DNA from: a virus
Lineage: Duplodnaviria > Caudoviricetes
IMG/VR virus record: IMGVR_UViG_3300020045_004948
Location: 1 to 41,697 of that record
DNA: 41,697 nucleotides
Direction: 5' to 3' (one strand)
Shown one piece after another: positions 1 through 41,697 of this stretch. The notes below the pieces were generated by a model that worked only from the letters and a program-made list of their open reading frames with translations, was not told the origin of the DNA and searched no databases. The number at the start of each line of letters is the position of its first letter. Position 1 is the stretch's first letter. Made by a program: the position numbers and the translations under genes.

Positions 1-163
1 AATTATCTATACTAACTTATATTATGCACGAATGTGTAGATGGTATATAATGAAAAAACTAATATCAGCTTCATTTATAGTATTTCTAAAGATATTTGAA
101 CCGATAAGAAGTAATGGAAGTGTTAAGATTAATGAAAGATTTGATTTAAAGGGTAGAGGATGA
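1..163 (+). CDS. 3' part of the ORF starting at 41345 if the genome is circular (otherwise a 37-aa ORF from 50)
   Basis: Frame open from position 2 to TGA 161-163 and in phase with the terminal ORF. Confidence 0.55.
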   Translation, partial: IIYTNLYYARMCRWYIMKKLISASFIVFLKIFEPIRSNGSVKINERFDLKGRG

Positions 164-312
164 AAAATAGTAGTTATGTATTAATGAGTTTTATTTTAAT
201 TACAATAGTCAATATATTTGAATTAAAAATAAATAGTGATATGATATATCCTTTAATATTAGCTTGTACTTATTGGATAGTTAAAACTTTAGAGGATAAT
301 AAAGGTAATTAA
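160..312 (+). CDS. Small hydrophobic hypothetical protein (50 aa)
   Basis: ATGA overlap with previous stop; stop overlaps terminase small subunit ATG; MKNSSYVLMSFILITIV... Confidence 0.55.
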   Translation: MKNSSYVLMSFILITIVNIFELKINSDMIYPLILACTYWIVKTLEDNKGN

Positions 313-932
313 TGGCAATAGATAAAGAGATATGGAATAAAGCAAGAGCATTATTTGAACAAGGATTATCTCTTAGTCAAATAGAATTAGAAACAAATAT
401 TAATAAAACTTCTATATCAAAACAAGCTAAAAAAGAAAATTGGGAAAAAGCTAAAATTCAACAATTGAAAGCCGATATTAAGGCAATTGATAAAGAAAAA
501 TCAACACTTGATGTAAAAATCAACACTACTGTTGAAAAATTAAGTAAATTAAGTGATTTTGATATAACAATACTAGATGAACAGATACAAGATGAAACTG
601 GAAGAAAATCACTTTTATTCAGTACGGCTAATCTATCATTAATCAGAAAAAATCAAATGCTAACTAAAAACACTAAGCAAGTAGTAGAATATGAAACACA
701 TTACAGCGATGATGGAAAGCCTTTAATGAAAAGTCCTAAAACTATTGAAATAGAATTATCACCATCTGATTATAAGGCTATTGACGAGGGTATTGATAAG
801 AATGCAATAACATTGGAACACGCACCACGACACGCAAATACTAATATTAAAGTGGATAATAATAATCTACAACAAACTAATCTAACAATAGAAGATATAA
901 GCCTAGCTATTGCAAATGGTTTGCCAGATTAA
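312..932 (+). CDS. Terminase small subunit (putative)
   Basis: N-terminal HTH-like segment (WNKARALFEQGLSLSQI...AKKENW); directly upstream of the large subunit. Confidence 0.75.
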   Translation: MAIDKEIWNKARALFEQGLSLSQIELETNINKTSISKQAKKENWEKAKIQQLKADIKAIDKEKSTLDVKINTTVEKLSKLSDFDITILDEQIQDETGRKSLLFSTANLSLIRKNQMLTKNTKQVVEYETHYSDDGKPLMKSPKTIEIELSPSDYKAIDEGIDKNAITLEHAPRHANTNIKVDNNNLQQTNLTIEDISLAIANGLPD

Positions 933-2233
933 TGGAATATCTATCAGAAATAAATAAAAAGCGTTGGTATAAACTAATCGACCACCCAGTACAATTAGAA
1001 CTATTAAATGATGATGTTAGATTTAAAGTAGTTCCTGCAGGTCGTAGAAGTGGAAAAACTGAAAGAGCTAAACGATACATAATCAAACAAGCATTAAAGA
1101 ATCCAAATGAACAATATTTTGTAGCTGCTCCAACAAGAGACCAAGTAAAAAAGATTTATTGGAATGACTTAAAAAAATTAATGCCAGAATCACAAAAAGC
1201 AAAACCACCAAGTGAAACAGAATTAACATTACACTTTAAAAATGGAACAGTAATTATTTTAATTGGATTAGATAAACCAGAGAGAATAGAGGGTACTTTT
1301 TGGAGTGGTGGAATAATAGATGAGATTGCAGATATTAAAGAGGGTGCATGGGAAGCAAACATTTCACCTGCATTAGATACATTTAATCCATCAAGACCAG
1401 ATTATCAAGCGTGGTGTTGGTTAATTGGTGTACCTGATGGTCTTAATCATTATTACGATATGGCAAACTATGCAGAAACAGCAAACGACCCACAGTGGAA
1501 GTTATATCACTGGAAGTCAAGCGAGATATTACCTACTAAGACAATTGAAGCAGCTAAAAGGCGTATGAGTAGAAAGCAATATCTACAAGAGTATGAAGCA
1601 AGTTTCGAAACTGCAACGGGTAGAGCTTATGAAGATTATTCTAAAAGAAATCACACGGATAAAGTTTACGACCCAGATAGACCAATACATTGGTGCCACG
1701 ATTTTAACTATACTCCCATGAGTAGTGCTATTGTTCAAGAGTATGGTGATGTATCTTATGTAGTAGATGAAATAATCCTTGAAAGTGCAGTAGCTAGAAA
1801 TGCAGTAATGGAATTTGTACAAAAATATCAACACGCTAAAATTAAACAAGTGTTTTTATATGGTGATGCAGCAGGAAGAGCAGGGGAGAAACATAGTCAA
1901 GAGTCTAGTTGGTCAGCAATTAAAGATATACTATTTGCTAATAACTGGATAGTGATTGATAAAGTACCTTATTCTAATATGTCAATTATGGACGGGCAAA
2001 ACTCATTAAGAGCAAGAATATTAAATGCAATGGATGAAGTGAACTTTTTTGTTAATCCGTCAATATGTAAATATACAGATAAAGGGCTTTCAACTACACA
2101 ACTCAAAGAGGGTTCATCATTCCAAGAAAAAGATAGTCAATATCAACATATTACAACAGCGTTACGATATTACACTAAAGTAAGATTCCCGTTAGTGCAA
2201 ACTTATTCAACAGCTAAATTAATGGGGATTTAG
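932..2233 (+). CDS. terL: Terminase large subunit
   Basis: Walker A AGRRSGKT, APTRDQ, Walker B IIDE, QEYEASF, nuclease motif HDFN. Confidence 0.95.
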   Translation: MEYLSEINKKRWYKLIDHPVQLELLNDDVRFKVVPAGRRSGKTERAKRYIIKQALKNPNEQYFVAAPTRDQVKKIYWNDLKKLMPESQKAKPPSETELTLHFKNGTVIILIGLDKPERIEGTFWSGGIIDEIADIKEGAWEANISPALDTFNPSRPDYQAWCWLIGVPDGLNHYYDMANYAETANDPQWKLYHWKSSEILPTKTIEAAKRRMSRKQYLQEYEASFETATGRAYEDYSKRNHTDKVYDPDRPIHWCHDFNYTPMSSAIVQEYGDVSYVVDEIILESAVARNAVMEFVQKYQHAKIKQVFLYGDAAGRAGEKHSQESSWSAIKDILFANNWIVIDKVPYSNMSIMDGQNSLRARILNAMDEVNFFVNPSICKYTDKGLSTTQLKEGSSFQEKDSQYQHITTALRYYTKVRFPLVQTYSTAKLMGI

Positions 2234-2265
2234 ATATAATTTGATAAATTAAAAGGGGTTCAAAG

Positions 2266-2475
2266 ATGGAAAAAGATTATGAAAAAGAAATGGAATCTTT
2301 AGGGGCTATATTAGCTGTAAATTGTATAGATAATCAAAATGATATTAATTATATCAATGAAATAAATGAAATAAGTAAAAAAGTACAAGAAGCTTTAAAA
2401 TTAATTCCTGATGTTTTAAAAGAAGATATACAAAATCGTATTAATGAACATAATATAAAAGGGGCTTTGAAATGA
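2266..2475 (+). CDS. Hypothetical protein (inserted accessory gene)
   Basis: Own GATATAAT promoter and AGGGG RBS. Confidence 0.65.
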   Translation: MEKDYEKEMESLGAILAVNCIDNQNDINYINEINEISKKVQEALKLIPDVLKEDIQNRINEHNIKGALK

Positions 2476-2735
2476 AAGTAATGGATAAATATAAAGAAAT
2501 AATATCACTTCAAAATAAGTTTAAAAACATAACAGTAGAATTTTTACTATTTGATGATTTTACTTTTACTAAACAATTTGAAAATGAAGATGAAATTATA
2601 TCTTTTATGGAAAAAGAATATTATATTTTAAAGTGCGAATGTTTGGAAGAAAGCAGAAAAGAGCTTAATAGAAAAATAGATAATCAAAGAAAGCAGTTAT
2701 TTAATTTGAATAAAGCTTATAATAAATTGAAATAG
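2472..2735 (+). CDS. Hypothetical protein
   Basis: ORF with ATGA overlap. Confidence 0.65.
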   Translation: MKVMDKYKEIISLQNKFKNITVEFLLFDDFTFTKQFENEDEIISFMEKEYYILKCECLEESRKELNRKIDNQRKQLFNLNKAYNKLK

Positions 2736-2839
2736 TTACCAATCTACACACTAAAACAAATTTATCTTTGATTTTATGTGAATTGTTTGGAGTTTTGATT
2801 GTTGTATGGTATAGTTAAATAAAAAAAGAGGAAATAAAA

Positions 2840-3037
2840 TTGACTACAGAGCAGCAACTAATTGACAACATAAAAAGTAAAAATAAATGTGGATATTGCA
2901 TTTTTTATAGCAAAAATGGATTTTGCAGTCATATATTGTCTAATGATAAATGTGCGGATAGAGACACTGTGGATGTTTGTAATATAAATCAATATAAATA
3001 TGATGAAAATAAATTTGATTGGTGTAGCTCTTTATAA
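2840..3037 (+). CDS. Cys-rich hypothetical protein
   Basis: GAGG RBS, TTG start, CGYC motif, own promoter (-10 at 2810). Confidence 0.6.
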   Translation: MTTEQQLIDNIKSKNKCGYCIFYSKNGFCSHILSNDKCADRDTVDVCNINQYKYDENKFDWCSSL

Positions 3038-3090
3038 CATTAATTAACCACACCCACAAATAGGATATAATTATCTAAAAAAGGATAACT

Positions 3091-4494
3091 ATGTCCGTAA
3101 ATAAAGTAAGTAACCAACATTTACTATTTCAATCACATTTAGAAGATTGTATCAAAATGCGTACAGTCTTTGAGGGTGACAAAGCTATTAAAAAGAATGC
3201 TGAAACTTATGTCCCTAAAAATAAAGGCGTAGATATTGCAGATTATAACGCTATTATCCAAAGGTCAGTATTCGAGAATTTCACCGAAGCTACTGCAAAA
3301 GGAATATCTGGATTAATCTTTGCAAAAGAGCCTATTATCTCACTTCCTGCATCATTAGAACTACTAATAGACAATATTGATATGGACGATAACACAATCG
3401 TGGACTTATCGCAAAACATAGTTAACGAATTGATGGAAGTTGGTCGATGTGGACTTTTAATTGATGTTCCTAATATTGACACAACTGGAATGACTAAGCC
3501 ACAAACAGACGCTTTAAACATTCGAGCATTTACTAAGCTTTATAAATCAGAAACTATAATCAATTGGAGATATGAGTCTATTAATTCGGTTAATAAGCTT
3601 ACATTGTTAGTATTACATGAAGTTTATGAAGATTGGACGGATGATTTTACAGCTGAATACAAAAACAGATATAGAGTTTATAGACTAATTAATAATGTTT
3701 GTAATGTTGCAGTATATGAAGAAAAAGATAAAACATTTATTGCTACTATGGAATTTAAACCAGTAATGGCTAATAGAAAAACCATCAATTACATTCCATT
3801 TATTCCACTAACTTATAAAGATATTTCAATTATTCCAGTTAAGCCACCTTTGATGGATATTGCAAATATAAATCTTAATTACTATGGTGTAGCAGTTGAA
3901 AGAAGAAATGTTATACACTTTGTTGGTAATCCATTTTTCATGGGAAAAGGTATCAATACAAGAGATGATAAAGGCAATGCTTTAACTATTACTTTAGGTT
4001 CAAGTATCGCACAAATATTCCAAGAGCCTAACGCTGATATGAAAATAGTAGAAACACAAGGAACGGGATTAGCATTTAATGAAAGTTACCTAAACAATTG
4101 TAAATCTACTATGGCTGCACTTGGAGCTAGATTACTAGTTCCAGAAGCTAATGCTCAAATTAGTGAAAACACTATGCAAATGAAAACAGCTGGTTATCGT
4201 GCTACTATTATGCAAATAGCAAACACAGCTTCAAGGGCCATTACTCAGGCTTTAAAGATTATCGCTGAATGGGAAGGACAAAATCCAGATGAAGTTAAAC
4301 TTGAACTTAACACAGACTATAACTTAAGCGAAATGGACGCACAAACAATAACAGCACTTGTTACAGCTTGGCAAACGGGAGCTATTAGACAAGAAGATAT
4401 GTTTAAAAAGCTACAAAAAGGTGAGATTATTGAAAGTGAAATTAGCTTTGATGATTATAAGAGTAATTTAGAGGTTTCGAGTCCGACTTTATAA
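3091..4494 (+). CDS. Portal protein (DUF4055-like)
   Basis: 467 aa after terminase; GRCGLLID, IINWR, KPPLMDIANIN, LGARLL motifs. Confidence 0.88.
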   Translation: MSVNKVSNQHLLFQSHLEDCIKMRTVFEGDKAIKKNAETYVPKNKGVDIADYNAIIQRSVFENFTEATAKGISGLIFAKEPIISLPASLELLIDNIDMDDNTIVDLSQNIVNELMEVGRCGLLIDVPNIDTTGMTKPQTDALNIRAFTKLYKSETIINWRYESINSVNKLTLLVLHEVYEDWTDDFTAEYKNRYRVYRLINNVCNVAVYEEKDKTFIATMEFKPVMANRKTINYIPFIPLTYKDISIIPVKPPLMDIANINLNYYGVAVERRNVIHFVGNPFFMGKGINTRDDKGNALTITLGSSIAQIFQEPNADMKIVETQGTGLAFNESYLNNCKSTMAALGARLLVPEANAQISENTMQMKTAGYRATIMQIANTASRAITQALKIIAEWEGQNPDEVKLELNTDYNLSEMDAQTITALVTAWQTGAIRQEDMFKKLQKGEIIESEISFDDYKSNLEVSSPTL

Positions 4495-4512
4495 GAGGGG
4501 ATTATCCCTCTT
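4493..4512. terminator. Bidirectional terminator hairpin
   Basis: AAGAGGG-GATTAT-CCCTCTT between convergent stops. Confidence 0.75.
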
Positions 4513-4515
4513 TAA

Positions 4516-4887
4516 TTAGACTAATCCTAATTTATTTTCTTGAATAGTATCTATGATTTTAAAATCAGAACAATATATGTCATAAGGTATAATCTCACTA
4601 TTTCTAACTCCATCTATGATTCTAATTTGATAACATAGTCTTTCTTTATTATAAAAGAATATTCCATTATATTTATTCCATAGTTGAGAATTATTAAACT
4701 CAACAATAGAACTATCGGCATAAATATTTTTTCCATTTATATCTTTCAAACCAATATTTCTAAAATATTTACCTTCTTCAACTTCATATACATCCCAAGT
4801 TTCACAAACATCTTTAAGTAATTCTTTTAAAGTAATATTGTCGTCAAACTGTTTTAGTTCATCTGACCAAGTTATATATTCATCCAT
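4516..4887 (-). CDS. YopX-like protein
   Basis: GLKDINGKNIYADSSIV and KIIDTIQEN resemble the YopX signatures; AAGGAG RBS. Confidence 0.65.
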   Translation of the reverse strand: MDEYITWSDELKQFDDNITLKELLKDVCETWDVYEVEEGKYFRNIGLKDINGKNIYADSSIVEFNNSQLWNKYNGIFFYNKERLCYQIRIIDGVRNSEIIPYDIYCSDFKIIDTIQENKLGLV

Positions 4888-5034
4888 TTAAACTCCTTTA
4901 ATTTTTCTTACTCAAACTATACCAAAACCAAATCCACAAATCAACTATTTAGCTATAATATAAATATAAATTTACATAATGTGTAAAAAGGTAACTGATT
5001 AAAAGTGATATAATTAAAATAAAAAAGGATTAAT

Positions 5035-5283
5035 ATGACAGATTTAAATGTAGTATTAACTGGAACAACTCCACAGAATATATTACTTGATACTTCAACA
5101 GCGTTTATAGTGCAAAATCTAAGTGAATTTAGAGATGTTTATTTTAAGATTAAAGATAGTGCAGTTGAGAATGGTGGTAAAATTAAACCTAATCAAACAT
5201 TTAGTTTTGCAAGTGATGTTACTTTGACTTTAGATACAGCAGATGAAGATTCAAAATCTACTTTATATGTAATGAGAAACTGA
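5035..5283 (+). CDS. Small putative virion protein
   Basis: TGATATAAT promoter, AAGGA RBS; beta-strand-rich 82 aa. Confidence 0.6.
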   Translation: MTDLNVVLTGTTPQNILLDTSTAFIVQNLSEFRDVYFKIKDSAVENGGKIKPNQTFSFASDVTLTLDTADEDSKSTLYVMRN

Positions 5284-6512
5284 TGATAACTTCAATGATT
5301 CCTAACCCTGATAATGTTTTTGGGATTTGTTCGGGTGGAGGTGGTAGTACAGTAGCAGATGCTTGGGTAAGACCTACTGAATGGTTAGCTCTACCTGATA
5401 ATGTTGATGGAGTTCAAAAGGTAAGTATTCTAAATGCAGTATTTGATACTGATAGTGAATTAGTAGCCTTCTCTTGTAGTGGTAATTATACAGTAAATTG
5501 GGGTGATGGTGTAGTTGAAAATTTTGTAGGTAGCACAAAAGCAGAGCACAAGTATACTTATAGTGATGTAGATTTAAATATTGATACAGTATCTAAGTTT
5601 GGATATAAGCAATGTATTATTACAATCACACCACAAGTAGGTCATAATATATCAGAAATAAATATGAATATTAACCATTCTAGTATTAGTACAAGTACAG
5701 CTTTTGATATAACTAGTGGATTTTTAGATGTTAGAATAAATGCTTTAAGTTGTTTGAGTATATACATTGGACTTGCAACAAGTTATATTAAACATTCAAT
5801 CATGCAACAATGTTTAATAGGTGAATTAGCTGATACAACACTTAATGAGTTATTCTACGATTGTTATTCACTACAATCAGTATCAATTAAAGATACAAGT
5901 AATGTAACAACATTTGCAAGTATTCATCAAAATAATTATGCACTTAGAAAAATGCCATTATATGATTATACAAGTTGTGCTACACTAGCTAATGCTATAG
6001 ATAGTTGCCATAGTATAAAAGATGCTGGGCATTTTAATACTACTAGTCTATTAACCACAGTATCAGGCATGTGTAGTAATTGTTGGTCATTAGAAAAAGC
6101 ACCTACATTTAGTAATAGTAGTGGAGTTACAAATATAGCTTCAATGCTTAATGTTTGTAAATCTTTAACAAATATACCATCTTATATATTTGGAAATGTA
6201 TCAGGAGTTAATGCAGGTTTAATGTTAAGTCAATCCGATAGTTTACAGATATGTCCTAATATTATAGTAGGTTCAGTATATACAGCAAATAATAACTTTC
6301 TGCAAAACAACTATTCCCTAAAAAGAATGCTAATGCCTCTAAGATTTACTTTCTCAGTAGCTAATGCTAAAATGAGTGCAACAGCACTAAATGAAATGTA
6401 TTCAATACTTCCAACTGTAATAGGACAAACTGTAACAGTAACTGGAAATTATGGAGTAAGTGGAGATAATCCGGCAATTGCGACTGCAAAAGGTTGGACA
6501 GTAACGGGTTAA
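5283..6512 (+). CDS. Fibre/adhesin-like protein with BspA/DUF285-like repeats
   Basis: YTVNWGDG PKD-like motif; repeats of type LFYDCYSLQSV / MCSNCWSLEKAP / TSNVT; C-terminal IATAKGWTV. Confidence 0.7.
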   Translation: MITSMIPNPDNVFGICSGGGGSTVADAWVRPTEWLALPDNVDGVQKVSILNAVFDTDSELVAFSCSGNYTVNWGDGVVENFVGSTKAEHKYTYSDVDLNIDTVSKFGYKQCIITITPQVGHNISEINMNINHSSISTSTAFDITSGFLDVRINALSCLSIYIGLATSYIKHSIMQQCLIGELADTTLNELFYDCYSLQSVSIKDTSNVTTFASIHQNNYALRKMPLYDYTSCATLANAIDSCHSIKDAGHFNTTSLLTTVSGMCSNCWSLEKAPTFSNSSGVTNIASMLNVCKSLTNIPSYIFGNVSGVNAGLMLSQSDSLQICPNIIVGSVYTANNNFLQNNYSLKRMLMPLRFTFSVANAKMSATALNEMYSILPTVIGQTVTVTGNYGVSGDNPAIATAKGWTVTG

Positions 6513-6532
6513 TAAATTAAAAGGATTAAATA

Positions 6533-6712
6533 ATGGCATTTTATAAAAATGATAATGGAGAAATTTTAGAGGGTGAGAATTTTGTTTACACTCCTAATTT
6601 TTCTATGACAAAGGAAACTAAAGATGAGTTTGATTATCCAATTGAGGGTTGGTATTGGTTTGATAGTAAAGATGAAGCGTATTTATTTTTTGGAATAGAA
6701 TTAACAAACTAA
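6533..6712 (+). CDS. Small protein following fibre gene (59 aa, not in ORF track)
   Basis: AAGGA RBS; MAFYKNDNG...YPIEGWYWFDSKDEAY. Confidence 0.75.
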   Translation: MAFYKNDNGEILEGENFVYTPNFSMTKETKDEFDYPIEGWYWFDSKDEAYLFFGIELTN

Positions 6713-6713
6713 T

Positions 6714-7739
6714 ATGCAAAATCTAACAGATGAAATAAAGGACCTACTACTAACTAGAAGCTTACTCTTACAAAGGGTAAGTAATAGTCTAACTAAAGAT
6801 ATTATCAATGCCTATGTATCCGTAATTGATGATATATTAGCTCAAATCGCAACGGGCAAAAACATTAACTTAGTGAATATGAATAAAATCATAAAAGAAC
6901 TTAATGCAAAACTTACTCCTGATTTAACAAGCGTAAACGATGATTTAGTGCAACTTGGAATTAGTGAAGCAAGTTATGTAGCGAATGGGATTAACGGAGC
7001 TATTGGAATTGATTTAGTTAGTAAGCTACCAACGGATAGAACGGTGCAAAAGATAGTTAATACTTCTTTGATGGATGGATTGACGATTAGCGAATGGTTA
7101 GGTAAACAAGATAAAGCGTTTCAAGAAACATTAACTAAACAAATAAGATTAGCTGTGATTGAGGGTGAAACAAATCCACAGATAGTTACTAGGCTAAAGA
7201 GTGCTTTAGATATTAAGAATAACAATAATATTAAGACTATTGTTAGGACTGCTGTTGCGACTGTAACAAGTCAAGTAAGAGAACAAACATATAAAGAAAA
7301 TATTGATATATTTAAGGGTTGGGAATGGAACGCAACTTTAGATTCTAGAACTCGCCCTGCTCACGCTGCCTATGATGGAATGGCTCACGACCTAAACGGA
7401 AAAGGAATAAATGAAAAGGGTAAAAAGTATGCCTTTATTAAAGCCCCGAATGGATGGAATTGCAGATGTATTAGTTTGCCTATAACTAAATCATTTAAAG
7501 AGTTAGGAATCACACTTGATGAAGTTCCAATCGGTACAAGGTCATCTATGGACGGATATGTTTCAAGAGATACAACTTTTGAAAAATGGTTTGAGAGCAA
7601 ATCTAAATCATTTCAAGAGGAGTATTTGGGACAATCAAGATATAAGTTATTTAAAGATGGTGTGATTAATTTTAGTGATTTAGTTAATCAGAACGGTAAG
7701 ACTTTGACGGTTAAGCAATTAAAAGAGAAATATAGTTAA
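6714..7739 (+). CDS. Minor head morphogenesis protein (SPP1 gp7 / Mu F-like)
   Basis: IVRTA, ATLDSRTRPAH, NCRC motifs. Confidence 0.9.
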   Translation: MQNLTDEIKDLLLTRSLLLQRVSNSLTKDIINAYVSVIDDILAQIATGKNINLVNMNKIIKELNAKLTPDLTSVNDDLVQLGISEASYVANGINGAIGIDLVSKLPTDRTVQKIVNTSLMDGLTISEWLGKQDKAFQETLTKQIRLAVIEGETNPQIVTRLKSALDIKNNNNIKTIVRTAVATVTSQVREQTYKENIDIFKGWEWNATLDSRTRPAHAAYDGMAHDLNGKGINEKGKKYAFIKAPNGWNCRCISLPITKSFKELGITLDEVPIGTRSSMDGYVSRDTTFEKWFESKSKSFQEEYLGQSRYKLFKDGVINFSDLVNQNGKTLTVKQLKEKYS

Positions 7740-7755
7740 TATACTTCTCTTAGTT

Positions 7756-7781
7756 TATAAGAGGGGATTAGCCCTCTTATA
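7756..7781. terminator. Bidirectional terminator hairpin
   Basis: TATAAGAGGG-GATTAG-CCCTCTTATA, 10-bp stem at convergent junction. Confidence 0.75.
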
Positions 7782-8598
7782 TTTTACAAAAACAATCTTT
7801 TAGCGGTTCATCTGAAAAATTAAACAAACTCCTTTGATCTAATTTGATAAATTCATTTTCATAATCATTAGTAGTTTTAAAATTAGGAAACCAATATTTA
7901 TTTTTGATCTTATTTCCTTGTAACTCTAATCCATTAAGATGATCTTCTATAATTTTCATATATTGCCAATCTTCATTAAAATATTTCCAAACATTAAACC
8001 AACTTTTTTTGCTTTGAGCTGGGCACATTCTGCAACCAGTCCTATTGAAGTTTTTATAAAGTGGATTTTCCATTTCTTGATCTAGTAAATATTTTTTACA
8101 ATCAAATTCACTCATATTAAAATAATCTATTAACGGGTATATAAATTTATCTTCTTTCATTACTCTATTTTTTTCATCATTCGTATACCCTATATAAATC
8201 TTATGCTCTTTTATATTTAGTTCTTTAATTAGATCATCAAATGCTTTTACTTTGCTTTCTCTTCTCCAATAGCAAGGCTCACTCCAAACCATTGGAATAC
8301 CTCTAATATATCCATCATATAAAGCACCTTTCTTATTTATTTTACCATAGCACCAATCTTCAAATGTACTTTTTGGCTTAGTAACAATTACTTCTTTATT
8401 GTATCTTGATCTAAAGTATTCTTTTAACTTATCAATATAGACATACATAGATTTAAATTCTTGTAAAGTGTCATAAAAAATAATATAATCAACTGGATAA
8501 CCATTTTTTAATAATAGATCAGTTTGTACTGTCGAATCTTTGCCACCACTAAGTGTTGCAATATAAATTATATTTTTTTCTATATTATGCATCTTCAA
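7777..8598 (-). CDS. PAPS reductase-family (PP-loop) protein
   Basis: SGGKDS PP-loop, IGYTNDE, YPL, RTGCRMCP, C-terminal CFC. Confidence 0.88.
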   Translation of the reverse strand: MKMHNIEKNIIYIATLSGGKDSTVQTDLLLKNGYPVDYIIFYDTLQEFKSMYVYIDKLKEYFRSRYNKEVIVTKPKSTFEDWCYGKINKKGALYDGYIRGIPMVWSEPCYWRRESKVKAFDDLIKELNIKEHKIYIGYTNDEKNRVMKEDKFIYPLIDYFNMSEFDCKKYLLDQEMENPLYKNFNRTGCRMCPAQSKKSWFNVWKYFNEDWQYMKIIEDHLNGLELQGNKIKNKYWFPNFKTTNDYENEFIKLDQRSLFNFSDEPLKDCFCKI

Positions 8599-8767
8599 AC
8601 TCCTCTTTTTATTTAACTATACCAAACTAAAACAAAAATTACCAATCATTCCACAAAATAAAAATATAAATTAATCTAACTGTAACAATTAGTTACAAAG
8701 ATTATGATATAATTATCTCAATTATGAGTCTGTGGCTTATAAAAATTATCCTTGTGGGAGCAATATA

Positions 8768-9334
8768 TTGACTTTAGAAGAATTACAAGCCCAAGTTGAA
8801 GAACTAAAAGCAGAAAAAGAAAGTGTCAATTCTAAAAATAAAGAGTTATTAGCTGAATTGAAAACAGCTAGAAACAAAAATAAAGAGATTGATGCAGATG
8901 CTTATTATAAGACACTTGATGAATTGGAAACAATTAAAAGTGAAAATAGTAAGTTATTAGGAACTATCAAGCAAAAAGATATTGAAGTGCAAAAGCTTAG
9001 TACATCATTTCAAGAAGCAAACGGAAAGTTAGAACAATTATCTTATGATGATGCAATAACTAAAGTAGTTGACGGTTTAAAATTAGCTGGAAATAAACAA
9101 GCAATAGCTAAAAAATTGCTAAAAGCTGAGGCAACATTTAAAGATGGAGCATTAAGTTTCGGTGATAAGAGCGTTGATGACTTTGTAAAAGACTGGACTT
9201 CACCAACTGGTGAGGGCTATATGTTTTTAGAAGGTACTCAACATAGTGGTGGTGGTGCAAGTGGTGGTGGAAATCCTCCTCCAAACGACCAACCAAAAAC
9301 AAGAACAGAAGCTTACGCTGAAATGTTCAAATAA
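8768..9334 (+). CDS. Head scaffolding protein
   Basis: Coiled-coil protein with C-terminal GGGASGGG before capsid; likely start TTG 8768 after GGAG, not 8732. Confidence 0.8.
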   Translation: MTLEELQAQVEELKAEKESVNSKNKELLAELKTARNKNKEIDADAYYKTLDELETIKSENSKLLGTIKQKDIEVQKLSTSFQEANGKLEQLSYDDAITKVVDGLKLAGNKQAIAKKLLKAEATFKDGALSFGDKSVDDFVKDWTSPTGEGYMFLEGTQHSGGGASGGGNPPPNDQPKTRTEAYAEMFK

Positions 9335-9351
9335 AATAAAAAGGTACTAAA

Positions 9352-10281
9352 ATGGCAGTTAAAAATATTTATAGAGATATTGCTTTACAAGAAGCTAAAA
9401 CTCAAAGTGTAATGATAGACCAATTCTTAGAAGAAGCTCCAATCGTTGCAATGATGCCTATGGAAGCATCAACACACGGATTATCTAATCTATTTGAAGA
9501 AGTATCAAGTGTTACTGGTGCTGGAATGGTTGATATTGATGATGAATTACCAACAGTAGATGCTCAAACAGAATTAAAGCAAACTGATTTATCTATCTTA
9601 GGTGGAACAATGTTTGTTGGTGAAGATAAAGCTAAAAAATTAGGTGGTGCTGCTGCTTATTTTGCTAAAAAAGAAGCTTTAATCTTAAGAAAAACTGGTG
9701 AAGATGTAGAAAAAGCAATTATCTACAATAACATTAGAGCATACTCAATTACTGAGGGAAAAGCTGAATCAGCTGGTGGAAGCTCAAACATTAACTACTC
9801 AATCTTAGCTGTAACATGGACTCCGGGGGAAATCACTGGATTATATGACCCTAATGGTTTTGGCAATGGAAAAGTATTTGATATTTTACCTATCAATGGT
9901 GGTGCAGTATATGAAAAACTTATTAATGGTAAAAACATTTTAGGTTATGGAGTAAGACTTAAATCTTATTTAGGTATTCAATTAGCTAATAAAAGATATG
10001 TTTCTTCAATCGTAAATATTGACTTAGACTCAGGAACTCCAAAACCTCCAACAGAAAGAATGATGGATAATTTATTATTAAAAGCAAGAGCTAATAGCTC
10101 AACAGTTTTATATATGCACCCAAGAGTATTAGCTGAGCTTTACAATTATAAGGCTTCAAGATTACAAATGAATCCAAATCAAAATGATGTTGATAGAACT
10201 GTTGCAAGATGGAATGGAACTCCTATCGTAACTTCTTACAACTTCTTAGACGCATTAGAAGCAAACGTAACAATCGCATAA
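9352..10281 (+). CDS. Major capsid protein
   Basis: 309 aa after scaffold, followed by a hairpin; resembles BPP-1 Bbp17-like capsids. Confidence 0.85.
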   Translation: MAVKNIYRDIALQEAKTQSVMIDQFLEEAPIVAMMPMEASTHGLSNLFEEVSSVTGAGMVDIDDELPTVDAQTELKQTDLSILGGTMFVGEDKAKKLGGAAAYFAKKEALILRKTGEDVEKAIIYNNIRAYSITEGKAESAGGSSNINYSILAVTWTPGEITGLYDPNGFGNGKVFDILPINGGAVYEKLINGKNILGYGVRLKSYLGIQLANKRYVSSIVNIDLDSGTPKPPTERMMDNLLLKARANSSTVLYMHPRVLAELYNYKASRLQMNPNQNDVDRTVARWNGTPIVTSYNFLDALEANVTIA

Positions 10282-10284
10282 GTT

Positions 10285-10304
10285 GAGTGGATTAATTTCC
10301 ACTC
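10285..10304 (+). terminator. Hairpin after capsid gene
   Basis: GAGTGGA-TTAATT-TCCACTC. Confidence 0.6.
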
Positions 10305-10331
10305 TTAAATAAATTAAAACAAGGAAATAAA

Positions 10332-10742
10332 ATGGCTATTGGAAAAATATCAGAAGAGCTTAAATCTGCTCAGGATTATTTATTTAACGATGCAACAGTT
10401 ACAGCAAATGCAACTTTAACTGGTTCTGCTCAATTAGTTGGTGGTGCTCAGGCTGCACTTGAAATCGTAGTAAATGTAGGAAGTACAGCTATTGCTTTAG
10501 CTGATACAAAAGTATTAACTATCTCTTTAACTGGAAGTGATACAGAAGGTGGAAGTTTTACAGCTTTTCAAACTTTATACACTAAAACAGCGTCAGGGGC
10601 AACAACTTTAGCAGCTGGTACAGAGTTAGCAAGATATGTAGTTAAACCATCAGACCCACTTTATGTTAAAGCAGTAGCAGTAAACAATGATGCAACTTTA
10701 ACTGGTAAAATCGAAGCATATATTAGATATATAGCGAGATAG
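10332..10742 (+). CDS. Capsid cement/decoration protein (Bbp16-like)
   Basis: Beta-rich 136 aa directly after capsid; TLAAGTEL, LTGKIEAYI. Confidence 0.65.
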   Translation: MAIGKISEELKSAQDYLFNDATVTANATLTGSAQLVGGAQAALEIVVNVGSTAIALADTKVLTISLTGSDTEGGSFTAFQTLYTKTASGATTLAAGTELARYVVKPSDPLYVKAVAVNNDATLTGKIEAYIRYIAR

Positions 10743-10744
10743 TT

Positions 10745-10879
10745 ATGAGTATCTATTTATGCTCTACTTGCAATAAGTTTCATGAAACAAAAGCTGAAAT
10801 GAAAAATTGTAAGCATACAAAAGAAGTAGAGAAAGTTGAAGTTTTAGAAGATAAAAAAGCTAAAACTAAAGAAAAATAG
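10745..10879 (+). CDS. Small protein with CxxC (44 aa, not in ORF track)
   Basis: MSIYLCSTCNKFHETK...; lies between cement gene and terminator. Confidence 0.6.
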   Translation: MSIYLCSTCNKFHETKAEMKNCKHTKEVEKVEVLEDKKAKTKEK

Positions 10880-10911
10880 TTTATAATCTGATTTAATTTT
10901 TTATTAAAGAT

Positions 10912-10938
10912 AAGGGAGTTTAATCGCTCCCTTTTTTT
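10912..10938 (+). terminator. Intrinsic terminator
   Basis: AAGGGAGT-TTAATC-GCTCCCTT followed by T tract. Confidence 0.8.
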
Positions 10939-10945
10939 ATGCCTT

Positions 10946-11149
10946 TTAATATAATTTATTTAAAAAATCATAAATTATTTCATCAAATGATTTATTTGTA
11001 ATTTCTTTTTTAAATATAATCCCCTCTGTTGCTATAAATCTTTCATTTTCATAATCTAGCTTTATTTTAAAACTGCTACTTACTAATTTATACATTGATT
11101 CTATATTATGCTTAATAGCTTCAATTAATTCAATTTTATTTATTTCCAT
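10946..11149 (-). CDS. Hypothetical protein (67 aa)
   Basis: AGGAG RBS precedes ATG at 11149; promoter -10 at 11177-11172 lies inside the longer track ORF. Confidence 0.65.
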   Translation of the reverse strand: MEINKIELIEAIKHNIESMYKLVSSSFKIKLDYENERFIATEGIIFKKEITNKSFDEIIYDFLNKLY

Positions 11150-11310
11150 TTTAATCTCCTCTTTTTTCTTAATTATAAACAAACTCCAAACCAAAGTAAA
11201 GTAATATTCTAAAATTACCAATTAAAATTAAAACTTAGTTACAAATTTACACAAATTAAAATTAATCTTCTTAATTATGTTAAAATAAGAATAAAATATA
11301 AAGGGCTAAT

Positions 11311-11778
11311 ATGGCTTTAATAATAGAAGATGGGACGGGATTAATAAATGCAGATTCTTATATTGATGTTGCATTCGCTGACTCGTATTTTTTAAAGCGT
11401 GGGATAACTCAATGGGCTTCACTTACTAATCGTGAGCAGTTAATTATTCGTGCAATGGATTATATAGAGAACAACTACACTTACCTTGGTACAAAATTAG
11501 TATCTACTCAGAGCCTCTCATTTCCTAGATTGATCAATGGAGAAACAGTTTATCCTATTGCTATTAAAAATGCACTTTGTGAATTAGCTTTAAAGGCAAA
11601 TAGTGGGGATTTACTACAAGATACTGGCAAAACTACAATCAGAGAAAAAGTAGGTACACTAGAAGTTGAATACGACCCTAATCAAGACGACTTAACATCT
11701 TACAATTATGTAAATAAACTATTAGCTCCGTATTTAGTATCAACGAGTTCATTTAGTTATTCGATTTCAAGAGTTTAA
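11311..11778 (+). CDS. Head-tail adaptor (family often annotated DnaT-like)
   Basis: MALIIEDGTG...ADSY, QSLSFPR, EKVGTLEVEY. Confidence 0.8.
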   Translation: MALIIEDGTGLINADSYIDVAFADSYFLKRGITQWASLTNREQLIIRAMDYIENNYTYLGTKLVSTQSLSFPRLINGETVYPIAIKNALCELALKANSGDLLQDTGKTTIREKVGTLEVEYDPNQDDLTSYNYVNKLLAPYLVSTSSFSYSISRV

Positions 11779-11826
11779 AATAACTTTAATGATATAATTT
11801 GATATTAAATTAAAGGGGTTTAAAAA

Positions 11827-12129
11827 ATGAGAAAACACGACATAACTACATGTAAAGAACCTAAAGATATAAATGAGGATTTAATTTACAGATTTATATC
11901 TATGAAAGTTATCCGAAAATATAAAGATATAGAGTCTTTAAATATGGGTTTAAAAAGAGATGTGACTGAATATAAACTTGATTATGATGAAATTGAAAAA
12001 GTATTGAGTCCCATATATATGGAAATTAATTTTATATATAAAGGTAAATCAAGAGATATGAATTTTAGTTATGATAATGAAATTCAAGTAATCACAGATA
12101 TAATTGAATATTTTAATAATTTAAAGTAA
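11827..12129 (+). CDS. Hypothetical protein (inserted accessory gene)
   Basis: Own TGATATAAT promoter and AGGGG RBS. Confidence 0.65.
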   Translation: MRKHDITTCKEPKDINEDLIYRFISMKVIRKYKDIESLNMGLKRDVTEYKLDYDEIEKVLSPIYMEINFIYKGKSRDMNFSYDNEIQVITDIIEYFNNLK

Positions 12130-12140
12130 AAGGGATTATA

Positions 12141-12518
12141 ATGAAATACTGTAAAAAATATAAAAAGACACATCACTATTTGCCTATCTTTGGTATGAAT
12201 ATGAATTTTGTTTTTAATCACAATGACTTTAATTATCTATGTAAACAATATCAAGATTATGAAGCAGATAGACCACTTTCAAATAATGGTGAATGTTTTA
12301 TGAATTCGGAAAATGGTGATGTAGTTATTGGAATATTTAATAATAGTATTTCAACTATAGTTCACGAAGTAACTCATTCAACATTATTTTTATTGGAGTC
12401 AAGATTTATGAACCCTCACGACTCAAATGGCGAAGCTATGGCATATATTCAAGCACACTTATTTGATGAGATAAATAAAAGAATGATTAAATATCATAAG
12501 AAGGCTAAAAATGACTAG
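12141..12518 (+). CDS. HEXXH-containing hypothetical protein
   Basis: IVHEVTH...EAMAY zincin-like motif. Confidence 0.6.
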   Translation: MKYCKKYKKTHHYLPIFGMNMNFVFNHNDFNYLCKQYQDYEADRPLSNNGECFMNSENGDVVIGIFNNSISTIVHEVTHSTLFLLESRFMNPHDSNGEAMAYIQAHLFDEINKRMIKYHKKAKND

Positions 12519-12876
12519 CAATGATAAATGGGCTTTACCCCTAGCTACTAAACTAATCAAAAAAAATGGAAAGCTAGTTACATATAGAAAAGTAGTCGAG
12601 GGAAGTTACGACCCAATAACAGATACACAAACAGTATCTTCAACGACTGATTATCCAATTAAGGCATTAATACAAAAGCCTGATATTAGATTGATAGATA
12701 ACAACTTAATTAAATCAACAAGCTTAGTTTTAATGATTGCTAGTAGTGATATAACTTTTAATATTGAGTTGCAAGACACCATCTTGATTGAGTCAATAGG
12801 ATATAAAGTATCTGTGATTAATCCTACTTATAGTGGTGAAATGATTGCTTATTATGAATTAGTGGTTAATATCTAA
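12511..12876 (+). CDS. Head closure/stopper protein
   Basis: Position, size, GSYDPIT motif. Confidence 0.7.
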   Translation: MTSNDKWALPLATKLIKKNGKLVTYRKVVEGSYDPITDTQTVSSTTDYPIKALIQKPDIRLIDNNLIKSTSLVLMIASSDITFNIELQDTILIESIGYKVSVINPTYSGEMIAYYELVVNI

Positions 12877-13277
12877 TGGCTAAAAGTTTTGAATTACAAA
12901 TGAAAGAGTTTGAGAATATGACTACCGAAAAAAGTGAGTTATTATTTAAAAAGGTTTGCTTTGATTTAAGTAATTCAATTATTATGGACACCGCAGTAGA
13001 TAAAGGAACTGCACGTGGGAACTGGCAACCTGATATTAACTCAATTCAAAATGATGTTTTGGAAATAGAAGATAAATCAGGAAATGCAACAGTTGCTAAA
13101 GTAGCAAGTCAAACTAATAATTTAAAGCTAGGTCAATATTTTACATTAACAAATAATTTGCCTTATATTCTTAGGTTAGAATATGGTTGGAGTAAGAAAT
13201 CACCTCAAGGTATGTTAGGAATTAATGTAATGAGATTTCAAAACTTTGTAAATCAAGCAAATAAGGGTATTAAATAA
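12876..13277 (+). CDS. HK97 gp10-like neck/tail completion protein
   Basis: VDKGTARGNW, NNLPYILRLEYGWSKKSPQGM. Confidence 0.85.
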   Translation: MAKSFELQMKEFENMTTEKSELLFKKVCFDLSNSIIMDTAVDKGTARGNWQPDINSIQNDVLEIEDKSGNATVAKVASQTNNLKLGQYFTLTNNLPYILRLEYGWSKKSPQGMLGINVMRFQNFVNQANKGIK

Positions 13278-13376
13278 GTTACTTTTTTACGCATTATTTA
13301 AACTAAAATATCTAAATATTTAAATTTTATTTACAAAACTTTTTATTTTAGTAATAATATATAAAAAGGATAGATT

Positions 13377-13808
13377 ATGAATATGTTACAAAAAGCTTTT
13401 ATAAAAGCTGATTTTTATAGTTATTTATTAGATAAATATAAAGACATTATTTTAAGAGTACCAAGTATGGAAGATTTTTTTTATTGTTATAAAAAAGTTT
13501 TTAATGAAAATTTTACAATTGAAGATTTCAAAAATACATACCCATTCACTCAAATAGAAGGAGAAATAATTACAAATCCCAGTGTAGTTATTACTAATGA
13601 AGAGTATGAAATGTTTAACCACTTTGAGCATCCAGTTTTTATTAATGGAATAGATGATTCATTATTCATCGCAGATGCTATTGATTGGAGTAATAATAAT
13701 ACAATAAATATACAAGAAGAAAAGAATATTTTTTATAAACAAGAAGAGCAAAGACTTCATAAAGATATATCTGATAGTATAAAGGAAGTCTTACTTACTA
13801 TAAAATAA
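13377..13808 (+). CDS. Hypothetical protein (inserted accessory gene)
   Basis: Own TTTACA-17-AATAAT promoter, AAGGA RBS. Confidence 0.7.
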   Translation: MNMLQKAFIKADFYSYLLDKYKDIILRVPSMEDFFYCYKKVFNENFTIEDFKNTYPFTQIEGEIITNPSVVITNEEYEMFNHFEHPVFINGIDDSLFIADAIDWSNNNTINIQEEKNIFYKQEEQRLHKDISDSIKEVLLTIK

Positions 13809-13836
13809 GTTATAATACCTAAAAAGGTTATAACTT

Positions 13837-14238
13837 ATGAGCATAAATAAAGTCTATACAGTATTTATAACAAAACTAAATACACTAACTCCATTAATAG
13901 ATACAGCGTACGAGAACAAAGACTATGTCCCAACAACTGGAAAAGAGTATCAAGAAGTCTATATATTACCATCTAGTAATAATGTACCATATATAAATGA
14001 AACTTCATACGAAATGGAAGGCTTAGTACAAATTACACTTTGTTATCCAATTAATGAAGGAAGAAGTAAAGCTATGGATAGAGCTAATCTATATATGGGA
14101 TTATTTCCAGTCGGTACAGTTTTAACTATCGATAGTTTAAAGATTAGAATTAAGGGAGTACCTCAAATTGCTAATCTTGGAGTTGATAATGGTAGGTATA
14201 AAATAGCGTTAAGGGTAGGCTTTTTAGCTGTGTTATAA
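13837..14238 (+). CDS. Tail terminator protein (DUF4128-like)
   Basis: AYEN, GLVQITLCYP...G; precedes tail tube gene. Confidence 0.75.
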   Translation: MSINKVYTVFITKLNTLTPLIDTAYENKDYVPTTGKEYQEVYILPSSNNVPYINETSYEMEGLVQITLCYPINEGRSKAMDRANLYMGLFPVGTVLTIDSLKIRIKGVPQIANLGVDNGRYKIALRVGFLAVL

Positions 14239-14272
14239 TTTATAGTTAAAATTTTAATTATAAAGGACAATT

Positions 14273-14722
14273 ATGGCATTTGTAGACTCAACGGGTACAG
14301 ATTTCTATCTAGTTGCTACATCGGTAGCAGCAACAACAAAAGCAGAATGTACAACAGCTATCGCAACAGCTAAGAGAATAAAAAATCTTAAGACTTTTGG
14401 TGATATTGGTGGAACAAGAGCGACAAGTGAGGAGAAATTCTTAAGCTCAGACGACTCAGTAAAATCAATGGGTTCAATCTCTTATGGTAATATGCCAGTA
14501 GAGTGTTTATTTGATTCGGCAGATACTGAAGGCCAGTCGATATTAAAAACAATGTACTCAGATAAAACTGAAAGAAAAATGATTATCGAGAATACAGACG
14601 GAAATTTCACAGTGCTACCCGTAAAGGTATCTAGTTCTATGAAAACTTATGCAATTGATGCTTTTGTTATGTACAAAGGTACTATTGAACAAAATGGTGC
14701 GGAATTAGAAATAATTGCTTAA
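14273..14722 (+). CDS. Major tail tube protein
   Basis: Position before chaperones and tape measure; FGDIGG, GSISYG; followed by terminator. Confidence 0.75.
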   Translation: MAFVDSTGTDFYLVATSVAATTKAECTTAIATAKRIKNLKTFGDIGGTRATSEEKFLSSDDSVKSMGSISYGNMPVECLFDSADTEGQSILKTMYSDKTERKMIIENTDGNFTVLPVKVSSSMKTYAIDAFVMYKGTIEQNGAELEIIA

Positions 14723-14726
14723 CCTT

Positions 14727-14755
14727 AAAGGCTAGACTAAAAACCTAGCCTTTTT
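14727..14755 (+). terminator. Intrinsic terminator
   Basis: AAAGGCTAG...CTAGCCTTT plus T run. Confidence 0.75.
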
Positions 14756-14798
14756 ACTTACTTTATGCTATAATTTTCTAAATTAAAAAAGGAAGATT

Positions 14799-15215
14799 AT
14801 GCAAATATCAACACTATCAAATTTAAAATTAGATGACTCTAAAGAGTTCGAAGTACTTGACCCTATTACTGGAAAAAGAAGTCAATCTTATAATCCTAAA
14901 ACTAAAACTTATGATGAAACTCCCGCATTCATCTCAATATATTATGCCGGTTCTAAAAAGATTAAAAAACTACAGTTAGAACTACAAAGAAATGCTATTG
15001 AAGCGATCAAAAATAAAAAAGAAATTCCAATAGAAAAAGAAATTGAAGATTTATTCTTATTTGAATTAGTTGCTGGATATAGAGGATTTAAAGATGATAA
15101 AAACAAAGAGTTAGAATTTAATGAAACTAACACAAAGCTATTATTAGATATTCCATATATTAGAAGTTTAATTGAAGAAGTATCTGCAAATATGGGAAAC
15201 TTCTCGGAGAAGTAA
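14799..15215 (+). CDS. Tail assembly chaperone (gpG-like)
   Basis: Position; GGGAAAC slippery site near 3' end. Confidence 0.8.
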   Translation: MQISTLSNLKLDDSKEFEVLDPITGKRSQSYNPKTKTYDETPAFISIYYAGSKKIKKLQLELQRNAIEAIKNKKEIPIEKEIEDLFLFELVAGYRGFKDDKNKELEFNETNTKLLLDIPYIRSLIEEVSANMGNFSEK

Positions 15216-15586
15216 GCAATAGTTTACTTCTATTCGTTAGACAACTAGGATACTTAAGAGCAACACCTGATGCAGATTACAAGCCTAAAGATTCATCTTG
15301 CAGGTTAGATATTTATGACAAAATGGGCAAAACTCCTGATTTTCCTATTTTAAAATGCGGTGGATATTTAATTGAACATTTAGAAAACTTAGGCTTTTAC
15401 ATGTCCTCAGGTATGGGAATGATTCCATTAACTTTTCAAGAAATAGAGTCTTATATGAGAATAACCAACACTCCTTTAAATAGTGATGAAGTTATGATTA
15501 TTAGACAAATGAGTCAATTATATATCCAAGAAATTAACGACACAAATCCAGAGTCGAAAGCTCCTTATTCGGTTACTACACTTTAG
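15194..15586 (+). CDS. Tail assembly chaperone frameshift extension (gpGT-like)
   Basis: -1 frame from GGGAAAC (15194-15200) is open and in frame with the 15323-15586 ORF. Confidence 0.8.
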   Translation, partial: GKLLGEVSNSLLLFVRQLGYLRATPDADYKPKDSSCRLDIYDKMGKTPDFPILKCGGYLIEHLENLGFYMSSGMGMIPLTFQEIESYMRITNTPLNSDEVMIIRQMSQLYIQEINDTNPESKAPYSVTTL

Positions 15587-15628
15587 ATATAATATCCTTA
15601 TAAATAATCAAAATATAAGGCATATTAT

Positions 15629-18600
15629 ATGGACAATATCGCACAATTAGGTATAAAAGTTGATTCAAGTAGCATAAAACAAGCTACAAACGAACTATCT
15701 AAACTTACAACACAATCAGGAAAAACTGAACAATCAACTAAAGCAGTAACTGCTGGATTTGTAAATCTTAAAAATATAATTGCAAGTTATGTTTCTATTC
15801 AATTAGGAAAAGAAATAATAAACATTGCTGATAGTATGAACTTATTAAATGCTAGATTAAAATTAGCAACAGCTTCAACAGCGGAATATACATCGCAACA
15901 AACAGCTTTATTAAATATCTCTAAGCAGTCTTATACTGGAATATCTGATACTATAACTCTATTTACTAAATTAAATCCAGCTTTAAAACAAGTAGGGGCT
16001 ACAACAGAGCAAGTTAATAGTGTAGTAGCTTCATTTACTAAGGGATTACAACTTGGTGGAAGCTCAGCAGCAGAAGCTTCAAGTGCAATATTACAATTTT
16101 CACAAGCTATGGGAAGTGGAGTTTTAAGAGGGGAAGAGTTTAATGCTATTAGTGAAGCATCACCTAAACTTATGTCTTACTTAGCTAAAGGGTTGGGAGT
16201 TGCACAAGGTGAACTTAGAAAAATGGCTGAAAATGGAGAACTTACAGCTACAAGAGTTTCTAATGCTTTATTAAAAGTTAAAACAGATATCGATAGAGAT
16301 TTTGCAACATTACCCGTAACAGTTGGAAAAGCATTAACTAATCTAAAAACTGATTTATCTTTGGCTATAAATGAGATTGATACTGCAACGGGTGCAAGTC
16401 AATCATTAGCTAATGGAATAGTTACTATGTCCACTAATATTGGAAATATGGCTAAAAGTATTATTCAATTTTATACAGAGTCAAAAACTTTTATAGATGA
16501 ACATAATTTTGCATTAAAACAAACATCTGGAATTCTATTAGGATTAGGAACTGCTTATGCTGTATTTACAGTAGGTGGTGCAGTTATAAGAGGTATTCAA
16601 GCTACAACAGTCGCAGTTTATGGATTAAGAACTGCCATGTTAGCATTAGAATCTTCTGTGCCAGTAATTGGGTGGATTGCTGCATTAGCTGGTGTTGCAG
16701 TAGGTGCTTATGTAGTTGCTGCAAGTGAAATAGAAAGTGCTAATTTAAGTTTAAGTGGCAATGTATCAGAATTAGATGCTAACTTACAAAAACTCTATAA
16801 GACTAGAGAAGAAATTACAAATGATAAATTCATGCTTGACTCAACACAAGCTGAAAGAAAAAAAGTCATTGACGCTCAAATTGAAGCTATTTTAAATCAA
16901 AAAAATGCAATTTTAGAATTAACAAGTGCTAAATCTGAATATGATAATTCAGTTATACCTAAACAAGAAGATTCTTTTATGGGTCAATTTACAGCGGAAA
17001 AAGTACAAGAAATAGGATTAATTACTGAAACTATTAAAAGAAATCAAAAAGAAATAACTAAACTTTCAGGTTCTGATTATGAAAAATTCAAATTAGATTT
17101 AGCCGATAAAATTGAAAAATTAAAAAAAGCTGGTGCAACAGAAGAAGAAATAAATAAAGCAAGAATAGACTCATTTAAAGAATTTAATGATAAGCAAAAT
17201 AAGGAACAAGAAAAGCAAAACGGAGAATTAGAAAAAGCTAATAAAAAGCTAGAAGAAACTCAAAAAGCAAGAGCAGAGATTGCACAAATTGGAATGAGTA
17301 GTTATGATAAATCAATTTCAGATATTACAGCTAAAACTATAGAATGGGTAAAAGCTGGGTTTTCTAAAAATGAAGTATTAAGTGCAGAAATAAAACTAAG
17401 AAATGAGTTAAATTCTCAAACTATACTAGAAAATATACAGACTGAATTATCATATTATGAGAAAAAATTACAACTTCAAAAAGATAGTTTAGATAAAGAA
17501 CTAGACTTAAAAGCTATTCAATACGCTCAAACAGTTTTAAATATTGAAAACTCAGATAAAACAATAGAGCAAAAACAAAAGCTTATTTCACTAGAAATGG
17601 AATTATACGATGCAACAGTTGAAAGATTAAAAGCTGATAATAATGCAGAGTTTCAAGATACAATTAAATCATTTCAAGAGGACTCGCTAGTTAGACAAAT
17701 TGAGTTAAATAACGCTATATTTGATTTTGGTGCTGGTTTTAAATCTTCTAATAGTGAAATAATGGAAGTTAGCAAGTCTTTAGCTGCAATGAATGATGCG
17801 AGTTTAAAATCTAAAAAAGCAGAAACTGAATTAAACAAAAAATATACTACTGAATTTACTAAATATGCTGGTGATGTAGAGAAAACTAAAGAGCTAGAAC
17901 AACAATATACTAAAGACACAGATTTACTAAATAAACAAGCTATAAGTAATCAGATTCTAGGCTATGCAAATTTATCCGGTGCTATTAGTGGAATGTTCCA
18001 ACAAGGAAGTAAAGAAGCTGCAACTTTTCAAGCTGCTCAAACTGTTTTAGCATTAGTGGAAGGTACAAGAGCTATATTAACTGCTGGAACTGGTGACCCT
18101 TATACTGCTATTCCTAGAATGGCTGCAATGGCGATAATGGTTAAATCATTACTAGGGAATATTGGTGTATCACTTGGAATAGGCGGGAGCAGTACGACTA
18201 CTGGTGATAGTTTCTCAATGCAAAAAGCAAATACTGGAAGTGGTAGTGTATTAGGCGATACTTTAAAAGCTAGTGAGTCAATTACTAAATCTTTATCTAT
18301 TTTAGAAGATTATGCAAAACCTGAGTTTAGACTTTCACAACAAATGTCAAAAAGTCTTGAAAGTATTGATAGTAAAATAGGTGGTGTAACTTCTTTATTA
18401 CTTCAAAATTCAGCAACAGCATTAGGTACGAATTATACTGGCGGGTTTGATACTGGATTTAAGAATAATATATCTACAAATGCCTTAACTAGTTCTGTAA
18501 TTAATCCTATCGGAAGTATATTATCTAAAATCCCAGTTATCGGACAAATTAATAATCTATTTAGTGGTATTATAAATAGTGCTATTGGTGGAATATTTGG

Positions 18601-20092
18601 TAAAACTTCTGTATCTCAATCTCTAACAGATAGTGGAATAACTTTTGCAGATGCTTATTTAAGAGAAGCAATAAATCAACTAAATGCAAGTGCATATCAA
18701 ACTATTAGTACGACAACTAGCAAAAAATCTTGGTTTAGTAGTTCATCTAGTACATCATTAAGTACATACTTTACTGGATTAGATGCAAGTGTAAATAATC
18801 AATTCTCTTTAGTATTAAAAAACTTATACGATACAGTTTATCAAGCTGGAAACGCTTTAGAGATAGGTTCAGATTCGTTAAATAATAGTTTAAATAACTT
18901 TGTAGTTTCAATTGGTAAAATCTCATTAAAAGATAAAACTGGAACTCAAATTCAAGAACTATTAACTTCTATTTTTGGGAAAGTTGGGGATGATTTAGCA
19001 ACATCAGTTGTTCCAGTTATAACTCAATTTCAAAAAGTAGGCGAAGGAAGTTTAACAACTTTAGCAAGAGTTGCAAGTGGTATGGAACAAGCTAATTACT
19101 ATATAGATAGATTAGGTACCACATTTCAAAAAGTAAACTTTACTTCAATTATTAATAAACAAGGTGATGTAGGATTTGAATCACTTTATCAATCTATTTT
19201 AAAAGTTGAAAAAGGTGCAAACTTTAATAATATTTTATCTACATTAAGTGGAACAGCAGAAGAGCTTTATGGTGCTTATATATCATTAGATTTAATTAGA
19301 GATAGACTTACTTTTTTAGGAAAAGGATTAGATGGGTTATCAATTTCGGCAATTAGTGGAGCTGGTGGATTAACTCAGTTAAGCGATGGAGTAAGTTCAT
19401 TTATTGAAAACTTCTATTCAAGTGTAGAGCAACAACAATTAAAAGTTACTGAATTAAATCAAGAGTTAACTAGAACTGGAATTACAACTATTCCAACTAC
19501 AATCACTGGATTTAAAGCATTAGTAAATGGAATTGATACGACAACGGAATCAGGACAAAAACTATACGGAAGTTTAATATCTCTAAGTGATTCTTTTTAT
19601 GATGTTTATAGTTCGGCAGAAGAAACTTTACTATCAAATAGAACATCTTTAATCAGTAGCTTAAAAGATTTTGTATCATCAATTAAAAGTACAATTCAAA
19701 CAGATACTACATTTAAAGATTTTAGTTCATCGTTTAATAATATGATAGATGCAATTAGATCAGGAAGTGGTGATTTATCTGATATTGGAAATGCAACTAT
19801 CAACACTGCTCAATCTTATTTAGATACAGTTTCAAGAACTGCAAAAAGTTCAGCAGAAATTGAATTTGCTAAAAAAATAGTAGCTAATAAATTTGAAGGT
19901 GTAATTAATGCAAAAGATATAACTTTGGGAACAATTAACGATACTTTAAAAATTAGTTTTAATGAAGATAGCGTAATTGTAAAAGCTTTAAATGATGTTA
20001 AAAATGAATTAGTGTATTTAAATCAATTAAATACTAGACAAACAGCAAATAGTAATAAAACTTTACAGCTTCAAAGAGCTTCAATAGCATAG
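15629..20092 (+). CDS. Tape measure protein
   Basis: 1487 aa; QFSQAMGSGVLRGEEFNAISE N-terminal tape-measure motif. Confidence 0.95.
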   Translation: MDNIAQLGIKVDSSSIKQATNELSKLTTQSGKTEQSTKAVTAGFVNLKNIIASYVSIQLGKEIINIADSMNLLNARLKLATASTAEYTSQQTALLNISKQSYTGISDTITLFTKLNPALKQVGATTEQVNSVVASFTKGLQLGGSSAAEASSAILQFSQAMGSGVLRGEEFNAISEASPKLMSYLAKGLGVAQGELRKMAENGELTATRVSNALLKVKTDIDRDFATLPVTVGKALTNLKTDLSLAINEIDTATGASQSLANGIVTMSTNIGNMAKSIIQFYTESKTFIDEHNFALKQTSGILLGLGTAYAVFTVGGAVIRGIQATTVAVYGLRTAMLALESSVPVIGWIAALAGVAVGAYVVAASEIESANLSLSGNVSELDANLQKLYKTREEITNDKFMLDSTQAERKKVIDAQIEAILNQKNAILELTSAKSEYDNSVIPKQEDSFMGQFTAEKVQEIGLITETIKRNQKEITKLSGSDYEKFKLDLADKIEKLKKAGATEEEINKARIDSFKEFNDKQNKEQEKQNGELEKANKKLEETQKARAEIAQIGMSSYDKSISDITAKTIEWVKAGFSKNEVLSAEIKLRNELNSQTILENIQTELSYYEKKLQLQKDSLDKELDLKAIQYAQTVLNIENSDKTIEQKQKLISLEMELYDATVERLKADNNAEFQDTIKSFQEDSLVRQIELNNAIFDFGAGFKSSNSEIMEVSKSLAAMNDASLKSKKAETELNKKYTTEFTKYAGDVEKTKELEQQYTKDTDLLNKQAISNQILGYANLSGAISGMFQQGSKEAATFQAAQTVLALVEGTRAILTAGTGDPYTAIPRMAAMAIMVKSLLGNIGVSLGIGGSSTTTGDSFSMQKANTGSGSVLGDTLKASESITKSLSILEDYAKPEFRLSQQMSKSLESIDSKIGGVTSLLLQNSATALGTNYTGGFDTGFKNNISTNALTSSVINPIGSILSKIPVIGQINNLFSGIINSAIGGIFGKTSVSQSLTDSGITFADAYLREAINQLNASAYQTISTTTSKKSWFSSSSSTSLSTYFTGLDASVNNQFSLVLKNLYDTVYQAGNALEIGSDSLNNSLNNFVVSIGKISLKDKTGTQIQELLTSIFGKVGDDLATSVVPVITQFQKVGEGSLTTLARVASGMEQANYYIDRLGTTFQKVNFTSIINKQGDVGFESLYQSILKVEKGANFNNILSTLSGTAEELYGAYISLDLIRDRLTFLGKGLDGLSISAISGAGGLTQLSDGVSSFIENFYSSVEQQQLKVTELNQELTRTGITTIPTTITGFKALVNGIDTTTESGQKLYGSLISLSDSFYDVYSSAEETLLSNRTSLISSLKDFVSSIKSTIQTDTTFKDFSSSFNNMIDAIRSGSGDLSDIGNATINTAQSYLDTVSRTAKSSAEIEFAKKIVANKFEGVINAKDITLGTINDTLKISFNEDSVIVKALNDVKNELVYLNQLNTRQTANSNKTLQLQRASIA

Positions 20093-20131
20093 GTTTACCT
20101 ATGTTATAATTAAATAAAAAAGGATTGTAAA

Positions 20132-20392
20132 ATGGCAATTCAAACGGACGCATTCGAAGCACTTGGAGGTTATCAATGCTTAGCAAATACAGAAACATTA
20201 ACCGCTGATATTTTGACTAAATTTCCAACAGCTACAATAACTAAAATCAAAACAGAAGGTGCAATGTTATCAATTGATGGAACAGTTAAATTTATGACAA
20301 CATATGACGCCATTAGCAATTTACAAACTGGTCGTAAATATATATTTGACAAGGATACAACTTTAATGGTTGGTAAGTATGTGACTGTATAA
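20132..20392 (+). CDS. Small putative tail protein
   Basis: Own TGTTATAAT promoter and AAGGA RBS; inside tail module. Confidence 0.6.
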   Translation: MAIQTDAFEALGGYQCLANTETLTADILTKFPTATITKIKTEGAMLSIDGTVKFMTTYDAISNLQTGRKYIFDKDTTLMVGKYVTV

Positions 20393-21279
20393 TGGAATTC
20401 GTACCTCAATCAATAATATCATATACAAGCCCACAGCTAACTCCTGAGTATGCGGAGTGGAGTGATGTAACTACTTATGTAGTAGGAAATAAAGTTATAT
20501 ATGGTAACTATATATGGATTTGTTCATATGCTGGAAGTTTAAATTTTGAACCTAATAATAGTAGTCCTCACTGGACAAAGTGGGGAGTGTCTAATTATTG
20601 GAGTTTAATAGATACAAGAAGTCAAACATTAACAGTTGTAAATTCTGATTTTGTATGTACTTTTGATAAAATAGGAATTGAAACCTTAGTAATTGGATAT
20701 TTTAGGGGAGTTTCAATTCTAGTTGAGGTTTTGGATGCTTTAGATAATGTTCTTTTTACAGATATGTTTTCTAATCCAAGAAGACAGGGGCTACCCTCTT
20801 ATTTAAATTGGATTCATGCTAAATTTATAGATTATTCAAGTCGCTCAAAGGTATTTTATTTGCCATTATTTGGGAACAAAATAAGAGTAACTTTTTCAAA
20901 GGGTTCATATTCTAATGTACAAGTTGGTTTTATGGTCGGTGGTAGAAGTACAAATATGGGCAGAACTTTAGAGGGTGTTAAACTTGGAAGAACCTCTTAT
21001 ACTATAAAAAATACTGATGATTTTGGAATAACTACAATTACATCTAGAGCTAAAAGAAAATATCACGATTTTGAAACTTCTGTAAATTCAGATATTGCAA
21101 TGAATACATTAAGAATTATTGAAAATTATGACGATATAGTAATGGCTTTTATAATCGATGAAGTGCCATCTTCCAAATATGAAAACATAGTGACTCTTGG
21201 CGTTTATGAATCGGTCGAGCCATTAGCTACAAACAACGATAAAACTGTTCTAAGTTGGACAGTTATAGAAATGATATAA
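20392..21279 (+). CDS. Tail tip/distal tail protein
   Basis: Follows tape measure; EWSDVTTYVVGNKV carbohydrate-binding-like start; DDFGITTI. Confidence 0.65.
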   Translation: MEFVPQSIISYTSPQLTPEYAEWSDVTTYVVGNKVIYGNYIWICSYAGSLNFEPNNSSPHWTKWGVSNYWSLIDTRSQTLTVVNSDFVCTFDKIGIETLVIGYFRGVSILVEVLDALDNVLFTDMFSNPRRQGLPSYLNWIHAKFIDYSSRSKVFYLPLFGNKIRVTFSKGSYSNVQVGFMVGGRSTNMGRTLEGVKLGRTSYTIKNTDDFGITTITSRAKRKYHDFETSVNSDIAMNTLRIIENYDDIVMAFIIDEVPSSKYENIVTLGVYESVEPLATNNDKTVLSWTVIEMI

Positions 21280-21298
21280 TTAAACAAAAAGGATATAA

Positions 21299-22399
21299 AT
21301 GGCAACTCAAATAACAGCCGATTTACCTACTTTAGATTTTCCACTAGAAGTTGATTATCCAACGCAAGAGGATTGGCCAGCGTTTAGTGCTGCTGCTGAA
21401 TTAAACTTTGGAATATTAGGTGGAAGTTGGTCGACTCAAATGCAACTTTGGAAAACAGAAGCTAACGCAATGAGTACCGAACTAAATACAAATGCAACCA
21501 TTGCACAAGGTTTAGCCGATTATCAAGGCGATTGGATTTCTCAAGGCTATACATTAGGGCAGACAGTAAGTGTAAGTGGAATTTATTATATTTGTAAATT
21601 AACTCATGCAACTGGACAAAATCCAACTACTGGTGGCTCAATTTATTGGAATCTAGCAATAGGAAACTGGAATTTAAAAGTAAATAATTATGGTGATGAA
21701 TCTATCACGGGAATTAAAAGTTTTGCAAGTAAAATTTTAGCTCCAAATTTAGCATATAAAGATACATTAGTGACTATTAACTCTTGGAGTTACTCAACAA
21801 CTACAATTATACTAAATGTAACATCTCATACATATTTAGCTGGTGATTATATTGAAACAACTGGACTTATATCAACAACGAATGCGCCAAATGGAATTTA
21901 TTTAGTTACAAGCATAACAACTGGAACAATTGTATTTACAGCATATGCAACACCAACTGGAACTGCTGGTGTATCGACTGCAAGAGTAAAAGGAATTACA
22001 ACCTTAAATGGAAAAATTCCAATTTCTGTAGGTAACATTATTGAAACAAGTGGAGTGGCTTTTGGTTATGGAATTGGTTCAGGTGGCACAGTTACACAAT
22101 TAACAAGTAAAGGAACGGCGGTTACACTTAATAAACCAACTGGACAAATTACAACAAGTAATGCAGCATTAGCGGCAAATACACAAGTTTTTTTTGGTTT
22201 AGCAAACTCTCTAATCGGTGCAAATGATATTATTGTAGCAGAAGTAATTGGTGGAGTAGTAAGTAGGTCAGCATATAGGATTGATTGTGCAGCAAATGGA
22301 GTTGGTCAAGCCGTAATCACAATTACAAATGTAACTGGCGGAAGTTTATCCGAAGCAATTATATTGCAATTTTTATTATTTAAAGGAGCGATAGCATGA
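21299..22399 (+). CDS. Tail fibre / receptor-binding protein
   Basis: Thr/Gly-rich; DESITGIKSF fibre repeat; C-terminal VTQLTSKGTAVTLN domain. Confidence 0.75.
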   Translation: MATQITADLPTLDFPLEVDYPTQEDWPAFSAAAELNFGILGGSWSTQMQLWKTEANAMSTELNTNATIAQGLADYQGDWISQGYTLGQTVSVSGIYYICKLTHATGQNPTTGGSIYWNLAIGNWNLKVNNYGDESITGIKSFASKILAPNLAYKDTLVTINSWSYSTTTIILNVTSHTYLAGDYIETTGLISTTNAPNGIYLVTSITTGTIVFTAYATPTGTAGVSTARVKGITTLNGKIPISVGNIIETSGVAFGYGIGSGGTVTQLTSKGTAVTLNKPTGQITTSNAALAANTQVFFGLANSLIGANDIIVAEVIGGVVSRSAYRIDCAANGVGQAVITITNVTGGSLSEAIILQFLLFKGAIA

Positions 22400-22776
22400 T
22401 AGAATTAATTTTAATTTTAAGTGAAAACAACTGGATAGAGGCTACTTGGTATGAAAATGGTATAAAAAAGCATTGTGAGTCATTTTCAGGACACAAAGAA
22501 CATATTGAAATATTAATAACAAAAGCAAAAGAATTCAATACTTCTTTAGACGAATATACAGAATTAATACAATTATGTGAAGATTCTTTTATTTATCCAA
22601 CAGATGAAGAAATTGCAAAAGAAGAATTACAACATAAGATAAATGAAGCTCAATATTTACTTGATTCAACTCAATTCAAATTTGGAGAAGATTATGATAA
22701 AAAAAATACTCTCGAATGGGAAGAACTAAAATTAAAAAGAGCAGAAGCAAGAGAATTTATAAGAGCCAATAAATGA
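22396..22776 (+). CDS. Tail fibre assembly-like protein
   Basis: After fibre; EAQYLLDST...KRAEAREFIR. Confidence 0.55.
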   Translation: MIELILILSENNWIEATWYENGIKKHCESFSGHKEHIEILITKAKEFNTSLDEYTELIQLCEDSFIYPTDEEIAKEELQHKINEAQYLLDSTQFKFGEDYDKKNTLEWEELKLKRAEAREFIRANK

Positions 22777-23372
22777 AACATATTTATAATATTTTAAAAA
22801 TATTACTCTTATTTTTATTTGATTCATTTTTTAAAGCAATAGGATTTTTAATACTTCCTATTGCAGTTTTATTTAGAAAAGATACTATTAATATAAATAA
22901 AGAAAGTAATCAAGAATGCTTTAAATGGAAATGGGTAGATACTATTTATGGAAATAAATATGATGGATTTAGTGACATCTACTATAAGAGAGATTATCCA
23001 ACAGATACATATTTATCAAGACTTAATTGGTGTTTATTACGAAACCCAACACATAATTTAGGAATATTTTTAGGTGTAAACAATAGAGTTATAGTTAAAT
23101 CTTTAGTACATGGTAATCCAAATGTAACAGATGCCCCATCTTTAGAAAATATGGGCTTGAAGTTTCAAGAGATTTGGGATGACAAAGGTAAATATTATCC
23201 AATGTATTATTATTGCATCATGTGGAATCAAATATTTCCTTTTTATAAAGGTGATAGAGGGTTTAGACTTTTAATGGGTTATAAAAACTTTTGCATAAAA
23301 GAATTAAATCAAAATTATACTTATGGATTCGTATGTACCATCACGCCATTTAAATTATTTACTAAGGGTTAA
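22773..23372 (+). CDS. Membrane-associated hypothetical protein
   Basis: N-terminal hydrophobic helix; WCLLRNP motif. Confidence 0.6.
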   Translation: MKHIYNILKILLLFLFDSFFKAIGFLILPIAVLFRKDTININKESNQECFKWKWVDTIYGNKYDGFSDIYYKRDYPTDTYLSRLNWCLLRNPTHNLGIFLGVNNRVIVKSLVHGNPNVTDAPSLENMGLKFQEIWDDKGKYYPMYYYCIMWNQIFPFYKGDRGFRLLMGYKNFCIKELNQNYTYGFVCTITPFKLFTKG

Positions 23373-23374
23373 AA

Positions 23375-23752
23375 ATGACAGAACAATGTAAAAAGTGCTT
23401 AGAAGAGCTTGAAGCTTTTAAAACTAAACATCATGACCATGAAAAAAGAATAGCCCTTTTAGAAGATTTTGAAAACTGGGCTAGACCTATTCTTGAAGCA
23501 GTTAAAACAATTAAAAATGATAATCGTTGGATGATTATTATATTTGTTGCATTTGTTACTATCTGTACTTATGTTTACCAAACTGATATTAAAAACTTTA
23601 TGAAAGATTGGAATGACGATAAGATAGATATTATCAGGGAAATTAATACTTTAAAGATAGAAATGAAAGATGAAATAATATCATCTAGCAAGACTAACTT
23701 TAAAGCGACAATTAGAGAAATGAAAGAAATAAAGCACGATAAGAAGGATTAA
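23375..23752 (+). CDS. Single-TM lysis-cassette protein
   Basis: HEKRIALLE coiled coil plus one TM segment, upstream of holin and endolysin. Confidence 0.55.
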   Translation: MTEQCKKCLEELEAFKTKHHDHEKRIALLEDFENWARPILEAVKTIKNDNRWMIIIFVAFVTICTYVYQTDIKNFMKDWNDDKIDIIREINTLKIEMKDEIISSSKTNFKATIREMKEIKHDKKD

Positions 23753-23753
23753 T

Positions 23754-24275
23754 ATGAGTATATTAAGTGATATTCCTTTTGTAGGAAAATTGATAGATGA
23801 CTACGGGGAAAAATTAGTAGTTAAAGGTATTGAAAAATTAACTGGTGTAGATTTGTCTAAAACAGATTTAACAGCTGAAGACAAACAAAAAATCATGGAT
23901 TCTCAAATTGAGATTATGAAAATTGATTTTGAAAAAATAAAAGAAGATAATCGTGCTAAAGAATTTGTAACTATTCAAGATAATCAAAATACGGCAAATG
24001 CAAGAGAGAATAATACAAAAATTCAAGAAACTCAAAATGCAACTTGGTTAGCAAAAAATACACCATATATACTTGATTTTTTAGCAGTTTTTGCAGTTTT
24101 ATTATTAGGAATTGGTTTGCTATTTATTGAAATTCCAAAAGATAACTTACAAATAGTTAATATAATGTTTGGTTCTTTACTTGGTATTATGGGGGCTGTT
24201 TATAATTATTATAGAGGTAGTTCAAAAGGTAGCACAGATAAACAAGATTTTATAAATAAATTACAAGGAAAATAA
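23754..24275 (+). CDS. Holin-like protein
   Basis: NTANARE, two TM helices, NYYRGSSKGS; adjacent to endolysin. Confidence 0.7.
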   Translation: MSILSDIPFVGKLIDDYGEKLVVKGIEKLTGVDLSKTDLTAEDKQKIMDSQIEIMKIDFEKIKEDNRAKEFVTIQDNQNTANARENNTKIQETQNATWLAKNTPYILDFLAVFAVLLLGIGLLFIEIPKDNLQIVNIMFGSLLGIMGAVYNYYRGSSKGSTDKQDFINKLQGK

Positions 24276-24276
24276 T

Positions 24277-24672
24277 ATGTATAGTTTTAGTCAAAGAAGC
24301 TTAGACAATTTAAAAAATGTAGATGAAAGATTAATTAAGATTTGCAATGAACTAATTAAGGTAACTGATTTTACAGTTATAGAAGGGCATAGAAGTTTAG
24401 AAAGACAAAAAGAACTATATGATAAAGGATTTAGTAAAATAGACGGTATAAGCAAAAAGGGAAAGCATAATTACTTTCCATCTTTAGCTATTGATATTAT
24501 TCCATTTAAAAAAGGTCATAATCCCTTCGATGGTTCAAAAGAATCTGACTTAATGTTTGAAGATTTAGCAAAACAATTTAAAGAAGTAGCTAAACAATTA
24601 AATATAAAAATACAATGGGGCGGAAACTGGATTAATTTTTCCGATAAACCACATTTCGAGTTAGTTAATTAA
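24277..24672 (+). CDS. Endolysin, M15 family L-alanyl-D-glutamate peptidase
   Basis: EGHRSLERQ, KHN...AIDI, WGGNW, DKPHFEL. Confidence 0.93.
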   Translation: MYSFSQRSLDNLKNVDERLIKICNELIKVTDFTVIEGHRSLERQKELYDKGFSKIDGISKKGKHNYFPSLAIDIIPFKKGHNPFDGSKESDLMFEDLAKQFKEVAKQLNIKIQWGGNWINFSDKPHFELVN

Positions 24673-24680
24673 ACTAGCTC
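24658..24680. terminator. Hairpin over overlapping convergent stop codons
   Basis: GAGTTAGTT-AATTA-AACTAGCTC. Confidence 0.6.
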
Positions 24681-24818
24681 TATTAAAAACTCTGAATGAT
24701 TTGCATAAAAATCAAATATATGTCTGGCTTTATATGGAGTGTATTTATCTAAATTAATAGTTTTAGATTTATTACTTTTTACACAAGTTATTTTAACTGT
24801 ATGAGATAAATTTGTCAT
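24669..24818 (-). CDS. Hypothetical protein (49 aa, not in ORF track)
   Basis: MTNLSHTVKITC...FLIELV; AAGGA RBS at the end of the upstream gene. Confidence 0.6.
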   Translation of the reverse strand: MTNLSHTVKITCVKSNKSKTINLDKYTPYKARHIFDFYANHSEFLIELV

Positions 24819-24819
24819 T

Positions 24820-25182
24820 TTATAATCCTTTAATTATAACCGCAACAAGTGCAGTAATCACAAACATTGAAACAGTTAATCCAATAATCAACTTATTTTT
24901 AGTCCTATTTTTCTTTTTAATTTCCTCAATACACCAATCGTAATAATCATTTTTTTCTTTAGTTATTTCAGCTAATTTTTTAAATGCTAGTTGTTTTTCT
25001 TCAACTTCTAAATTAATTCTATTTTCTAAAAGTTGATTTACTCTTTGTTCAGTATCTAAAACATTTAAAAGTCTTTTGACTTCATCTGTTTTTAGTCTTA
25101 AATTATAATTTGCAATATTTAATTTGCCATGAGCAATATTTTTTTGACTTCTTAGTTTTGAATAATTGTTTTTAGTTTTCAT
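24820..25182 (-). CDS. Coiled-coil protein with C-terminal TM anchor
   Basis: Hydrophobic C-terminus LIIGLTVSMFVITALVAVII. Confidence 0.7.
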   Translation of the reverse strand: MKTKNNYSKLRSQKNIAHGKLNIANYNLRLKTDEVKRLLNVLDTEQRVNQLLENRINLEVEEKQLAFKKLAEITKEKNDYYDWCIEEIKKKNRTKNKLIIGLTVSMFVITALVAVIIKGL

Positions 25183-25191
25183 TTTTTTATC

Positions 25192-25449
25192 CTAATTAAC
25201 TGCTAAAAGTTCAATCCAAAAGAACTTATTATAATTTTTATCTTCTATGTTTTGCCAATATTCACTAGCCATATATAAAGATAAATTATCATCATTTAAC
25301 TCAAAATACATAATTTTTTCTATTTGCCAATCTATATTTTTAATTTCAACTTTTATTTGAGTTTCATCATATTTTTCCAAAGTATATTTAAAACTATCCC
25401 AATCGTTTAACTCATATTTTAAGAACCGTTTAATTTTTGTTTCTAACAT
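25192..25449 (-). CDS. Hypothetical protein
   Basis: AGGGG RBS; first gene after leftward promoter. Confidence 0.7.
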   Translation of the reverse strand: MLETKIKRFLKYELNDWDSFKYTLEKYDETQIKVEIKNIDWQIEKIMYFELNDDNLSLYMASEYWQNIEDKNYNKFFWIELLAVN

Positions 25450-25479
25450 TCAATCCCCTTTAATCTTTTTCTTATCCCC

Positions 25480-25508
25480 ATAATAAAACAAAATCAAACC
25501 AATGTCAA
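25480..25508 (-). promoter_or_regulatory. Sigma70 promoter, leftward
   Basis: TTGACA-17-TATTAT on minus strand. Confidence 0.8.
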
Positions 25509-25545
25509 GCAATCTAACCTAAAAAACAAAATAAATTTTAACAAT

Positions 25546-25560
25546 GTTACTATACTACAC
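25546..25560. promoter_or_regulatory. GTTAC-N5-TACAC box shared by divergent promoters (one of 12 copies)
   Basis: 74 nt from rightward -10 and 75 nt from leftward -10. Confidence 0.75.
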
Positions 25561-25596
25561 AAAAATAATAAATTACAAAATTTAGTAAAATATCAC

Positions 25597-25625
25597 TTTA
25601 CATTTTAGATTTAATGTATTATAAT
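25597..25625 (+). promoter_or_regulatory. Sigma70 promoter of the ncRNA locus
   Basis: TTTACA-17-TATAAT. Confidence 0.8.
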
Positions 25626-25630
25626 TCTCT

Positions 25631-25752
25631 TGTTGTAAAGTTTTCTCAAATTTTCTTTATAACACAGTTGCTTTTAGGCATTGTAACATTCATTTTTCGT
25701 TTAAACCTCCTTTCTTGGTATCGGATAGAATTGCAACTATCCGATATTTTAT
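25631..25752 (+). ncRNA. Putative sRNA with anti-Shine-Dalgarno/anti-AUG seed
   Basis: 5' hairpin 25631-25664; unpaired ATTCAT...TTAAACCTCCTT; perfect 10-bp hairpin 25719-25746 plus T tract. Confidence 0.55.
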
Positions 25753-26028
25753 GTTTTTGTAGTGAGTTTTAGTCTATGTGAAAATGACTATACTTACTGC
25801 AAAGATATTGCAAAAGGTATCTTTAGAGTTATTACCTTAAGTAATAGATGATGGATTTCTTATTTTTGTAAGTTTTTTATTCATGTTAAACTCCTTAGTG
25901 GACTGCCTAAGAACCTCGAACCACATTAAAAAAAGGTGATTTAAAAGCTAGACTGATACTTAATCTGATTAGTCAAAATATTTACTCCGTGGGTTTCTCG
26001 GAGAGGTTGACATAGAAACATCTAGCCC

Positions 26029-26087
26029 AAGACCAGCACGGCTGACGAGGATTTAAAATCCGAAACTTTATAGTACCGTGGAGTCTT
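26029..26087 (+). ncRNA. Type I hammerhead ribozyme
   Basis: Stem I CACGG/CCGTG, core CTGACGA, stem II GGATT/AATCC, GAAA, stem III ACT/AGT, GUA cleavage triplet (cut after 26075). Confidence 0.85.
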
Positions 26088-26145
26088 CCAACTTGGGGAA
26101 TAACTGAAGACCTAGACCTCTCAACTTTCGAAGTAAGTATTTAAT

Positions 26146-26237
26146 GGATAATTGTTCGAGTGGCTTATGAAGCTGTTTTGCTAAAGCAGAGATGTATTAA
26201 AAAGCATCCAAGGGTTCGAATCCCTTATTATCCTCCA
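26146..26237 (+). tRNA. tRNA-Ser (anticodon GCT)
   Basis: Acceptor GGATAAT/ATTATCC, anticodon arm CTGTT-TTGCTAA-AGCAG, long variable arm, AAGGG-TTCGAAT-CCCTT, encoded CCA. Confidence 0.92.
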
Positions 26238-26351
26238 CTTTATTACCAATCGTAACACTTCATAAATTTAACCTCAACAAAAATCAAAAATCATTTACAA
26301 CTTTTAAAAATCTAGTTATAGTTTGGATATTAAAAATAAAAAGGAGTTAAA

Positions 26352-26582
26352 ATGACATTAAGCGAATTAATCAAAGAATATGGAGATGATAGTATCATTT
26401 TTCAAAATTTAGATACCGATATGATTTCTATGGATAAAAGAAAAAATTATTATGAAATTAAATTTGGTACAAAAGAAGGCTTTAATCAAGATTTATCAGG
26501 AACAAACAAAAGGGCTTTAATTGTTTGGATGGATAGAGAAAAAACACAAGCTATTTTAGATAAAAATAAAAAGGAGCTTTAA
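26352..26582 (+). CDS. Hypothetical protein
   Basis: TTTACA-17-TATAGT promoter; AAGGAG RBS. Confidence 0.75.
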   Translation: MTLSELIKEYGDDSIIFQNLDTDMISMDKRKNYYEIKFGTKEGFNQDLSGTNKRALIVWMDREKTQAILDKNKKEL

Positions 26583-26583
26583 A

Positions 26584-26688
26584 ATGATTCACTTCATTAT
26601 GATTTTATTACACTTATGTGCAGTATTTACTTATCCGTATGCTTTATTCTTAACTATCTGCGTTCATTTAATATTGATTAAGAAGTAA
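26584..26688 (+). CDS. Small hydrophobic peptide (34 aa, not in ORF track)
   Basis: AAGGAG RBS; MIHFIMILLHLCAVFTYPYALFLTICVHLILIKK. Confidence 0.6.
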   Translation: MIHFIMILLHLCAVFTYPYALFLTICVHLILIKK

Positions 26689-26691
26689 GAT

Positions 26692-26853
26692 ATGAGAATT
26701 AAAATAATATCTTTATTTATAGGATTAGCAATAGGTAATTTCTTATTTCCATTATTATATGGTAATTACAATTTTTCAGATGCTATTGAAAGAACATTTT
26801 TTCAATTTATAGCTTTAGCTGGTGTATTTATTGCGACATATTTAAAAGACTAA
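26692..26853 (+). CDS. Small two-TM membrane protein (53 aa, not in ORF track)
   Basis: MRIKIISLFIGLAIGNFLF...FFQFIALAGVFIATYLKD. Confidence 0.6.
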   Translation: MRIKIISLFIGLAIGNFLFPLLYGNYNFSDAIERTFFQFIALAGVFIATYLKD

Positions 26854-26980
26854 GTATGATTTTATTCTTATTTAGTTATAATTATGGTTAAATTAGTCCA
26901 AAGCAGAGGATTATTCCGAAAATTGGCTTTTACAACATATATACAAGATTAACTGCAAAAAGTTGTAATTTTATAAATAA

Positions 26981-27188
26981 CTGTAGGTATTTATATCATA
27001 ATATTTATCTTCTGATGGCATCTATTTACAGATAGAGAAGTAAAAGCCATCATTTAAAGCTTTTTGTAAATCCCATTTCTACTTTGGTCGGTCGGTGGGA
27101 TTTATTAAGAGCTTGTAGAATAGACCGACCGCAACTATTCAATCAAAAACAATCCCTTAAATTTAATCATAGCGGTATCGAAAGGTAC
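26981..27188 (+). promoter_or_regulatory. Structured RNA leader of the replication operon
   Basis: 21-position stem 27057-27114; GGTCGGTC/GACCGACC and TGATGGC/GCCATCA complements; GAAA-loop hairpin over the RBS. Confidence 0.55.
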
Positions 27189-27191
27189 AAA

Positions 27192-27422
27192 ATGAGTCAA
27201 ACTCAACAACAAAGAGTATTAAATTACTTAAAACAAAACGGAAGTATAAACCCGCTTGTTTCTCTAATTGAATTATCTGTATATAGATTATCAGATACTA
27301 TTTTTAAATTAAGAGAAAATCACAACATAGAAACTAAAATGACTAAGACTACTAATAGATTTAGTGAGCCAGTTAGTTATGCAACTTATATTTATAAAGG
27401 TGAAAAGAATGGCGAAAAATAA
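27192..27422 (+). CDS. Winged HTH protein (HTH_39-like)
   Basis: TQQQRVLNYLKQNGSINP...YRLSDTIFKLR; AAAGGT RBS favours ATG 27192. Confidence 0.75.
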   Translation: MSQTQQQRVLNYLKQNGSINPLVSLIELSVYRLSDTIFKLRENHNIETKMTKTTNRFSEPVSYATYIYKGEKNGEK

Positions 27423-27627
27423 TTTTACACATACTGCTACAATAGTAGGGGTAGCATACAATAGAGGTAGAAAATACAAAGTAAATATAAGATACTTAAA
27501 TAGCTATATAGTAGATGAACATAGAACTAAATACAAAAGAGAGACTGGAAATATTATAGGCGAAAGATTTGCCATATGGAGATTGGATTTAGAAAGTATA
27601 AAAGAAATAGAGGTTACAAATGGCTGA
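27409..27627 (+). CDS. Hypothetical protein
   Basis: AAGGTG RBS before ATG 27409. Confidence 0.65.
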   Translation: MAKNNFTHTATIVGVAYNRGRKYKVNIRYLNSYIVDEHRTKYKRETGNIIGERFAIWRLDLESIKEIEVTNG

Positions 27628-28342
27628 GAGAAGAATGTTTGCAAAAAGTATTATAGACAGCGATGCTTTTCTTGATATGCCATTATCTACACAAGCCTTA
27701 TACTTTCATTTATCAATGAGGGCAGATGATGAGGGATTTGTAAATAATCCTAAAAGATTAATAAGATTTGTTGGTGCTGCAGATGATGAAATAAAAGTTT
27801 TATTAGCTAAAAAATTTATACTTTCTTTTGATAGTGGCGTAATTGTAATTAAACATTGGAAAATACATAATTACATTCAAAAAGATAGATTTAAAGAAAC
27901 TAACTATCACGATGAAAAGGCACTTTTATCTGTAAATGAAAATAATTCATATTCTATGGATACAAATTGTGTACACGATGTACGCCTAGGTAAGGTAAGG
28001 TTAGAGCTAGGTAAGGTAAGTAAAGAAGATATATATCCTTTTGCTGAAATAGTTAATTATCTAAATCTAAAAGCAAATACAAAATATAAATCTAGTAGTA
28101 GCAAAACTAAAGATTTAATAAAAGCTAGATTTAATGATGGATTTAATTTTGAAGATTTTAAAATAGTAATTGATAAAAAAACTGCTGAATGGTTAAAAGA
28201 TAAAAAAATGAGTGCATATCTAAGACCTGAAACATTGTTTAGCAATAAGTTTGAAGGATATTTAAATCAAGTAGTAGCTAAAAGTACTTTGGATTTAAGT
28301 GGAAAAACTTACGATATTAGTCGTGATGATGAGGAATTTTAA
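27620..28342 (+). CDS. Replisome organizer / replication initiator
   Basis: MAERRMFAKSIIDSDAFLDMP N-terminus; YLRPETLFSNKFEGYLNQ conserved phage C-terminal domain. Confidence 0.9.
   Translation: MAERRMFAKSIIDSDAFLDMPLSTQALYFHLSMRADDEGFVNNPKRLIRFVGAADDEIKVLLAKKFILSFDSGVIVIKHWKIHNYIQKDRFKETNYHDEKALLSVNENNSYSMDTNCVHDVRLGKVRLELGKVSKEDIYPFAEIVNYLNLKANTKYKSSSSKTKDLIKARFNDGFNFEDFKIVIDKKTAEWLKDKKMSAYLRPETLFSNKFEGYLNQVVAKSTLDLSGKTYDISRDDEEF
27986..28020 (+). repeat. Direct repeats, candidate origin iterons
   Basis: CTAGGTAAGGTAAG at 27986 and 28007 (21-bp period) in the initiator linker. Confidence 0.6.
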
Positions 28343-28986
28343 TGCAAGATATTAAACGGCTAATAACACCAATTACAAACGAACAAAAAGAACTTGATAG
28401 ATTAGAAAAAGAAAAACAAGAAAATGAATTTAAAAGCACTAGAATAACTAACATTTTAGAGTTTGCAAATATTCCAAAGAGATATGAAAATGCAAAACCC
28501 GAACCAATAAATGATTATCAAGTCAAATTAGTTGATAAAATGAAAAATTGTTTTAGTAAAAAGCAAGTAAATGAAATGTCAGATTTATTAATCCTTGGAA
28601 GTGTTGGAACTGGAAAAACTCATTTATCAATCGGACTTATTAATAATATCATACATAAAGCACTCATATATTGCCGATATGTGACAGAATTTGAATTATT
28701 GGAACTTTATACACAAAAAAAGTTTGACTCGTTTAATGGCTTTAAAAAGGTTGATATACTTGTATTAGATGAAATTGGAAAAAGAGAGTTGCAGGACTGG
28801 CAAAAAATACAATTAGAAGAATTAATTAGTTATCGATACAATGAGCTACTTCCAACTATTTATATTTCTAATTTAGAAACAGATGAATTTAAGCAATTTT
28901 TAGGTGATAGAGTAACGGATAGATTAAAAGATAATAAAATTAGTAGAGTAACTTTAAATAGTGAAAGCTTAAGGGGTAAATTATGA
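28342..28986 (+). CDS. DnaC/IstB-like helicase loader ATPase
   Basis: GSVGTGKT, LVLDEIG, ISN, DRVTDRL. Confidence 0.9.
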   Translation: MQDIKRLITPITNEQKELDRLEKEKQENEFKSTRITNILEFANIPKRYENAKPEPINDYQVKLVDKMKNCFSKKQVNEMSDLLILGSVGTGKTHLSIGLINNIIHKALIYCRYVTEFELLELYTQKKFDSFNGFKKVDILVLDEIGKRELQDWQKIQLEELISYRYNELLPTIYISNLETDEFKQFLGDRVTDRLKDNKISRVTLNSESLRGKL

Positions 28987-29432
28987 CACTATTAACAAAC
29001 TGTATTTCTATTTCAGATTTAGCAGAAGTAAAAGGAAAAACAAAAAACACTTTTTATTCAAATGTAAATAAAAGACCATATATTAACAATTTAGGTTCAT
29101 TTGCATATATGAATAAAGATAATTTAGCTGACGAGGATAAATCATACGGATTAAAATGTATTGATTTATCAAGCTATATGCCTTTTGTTCCTTTATGTAA
29201 AGAACTTGGATTAAGCGATTCTTATTTATTTGTAAATGAAAGACTTGGTAAAGAATACGATTGCATTAAATTATCTAGTAATAGAGCTAGGTTATTTAAA
29301 CTATCAGATGAGTTTATAAAACTTGTAAAACAAAATAAAGTTCCATTTGCAATTACAAAGCAAAACAAAGAAGATGAAAAACTTGCAGAAATAGTAATTT
29401 TTATGCAAGGTATCAAGATAGGATTTTATTAA
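28983..29432 (+). CDS. Hypothetical protein
   Basis: Translationally coupled ORF. Confidence 0.7.
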   Translation: MTLLTNCISISDLAEVKGKTKNTFYSNVNKRPYINNLGSFAYMNKDNLADEDKSYGLKCIDLSSYMPFVPLCKELGLSDSYLFVNERLGKEYDCIKLSSNRARLFKLSDEFIKLVKQNKVPFAITKQNKEDEKLAEIVIFMQGIKIGFY

Positions 29433-29914
29433 TGAAACTATGTAAAATATGTAACAAAGAAATAACCAATCCAAAAAGATGGATTTATTGTAGCGATGAA
29501 TGTGTATTAGAAGGAAGAAAATTAGCAAATGATATTTTAAAGAATATTCAAAAACAAAAATATAATAAAGCTAAAGAAAATTGGAAATATGAAGTATTGG
29601 AAATAGAAAAAGTAAAGCATAATAAAAGTATTCCAATTAATAAACTTGGAGTTACAAATTCAGTAAGTACGCATTTAAAATTATTACTTAGAGAATATAA
29701 CTTGACAATCAAAAAAGATATTAAGATTAAAAGAAGTGATGGAGTAATTAAAAGATATTCGTTTGTTGTAGTTACACCTAAAATGATTGAAACTATGTTT
29801 TATAAAAGGTATGAAATATACAAGCAAAATTTTAGATTGGATTCACTAAAATCGGTTAAGACTTTGGAAAAAGTTTTTAATATTGTAAATGATTGTCACA
29901 CAAAGGATATTTAA
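29432..29914 (+). CDS. Zinc-finger-like hypothetical protein
   Basis: CKIC...YCSDEC. Confidence 0.65.
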   Translation: MKLCKICNKEITNPKRWIYCSDECVLEGRKLANDILKNIQKQKYNKAKENWKYEVLEIEKVKHNKSIPINKLGVTNSVSTHLKLLLREYNLTIKKDIKIKRSDGVIKRYSFVVVTPKMIETMFYKRYEIYKQNFRLDSLKSVKTLEKVFNIVNDCHTKDI

Positions 29915-30313
29915 ATGAGTAGTTATTATGGATTCTTTGAATTTGACACTAAAAAAAGAGCTAAGTATTCTAAAAAAACAATTGATAAAATAATTAAATT
30001 AAAACAAAGTGGATTATCAGGGAGAAACATTGCTAAAAAATTAGATATACCTTATGGGTCAGTATATTATATTTTAAGAATAAATGGAGAAGTAAATATT
30101 TTTACATCAAGACCTAGCAATAAATACATCAATAGAAGTGAAGCTATGTATATGTATGATATTACTAATAGTCAATTTGATTATCTTAGAGGAAGATACA
30201 AAGATAGAACAGTATTAGTTGGCAATGTAGTATGGGTAGAGAGAGATTTATTTGAAGACCACATTTTAGATAAAGTCGGATATAAAAATAGATATAAAAG
30301 TGAAGAAAAGTAA
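29915..30313 (+). CDS. HTH DNA-binding protein
   Basis: GLSGRNIAKKLDIPYGSVYYIL. Confidence 0.7.
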   Translation: MSSYYGFFEFDTKKRAKYSKKTIDKIIKLKQSGLSGRNIAKKLDIPYGSVYYILRINGEVNIFTSRPSNKYINRSEAMYMYDITNSQFDYLRGRYKDRTVLVGNVVWVERDLFEDHILDKVGYKNRYKSEEK

Positions 30314-30330
30314 CACTAAATAAAAGTTTT
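30306..30330 (+). repeat. 25-bp exact repeat (copy 1; copy 2 at 35095-35119)
   Basis: AAAAGTAACACTAAATAAAAGTTTT, each 46 nt before a -35 box. Confidence 0.85.
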
Positions 30331-30406
30331 TAATAAATTTTGTTTATTTTGTTGCTATGTTTTTAAAATGTTGTTATTATGGGATTAAGAAAAAAAAGGA
30401 GCTAAA

Positions 30407-30526
30407 ATGCAAACTATAAAAATAGATAATGTTGTATGGAAAATACAAGATATAAAAGGAAATATTTATACATTAAAAAATGATAAATATATTATTTCAA
30501 AATTAATGGATGGTATAAAATGTTAA
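30407..30526 (+). CDS. Small hypothetical protein (39 aa)
   Basis: AAGGAG RBS after promoter. Confidence 0.55.
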   Translation: MQTIKIDNVVWKIQDIKGNIYTLKNDKYIISKLMDGIKC

Positions 30527-31668
30527 AAGATATTGAAATTGAAACAAAAAATATAATTACAAAATTGCTTACTTTAGAAAAAGATGAGTTAATTGAAAAC
30601 TTAAATTATATTAGAGAACAATTACATAAAATAAGTCCATTTAAAAATGAACCAGTTGATTTTGTTAAGTGGGTTAAAAATACAAGTGTTGGAGCCAATG
30701 ATTATAATCCTAATACTGTTGCACCTCCTGAAATGGAATTATTAAGATTATCAATTGCAAGTGATGGATATACTCAACCTATTGTTACATGGTCTCATTC
30801 TGAAAGAGTAGAAAATGAAGTAATTGATGGTTTTCATAGACATAGAGTAGGAAAAGAATGTTTAGATATTCAAAATAGAATACATGGTTATCTTCCTATT
30901 GTTGCATTAAGTGAAGATAGAGAAAGTAAAAATGACCGTATGGCTTCAACTGTTAGACATAATAGAGCTAGAGGAAAACATAAAGTTGATGCAATGTCTG
31001 ATATGGTTGTTGAATTGAAAAATAGAAATTGGTCAAATGCTAGAATTTGTAAAGAGCTTGGAATGGATGAAGATGAGGTTTTAAGATTATGTCAAATTAC
31101 TGGATTACAAGATTTATTTAAAGATGAAGATTTTAGTAGGTCATGGGATGCAGTAGAGTGTGATATTGGATTATGGGAAGATTTAACAGATGAAGTAACA
31201 GAAATGGAAAAAGAAAGATTAAATTTAAGAAATACCGTGAATGCTTCATATGATAGAATTTTTCATACTTATGAAAACTGGGAGTGCTACAAAGCTGGAT
31301 TTTTTGCAACAAAAATGAGTAATTTTACAAAAGACCAAGCAGAAGAAGAATTTGCAGATTTTTTAAAAAATGAACATGATTTTGATTTGGCATTATCTGA
31401 ATTAATTTATGAGTGGAAAAATTCTTGTGAGCAAAATTTATCAAATATTGCATTAAATAGAATTGCGTGGCTAGGTCAAGCAGCTGCTTGTTATGCAAGA
31501 GGTATTCCATCAAAATATAGAGCTGGATGGTTTAGATTAACAGCAGAGCAACAAGATAGAGCAAATAATATAGCATTAAAGTATTTAAATGTATGGTTAG
31601 AAAATAATGGAAGAAAATCAATTACAATGGAAGAAGCAAATATCGCAAGACAATCGGAGTTATACTAA
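30520..31668 (+). CDS. IbrB/YbdM-like ParB-N domain protein with extra C-terminal domain
   Basis: ANDYNPNTVAPPEMELL, DGYTQPIV, IDGFHR, STVRHNRARGKH. Confidence 0.88.
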   Translation: MLKDIEIETKNIITKLLTLEKDELIENLNYIREQLHKISPFKNEPVDFVKWVKNTSVGANDYNPNTVAPPEMELLRLSIASDGYTQPIVTWSHSERVENEVIDGFHRHRVGKECLDIQNRIHGYLPIVALSEDRESKNDRMASTVRHNRARGKHKVDAMSDMVVELKNRNWSNARICKELGMDEDEVLRLCQITGLQDLFKDEDFSRSWDAVECDIGLWEDLTDEVTEMEKERLNLRNTVNASYDRIFHTYENWECYKAGFFATKMSNFTKDQAEEEFADFLKNEHDFDLALSELIYEWKNSCEQNLSNIALNRIAWLGQAAACYARGIPSKYRAGWFRLTAEQQDRANNIALKYLNVWLENNGRKSITMEEANIARQSELY

Positions 31669-32873
31669 TGAGAACTAAAAAATATAATGAAATAAATGTT
31701 TTAGATGCTAGTAGAGAAAGAATAAAAAATATATTTGATGGATTTGAAAGTATTTATATTTCTTTTTCAGGAGGTAAAGATAGTTCAGTAATGACACATT
31801 TAGTTTTAGAAGAAGCAAGAAAAAGAAATAGAATAGTTGGATTATTAATTATTGATTTAGAAGCTCAATATACAGATACAATAAATCATATTTTATATAT
31901 GGTAGAAGAATATAAAGATAACATAGATTTACATTGGGTATGTGTTCCATTATTGCTAAGAAATGCTTTAACAAATTATGAACCAAGATGGATTTGTTGG
32001 GATGAAGATAATAAAGATATTTGGGTTAGAAATAAGCCAATACAAGCAAAAGAAAAAAAAGATTATCCATTTTTTATAGACAAAATGGAATTTGAAGAGT
32101 TTATGGTTTTGTTTGGTGAATGGTACGGTAGAGATACTTTAACTGCTGCATTTATTGGAATTAGAGCAGATGAAAGTTTACATAGATACAGAGCAATAAC
32201 ATCATATAAACATGGGAAAACTTATAATAATTATGATTATACTTCTTTGGTAGAAGAAAATTTATATAATATTTATCCTATTTATGATTGGAAAACAGAA
32301 GACATTTGGAGATTTCACGGAAAATATCAACATTTAAAACATAATGAAATTTATGACAAAATGAATATGGCTGGTGTAAAGTTATCACAACAAAGATTAT
32401 GCCAACCATACGGAGACGACCAAAGGCAAGGGCTATGGCTTTATCATATTTTAGAACCTGAAACATGGAGTAAAGTAGTTAATAGAGTTAATGGTGCTAA
32501 TAGTGGAGCTTTGTATATTAAAGAAAATGGAAATATGACTGGATATAATAAAATATCTAAACCTGATGGACATAATTGGGAAAGTTTTGTTAATTTACTT
32601 TTGCAAACATTACCTAAAAAAACTGGATTACATTATAAAGATAGATTTAAAAAGTTTATCAAATCATGGCAAGATAGAGGATATACAAAAATACCTGATG
32701 AAGCTCCTGAAGATTTAGAATCTAAACAATGGGTTCCATCATGGAGAAGAATGGCAAAATGTATTTTAAGAAATGATTATTGGTGTAAAGGATTAGGACA
32801 ATCTCAACCAAAATCAGATGCTTACCAAAAATTTAAATATTTAAAATCTATTGGTTCATTATCTAAAAATTAG
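31668..32873 (+). CDS. IbrA/YbdN-like PAPS reductase + DUF3440 protein
   Basis: SFSGGKDS, GIRADESLHR, YPIYDW, PSWRRMAKCILRNDYWC. Confidence 0.9.
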   Translation: MRTKKYNEINVLDASRERIKNIFDGFESIYISFSGGKDSSVMTHLVLEEARKRNRIVGLLIIDLEAQYTDTINHILYMVEEYKDNIDLHWVCVPLLLRNALTNYEPRWICWDEDNKDIWVRNKPIQAKEKKDYPFFIDKMEFEEFMVLFGEWYGRDTLTAAFIGIRADESLHRYRAITSYKHGKTYNNYDYTSLVEENLYNIYPIYDWKTEDIWRFHGKYQHLKHNEIYDKMNMAGVKLSQQRLCQPYGDDQRQGLWLYHILEPETWSKVVNRVNGANSGALYIKENGNMTGYNKISKPDGHNWESFVNLLLQTLPKKTGLHYKDRFKKFIKSWQDRGYTKIPDEAPEDLESKQWVPSWRRMAKCILRNDYWCKGLGQSQPKSDAYQKFKYLKSIGSLSKN

Positions 32874-32970
32874 TAACTAAAAGTAACAAACAAAAGTTTT
32901 ACCCAACTAATACCAGGTAAAACTTTACAAAATAGTTTAAATTTGCAATAATAAAATAAAAAGGAAAATT

Positions 32971-33141
32971 ATGAGTGATAAAGCAAAAATTATATCAATT
33001 AAGTTTTTAATTGAAAGATATAAAAAAGAAATAGAAGAGTTAAAACATAATGAAATGTTTAATGAAGAATTGAGAGTGCAACTAGCTAAAGGGTTAGAGT
33101 TATATGTATTTGATCTAGAGCTAATAATGGACGCGAAATGA
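32971..33141 (+). CDS. Hypothetical protein (56 aa)
   Basis: AAGGA RBS after TTTACA-17-AATAAT promoter. Confidence 0.6.
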   Translation: MSDKAKIISIKFLIERYKKEIEELKHNEMFNEELRVQLAKGLELYVFDLELIMDAK

Positions 33142-33184
33142 AAGAAGAATCTTTTTATGATGCTATTAAAGATTTAATTAAATA

Positions 33185-33358
33185 GTGGCTAAAAAAGCAA
33201 AAGAACAAAATGTGTACGATTGCAAAGATTGTATAAATTCAATTTACTTAGATGAATTAAATTGCAAGTTAAAAATAGTTGAAGAAAATAAAAAATCTAA
33301 ATCTTCAAAAGCTGATAAAGCTATTGATTGTATTTGGTTTATAAAGAGGAATAAATGA
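33185..33358 (+). CDS. Cys-containing hypothetical protein (57 aa)
   Basis: GTG start, CKDC, ATGA overlap with next gene. Confidence 0.45.
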   Translation: MAKKAKEQNVYDCKDCINSIYLDELNCKLKIVEENKKSKSSKADKAIDCIWFIKRNK

Positions 33359-33567
33359 AATATTATAAAATGAGTGAAAAAAATTGTTTTTTATGTTGTG
33401 ATAATAATGGAATGGCAGAAGATGCCACACCAAATAAACCAGCATTTAAAAAATGCAATCACTTGGTTAGTGTTAATCTTTTAGAATTACAAATATTTGA
33501 ACTTGAATTGCAAATAAAAGCATTTAAAAAAGCAAAAAGATATTCTAAAATAGTAGAAGATGAATAA
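33355..33567 (+). CDS. Hypothetical protein
   Basis: GAGG RBS. Confidence 0.6.
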   Translation: MKYYKMSEKNCFLCCDNNGMAEDATPNKPAFKKCNHLVSVNLLELQIFELELQIKAFKKAKRYSKIVEDE

Positions 33568-33780
33568 ATGAAAAGAAAATTAGAACTAAATCAATGCACT
33601 AAATGTAAAAGAACATACGATTTAAAAGTAGTTAATGCTACTGTTGATACTTGTGCAAGTTGCAATGAAAAAAGAAGAGATAAAGTTAGAGAAAAAGACT
33701 CTTTAAGAAAATCATTAAATCGAAGTGATAATAATTTACCTTGTAGTAATATCGAAAAATTAGGAGAATATTGTGAATGA
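33568..33780 (+). CDS. CxxC hypothetical protein
   Basis: CTKC...CASC. Confidence 0.6.
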   Translation: MKRKLELNQCTKCKRTYDLKVVNATVDTCASCNEKRRDKVREKDSLRKSLNRSDNNLPCSNIEKLGEYCE

Positions 33781-34024
33781 TGAAATCATAATTCATAAAG
33801 ACCAAACAAACATCGAAGACTATTTAAACGACTATGAAGATAAAAACAAATATAAGTGTAAAACTTGTTTATTTATTGGAGCTACTAAAAAGATAGATTA
33901 TATTTGTACAAATAGTTTAAGTTTATATTATGAACTTGATGTGTTTAAGTGCGAGGGCTGTAATTTTTATAAAAAAGAATCTTTAGAATATGAAAATGAA
34001 GATGGAGGATTATTTAATGAATAG
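33773..34024 (+). CDS. CxxC hypothetical protein
   Basis: AGGAG RBS; CKTC, CEGC. Confidence 0.6.
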   Translation: MNDEIIIHKDQTNIEDYLNDYEDKNKYKCKTCLFIGATKKIDYICTNSLSLYYELDVFKCEGCNFYKKESLEYENEDGGLFNE

Positions 34025-34352
34025 AGATGAAGCATTAATAAAATATAATGAAATAGATAAAAGAGTTGGAATAAAACCATTTTGGGAAGTTAGAGATATT
34101 GTAGAAAATGCCTACAATGAATTAGAATTATTACAAAAAGAAAATACAAGACTAAAAAAACAATTATCAAAAGGTCATAATATAGAGTGTAGTTGTTCTT
34201 TTTGTAAGCCAGTAGATTGTAGTTATGTTGATAATAATTTTACATTTACAAGTTGTGATGATTGTAAAAACAAAATAGATGGAACATATCAAGAAGTATG
34301 TAGTAATTGTAAAAGATTTTACGGGTGTTATTTTGAAAAGAAGGATTTATAA
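34017..34352 (+). CDS. Cys-rich hypothetical protein
   Basis: GGAGG RBS favours ATG 34017. Confidence 0.6.
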   Translation: MNRDEALIKYNEIDKRVGIKPFWEVRDIVENAYNELELLQKENTRLKKQLSKGHNIECSCSFCKPVDCSYVDNNFTFTSCDDCKNKIDGTYQEVCSNCKRFYGCYFEKKDL

Positions 34353-34676
34353 ATGTACACCAAAGAACAACAATTACTAAAGATAAAAGCTCCTAAAATT
34401 TCAACCATTGAAAGAGAGTATTTAAATTGGCTACATGAGGAATGCTATGGAAGATGTTTTGTTTGTTATATCCAGCAAGTGGAATGGCATCATGTAAAGT
34501 TTAAAAGCACAGATAAGAAAAATCATAAGAGACTAATTCCTTTATGTGTTGAACACCATAAGGGAAAAATTATAAGTCCACATGGAACACCAAAGCAATG
34601 GAGAGAAACTTTTAGCATGGAACAACAAAATAAATTTGCAGATGAAATTTATAATACTTTCTTGGAGTCAAGATAA
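34353..34676 (+). CDS. HNH/Ref-like nuclease-fold protein
   Basis: CFVC...WHH...IPLCVEHH...H. Confidence 0.65.
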   Translation: MYTKEQQLLKIKAPKISTIEREYLNWLHEECYGRCFVCYIQQVEWHHVKFKSTDKKNHKRLIPLCVEHHKGKIISPHGTPKQWRETFSMEQQNKFADEIYNTFLESR

Positions 34677-35086
34677 TGTATAAAAAAACAGAAGAGTCAA
34701 TTTCTTTAAAAGTCGCAACATTTTTAAAATTACAATATCCAAATATTAATTATAGGTTTGATGTCGGAGCGGATATTAAGCTTACAATGGGTCAAGCTAC
34801 TAAGTTTAAAGCCTTACAAATGAAAAGAAGAGGTTATCCAGACTTATTTATCGCAAAACAATCAAAAGGCTTTAGTGGGCTTTATATTGAAGTTAAAAAA
34901 GATATAAATGAAGTATATTTAAAAGATGGTGTAACTTTAAAAAAAAGAATAAATAAAAAAACTGGAAAATGCCATAATCAAGAACAATTTGAAATGCTCA
35001 AAAGTTTAAATCAAGATGGATATTTAGCCAAATATGGATTTGGATTTGATGACACTATTCAAAAGATTAGAGAGTATTTAGATTAA
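34676..35086 (+). CDS. VRR-NUC-like nuclease
   Basis: RGYPDLFI...GLYIEVK...Q...GY. Confidence 0.75.
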   Translation: MYKKTEESISLKVATFLKLQYPNINYRFDVGADIKLTMGQATKFKALQMKRRGYPDLFIAKQSKGFSGLYIEVKKDINEVYLKDGVTLKKRINKKTGKCHNQEQFEMLKSLNQDGYLAKYGFGFDDTIQKIREYLD

Positions 35087-35198
35087 TTATTACAAAAAGT
35101 AACACTAAATAAAAGTTTTCAACAAATTTAAAGCTAAATATTGCTTTTAGTTTGGAGTTGTTTTATAATGGGATATATCAAAAGAAAAAGGGGATTAA

Positions 35199-35378
35199 AT
35201 GATTAAAATATTAGAAGAAGTAGACAGTTCAAGATTAGAAAAAGCAGTAAATGAGTATATTGATACTTGTGGTTCAAAAATAGAAAGCATACAGTTTACA
35301 TGCGCTTTAAATGAAGATGGAATTATATTGCATTGCTGCATTGTTCACGATTTATCTTTTGTAAATCAATATAAATAA
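35199..35378 (+). CDS. Hypothetical protein (59 aa, not in ORF track)
   Basis: AGGGG RBS after TTGCTT-17-TATAAT promoter. Confidence 0.65.
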   Translation: MIKILEEVDSSRLEKAVNEYIDTCGSKIESIQFTCALNEDGIILHCCIVHDLSFVNQYK

Positions 35379-35390
35379 GAGGTTGATTAA

Positions 35391-35609
35391 ATGGATTGTG
35401 CAGTAGATAACGCATTAAGAAAAAAAGAAGAATCTTTAAAAGGTCAAGAGATTAGTTGGGATTCGTTAATTGAAAAAGTAGCAGATGATTTACAAGAGTT
35501 TGAAGACGAAGTAAAATTGATTTTAAAAGAATCAGATTTATTTGATGGTTACGATTTTAAAGAATCAATGAGAGAAGTTTTGATTGATATAATCAAAGAA
35601 ATTAAGTAA
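35391..35609 (+). CDS. Acidic hypothetical protein
   Basis: GAGGT RBS. Confidence 0.65.
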   Translation: MDCAVDNALRKKEESLKGQEISWDSLIEKVADDLQEFEDEVKLILKESDLFDGYDFKESMREVLIDIIKEIK

Positions 35610-35618
35610 GGGGAAAAT

Positions 35619-36326
35619 ATGGAAAATGTAAAAGATTTAGTAAAAATGGGAGAAAATTTTAAAAAATTATCTACTTTAAATATGAATGCAAAGACAGATA
35701 CTAAGGGAAGTGGAAGAAATGCTTTAAAATATTTATCTTGGTCGGAAGCTTGGGGAGAATTTGTAAAAGTTTATACGGATGCTACATATGAAGTTGTAAA
35801 AAATGAAAATAACTTACCTTATTTTTCTGATGATAGTGGTGCAATGGTTTATGTAAAAGTTACAGCAAATAATTTAACTCACGAAATGTGGTTGCCAGTT
35901 ATGGACGGAGCAAATAAAGCAATGAAAAATAAACCTTATACTTATCAAGTCAATGAATATGTAAGTGGTGCTAAAACTGGAAACATGATTGATAAAAGTG
36001 TTGATTCATTTACAATGTTTGATATAAATAAAACTATTATGAGATGTTTAACTAAGTGTTTAGCAATGTTTGGACTTGGATTATATATTTATAATAATGA
36101 AGATATGCCAGAAGTTGAGCCAGAACAACCAAAACCAATTACTAGCGATATGCTACAACAACTAGAAGAACTAATTAAAAAGATTAAAAAAGATGGAATT
36201 AGAGAAAAGTTTTGTATTGCTTTTGAAATTAAAGATTTAAAAGATATGCCTATGAATAAATTTGCAAGTGCAATAAAAAGACTAAATTTAACAATTGAAG
36301 AGGAGAAAAAAGCAAATGAGCAATAA
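35619..36326 (+). CDS. Sak/DUF1071 single-strand annealing recombinase
   Basis: LKYLSWSEAW, MWLPVMD, INKTIMRCLTKCLAMFGLGLYIY. Confidence 0.88.
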   Translation: MENVKDLVKMGENFKKLSTLNMNAKTDTKGSGRNALKYLSWSEAWGEFVKVYTDATYEVVKNENNLPYFSDDSGAMVYVKVTANNLTHEMWLPVMDGANKAMKNKPYTYQVNEYVSGAKTGNMIDKSVDSFTMFDINKTIMRCLTKCLAMFGLGLYIYNNEDMPEVEPEQPKPITSDMLQQLEELIKKIKKDGIREKFCIAFEIKDLKDMPMNKFASAIKRLNLTIEEEKKANEQ

Positions 36327-37350
36327 TATATTAATTGATGGGGAATTATATGATTCAGAAACTGGCGAACTAATAAATGAAGTTGAACAAGTAGAAGTAG
36401 AAGTTATAGAGAATACTTTACCTGATATTATTTGTAATGGTGGAACTCATATTAAAACAAATACTATTCAGTTAAAAAAAGTATTAGCTATTTATTTAGC
36501 TAAATATGATGTAGAAGTTACAGAAGATACAGAAAAAGATTGTTCCAAAATGGCAACTGAATTAAATAAATTAGCTAAAACTTTAGATGATAAAAGAAAA
36601 GAAACAGCTGCAATAATTAAAAAACCAGCTGATGAATTAAAAATCGCAGTTGATGAATTAATTTCAATAGTTCAAAACAAAAGAGCTTTTATTTTAGAGG
36701 GAGTAAATGTATTTAAACAAAAAAGATTTGATTTTATTAGAACCCTTTTAAAAGCTAAAATTGAAGATTTATATTTAGAATATAAAGTTAGTTCTAAATA
36801 TCAAGTTTGTAATATTGAGACTTTAGTAGTTGAGGGGAGTTTGTCAAAAGTTGCATTATCAAAAAGTGCTTTAGATGCTTTAGAGTTGTTAGTGATAAAA
36901 GTTAAAAAACTAGAAGATGAAGTAACTATTAGAGAAATGCAATTAGAGCTTAAGTGTTCAAATGCTGGATTAATCACACCAATTCAATTAAATGAAGTTG
37001 AAAGTATTATCGAAGATTCTGATTATGATGAAAAATTAGAAAAGATGATTAAAAATAGACTTGAAATTGAAGATAGAGCAAAAGCTTTAATTAAAATGCA
37101 AGAAGAACAAAGAGAAACTTTAGCCAAAGAAGAGGAGTTTAAAAAACAACAACAAAAAGAAAATGAAGAACAAAAAGAACAATTAAAAGTTTTAGAAAAA
37201 CAAAAAGAAACTGGTAAAAAGATTGTTAAATTAGTTGCAACTTTTGAAGTGGAAGTTAATGCAGATGTTACAGATAATAAAGTATGGTCGAAATATGTAG
37301 TTGAATTACAAAAACAATTTAGTACATTTATAAATTTAGAAATAAAGTAA
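36316..37350 (+). CDS. DUF1351-like coiled-coil protein
   Basis: TELNKLAKTLDDKRKE; next to recombinase; GAGGAG RBS favours ATG 36316. Confidence 0.65.
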   Translation: MSNNILIDGELYDSETGELINEVEQVEVEVIENTLPDIICNGGTHIKTNTIQLKKVLAIYLAKYDVEVTEDTEKDCSKMATELNKLAKTLDDKRKETAAIIKKPADELKIAVDELISIVQNKRAFILEGVNVFKQKRFDFIRTLLKAKIEDLYLEYKVSSKYQVCNIETLVVEGSLSKVALSKSALDALELLVIKVKKLEDEVTIREMQLELKCSNAGLITPIQLNEVESIIEDSDYDEKLEKMIKNRLEIEDRAKALIKMQEEQRETLAKEEEFKKQQQKENEEQKEQLKVLEKQKETGKKIVKLVATFEVEVNADVTDNKVWSKYVVELQKQFSTFINLEIK

Positions 37351-37351
37351 A

Positions 37352-37690
37352 ATGGTTATCTCTAAAAATTTTAATCGTTTATTTTGGGGAACTATAATAA
37401 ACGATATAAAAGTAAATTTAAAGTATCCTATCAAACTTAATCACAAAGTTTTTGGATATGTTCAAGTAGATTTAAAACAATTAAGTAAAGACTCGATACA
37501 CCAGTTATTAAAGCAATTAACTAACTTTCCTAAAGATAGTGAGGGTAAAGCAAAAAGCCTTACTGAGATAAGTAGCAAGGACTTAGTCAATCATATCGAA
37601 TTAATAAAAGTTATGATGAGTCAAAACGGATTTACATTTAAAGCAGATGAAGAGTCATGGGCTAGATTAATAGCAAGTTGTAGAGAATAA
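37352..37690 (+). CDS. Hypothetical protein, possibly NinB-like
   Basis: SLTEISSKDLVNHIELI loosely resembles the NinB C-terminus. Confidence 0.45.
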   Translation: MVISKNFNRLFWGTIINDIKVNLKYPIKLNHKVFGYVQVDLKQLSKDSIHQLLKQLTNFPKDSEGKAKSLTEISSKDLVNHIELIKVMMSQNGFTFKADEESWARLIASCRE

Positions 37691-37713
37691 AATTAAAATA
37701 AAAAAGGATTAGT

Positions 37714-38142
37714 ATGTACAATAAAGTAGTAATGGTCGGGAATCTAACAAGAGATGTTGAACTTAGATATTTGCCAAGTGGTTCAGCAGTAGCAAAAAGT
37801 GCAATAGCAACATCGTACAAATATAAATCAGCAAGTGGCGAACAAAAAGATGAAGTTTGTTTTTTAGATTTTACAATATTTGGAAAAACTGGGGAAGTTG
37901 CTAATCAATATTTAAAAAAAGGTTCAAAAGTTTTATTAGAGGGAAGATTAATTTTTGAAAAATGGACTGCACAAGATGGAAGTGAAAGAAGTAGACACTC
38001 TTTAAGAGTTGATGAAATGAAAATGCTAGACTCTAAAAGTCAATCAGACAATCAAGAATCTCAAAGACCACAACAAAAACAAGAGCCAGTAATTGAGTAT
38101 GAACCTAATTTTGAGATTGATGATAGCGAAGTGCCTTTTTAA
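37714..38142 (+). CDS. ssb: Single-stranded DNA-binding protein
   Basis: NKVVMVGNLTRDVELRY, KGSKVLLEGRL, acidic tail DDSEVPF. Confidence 0.96.
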   Translation: MYNKVVMVGNLTRDVELRYLPSGSAVAKSAIATSYKYKSASGEQKDEVCFLDFTIFGKTGEVANQYLKKGSKVLLEGRLIFEKWTAQDGSERSRHSLRVDEMKMLDSKSQSDNQESQRPQQKQEPVIEYEPNFEIDDSEVPF

Positions 38143-38174
38143 AATGTATCAATAAGTAACACAAAAACAAATTT

Positions 38175-38214
38175 AAAGATAGATTTAGCCTAAAAACTAG
38201 ATTTATCTTTTTTT
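38175..38214 (+). terminator. Intrinsic terminator overlapping next promoter
   Basis: 14-bp stem AAAGATAGATTTAG/CTAGATTTATCTTT plus T run. Confidence 0.65.
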
Positions 38215-38248
38215 ATAGATTATAATTAAGAAAAAAGAGGAGATTTAA

Positions 38249-38677
38249 ATGATAAAAATAGGTTTAAAAATTAAACCAAAATTTGCAACGGTAGCATTAG
38301 ATAAAAATACTACTTATGAAATTGCAACACAAAGACAACAAGATAAAAAATTTGTAATTTTTAATAGATTTAACCAGCCTGAATATTTCACAGAAGATGA
38401 AATATTAGAATATTTTATTATAATAGAGGAAGTTAAAAACTCAAATAATAATCTAAAAAATCCAAAAGCAAGTCATTATAATTTATGGTTAGATGCTGAT
38501 TCTATTGACATTATAAAAGCTTTTTTAACGCAAGAAGAGTATATAGGAGCTTTAAAATTCAATATCTTAAAATATCAATTAAGATTAGGTAAAAAAGATT
38601 GTATTGAGTCTGATATGGAAAAAATAGAAGATTATAAAAGAGAATTAAACAGTATTTTAGAGTCTAAAAAATGTTAA
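38249..38677 (+). CDS. DUF3310-domain protein
   Basis: SHY...SIDII...GALKFNILKYQLRLGKKD. Confidence 0.75.
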   Translation: MIKIGLKIKPKFATVALDKNTTYEIATQRQQDKKFVIFNRFNQPEYFTEDEILEYFIIIEEVKNSNNNLKNPKASHYNLWLDADSIDIIKAFLTQEEYIGALKFNILKYQLRLGKKDCIESDMEKIEDYKRELNSILESKKC

Positions 38678-39246
38678 ATCTAATTGAACAAATTAAAACA
38701 GAGTGCTTATTTGCATTCTGTCATGCAAGAATTAATGGAGTTGCTGGAAAAGATGAAGAAGGTGTTAGAATATTCGATAATCAAGAAACTAGCAACTTTA
38801 TGATTAAATCAGCAAATTCTTTATCAATAGAATTATCTAAATTTGCAACAATAGATAGTATAAACGATAAAATTACAAACTGTAATAATGTAAATATTTC
38901 AAGAATGTACAATGAAAGATATAATCATTTACTTAACCTATTAGATAAATCAATACCACTACCTGATAAAGTTGAAGATATTGAAGATACAAAAACAAGA
39001 GGATATGTAAAAGGTTCATTTATTGAAGCTTTAATAGGTTTAAATTTAATTGCTTTATATTTAGAGAGTGATTCAAGAGAAAAAGCAATTAATATCAAAG
39101 TGGAAGATATAACAAATATTATTGTTAAATTTGAAACTGAAACAAATACATCAAGAAGATTGATTAACGATATGGCTAAATTTAGCACTATTATATTTCA
39201 TAAGTATTGGAATATTAAAAACAAAATTAAAAGGAAAAAGAAATGA
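38671..39246 (+). CDS. Hypothetical protein
   Basis: 191-aa ORF in operon. Confidence 0.7.
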   Translation: MLNLIEQIKTECLFAFCHARINGVAGKDEEGVRIFDNQETSNFMIKSANSLSIELSKFATIDSINDKITNCNNVNISRMYNERYNHLLNLLDKSIPLPDKVEDIEDTKTRGYVKGSFIEALIGLNLIALYLESDSREKAINIKVEDITNIIVKFETETNTSRRLINDMAKFSTIIFHKYWNIKNKIKRKKK

Positions 39247-39686
39247 AAACTTTAACAGAAAACTTAAAAGTTTGGAGAAAAGATAGAAATATATCAAAGG
39301 CTGATTATTTAGTTTTTGTCGGCAATATTTTAGAAGAACTAATGGAGCCATTATGGTCAAAAAATGCTATTGAAATCAATAAGCAAGAGATTTTAGATAA
39401 TTATTTTAGGGCTGCTTCAAAAGTTCAACAAGATACACTTTATATAGAAGATATAGTTGATACAATTCAAGACATTCAAGTATTTTGTATAAACGAAACT
39501 GAATTAATGGGTTATGATAATATAAAATGTAACGAGGAAGTATTTCAAGAAATTAACTCAAGAGAGCAAGACCCCCAACAATTTGCAGAATGGCAAAAAT
39601 ACGGAGCTAATGGAAAATGGCAAAAAGACAAACATCAAAAAGATTGGACTTTATACAAAGCTAACTATGAAAGTTGCAAACTATGA
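39243..39686 (+). CDS. MazG-like NTP pyrophosphatase-fold protein
   Basis: WRKDR, LEELME, VDTIQDIQVF, EINSR. Confidence 0.6.
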   Translation: MKTLTENLKVWRKDRNISKADYLVFVGNILEELMEPLWSKNAIEINKQEILDNYFRAASKVQQDTLYIEDIVDTIQDIQVFCINETELMGYDNIKCNEEVFQEINSREQDPQQFAEWQKYGANGKWQKDKHQKDWTLYKANYESCKL

Positions 39687-39880
39687 ACGGATACGAAGCA
39701 ACATTATCATTCTTTGCACTAATTATAATTTATGATTTAGTTTGTAAATATATGGATTATAAGTTAAAATAGTTACAAAAATACACACTAAAACAAAATA
39801 AATCTAAAAATATTAACTTATTATTGATTATTTTGTTGAGGTATGTAATAATTGAGGCAAGAAAAAAAGAGGATATTAAA

Positions 39881-40096
39881 ATGAAAAAATGGAATGGATA
39901 TAGTTCTGAAAAGAAAAAATGTTTGTATTGCAATAGTATCACTTATGACTATGTAACATATGAAGTTAATGGCATAGAAATAAAAATAAATTGTCATATA
40001 GAGTGTTTTAAAAGTATTGATAATATTGCAAAAAAAACTTTTAGAAATTTAAAAGAACAAATTAAAATAGATTTGAGATTTAATGAAAACAATTAA
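39881..40096 (+). CDS. CxxC hypothetical protein
   Basis: GAGGA RBS before ATG 39881; own promoter. Confidence 0.6.
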   Translation: MKKWNGYSSEKKKCLYCNSITYDYVTYEVNGIEIKINCHIECFKSIDNIAKKTFRNLKEQIKIDLRFNENN

Positions 40097-40181
40097 CCAA
40101 CAAAAAATTAAAATACTAAAAAGATTAATTACTTTAAATAAACAATATCAATCTTTAGTTAAATATTATTAGGAGATTAAA

Positions 40182-40782
40182 ATGAAAAATGATTTAATAG
40201 CAACTGGTGTTATATTTATAGCTATATGTTTTGGTATTAATAGCTTTACACATAATTTAGAGTTAAAAAGAGTTCATAAGCTATTAGAAATGGAAAAAGT
40301 TTCTAAACTTGAAGTTATGAGAATAGCGTTAGAAAATGATAGATTAAATAAAGAGTATATTTCTGTACTTTTAGAATCAAGAGAAGCTTTAAATAATGAA
40401 CTTGATGTTTTATCTAATAAGATTCAAGATTATCAACATCTTGATAAATTTCAAAAGGATTTAGCCCGACATTGGGATAAAAGATAAAAAGTTTATTTCT
40501 CTTTTATGTTTTAGCGAATCAAGTTTTAATTATGAAGCTAATCATCAAGATTTATATGTTGGGGTATGTGGAGTTAATGAATATCTTTGGAAAGATTACT
40601 TAGAAGAAAGAGGCATTGATTTTAATTCATTAAGAGGTGGGTTAGAAGTATATAAGTTTTATTTGAATGCAAATAATGGAAATAAAAAGGCTGCAATTCT
40701 TGACTTCAAAGGTGCAGTTAAAAGTAAAAAAGTTAAAAAGATAGTGGATAAAATTTTAGTATTAGAAAGGGATATAAAATGA
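40182..40782 (+). pseudogene. TM + coiled-coil + lytic transglycosylase (SLT-like) gene split by a +1 frameshift near 40465
   Basis: Frame 40465-40782 has no ATG but encodes CFSESSFNYEA...GVCGVN...YLNANNGNKKAAILDFKG and ends in an ATGA overlap. Confidence 0.65.
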
Positions 40783-41054
40783 AATTAGAAGTTGGAGAGT
40801 TTTATTTAAGTGCAAGTGGCGAAGTTATTGAAATAATTTATAAAGAAGATAATATGTTTGAAGATGTATATTTAAATTCTTTTTTTGAGGACGGGATATG
40901 CAATGGAGATATTAGAGATTTTGATTTAATAGCACATATACCAAAACAATTACATCATAGCATATGCGAGTTAATAAACGATTATCATACTAATAATTAT
41001 GTTAAAGAGTATGAAGATGAAGTTATATTAACTAAAATTGGGAGTAAAGAATGA
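40779..41054 (+). CDS. Hypothetical protein
   Basis: MKLEVGEFY...; AAGGG RBS. Confidence 0.7.
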   Translation: MKLEVGEFYLSASGEVIEIIYKEDNMFEDVYLNSFFEDGICNGDIRDFDLIAHIPKQLHHSICELINDYHTNNYVKEYEDEVILTKIGSKE

Positions 41055-41314
41055 AAGCATTAGATAATGCAAAAGCTATTTATGATTTAACAATGAATGA
41101 AAGATGCGAAGAAAAAGTTCAAGTTTTATTTTCAAATGGATTACATAAGTTAATGATAGATTTAATAGAAGAACTTGAAGAATTAGAAGATAGAAGTTGT
41201 ATAGGTTGTATTAATTTAACAAGAAGTAATAGTCAGGATTGTATATCATGTTCAAGACAATATCAAGACAACTTTAAAATTATAAAAAATAAGGACAAAA
41301 TAACCAATATTTAG
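41051..41314 (+). CDS. CxxC hypothetical protein
   Basis: GGAG RBS; CIGC, CISC. Confidence 0.65.
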   Translation: MKALDNAKAIYDLTMNERCEEKVQVLFSNGLHKLMIDLIEELEELEDRSCIGCINLTRSNSQDCISCSRQYQDNFKIIKNKDKITNI

Positions 41315-41344
41315 CTATAATTATCCTAATTTAAAAGGAGAGTT

Positions 41345-41697
41345 ATGGAACAATATTACGAAGTATTAGAACTAATGAAATATGATTTAGATTTAGTATC
41401 TTATGTAATATCACACCATAGCGAAATTAAAGATAAAAACAAAATATTAAAGAAGCTAGAAAAATATGAGGTCAAAGAGTTCTTAGATATATTCAATGTA
41501 ATATTAGAGAATAAAGACGATGCACTCATGAGAGCTAATATGATTGAATTTAAAAGTGAGATTGATTATATTAGATATTTGAAAGATAAGTTGATCTTGA
41601 ATGATATTTTATTTGCTAACTGGGAAAAGAAAAAAGTAGTTAGAAATAAATCGCAAGTGATTAAGAAAAGTAAGCCAAAGAGTAAAAAGAGAAGATT
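41345..41697 (+). CDS. Hypothetical protein, runs off the end (continues at 1-163 if circular)
   Basis: GCTATAAT promoter, AAGGAG RBS, 117 open codons. Confidence 0.7.
   Translation, partial: MEQYYEVLELMKYDLDLVSYVISHHSEIKDKNKILKKLEKYEVKEFLDIFNVILENKDDALMRANMIEFKSEIDYIRYLKDKLILNDILFANWEKKKVVRNKSQVIKKSKPKSKKRR

Follow-up and report, generated by a model that had tools for sequence, protein, structure and literature searches.

A candidate phage small RNA with an exposed seed complementary to ribosome-binding sites and start codons in a sewage phage family

Introduction

A function is known for few of the RNAs that phages make during lytic growth, as far as the available parts of two reports go (PMC4933390, PMC12197685). 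The closest parallels in design come from the chromosome of Campylobacter jejuni, a species described as lacking Hfq in the accessible part of PMC8687705. According to the available portions of PMC8687705 and PMC11187230, CJnc190 and CJnc230 expose an unpaired C/U-rich or anti-Shine-Dalgarno (anti-SD) stretch between stem-loops and pair with the ribosome-binding sites (RBS) and start codons of particular host mRNAs in an Hfq-free Campylobacterota setting, and compensatory changes show that CJnc190 represses ptmG translation. Phage RNAs that block phage genes include c4 of P1/P7 (RF01695), which, in the accessible text, lies in a control region ahead of small genes and acts on icd/ant of its own operon, holding lysogeny (PMC8198154, PMC2864571). 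They also include P22 sar, lambda OOP, aQ and BTP1 STnc6030, which the available part of PMC12197685 describes as cis-antisense RNAs, each of which represses by pairing with a single, fully complementary target; STnc6030, in addition, keeps superinfecting relatives out. PAK_P3 sRNA1 and sRNA2, the latter adjoining tRNAs (PMC4933390), and lambda PreS and VP882 VpdS (PMC12197685) are small intergenic RNAs of lytic growth, for which the sections available propose host tRNA loops or host mRNAs (dnaN) as targets via Hfq and describe no anti-start seed. Cluster K mycobacteriophages share SAS, a strict 13-bp repeat forming an extended RBS before non-structural genes. In the accessible part of the SAS paper, a single copy lies in the opposite orientation untied to a gene start, no RNA is reported, and it is left open whether RNA or protein reads the repeat (PMC3203893).

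Here we analyse a phage record of 41,697 nucleotides, the whole of which we call the window. A preliminary description had noticed two units of the form ATTCAT...CTCCTT (units 1 and 2) and proposed that their plus-strand transcript blocks translation. The sequence and its predicted fold are best read as a structured plus-strand RNA that exposes an anti-RBS/anti-start seed. Compared by description, unit 1 resembles CJnc190 and CJnc230, but it is encoded by a phage and predicted to target that phage's own gene starts as a class. As around c4, small genes follow: downstream of unit 1 there is a 34-aa ORF whose start matches the seed. The predicted targets, however, are scattered. No Rfam C4 match was obtained, and the temperate context of c4 was not recovered: integrase, repressor and antirepressor families were absent from the 66 ORFs scanned with PHROGs, a scan in which divergent ones could be missed. 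In contrast to the cis-antisense RNAs, no conserved gene lies opposite unit 1. The leader of the accessory genes, AAGG(A/G)G-TTTAA-ATG, is looser than SAS, and the host phylum differs. We found no description of this RNA, or of any Arcobacter phage sRNA, in the literature searched, and the seed is absent from six supplementary files of an IMG/VR candidate-RNA catalogue (PMC10690425), three further files of which may hold its alignments. If the reading developed below is true, a class-wide anti-start RNA would provide protein-free timing of phage gene expression and would explain the common extended leaders of accessory genes, a question left by SAS in the available text (PMC3203893). Further points of interest are the host group, which is of Campylobacterota type and has no known Hfq, the very high abundance of the phage population in sewage, and a short seed that lends itself to testing.

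Results and discussion

Phage, host and position of the locus

The record is a 41.7-kb tailed phage with 28% GC, rated complete. Its structural block (terminase, portal, capsid, tail, tape measure and endolysin) occupies plus-strand positions 312-24672, and genes for DnaD/DnaC-like, Sak and SSB proteins lie beyond 27620 (PHROGs). The phage SSB is 79% identical to the SSB on a Malaciobacter mytili plasmid and wastewater was the source of 24 of the 24 runs listed, from which we infer an Arcobacteraceae host. The phage family appears to be very abundant in sewage and undescribed; two relatives with the locus, G001 and G002, are present in IMG/VR, and genome scans gave no prophage. Hundreds of variant contigs cover 25430-26030, with very high summed depth in virome-type wastewater libraries.

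The window also holds two PAPS-reductase-family genes (in 7777-8598 and 30520-32873), one of them paired with a ParB-like gene; a role in DNA modification is possible.

The locus sits between the lysis and replication genes and between divergent promoters (25508 leftward, 25597 rightward). The leftward one is:

25480-25508, minus strand: divergent promoter TTGACA-17-TATTAT of leftward small genes, kept in G001 and G002

A stand-alone RNA is predicted at unit 1

The following features were assigned to unit 1:

25597-25625, plus strand: sigma70-type promoter TTTACA-17-TATAAT, 11/12 consensus, hexamers identical in G001 and G002
25632-25752, plus strand: unit 1, predicted stand-alone sRNA of ~120 nt, near-identical in G001 and G002
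25632-25663, plus strand: hairpin 1 of the predicted fold, 9 bp, beginning at the predicted transcription start; in a common variant, 25635 G>A, an A-U pair replaces G.U
25667-25687, plus strand: hairpin 2, 5 bp, with an 11-nt variable loop (alignment consensus)
25693-25713, plus strand: unit 1 seed, consisting of a complement of second codons, CGU (25698-25700), 6 nt and anti-SD CCUCCUU (25706-25712)
25717-25756, plus strand: hairpin 3, 12 pairs and an imperfect U-run, stem kept in both relatives

The strong upstream promoter noted in the preliminary description is present, and it places the predicted transcription start at ~25632. From there to 25752, the fold is more stable on the plus strand (z -4.93) than on the minus strand (z -2.53). 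Hairpins of 9 and 5 bp come first on the plus strand, followed by 29 open bases and, last, a hairpin of 12 pairs with its U-run. Variants of hairpin 2 either turn G.U into A-U (25670 G>A) or fall within the loop (25678 and 25679). In hairpin 3, a perfect 10-bp stem (25719-25746) extends to 12 pairs when G.U is included (25717-25748). Its U-run is weaker in G002 than in the window, and hairpin 3 is likely a leaky intrinsic terminator. An apparent tRNA 5' end, seen by eye at a loose end after 25753 in run X2, abuts hairpin 3 in one relative, which suggests read-through of the hairpin.

The seed is predicted to be open, with an unpaired probability of 0.95 in unit 1 and 0.60 in the read-through RNA, and would cost 0.3 kcal/mol to open in unit 1. 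Two marks of an anti-SD sRNA are found here: a conserved C/U-rich seed, single-stranded in the fold, that can pair with RBS and start codon, and, by prediction, a promoter and terminator of its own without a coding frame. A 52-aa plus-strand frame at 25614 was rejected as a gene, as it begins within the promoter spacer and has no SD.

The seeds are in register with Shine-Dalgarno sequence and start codon

Both units were found where first described, at 25688-25712 and 25879-25896. The word CCTCCTT occurs once on the plus strand of the 41.7 kb and its complement does not occur on that strand. First-order Markov simulations of the 349-nt region (n=20,000) produced two copies of CTCCTT 99 times and never both in the register C(A/G)T-N5-7-CTCCTT, although this pattern was defined after seeing the data. 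Aligned on CTCCTT, the two units match without gaps, with CGT of unit 1 (25698-25700) opposite CAT of unit 2 (25882-25884), and G25699 would form a G.U pair with the U of AUG. The anti-start codon originally proposed for both units holds for CAT of unit 2; ATTCAT of unit 1, however, lies 7 nt too far from the anti-SD, and CGT takes its place.

We scored 251 gene starts (70 from the window, 43 from G001, 47 from G002 and 91 from an annotated Arcobacteraceae plasmid). Placing G25699 opposite the U of AUG was the best ungapped register in 100 of them, compared with 19 for the next register. With a longer segment that includes ATTCAT, the CGT register was best for 81 starts and the ATTCAT register for 25. 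The corresponding register of unit 2 was best in 126/251. When the anti-SD was held and the rest of the seed shuffled, shuffles equalled the seed over all starts in 5/300 cases for unit 1 and 0/300 for unit 2. This non-SD effect of unit 1 was absent in G002 (42 of 300 shuffles as good) and in the plasmid (40 of 300).

Conservation in relatives and wastewater variants

G001 carries both units, followed by a different cassette with a tRNA-Gln. G002 carries unit 1 only; similarity decays just after hairpin 3, and no tRNA was found in G002. Seed conservation in relatives, which the preliminary description had named as a test of the RNA, is observed for unit 1 in both. The seed is invariant across the family, so seed-target co-change cannot show inside it.

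Eight wastewater runs were examined as contigs, in which RNA-labelled depth also covers structural genes and is no measure of expression. In four of four runs, 25490-25750 was the deepest part of the stretch, and unit 2 depth, by this rough measure, was several-fold below that of unit 1. The unit 1 seed is the least variable part, while the adjoining loop drifts. An indel-rich wastewater variant rewrites 25641-25693 yet continues into the seed. One wastewater contig alters the anti-SD of unit 2 (25893), and one deletes a base in the unit 1 seed (25700).

We typed 27 variants, those from 25628 onward among the 40 listed of 80. Stem variants over the whole region (n=14 among those listed) kept pairing only on the plus strand in nine cases, only on the minus strand in four and on neither in one. 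All three unit 1 stem variants among those listed turn G.U into A-U on the plus strand. The choice of helices from the plus-strand fold biases these counts towards that strand. Two-sided covariation was not seen among the three full sequences of unit 1.

A scan with hairpin 3 gave six matches, two of them the relatives, and a scan with the seed gave seven, comprising the two relatives and five chance matches. No homolog of the locus was present in 17 further records, and genome scans gave neither a seed match nor a prophage with the window phage's capsid. A metagenome scan with unit 2 returned two matches, both ordinary opposite-strand contexts in unrelated DNA. Searching annotated phages with blastn gave tRNA matches only, and a neighbour-protein scan with a 76-aa ORF gave no result. 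Rfam 15 cmscan found no match at gathering score in the window; at E<=10 a tRNA was the sole credible match in 25400-26400, and the elements of G001, G002 and a further phage, G005, had no match.

The seeds fit the starts of inserted accessory genes

By position in the window, 3 of 31 late-block starts reached -12 kcal/mol or better with unit 1, against 15 of 35 elsewhere. Homology-defined late genes showed the same late/early gap in G001 and in G011, a record treated as a family member even though the locus is missing from its fragment. Inserts were defined by rule as opposite-strand, SD-led ORFs within the structural block, giving 16 from four family records; because their leaders share ancestry, these are not independent and p-values overstate independence. 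With unit 1, the 16 inserts had a median energy of -12.4 kcal/mol, and a set of 99 structural-strand ORFs had one of -6.8. Either seed finds its best partners among the starts of inserted accessory genes of the family; pairing is poor with genes of the structural strand, whose starts have a short AAGG-type SD and often a GCN second codon. On the family inserts, the non-SD part of the seed was equalled by 3/300 shuffles for unit 1 and 0/300 for unit 2, while that of unit 1 had no advantage on structural-strand ORFs (112/300) or on G005 inserts (56/300). These target-class results rest on position- and rule-based sets, and earlier hand-picked sets were not relied on. In G002, 1 of 47 starts reached -14 or better despite the presence of unit 1.

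Small genes with their own -10 and a common leader lie between the head/tail genes of the window (312-24672), G001 and G011. The positions of these inserts match among the three, while the proteins differ per relative.

Net energies including opening costs were computed for 16 chosen starts, among them:

4878-4899, minus strand: start of the YopX-like inserted gene 4887-4516, predicted target, net -17.3 kcal/mol with unit 1 and -9.7 with unit 2
11143-11162, minus strand: start of the 67-aa inserted gene at 11149, predicted target, net -13.9 with unit 1
38236-38256, plus strand: start of the gene at 38249, predicted target, 19/21 positions paired ungapped, net -16.1
40171-40192, plus strand: start of the gene at 40182, predicted target, net -14.8 with unit 1
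26570-26688, plus strand: 34-aa hydrophobic ORF 26584-26688, weaker predicted target, 13/14 seed bases, net -8.8

The DnaD-like start at 27620 had a net energy of -16.0 with unit 1, and the capsid, portal, tape measure, tail and lysin starts ranged from -5.1 to +1.1. The YopX-like start (E 0.0012, below the Pfam cut-off) had been suggested as the target of unit 2. The 11-mer common to the two occurs only at 4888 and 25886, and in silico this start is the best of 77 window starts for unit 2 (-26 kcal/mol). With opening energies, however, unit 1 binds it better than unit 2, which is costly to open and whose net value there is its best. The YopX-like start does pair, but the best fit is to the class of the phage's own inserted and accessory genes.

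Two further starts that pair with unit 1, at 26352 (net -12.1) and 26584 (the 34-aa ORF), have their own promoter at 26294 and are missing from G002. The SD of the 34-aa ORF differs in G001, and no such start lies downstream in G002. This ORF is very hydrophobic, ends in KK and is kept in G001 and wastewater contigs while the preceding gene is swapped; judged by its sequence, it could be a membrane or exclusion peptide. A type I toxin-antitoxin arrangement was rejected as a general explanation, both with the ORFs opposite the units, which are neither hydrophobic nor conserved, and with the 34-aa ORF, which is 0.85 kb away, does not have the matching SD in its G001 version and is missing downstream in G002. 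PADLOC, run on 12 candidate targets, returned generic PAPS-reductase matches and two weak ones only.

A second phage carries an element of the same design

G005 is a 43.5-kb phage whose endolysin is 81% in common with that of the window phage and which lacks the locus. At ~9856-9930 (L212) of this phage, an extended -10 and a hairpin are followed by an open, U-rich anti-SD stretch and then by a plus-strand terminator (z -4.40). The sequence is unrelated to unit 1; the design is the same and the seed is different. Inserts of G005 have A-run leaders, which are fitted by its own seed. The phage's own seed was the better one for 12/16 family inserts and 6/11 G005 inserts when unit 1 was used (p 0.003), and for 13/16 and 7/11 when unit 2 was used. 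Over all non-late genes, this preference was not significant for unit 1 (p 0.13, 0.53). G005 starts scored with the unit 1 seed also showed a late/early gap (1/33 vs 9/40), so part of that gap is a general SD-strength difference. Since G005 carries its own element, it is no negative control. The only control without a gap is NrS-4 (late 6/23 vs early 10/34, p 0.49), which differs in base composition and has six loose architecture-scan matches.

Unit 2 and the variable cassette

Downstream of unit 1, the shared core and the cassette contain:

25753-25846, plus strand: accessory hairpins (25753-25806, 25801-25824 and 25830-25846)
25876-25896, plus strand: unit 2 seed, accessory, with anti-AUG CAU (25882-25884), 6 nt and CUCCUU (25891-25896)
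25894-25911, plus strand: short hairpin CTTAG/CTAAG after unit 2, pairing partly kept in G001
25951-25974, plus strand: last hairpin of the shared core; variant 25955 G>A turns G.U into A-U
26026-26097, plus strand: hammerhead-like element, accessory, read from sequence, absent from G001 and G002
26146-26237, plus strand: tRNA-Ser(GCU), accessory; G001 has a tRNA-Gln at this place

All hairpins of the preliminary description, from the perfect 10-bp stem of hairpin 3 to CTTAG/CTAAG and those between, are in place. The stretch 25753-25875 folds with z -4.53 on the plus strand and -2.26 on the minus strand, and at 25834/25842 G001 shows a true compensatory change, A-U to G-C, with equal depth in run X1. 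The two units, first taken as equivalent, differ: unit 1 is family-wide with a terminator-like hairpin, whereas unit 2 is accessory, absent from G002 and, in G001, has a spacer 1 nt shorter. The unit 2 seed is half-paired in the predicted fold (unpaired probability ~0.5), and the fold of 25850-25945, a stretch that spans unit 2 with its hairpin, shows no unusual stability (z +1.27).

Two short motifs recur in this region. At 25776-25784, in the loop of the long hairpin, the window has ATGTGAAAA, as does G001 in its own, and G002 retains this motif in a rebuilt hairpin; it reads as start-stop without an SD. GTGGACT (25897-25903) is kept after unit 2 in variants with a differing flanking stem; it might serve as a loop bound by a protein, or base-pair with 25771-25775.

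The variable cassette begins at ~25978, and contig joints from 25977 to 26241 occurred in 4/4 RNA-library runs. Contigs skipping 25977 to 26241, and with it ribozyme and tRNA, were present in all four of the runs other than those used for depth; the tRNA alone was skipped in three of the four, and 25749 to 26236 in one. Within the cassette, 26026-26237 is exchangeable, being replaced by other sequence and tRNA-Gln in G001 and missing from many wastewater contigs. As ribozyme and tRNA are replaced or absent in relatives, their co-transcription with unit 1 would be read-through. The hammerhead-like core comprises CUGACGA (26042-48), stem II, GAAA, stem III and GUC (26083-85). The element has no Rfam hammerhead match, and self-cleavage is doubtful because stem I has only G.U pairing next to the core. 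A scan for hammerhead cores gave 73 viral loci (L002-L074) with one compact core, often present two or three times on a contig and located immediately ahead of short leaders; all 73 are unrelated to the window phage.

A trans-acting anti-start RNA is the preferred explanation

We consider it probable, though by no means secure, that unit 1 acts in trans over the SD and AUG of accessory and early genes and blocks their initiation, including in co-infecting kin, with unit 2 as an optional seed. The promoter at 25597-25625 would produce an RNA of 25632-~25752. In the phage's inserted and early accessory genes, the open 21-base seed of this RNA would pair with the start region from the Shine-Dalgarno sequence through the spacer to the AUG. 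Ribosome loading on these genes would be blocked, and virion and lysis genes would be spared. A stable RNA made from an early, host-type promoter would accumulate, so that accessory genes would be damped as infection proceeds; a co-infecting relative would be damped likewise, because it has the same leaders. Unit 2 is probably a second, optional seed built alike, which transcripts reading through hairpin 3 towards the variable tRNA cassette would include. The match length of 14-21 nt fits a host without Hfq, a protein that Arcobacteraceae are not known to have.

A wider and less probable version is an early-to-late switch without a protein regulator, in which one generic anti-start RNA would shut all strong-start mRNAs and virion genes would escape. 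The RNA would mirror SD-spacer-AUG-AAA with a G.U wobble at AUG. The mRNAs hit would be those of inserted genes, of co-infecting relatives and perhaps of the host, and virion genes would escape through their weak SDs and GCN second codons. In the G005 lineage, an unrelated RNA would have arrived at this design and would fit the leader of that lineage.

It is rather unlikely that the RNA is real and mainly directed at host mRNAs, either strong-AAGGAG genes broadly or one defence or metabolic gene. The seed has a perfect CCUCCUU though no plus-strand phage start has AAGGAGG, G002 keeps the seed with few strong phage targets, and starts of the Arcobacteraceae plasmid fit the same register, in 28/53 of the pairings scoring 13 or more. 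With the plasmid as a proxy for the chromosome, however, the non-SD part of the seed did no better there than the shuffles given above, and -14 was reached by 4/91 plasmid starts compared with 8/70 window starts.

We regard as improbable that the units are functionless inverted relics of an insert leader in the 5' leader of a tRNA transcript, with hairpins that terminate or process it. This origin is most plausible for unit 2 and is our main doubt about that unit. The minus strand of unit 2 looks like a typical start of the family (SD, 6 nt, ATG), and an inverted leader would outdo shuffles for free. The fold of unit 2 is unremarkable and its summed depth is much below that of unit 1; tRNA cassettes follow in the window and G001. 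Unit 1, in contrast, has a seed that stays nearly constant beside a drifting loop and persists in G002, where no tRNA was found, and G005 has the same design in unrelated sequence.

Both 15-aa minus-strand ORFs put forward in the preliminary description exist (25693-25646 and 25884-25837). Were they real peptides, the plus-strand RNA would be a cis-antisense antitoxin or nothing, an explanation to which we give very little credence. Each ORF has an SD-like word upstream, the length of the first is kept in G001 and G002, and two weak (9/12) promoter-like sites lie on the minus strand at 25889 and 25814. These sites, however, are absent in G001, and the region is replaced in G002. Among the substitutions listed, 3/4 in the first ORF and 2/2 in the second change a residue. 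The second ORF is truncated to 7 aa in G001 and frameshifted by +1/+2 insertions at 25862, and the indel-rich variant described above rewrites the first (25641-25693). Neither is hydrophobic, and the SD-ATG gap of the first is 12 nt. We reject the peptides as the conserved function of the locus.

The CCUCCUU core resembles the single-stranded anti-SD tail of 16S rRNA, and a very stable small RNA exposing it beside tRNA cassettes might be a decoy that titrates a host nuclease or protein recognising that tail, but this is highly improbable, as in both units the complementarity continues past the anti-SD over spacer and AUG, and it is tuned to the phage leaders; a mimic would need neither.

Follow-up and report, generated by a model that had tools for sequence, protein, structure and literature searches.

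Hammerhead ribozymes have been reported in the intergenic DNA of phages (Perreault et al. 2011, PMC3088659), and why phages carry them is an open question (PMC6765202). Theta ribozymes are pseudoknotted phage RNAs whose 5' boundary often lies at the 3' end of a tRNA (Kienbeck et al. 2024, PMC10879173). GOLLD and ROOL are structured RNAs of phages and prophages, of unassigned function and often near tRNAs (Weinberg et al. 2017, PMC5737381). The locus described here lies in IMG/VR record IMGVR_UViG_3300020045_004948, a complete 41.7-kb tailed phage record; the whole stretch analysed, 41,697 nucleotides, is called the window. It holds a hammerhead that shares with the type I class (RF00163, clan CL00010) the CUGANGA/GAAA/NUH core and an open stem I, but here the 3' strand of stem I also belongs, as a conserved element, to a separate, structured RNA; the portions of Perreault et al. 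(PMC3088659) consulted describe no such host RNA.

This host RNA, hereafter the core, is like theta ribozymes a pseudoknotted phage RNA. Of its hammerhead-less copies preceded by a tRNA, 13/30 have their 5' boundary 0-3 nt from that tRNA; the window copy does not. Unlike theta, the core is twice the size and built of two equivalent halves, and its hammerhead forms avoid tRNAs. Instead of the P1-P1.1-P2-P3-P4 order of theta and HDV-like ribozymes, with a catalytic C in J4/2, it consists of two hairpins with swapped tails, and the HDV-like Rfam models gave no match in the window region and the loci scanned. Like GOLLD and ROOL the core is structured, phage-borne and often tRNA-adjacent, but at ~95 nt it is about six times smaller than those multi-junction RNAs of >500 nt, has no Rfam match, and shows an optional internal ribozyme and circular permutation. 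It shares with two-piece permuted tmRNA and other permuted RNA genes, as presented in Eckert et al. 2023 (PMC10085705), a single fold specified by circularly permuted genes and the possibility of two paired pieces; here, however, an embedded ribozyme rather than host nucleases is predicted to make the break, and there is no tRNA-like domain. The HRIMA motifs of PMC10085705 are from the neighbourhood of hairpin ribozymes in metatranscriptomes.

Terminase, portal, head, endolysin and replication genes were assigned in the window with PHROGs. The region of the hammerhead is gene-free, the leftward ORFs ending at 25449 and the rightward ORFs beginning at 26352, and BLAST of this region against GenBank phages returned the tRNA only. 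The sigma-70 promoter scan of the window found none directly ahead of the RNA; upstream of the cassette (25480-25625 and 25717-25748) are divergent 11/12 sigma-70-like promoters and a terminator-like hairpin. A weak match to a preQ1-aptamer model on the minus strand at 25863-25930 (13.6 bits, E 9.8) is probably chance. Elsewhere the window has two PAPS-reductase-like genes (7777-8598, minus strand, and 30520-32873, plus strand), one of them beside a ParB-like gene. The features of the region are as follows.

25976-25986, plus strand: 5' arm of the optional outer closing helix P0, 11 bp with 26132-26142, z -2.2
25987-25992, plus strand: half B lead, N-CGUGG; its first base, C25987, matches C26076, and G25991 pairs with C26104
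25993-26019, plus strand: hairpin Z, stem GTTTCT (25993-98) with AGAAAC (26014-19), with compensatory changes of four pair types
26001-26007, plus strand: 5' strand of helix Y, in the Z loop
26020-26025, plus strand: conserved AUCUNG; G26025 pairs with C26089, and A26024 faces A26090
26026-26031, plus strand: helix W strand CCCAAG
26037-26080, plus strand: type I hammerhead, an optional insert, with core and three stems; predicted cut A26075/C26076
26037-26041 with 26076-26080, plus strand: hammerhead stem I, CACGG with CCGTG, 5 bp, open
26042-26048, plus strand: hammerhead core strand CTGACGA
26049-26053 with 26057-26061, plus strand: hammerhead stem II, 5 bp, closed
26062-26065, plus strand: hammerhead GAAA
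26065-26067 with 26072-26074, plus strand: hammerhead stem III, 3 bp, closed
26073-26075, plus strand: hammerhead NUH triplet GUA
26076-26082, plus strand: lead of half A, N-CGYGGA, which is the stem I 3' strand and is kept in hammerhead-less copies
26083-26111, plus strand: hairpin X, stem 26083-88 with 26106-11; its loop carries the W partner CUUGGG (26092-97)
26098-26105, plus strand: conserved GAAUAACU in the X loop, family form GAAUAA(C/A)U
26112-26122, plus strand: CUAG linker and 3' strand of helix Y (26116-26122)
26132-26142, plus strand: 3' arm of P0
26146-26237, plus strand: tRNA-Ser(GCT), the sole tRNA in the window, a separable neighbour in the same variable cassette

An earlier note on this DNA had read the region as a complete type I hammerhead nested in a larger folded RNA directly upstream of the tRNA, and all the segments that it listed sit where it had placed them. 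As a motif the hammerhead is indeed complete, with all core bases and the three stems. The 44-mer on its own folds as a hammerhead, and the hammerhead descriptor found this one site in the window against 1 match in 300 same-length first-order Markov genomes. From the known consensus, cleavage is predicted after A26075. The core is conserved among homologues, with CUGANGA kept in 52 of 55 hammerhead representatives; the stem I pairs covary, position 4 included, and position 1.1/2.1 is Watson-Crick in 118/118. In the scan with hammerhead models that the note had proposed, the window copy had no Rfam hammerhead match at E<=10, and its homologues matched RF00163/RF02275 weakly (E 7e-4 to 0.6, best 30.4 bits against a gathering threshold of 34). 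The Rfam gathering run over the whole window also failed to detect the tRNA. About 15 of the 55 representatives (L039, L072, L092, L053, L175 and others) have variant stem II junctions with extra unpaired bases on the core side, and the hammerhead of Mycobacterium phage Gaia has UUGAUAA in place of CUGANGA. The hammerhead at L028:601-639 begins its stem I in the same way, but the structure downstream of it is different and it lies outside the family. Taken alone, the hammerhead merely adds one more ordinary example to an established class, and the novelty lies in its host RNA.

Judged from the homologues collected, the predicted window hammerhead is a module that may be present or absent in a ~95-nt RNA core common to many unrelated phages. 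Copies of the core were gathered by half-specific scans with no hammerhead requirement and a modular parser, and the total of matching stretches is estimated at ~140 viral and 810 metagenome; the search patterns partly dictate the invariance of the anchor motifs. At least 244 distinct copies were obtained, 134 with half B, hammerhead and half A in the order of the window (B-HH-A) and 87 with the halves alone (B-A); the permuted copies are 22 HH-A-B and 1 without a recognisable hammerhead. Already in the hammerhead pattern scan of viral contigs, 32 of 36 loci parsed as the larger shared RNA. The architecture-blind scans gave, among the matches listed, 94/119 with a hammerhead, 20 without and 5 unparsed in viral contigs, and 55/120 with, 42 without and 23 unparsed in metagenomes. 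GTDB gave 14 matches, mostly MAG contigs, and both halves were seen in all of them on inspection. The scan for B variants returned mostly chance matches (115/120 unparsed), and no convincing copy of one half alone was found among the inspected A-scan and B-scan loci.

The hammerhead insert always ends exactly at lead A. In most hammerhead-less copies the halves are joined by 0-5 nt (61/82); a second ribozyme class in the hammerhead slot was considered and rejected, the 21 longer linkers (13-37 nt) resembling hairpins or remnants by eye. Hammerhead presence has some tree signal (50 changes against 61.6 shuffled). The family spans phages of Actinobacteria, Proteobacteria and Cyanobacteria, and among cultured phages Arthrobacter phage Constance and Gaia, whose core is variant, are B-HH-A, Microcystis phage Mwe-JY26 is B-A and Enterobacter phage SDFMU_EhYP is HH-A-B. 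Tandem copies occur in L030 and L049, each pairing with its own partner strands, and are given as a route to the permuted gene form. A tmRNA gene, itself permuted, is found at L023:18-273 (minus strand), 169 nt downstream from a permuted member of the family. A small hairpin, GAC-N5-GGAAAGAC, recurs beside family members (7/181 B-first representatives); loci with it include L004, L021, L026, L066 and L079.

The core is made of two similar halves. Each has a 6-bp hairpin, and the loop of this hairpin pairs with the tail of the opposite half. The lead, the helix ends (GU...AC) and the tail, CU(A/G)G, are common to the two halves, which would seem to derive from an ancient duplication in which the tails were swapped. 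The strongest covariation among 197 representatives (<88% identity) falls on the Z, X, W and Y pairs, most of them with all four pair types. X, Z and W were required to pair at 5/6 positions for parsing and Y was taken as the best-pairing segment, which makes the pairing percentages circular in part; Y averages 7.9 bp, against 4.7 for mismatched partners. In 12 equal-length hammerhead-less copies (of 32 listed), 20/28 pairs change on both sides, a figure reached in 0/500 shuffles, with slid controls at 3-7. Three tertiary couplings outside the selected helices covary as well: position 5 of lead B, coupled to the C/A in AAUAA(C/A), is G-C in 161, U-A in 30 and other in 6; K6-m1 is G-C in 188, U-A in 6 and other in 3; and K5-m2 is G-C in 117, A-A in 28, U-A in 16 and A-U in 10, with others. 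The minimum free energy fold of 25970-26145 has a z of only -1.7, because the structure is pseudoknotted.

The larger fold claimed in the earlier note is backed by the homologues, in a different form. GAGAGG/CCTCTC (helix Y) is conserved and covaries, and so are GTCTTC/GAAGAC (X) and CCCAAG/CTTGGG (W); these last two had been taken for competing pairings, but they are constitutive and kept in hammerhead-less forms. Helix Z (GTTTCT/AGAAAC) is a conserved helix missing from the note. The homologue comparison did not bear out TCTAG/CTAGA, which shows no covariation. The proposed stem I extension AAGAC/GTCTT is possible in 3/104 homologues, below the cross-pairing control of 5.8, and is put down to chance. 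With X and W constitutive and the extension a chance pairing, the suggested gating of cleavage by alternative pairings is not supported. The outer helix is present in the window (z -2.2, ending 3 nt before tRNA-Ser) but is optional in the family, with z<-2 in 23/61 representatives.

Rfam 15 left the core unmatched in the window region and in 42 loci scanned, hammerhead-less copies included. Literature searches with keywords and with literal motif strings in full text found no description of it. It was not found in the readable supplements of PMC10690425, two other files of which may include it as an unnamed candidate. We conclude that the predicted core RNA is uncatalogued.

A further regularity concerns the first base of each lead. 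The first base of lead B (25987) is identical to that of lead A (26076), which is directly 3' of the predicted cut, in 189/197 representatives (121 C/C, 38 G/G, 28 U/U and 2 A/A). Several scans fixed one lead base as C, but the two scans that fixed neither gave 132/138 matched copies. The matched base has no tree signal (67 changes against 66 shuffled; the alignment is short and the tree weak), yet among 52 disjoint close pairs differing at one site, 48 are matched at both leads; the misparsed L244 was left out of this and the tRNA counts. No other column tracked the matched base among the core and flanking columns, and the identity is absent from the flanking bases (11/77) and from lead position 4. 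This suggests a symmetric contact of one lead with the other, a pair of equal recognition sites, or a chemistry in which the leads would interchange. Parallel symmetric like-with-like pairs at CG steps are described for DNA in PMC4330391, and a limited look at the literature found no RNA precedent for such pairs. Covariation of the kind "same base at two sites" would be overlooked by standard base-pair analysis.

The surroundings differ between the two forms. Among B-first representatives with 150-nt flanks (101 hammerhead, 68 hammerhead-less), a tRNA lies within 250 nt of 15/101 hammerhead forms against 38/68 hammerhead-less forms, and within 40 nt downstream of 6/101 against 22/68, whereas the outer helix is present in 48/101 against 12/68. 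The metagenome scan alone gave the same picture (tRNA near 3/32 against 22/34, outer helix in 19/32 against 6/34); the Fisher tests count related copies as independent, so their p-values make the trends look stronger than they are. Of the hammerhead-less copies preceded by a tRNA, 13/30 begin 0-3 nt past the discriminator, 9 of them at exactly 1 nt, and the other 17/30 begin 6-33 nt from the tRNA; none of seven hammerhead copies begins at 0-3 nt. No neighbouring tRNA was found on the opposite strand among 182 representatives. A -10 hexamer stands 4-9 nt ahead of lead B in 19/101 hammerhead forms, and the family-wide -10 excess is modest.

The earlier note had tied the ribozyme to the tRNA. Besides the scarcity of tRNAs near hammerhead forms, this is contradicted by relatives of the window phage found as contigs in wastewater runs: their slot at 25978/25984-26238 may be vacant, be filled by other inserts, or contain the RNA but no tRNA, and a 274-nt contig of a close relative joins 26143 to 26239, so that the RNA is present and the tRNA skipped. 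The RNA in these relatives differs by only one or two substitutions, and the absence or replacement of the cassette fits an accessory gene. The other inserts in the slot (25978-26238) are of 148-403 nt and may be further non-coding RNAs; elsewhere the slot has the tRNA behind a different hairpin. From these distributions, the tRNA is unlikely to be the target of the predicted hammerhead.

We lean, by a modest degree, towards a reading in which the hammerhead cut would free the 5' end of lead A and leave a paired two-piece RNA that likely acts in trans, perhaps as a stable two-site decoy. The maturation role of the hammerhead is its more secure part and appears probable; the decoy for a host ligand or protein, taken by itself, is its weakest step and rather less likely than not, though it fits the symmetry of the core. 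The two leads would be equivalent, and the fold would depend on a free 5' end at one lead or both. In hammerhead-less copies, tRNA 3' processing or a promoter would supply this end at lead B; where lead B is tied down by the outer helix, a linker or mRNA, the hammerhead would free lead A, and would thereby perform a circular permutation after transcription. In all three architectures lead A is preceded by a minimal linker or by a hammerhead predicted to cut exactly at its first base. The window product would be two pieces, 25976-26075 and 26076-26145, held by W, Y and P0 and equivalent to the permuted gene form; of the two outcomes foreseen in the earlier note, this nicked RNA is the one the predicted fold supports, and a free 70-nt product is unlikely, as W and Y would keep it bound to the 5' piece. 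The matched first base might be a like-with-like contact on a two-fold axis, or might set the specificity of a pair of equal binding sites. That the RNA acts in trans is most likely, given the lack of a constant neighbour gene among 224 ORFs from 42 loci, the tRNA-like packing and the accessory distribution. Some copies run counter to the model: 43/101 hammerhead forms have neither outer helix nor tRNA and 19/101 have the -10 hexamer before lead B, so that lead B may already be free and the hammerhead redundant, and 22/68 hammerhead-less copies likewise lack both features.

That the core is itself a ribozyme, cutting or swapping strands just 5' of the N-CGYGG leads, is an unlikely alternative that draws on the same regularities. 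Such a core would trim upstream tRNAs, as theta ribozymes do, and, with the hammerhead, release and circularise the B-HH piece. It would found a class of catalytic RNA of its own, with a pair of equivalent sites at the leads, able to permute or circularise itself with the help of the inserted hammerhead and bearing the matched, freely varying first base as its signature, a doubtful proposition. The nested double pseudoknot with conserved junction bases is consistent with it, as are the theta-like position of lead B 0-3 nt past the discriminator in 13/30 (compare PMC10879173) and the predicted hammerhead cut at the symmetric position ahead of lead A. The identical first bases (189/197), together with a U at lead B position 4 (90%) that pairs with A or G, mean that lead B could replace lead A in stem I, and this fold is predicted at -21.6 against -23.6 kcal/mol. 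However, the matched base is equally strict without the hammerhead (26/28 hammerhead-less close pairs matched at both leads), so re-ligation by the hammerhead is not its sole cause. The strands do not follow the HDV-like order, the Rfam ribozyme models gave no match to the core, the 17/30 copies that begin 6-33 nt from the tRNA do not fit, and release by host RNase Z/E also accounts for the tight tRNA packing.

A cis-acting element of late transcripts, in which the hammerhead would cut the mRNA and the knot clamp or protect the ends and tune the neighbouring genes, is quite unlikely. In ~15/42 loci the ORFs closest to the RNA include head, packaging or connector genes (our own count, without a control), the RNA lies between terminase and portal in L006, L045 and L175, and hammerhead forms are mostly outside tRNA arrays. 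But head genes occupy a large share of any such genome, which leaves the gene association unproven. Moreover, hammerhead-less copies lie between tRNAs, with no gene to regulate, and in the window a tRNA comes next, not a late gene.

The proposal that the hammerhead serves tRNA-Ser 5' leader processing, gated by alternative pairings, now looks very improbable. The outer helix does end 3 nt before the tRNA, and L006 is arranged similarly, but only the 6/101 hammerhead forms noted above have a tRNA within 40 nt downstream, the predicted cut is 70 nt from the tRNA, contigs show strains with the RNA but no tRNA and the reverse, and the "competing" helices are constitutive. We give equally little credence to the core acting as single-stranded DNA or as the recombination site of a mobile element, with the matched bases flagging a pair of homologous crossover points. 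The core has few G-U pairs (69/4704 cells, against 26/676 in hammerhead stems), the slot that holds the RNA is hypervariable, tandem copies exist (L030, L049), and the symmetric pairs at parallel CG steps are a DNA precedent (PMC4330391); against this, the copies are strictly co-oriented with tRNAs, the hammerhead is fused in register, the identity does not extend to flanking bases or lead position 4, and no shared recombinase is nearby. A riboswitch was rejected in view of the mixed neighbour genes and the many copies between tRNAs.

Returning to the maturation reading, the same RNA with, without and behind the ribozyme provides natural controls, and the pattern points to a job for the hammerhead, which would be to create a free 5' end within an RNA other than its own. 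The fold of the host RNA is compact and highly constrained, and as all three forms are present in cultured phages, the proposal is directly testable.
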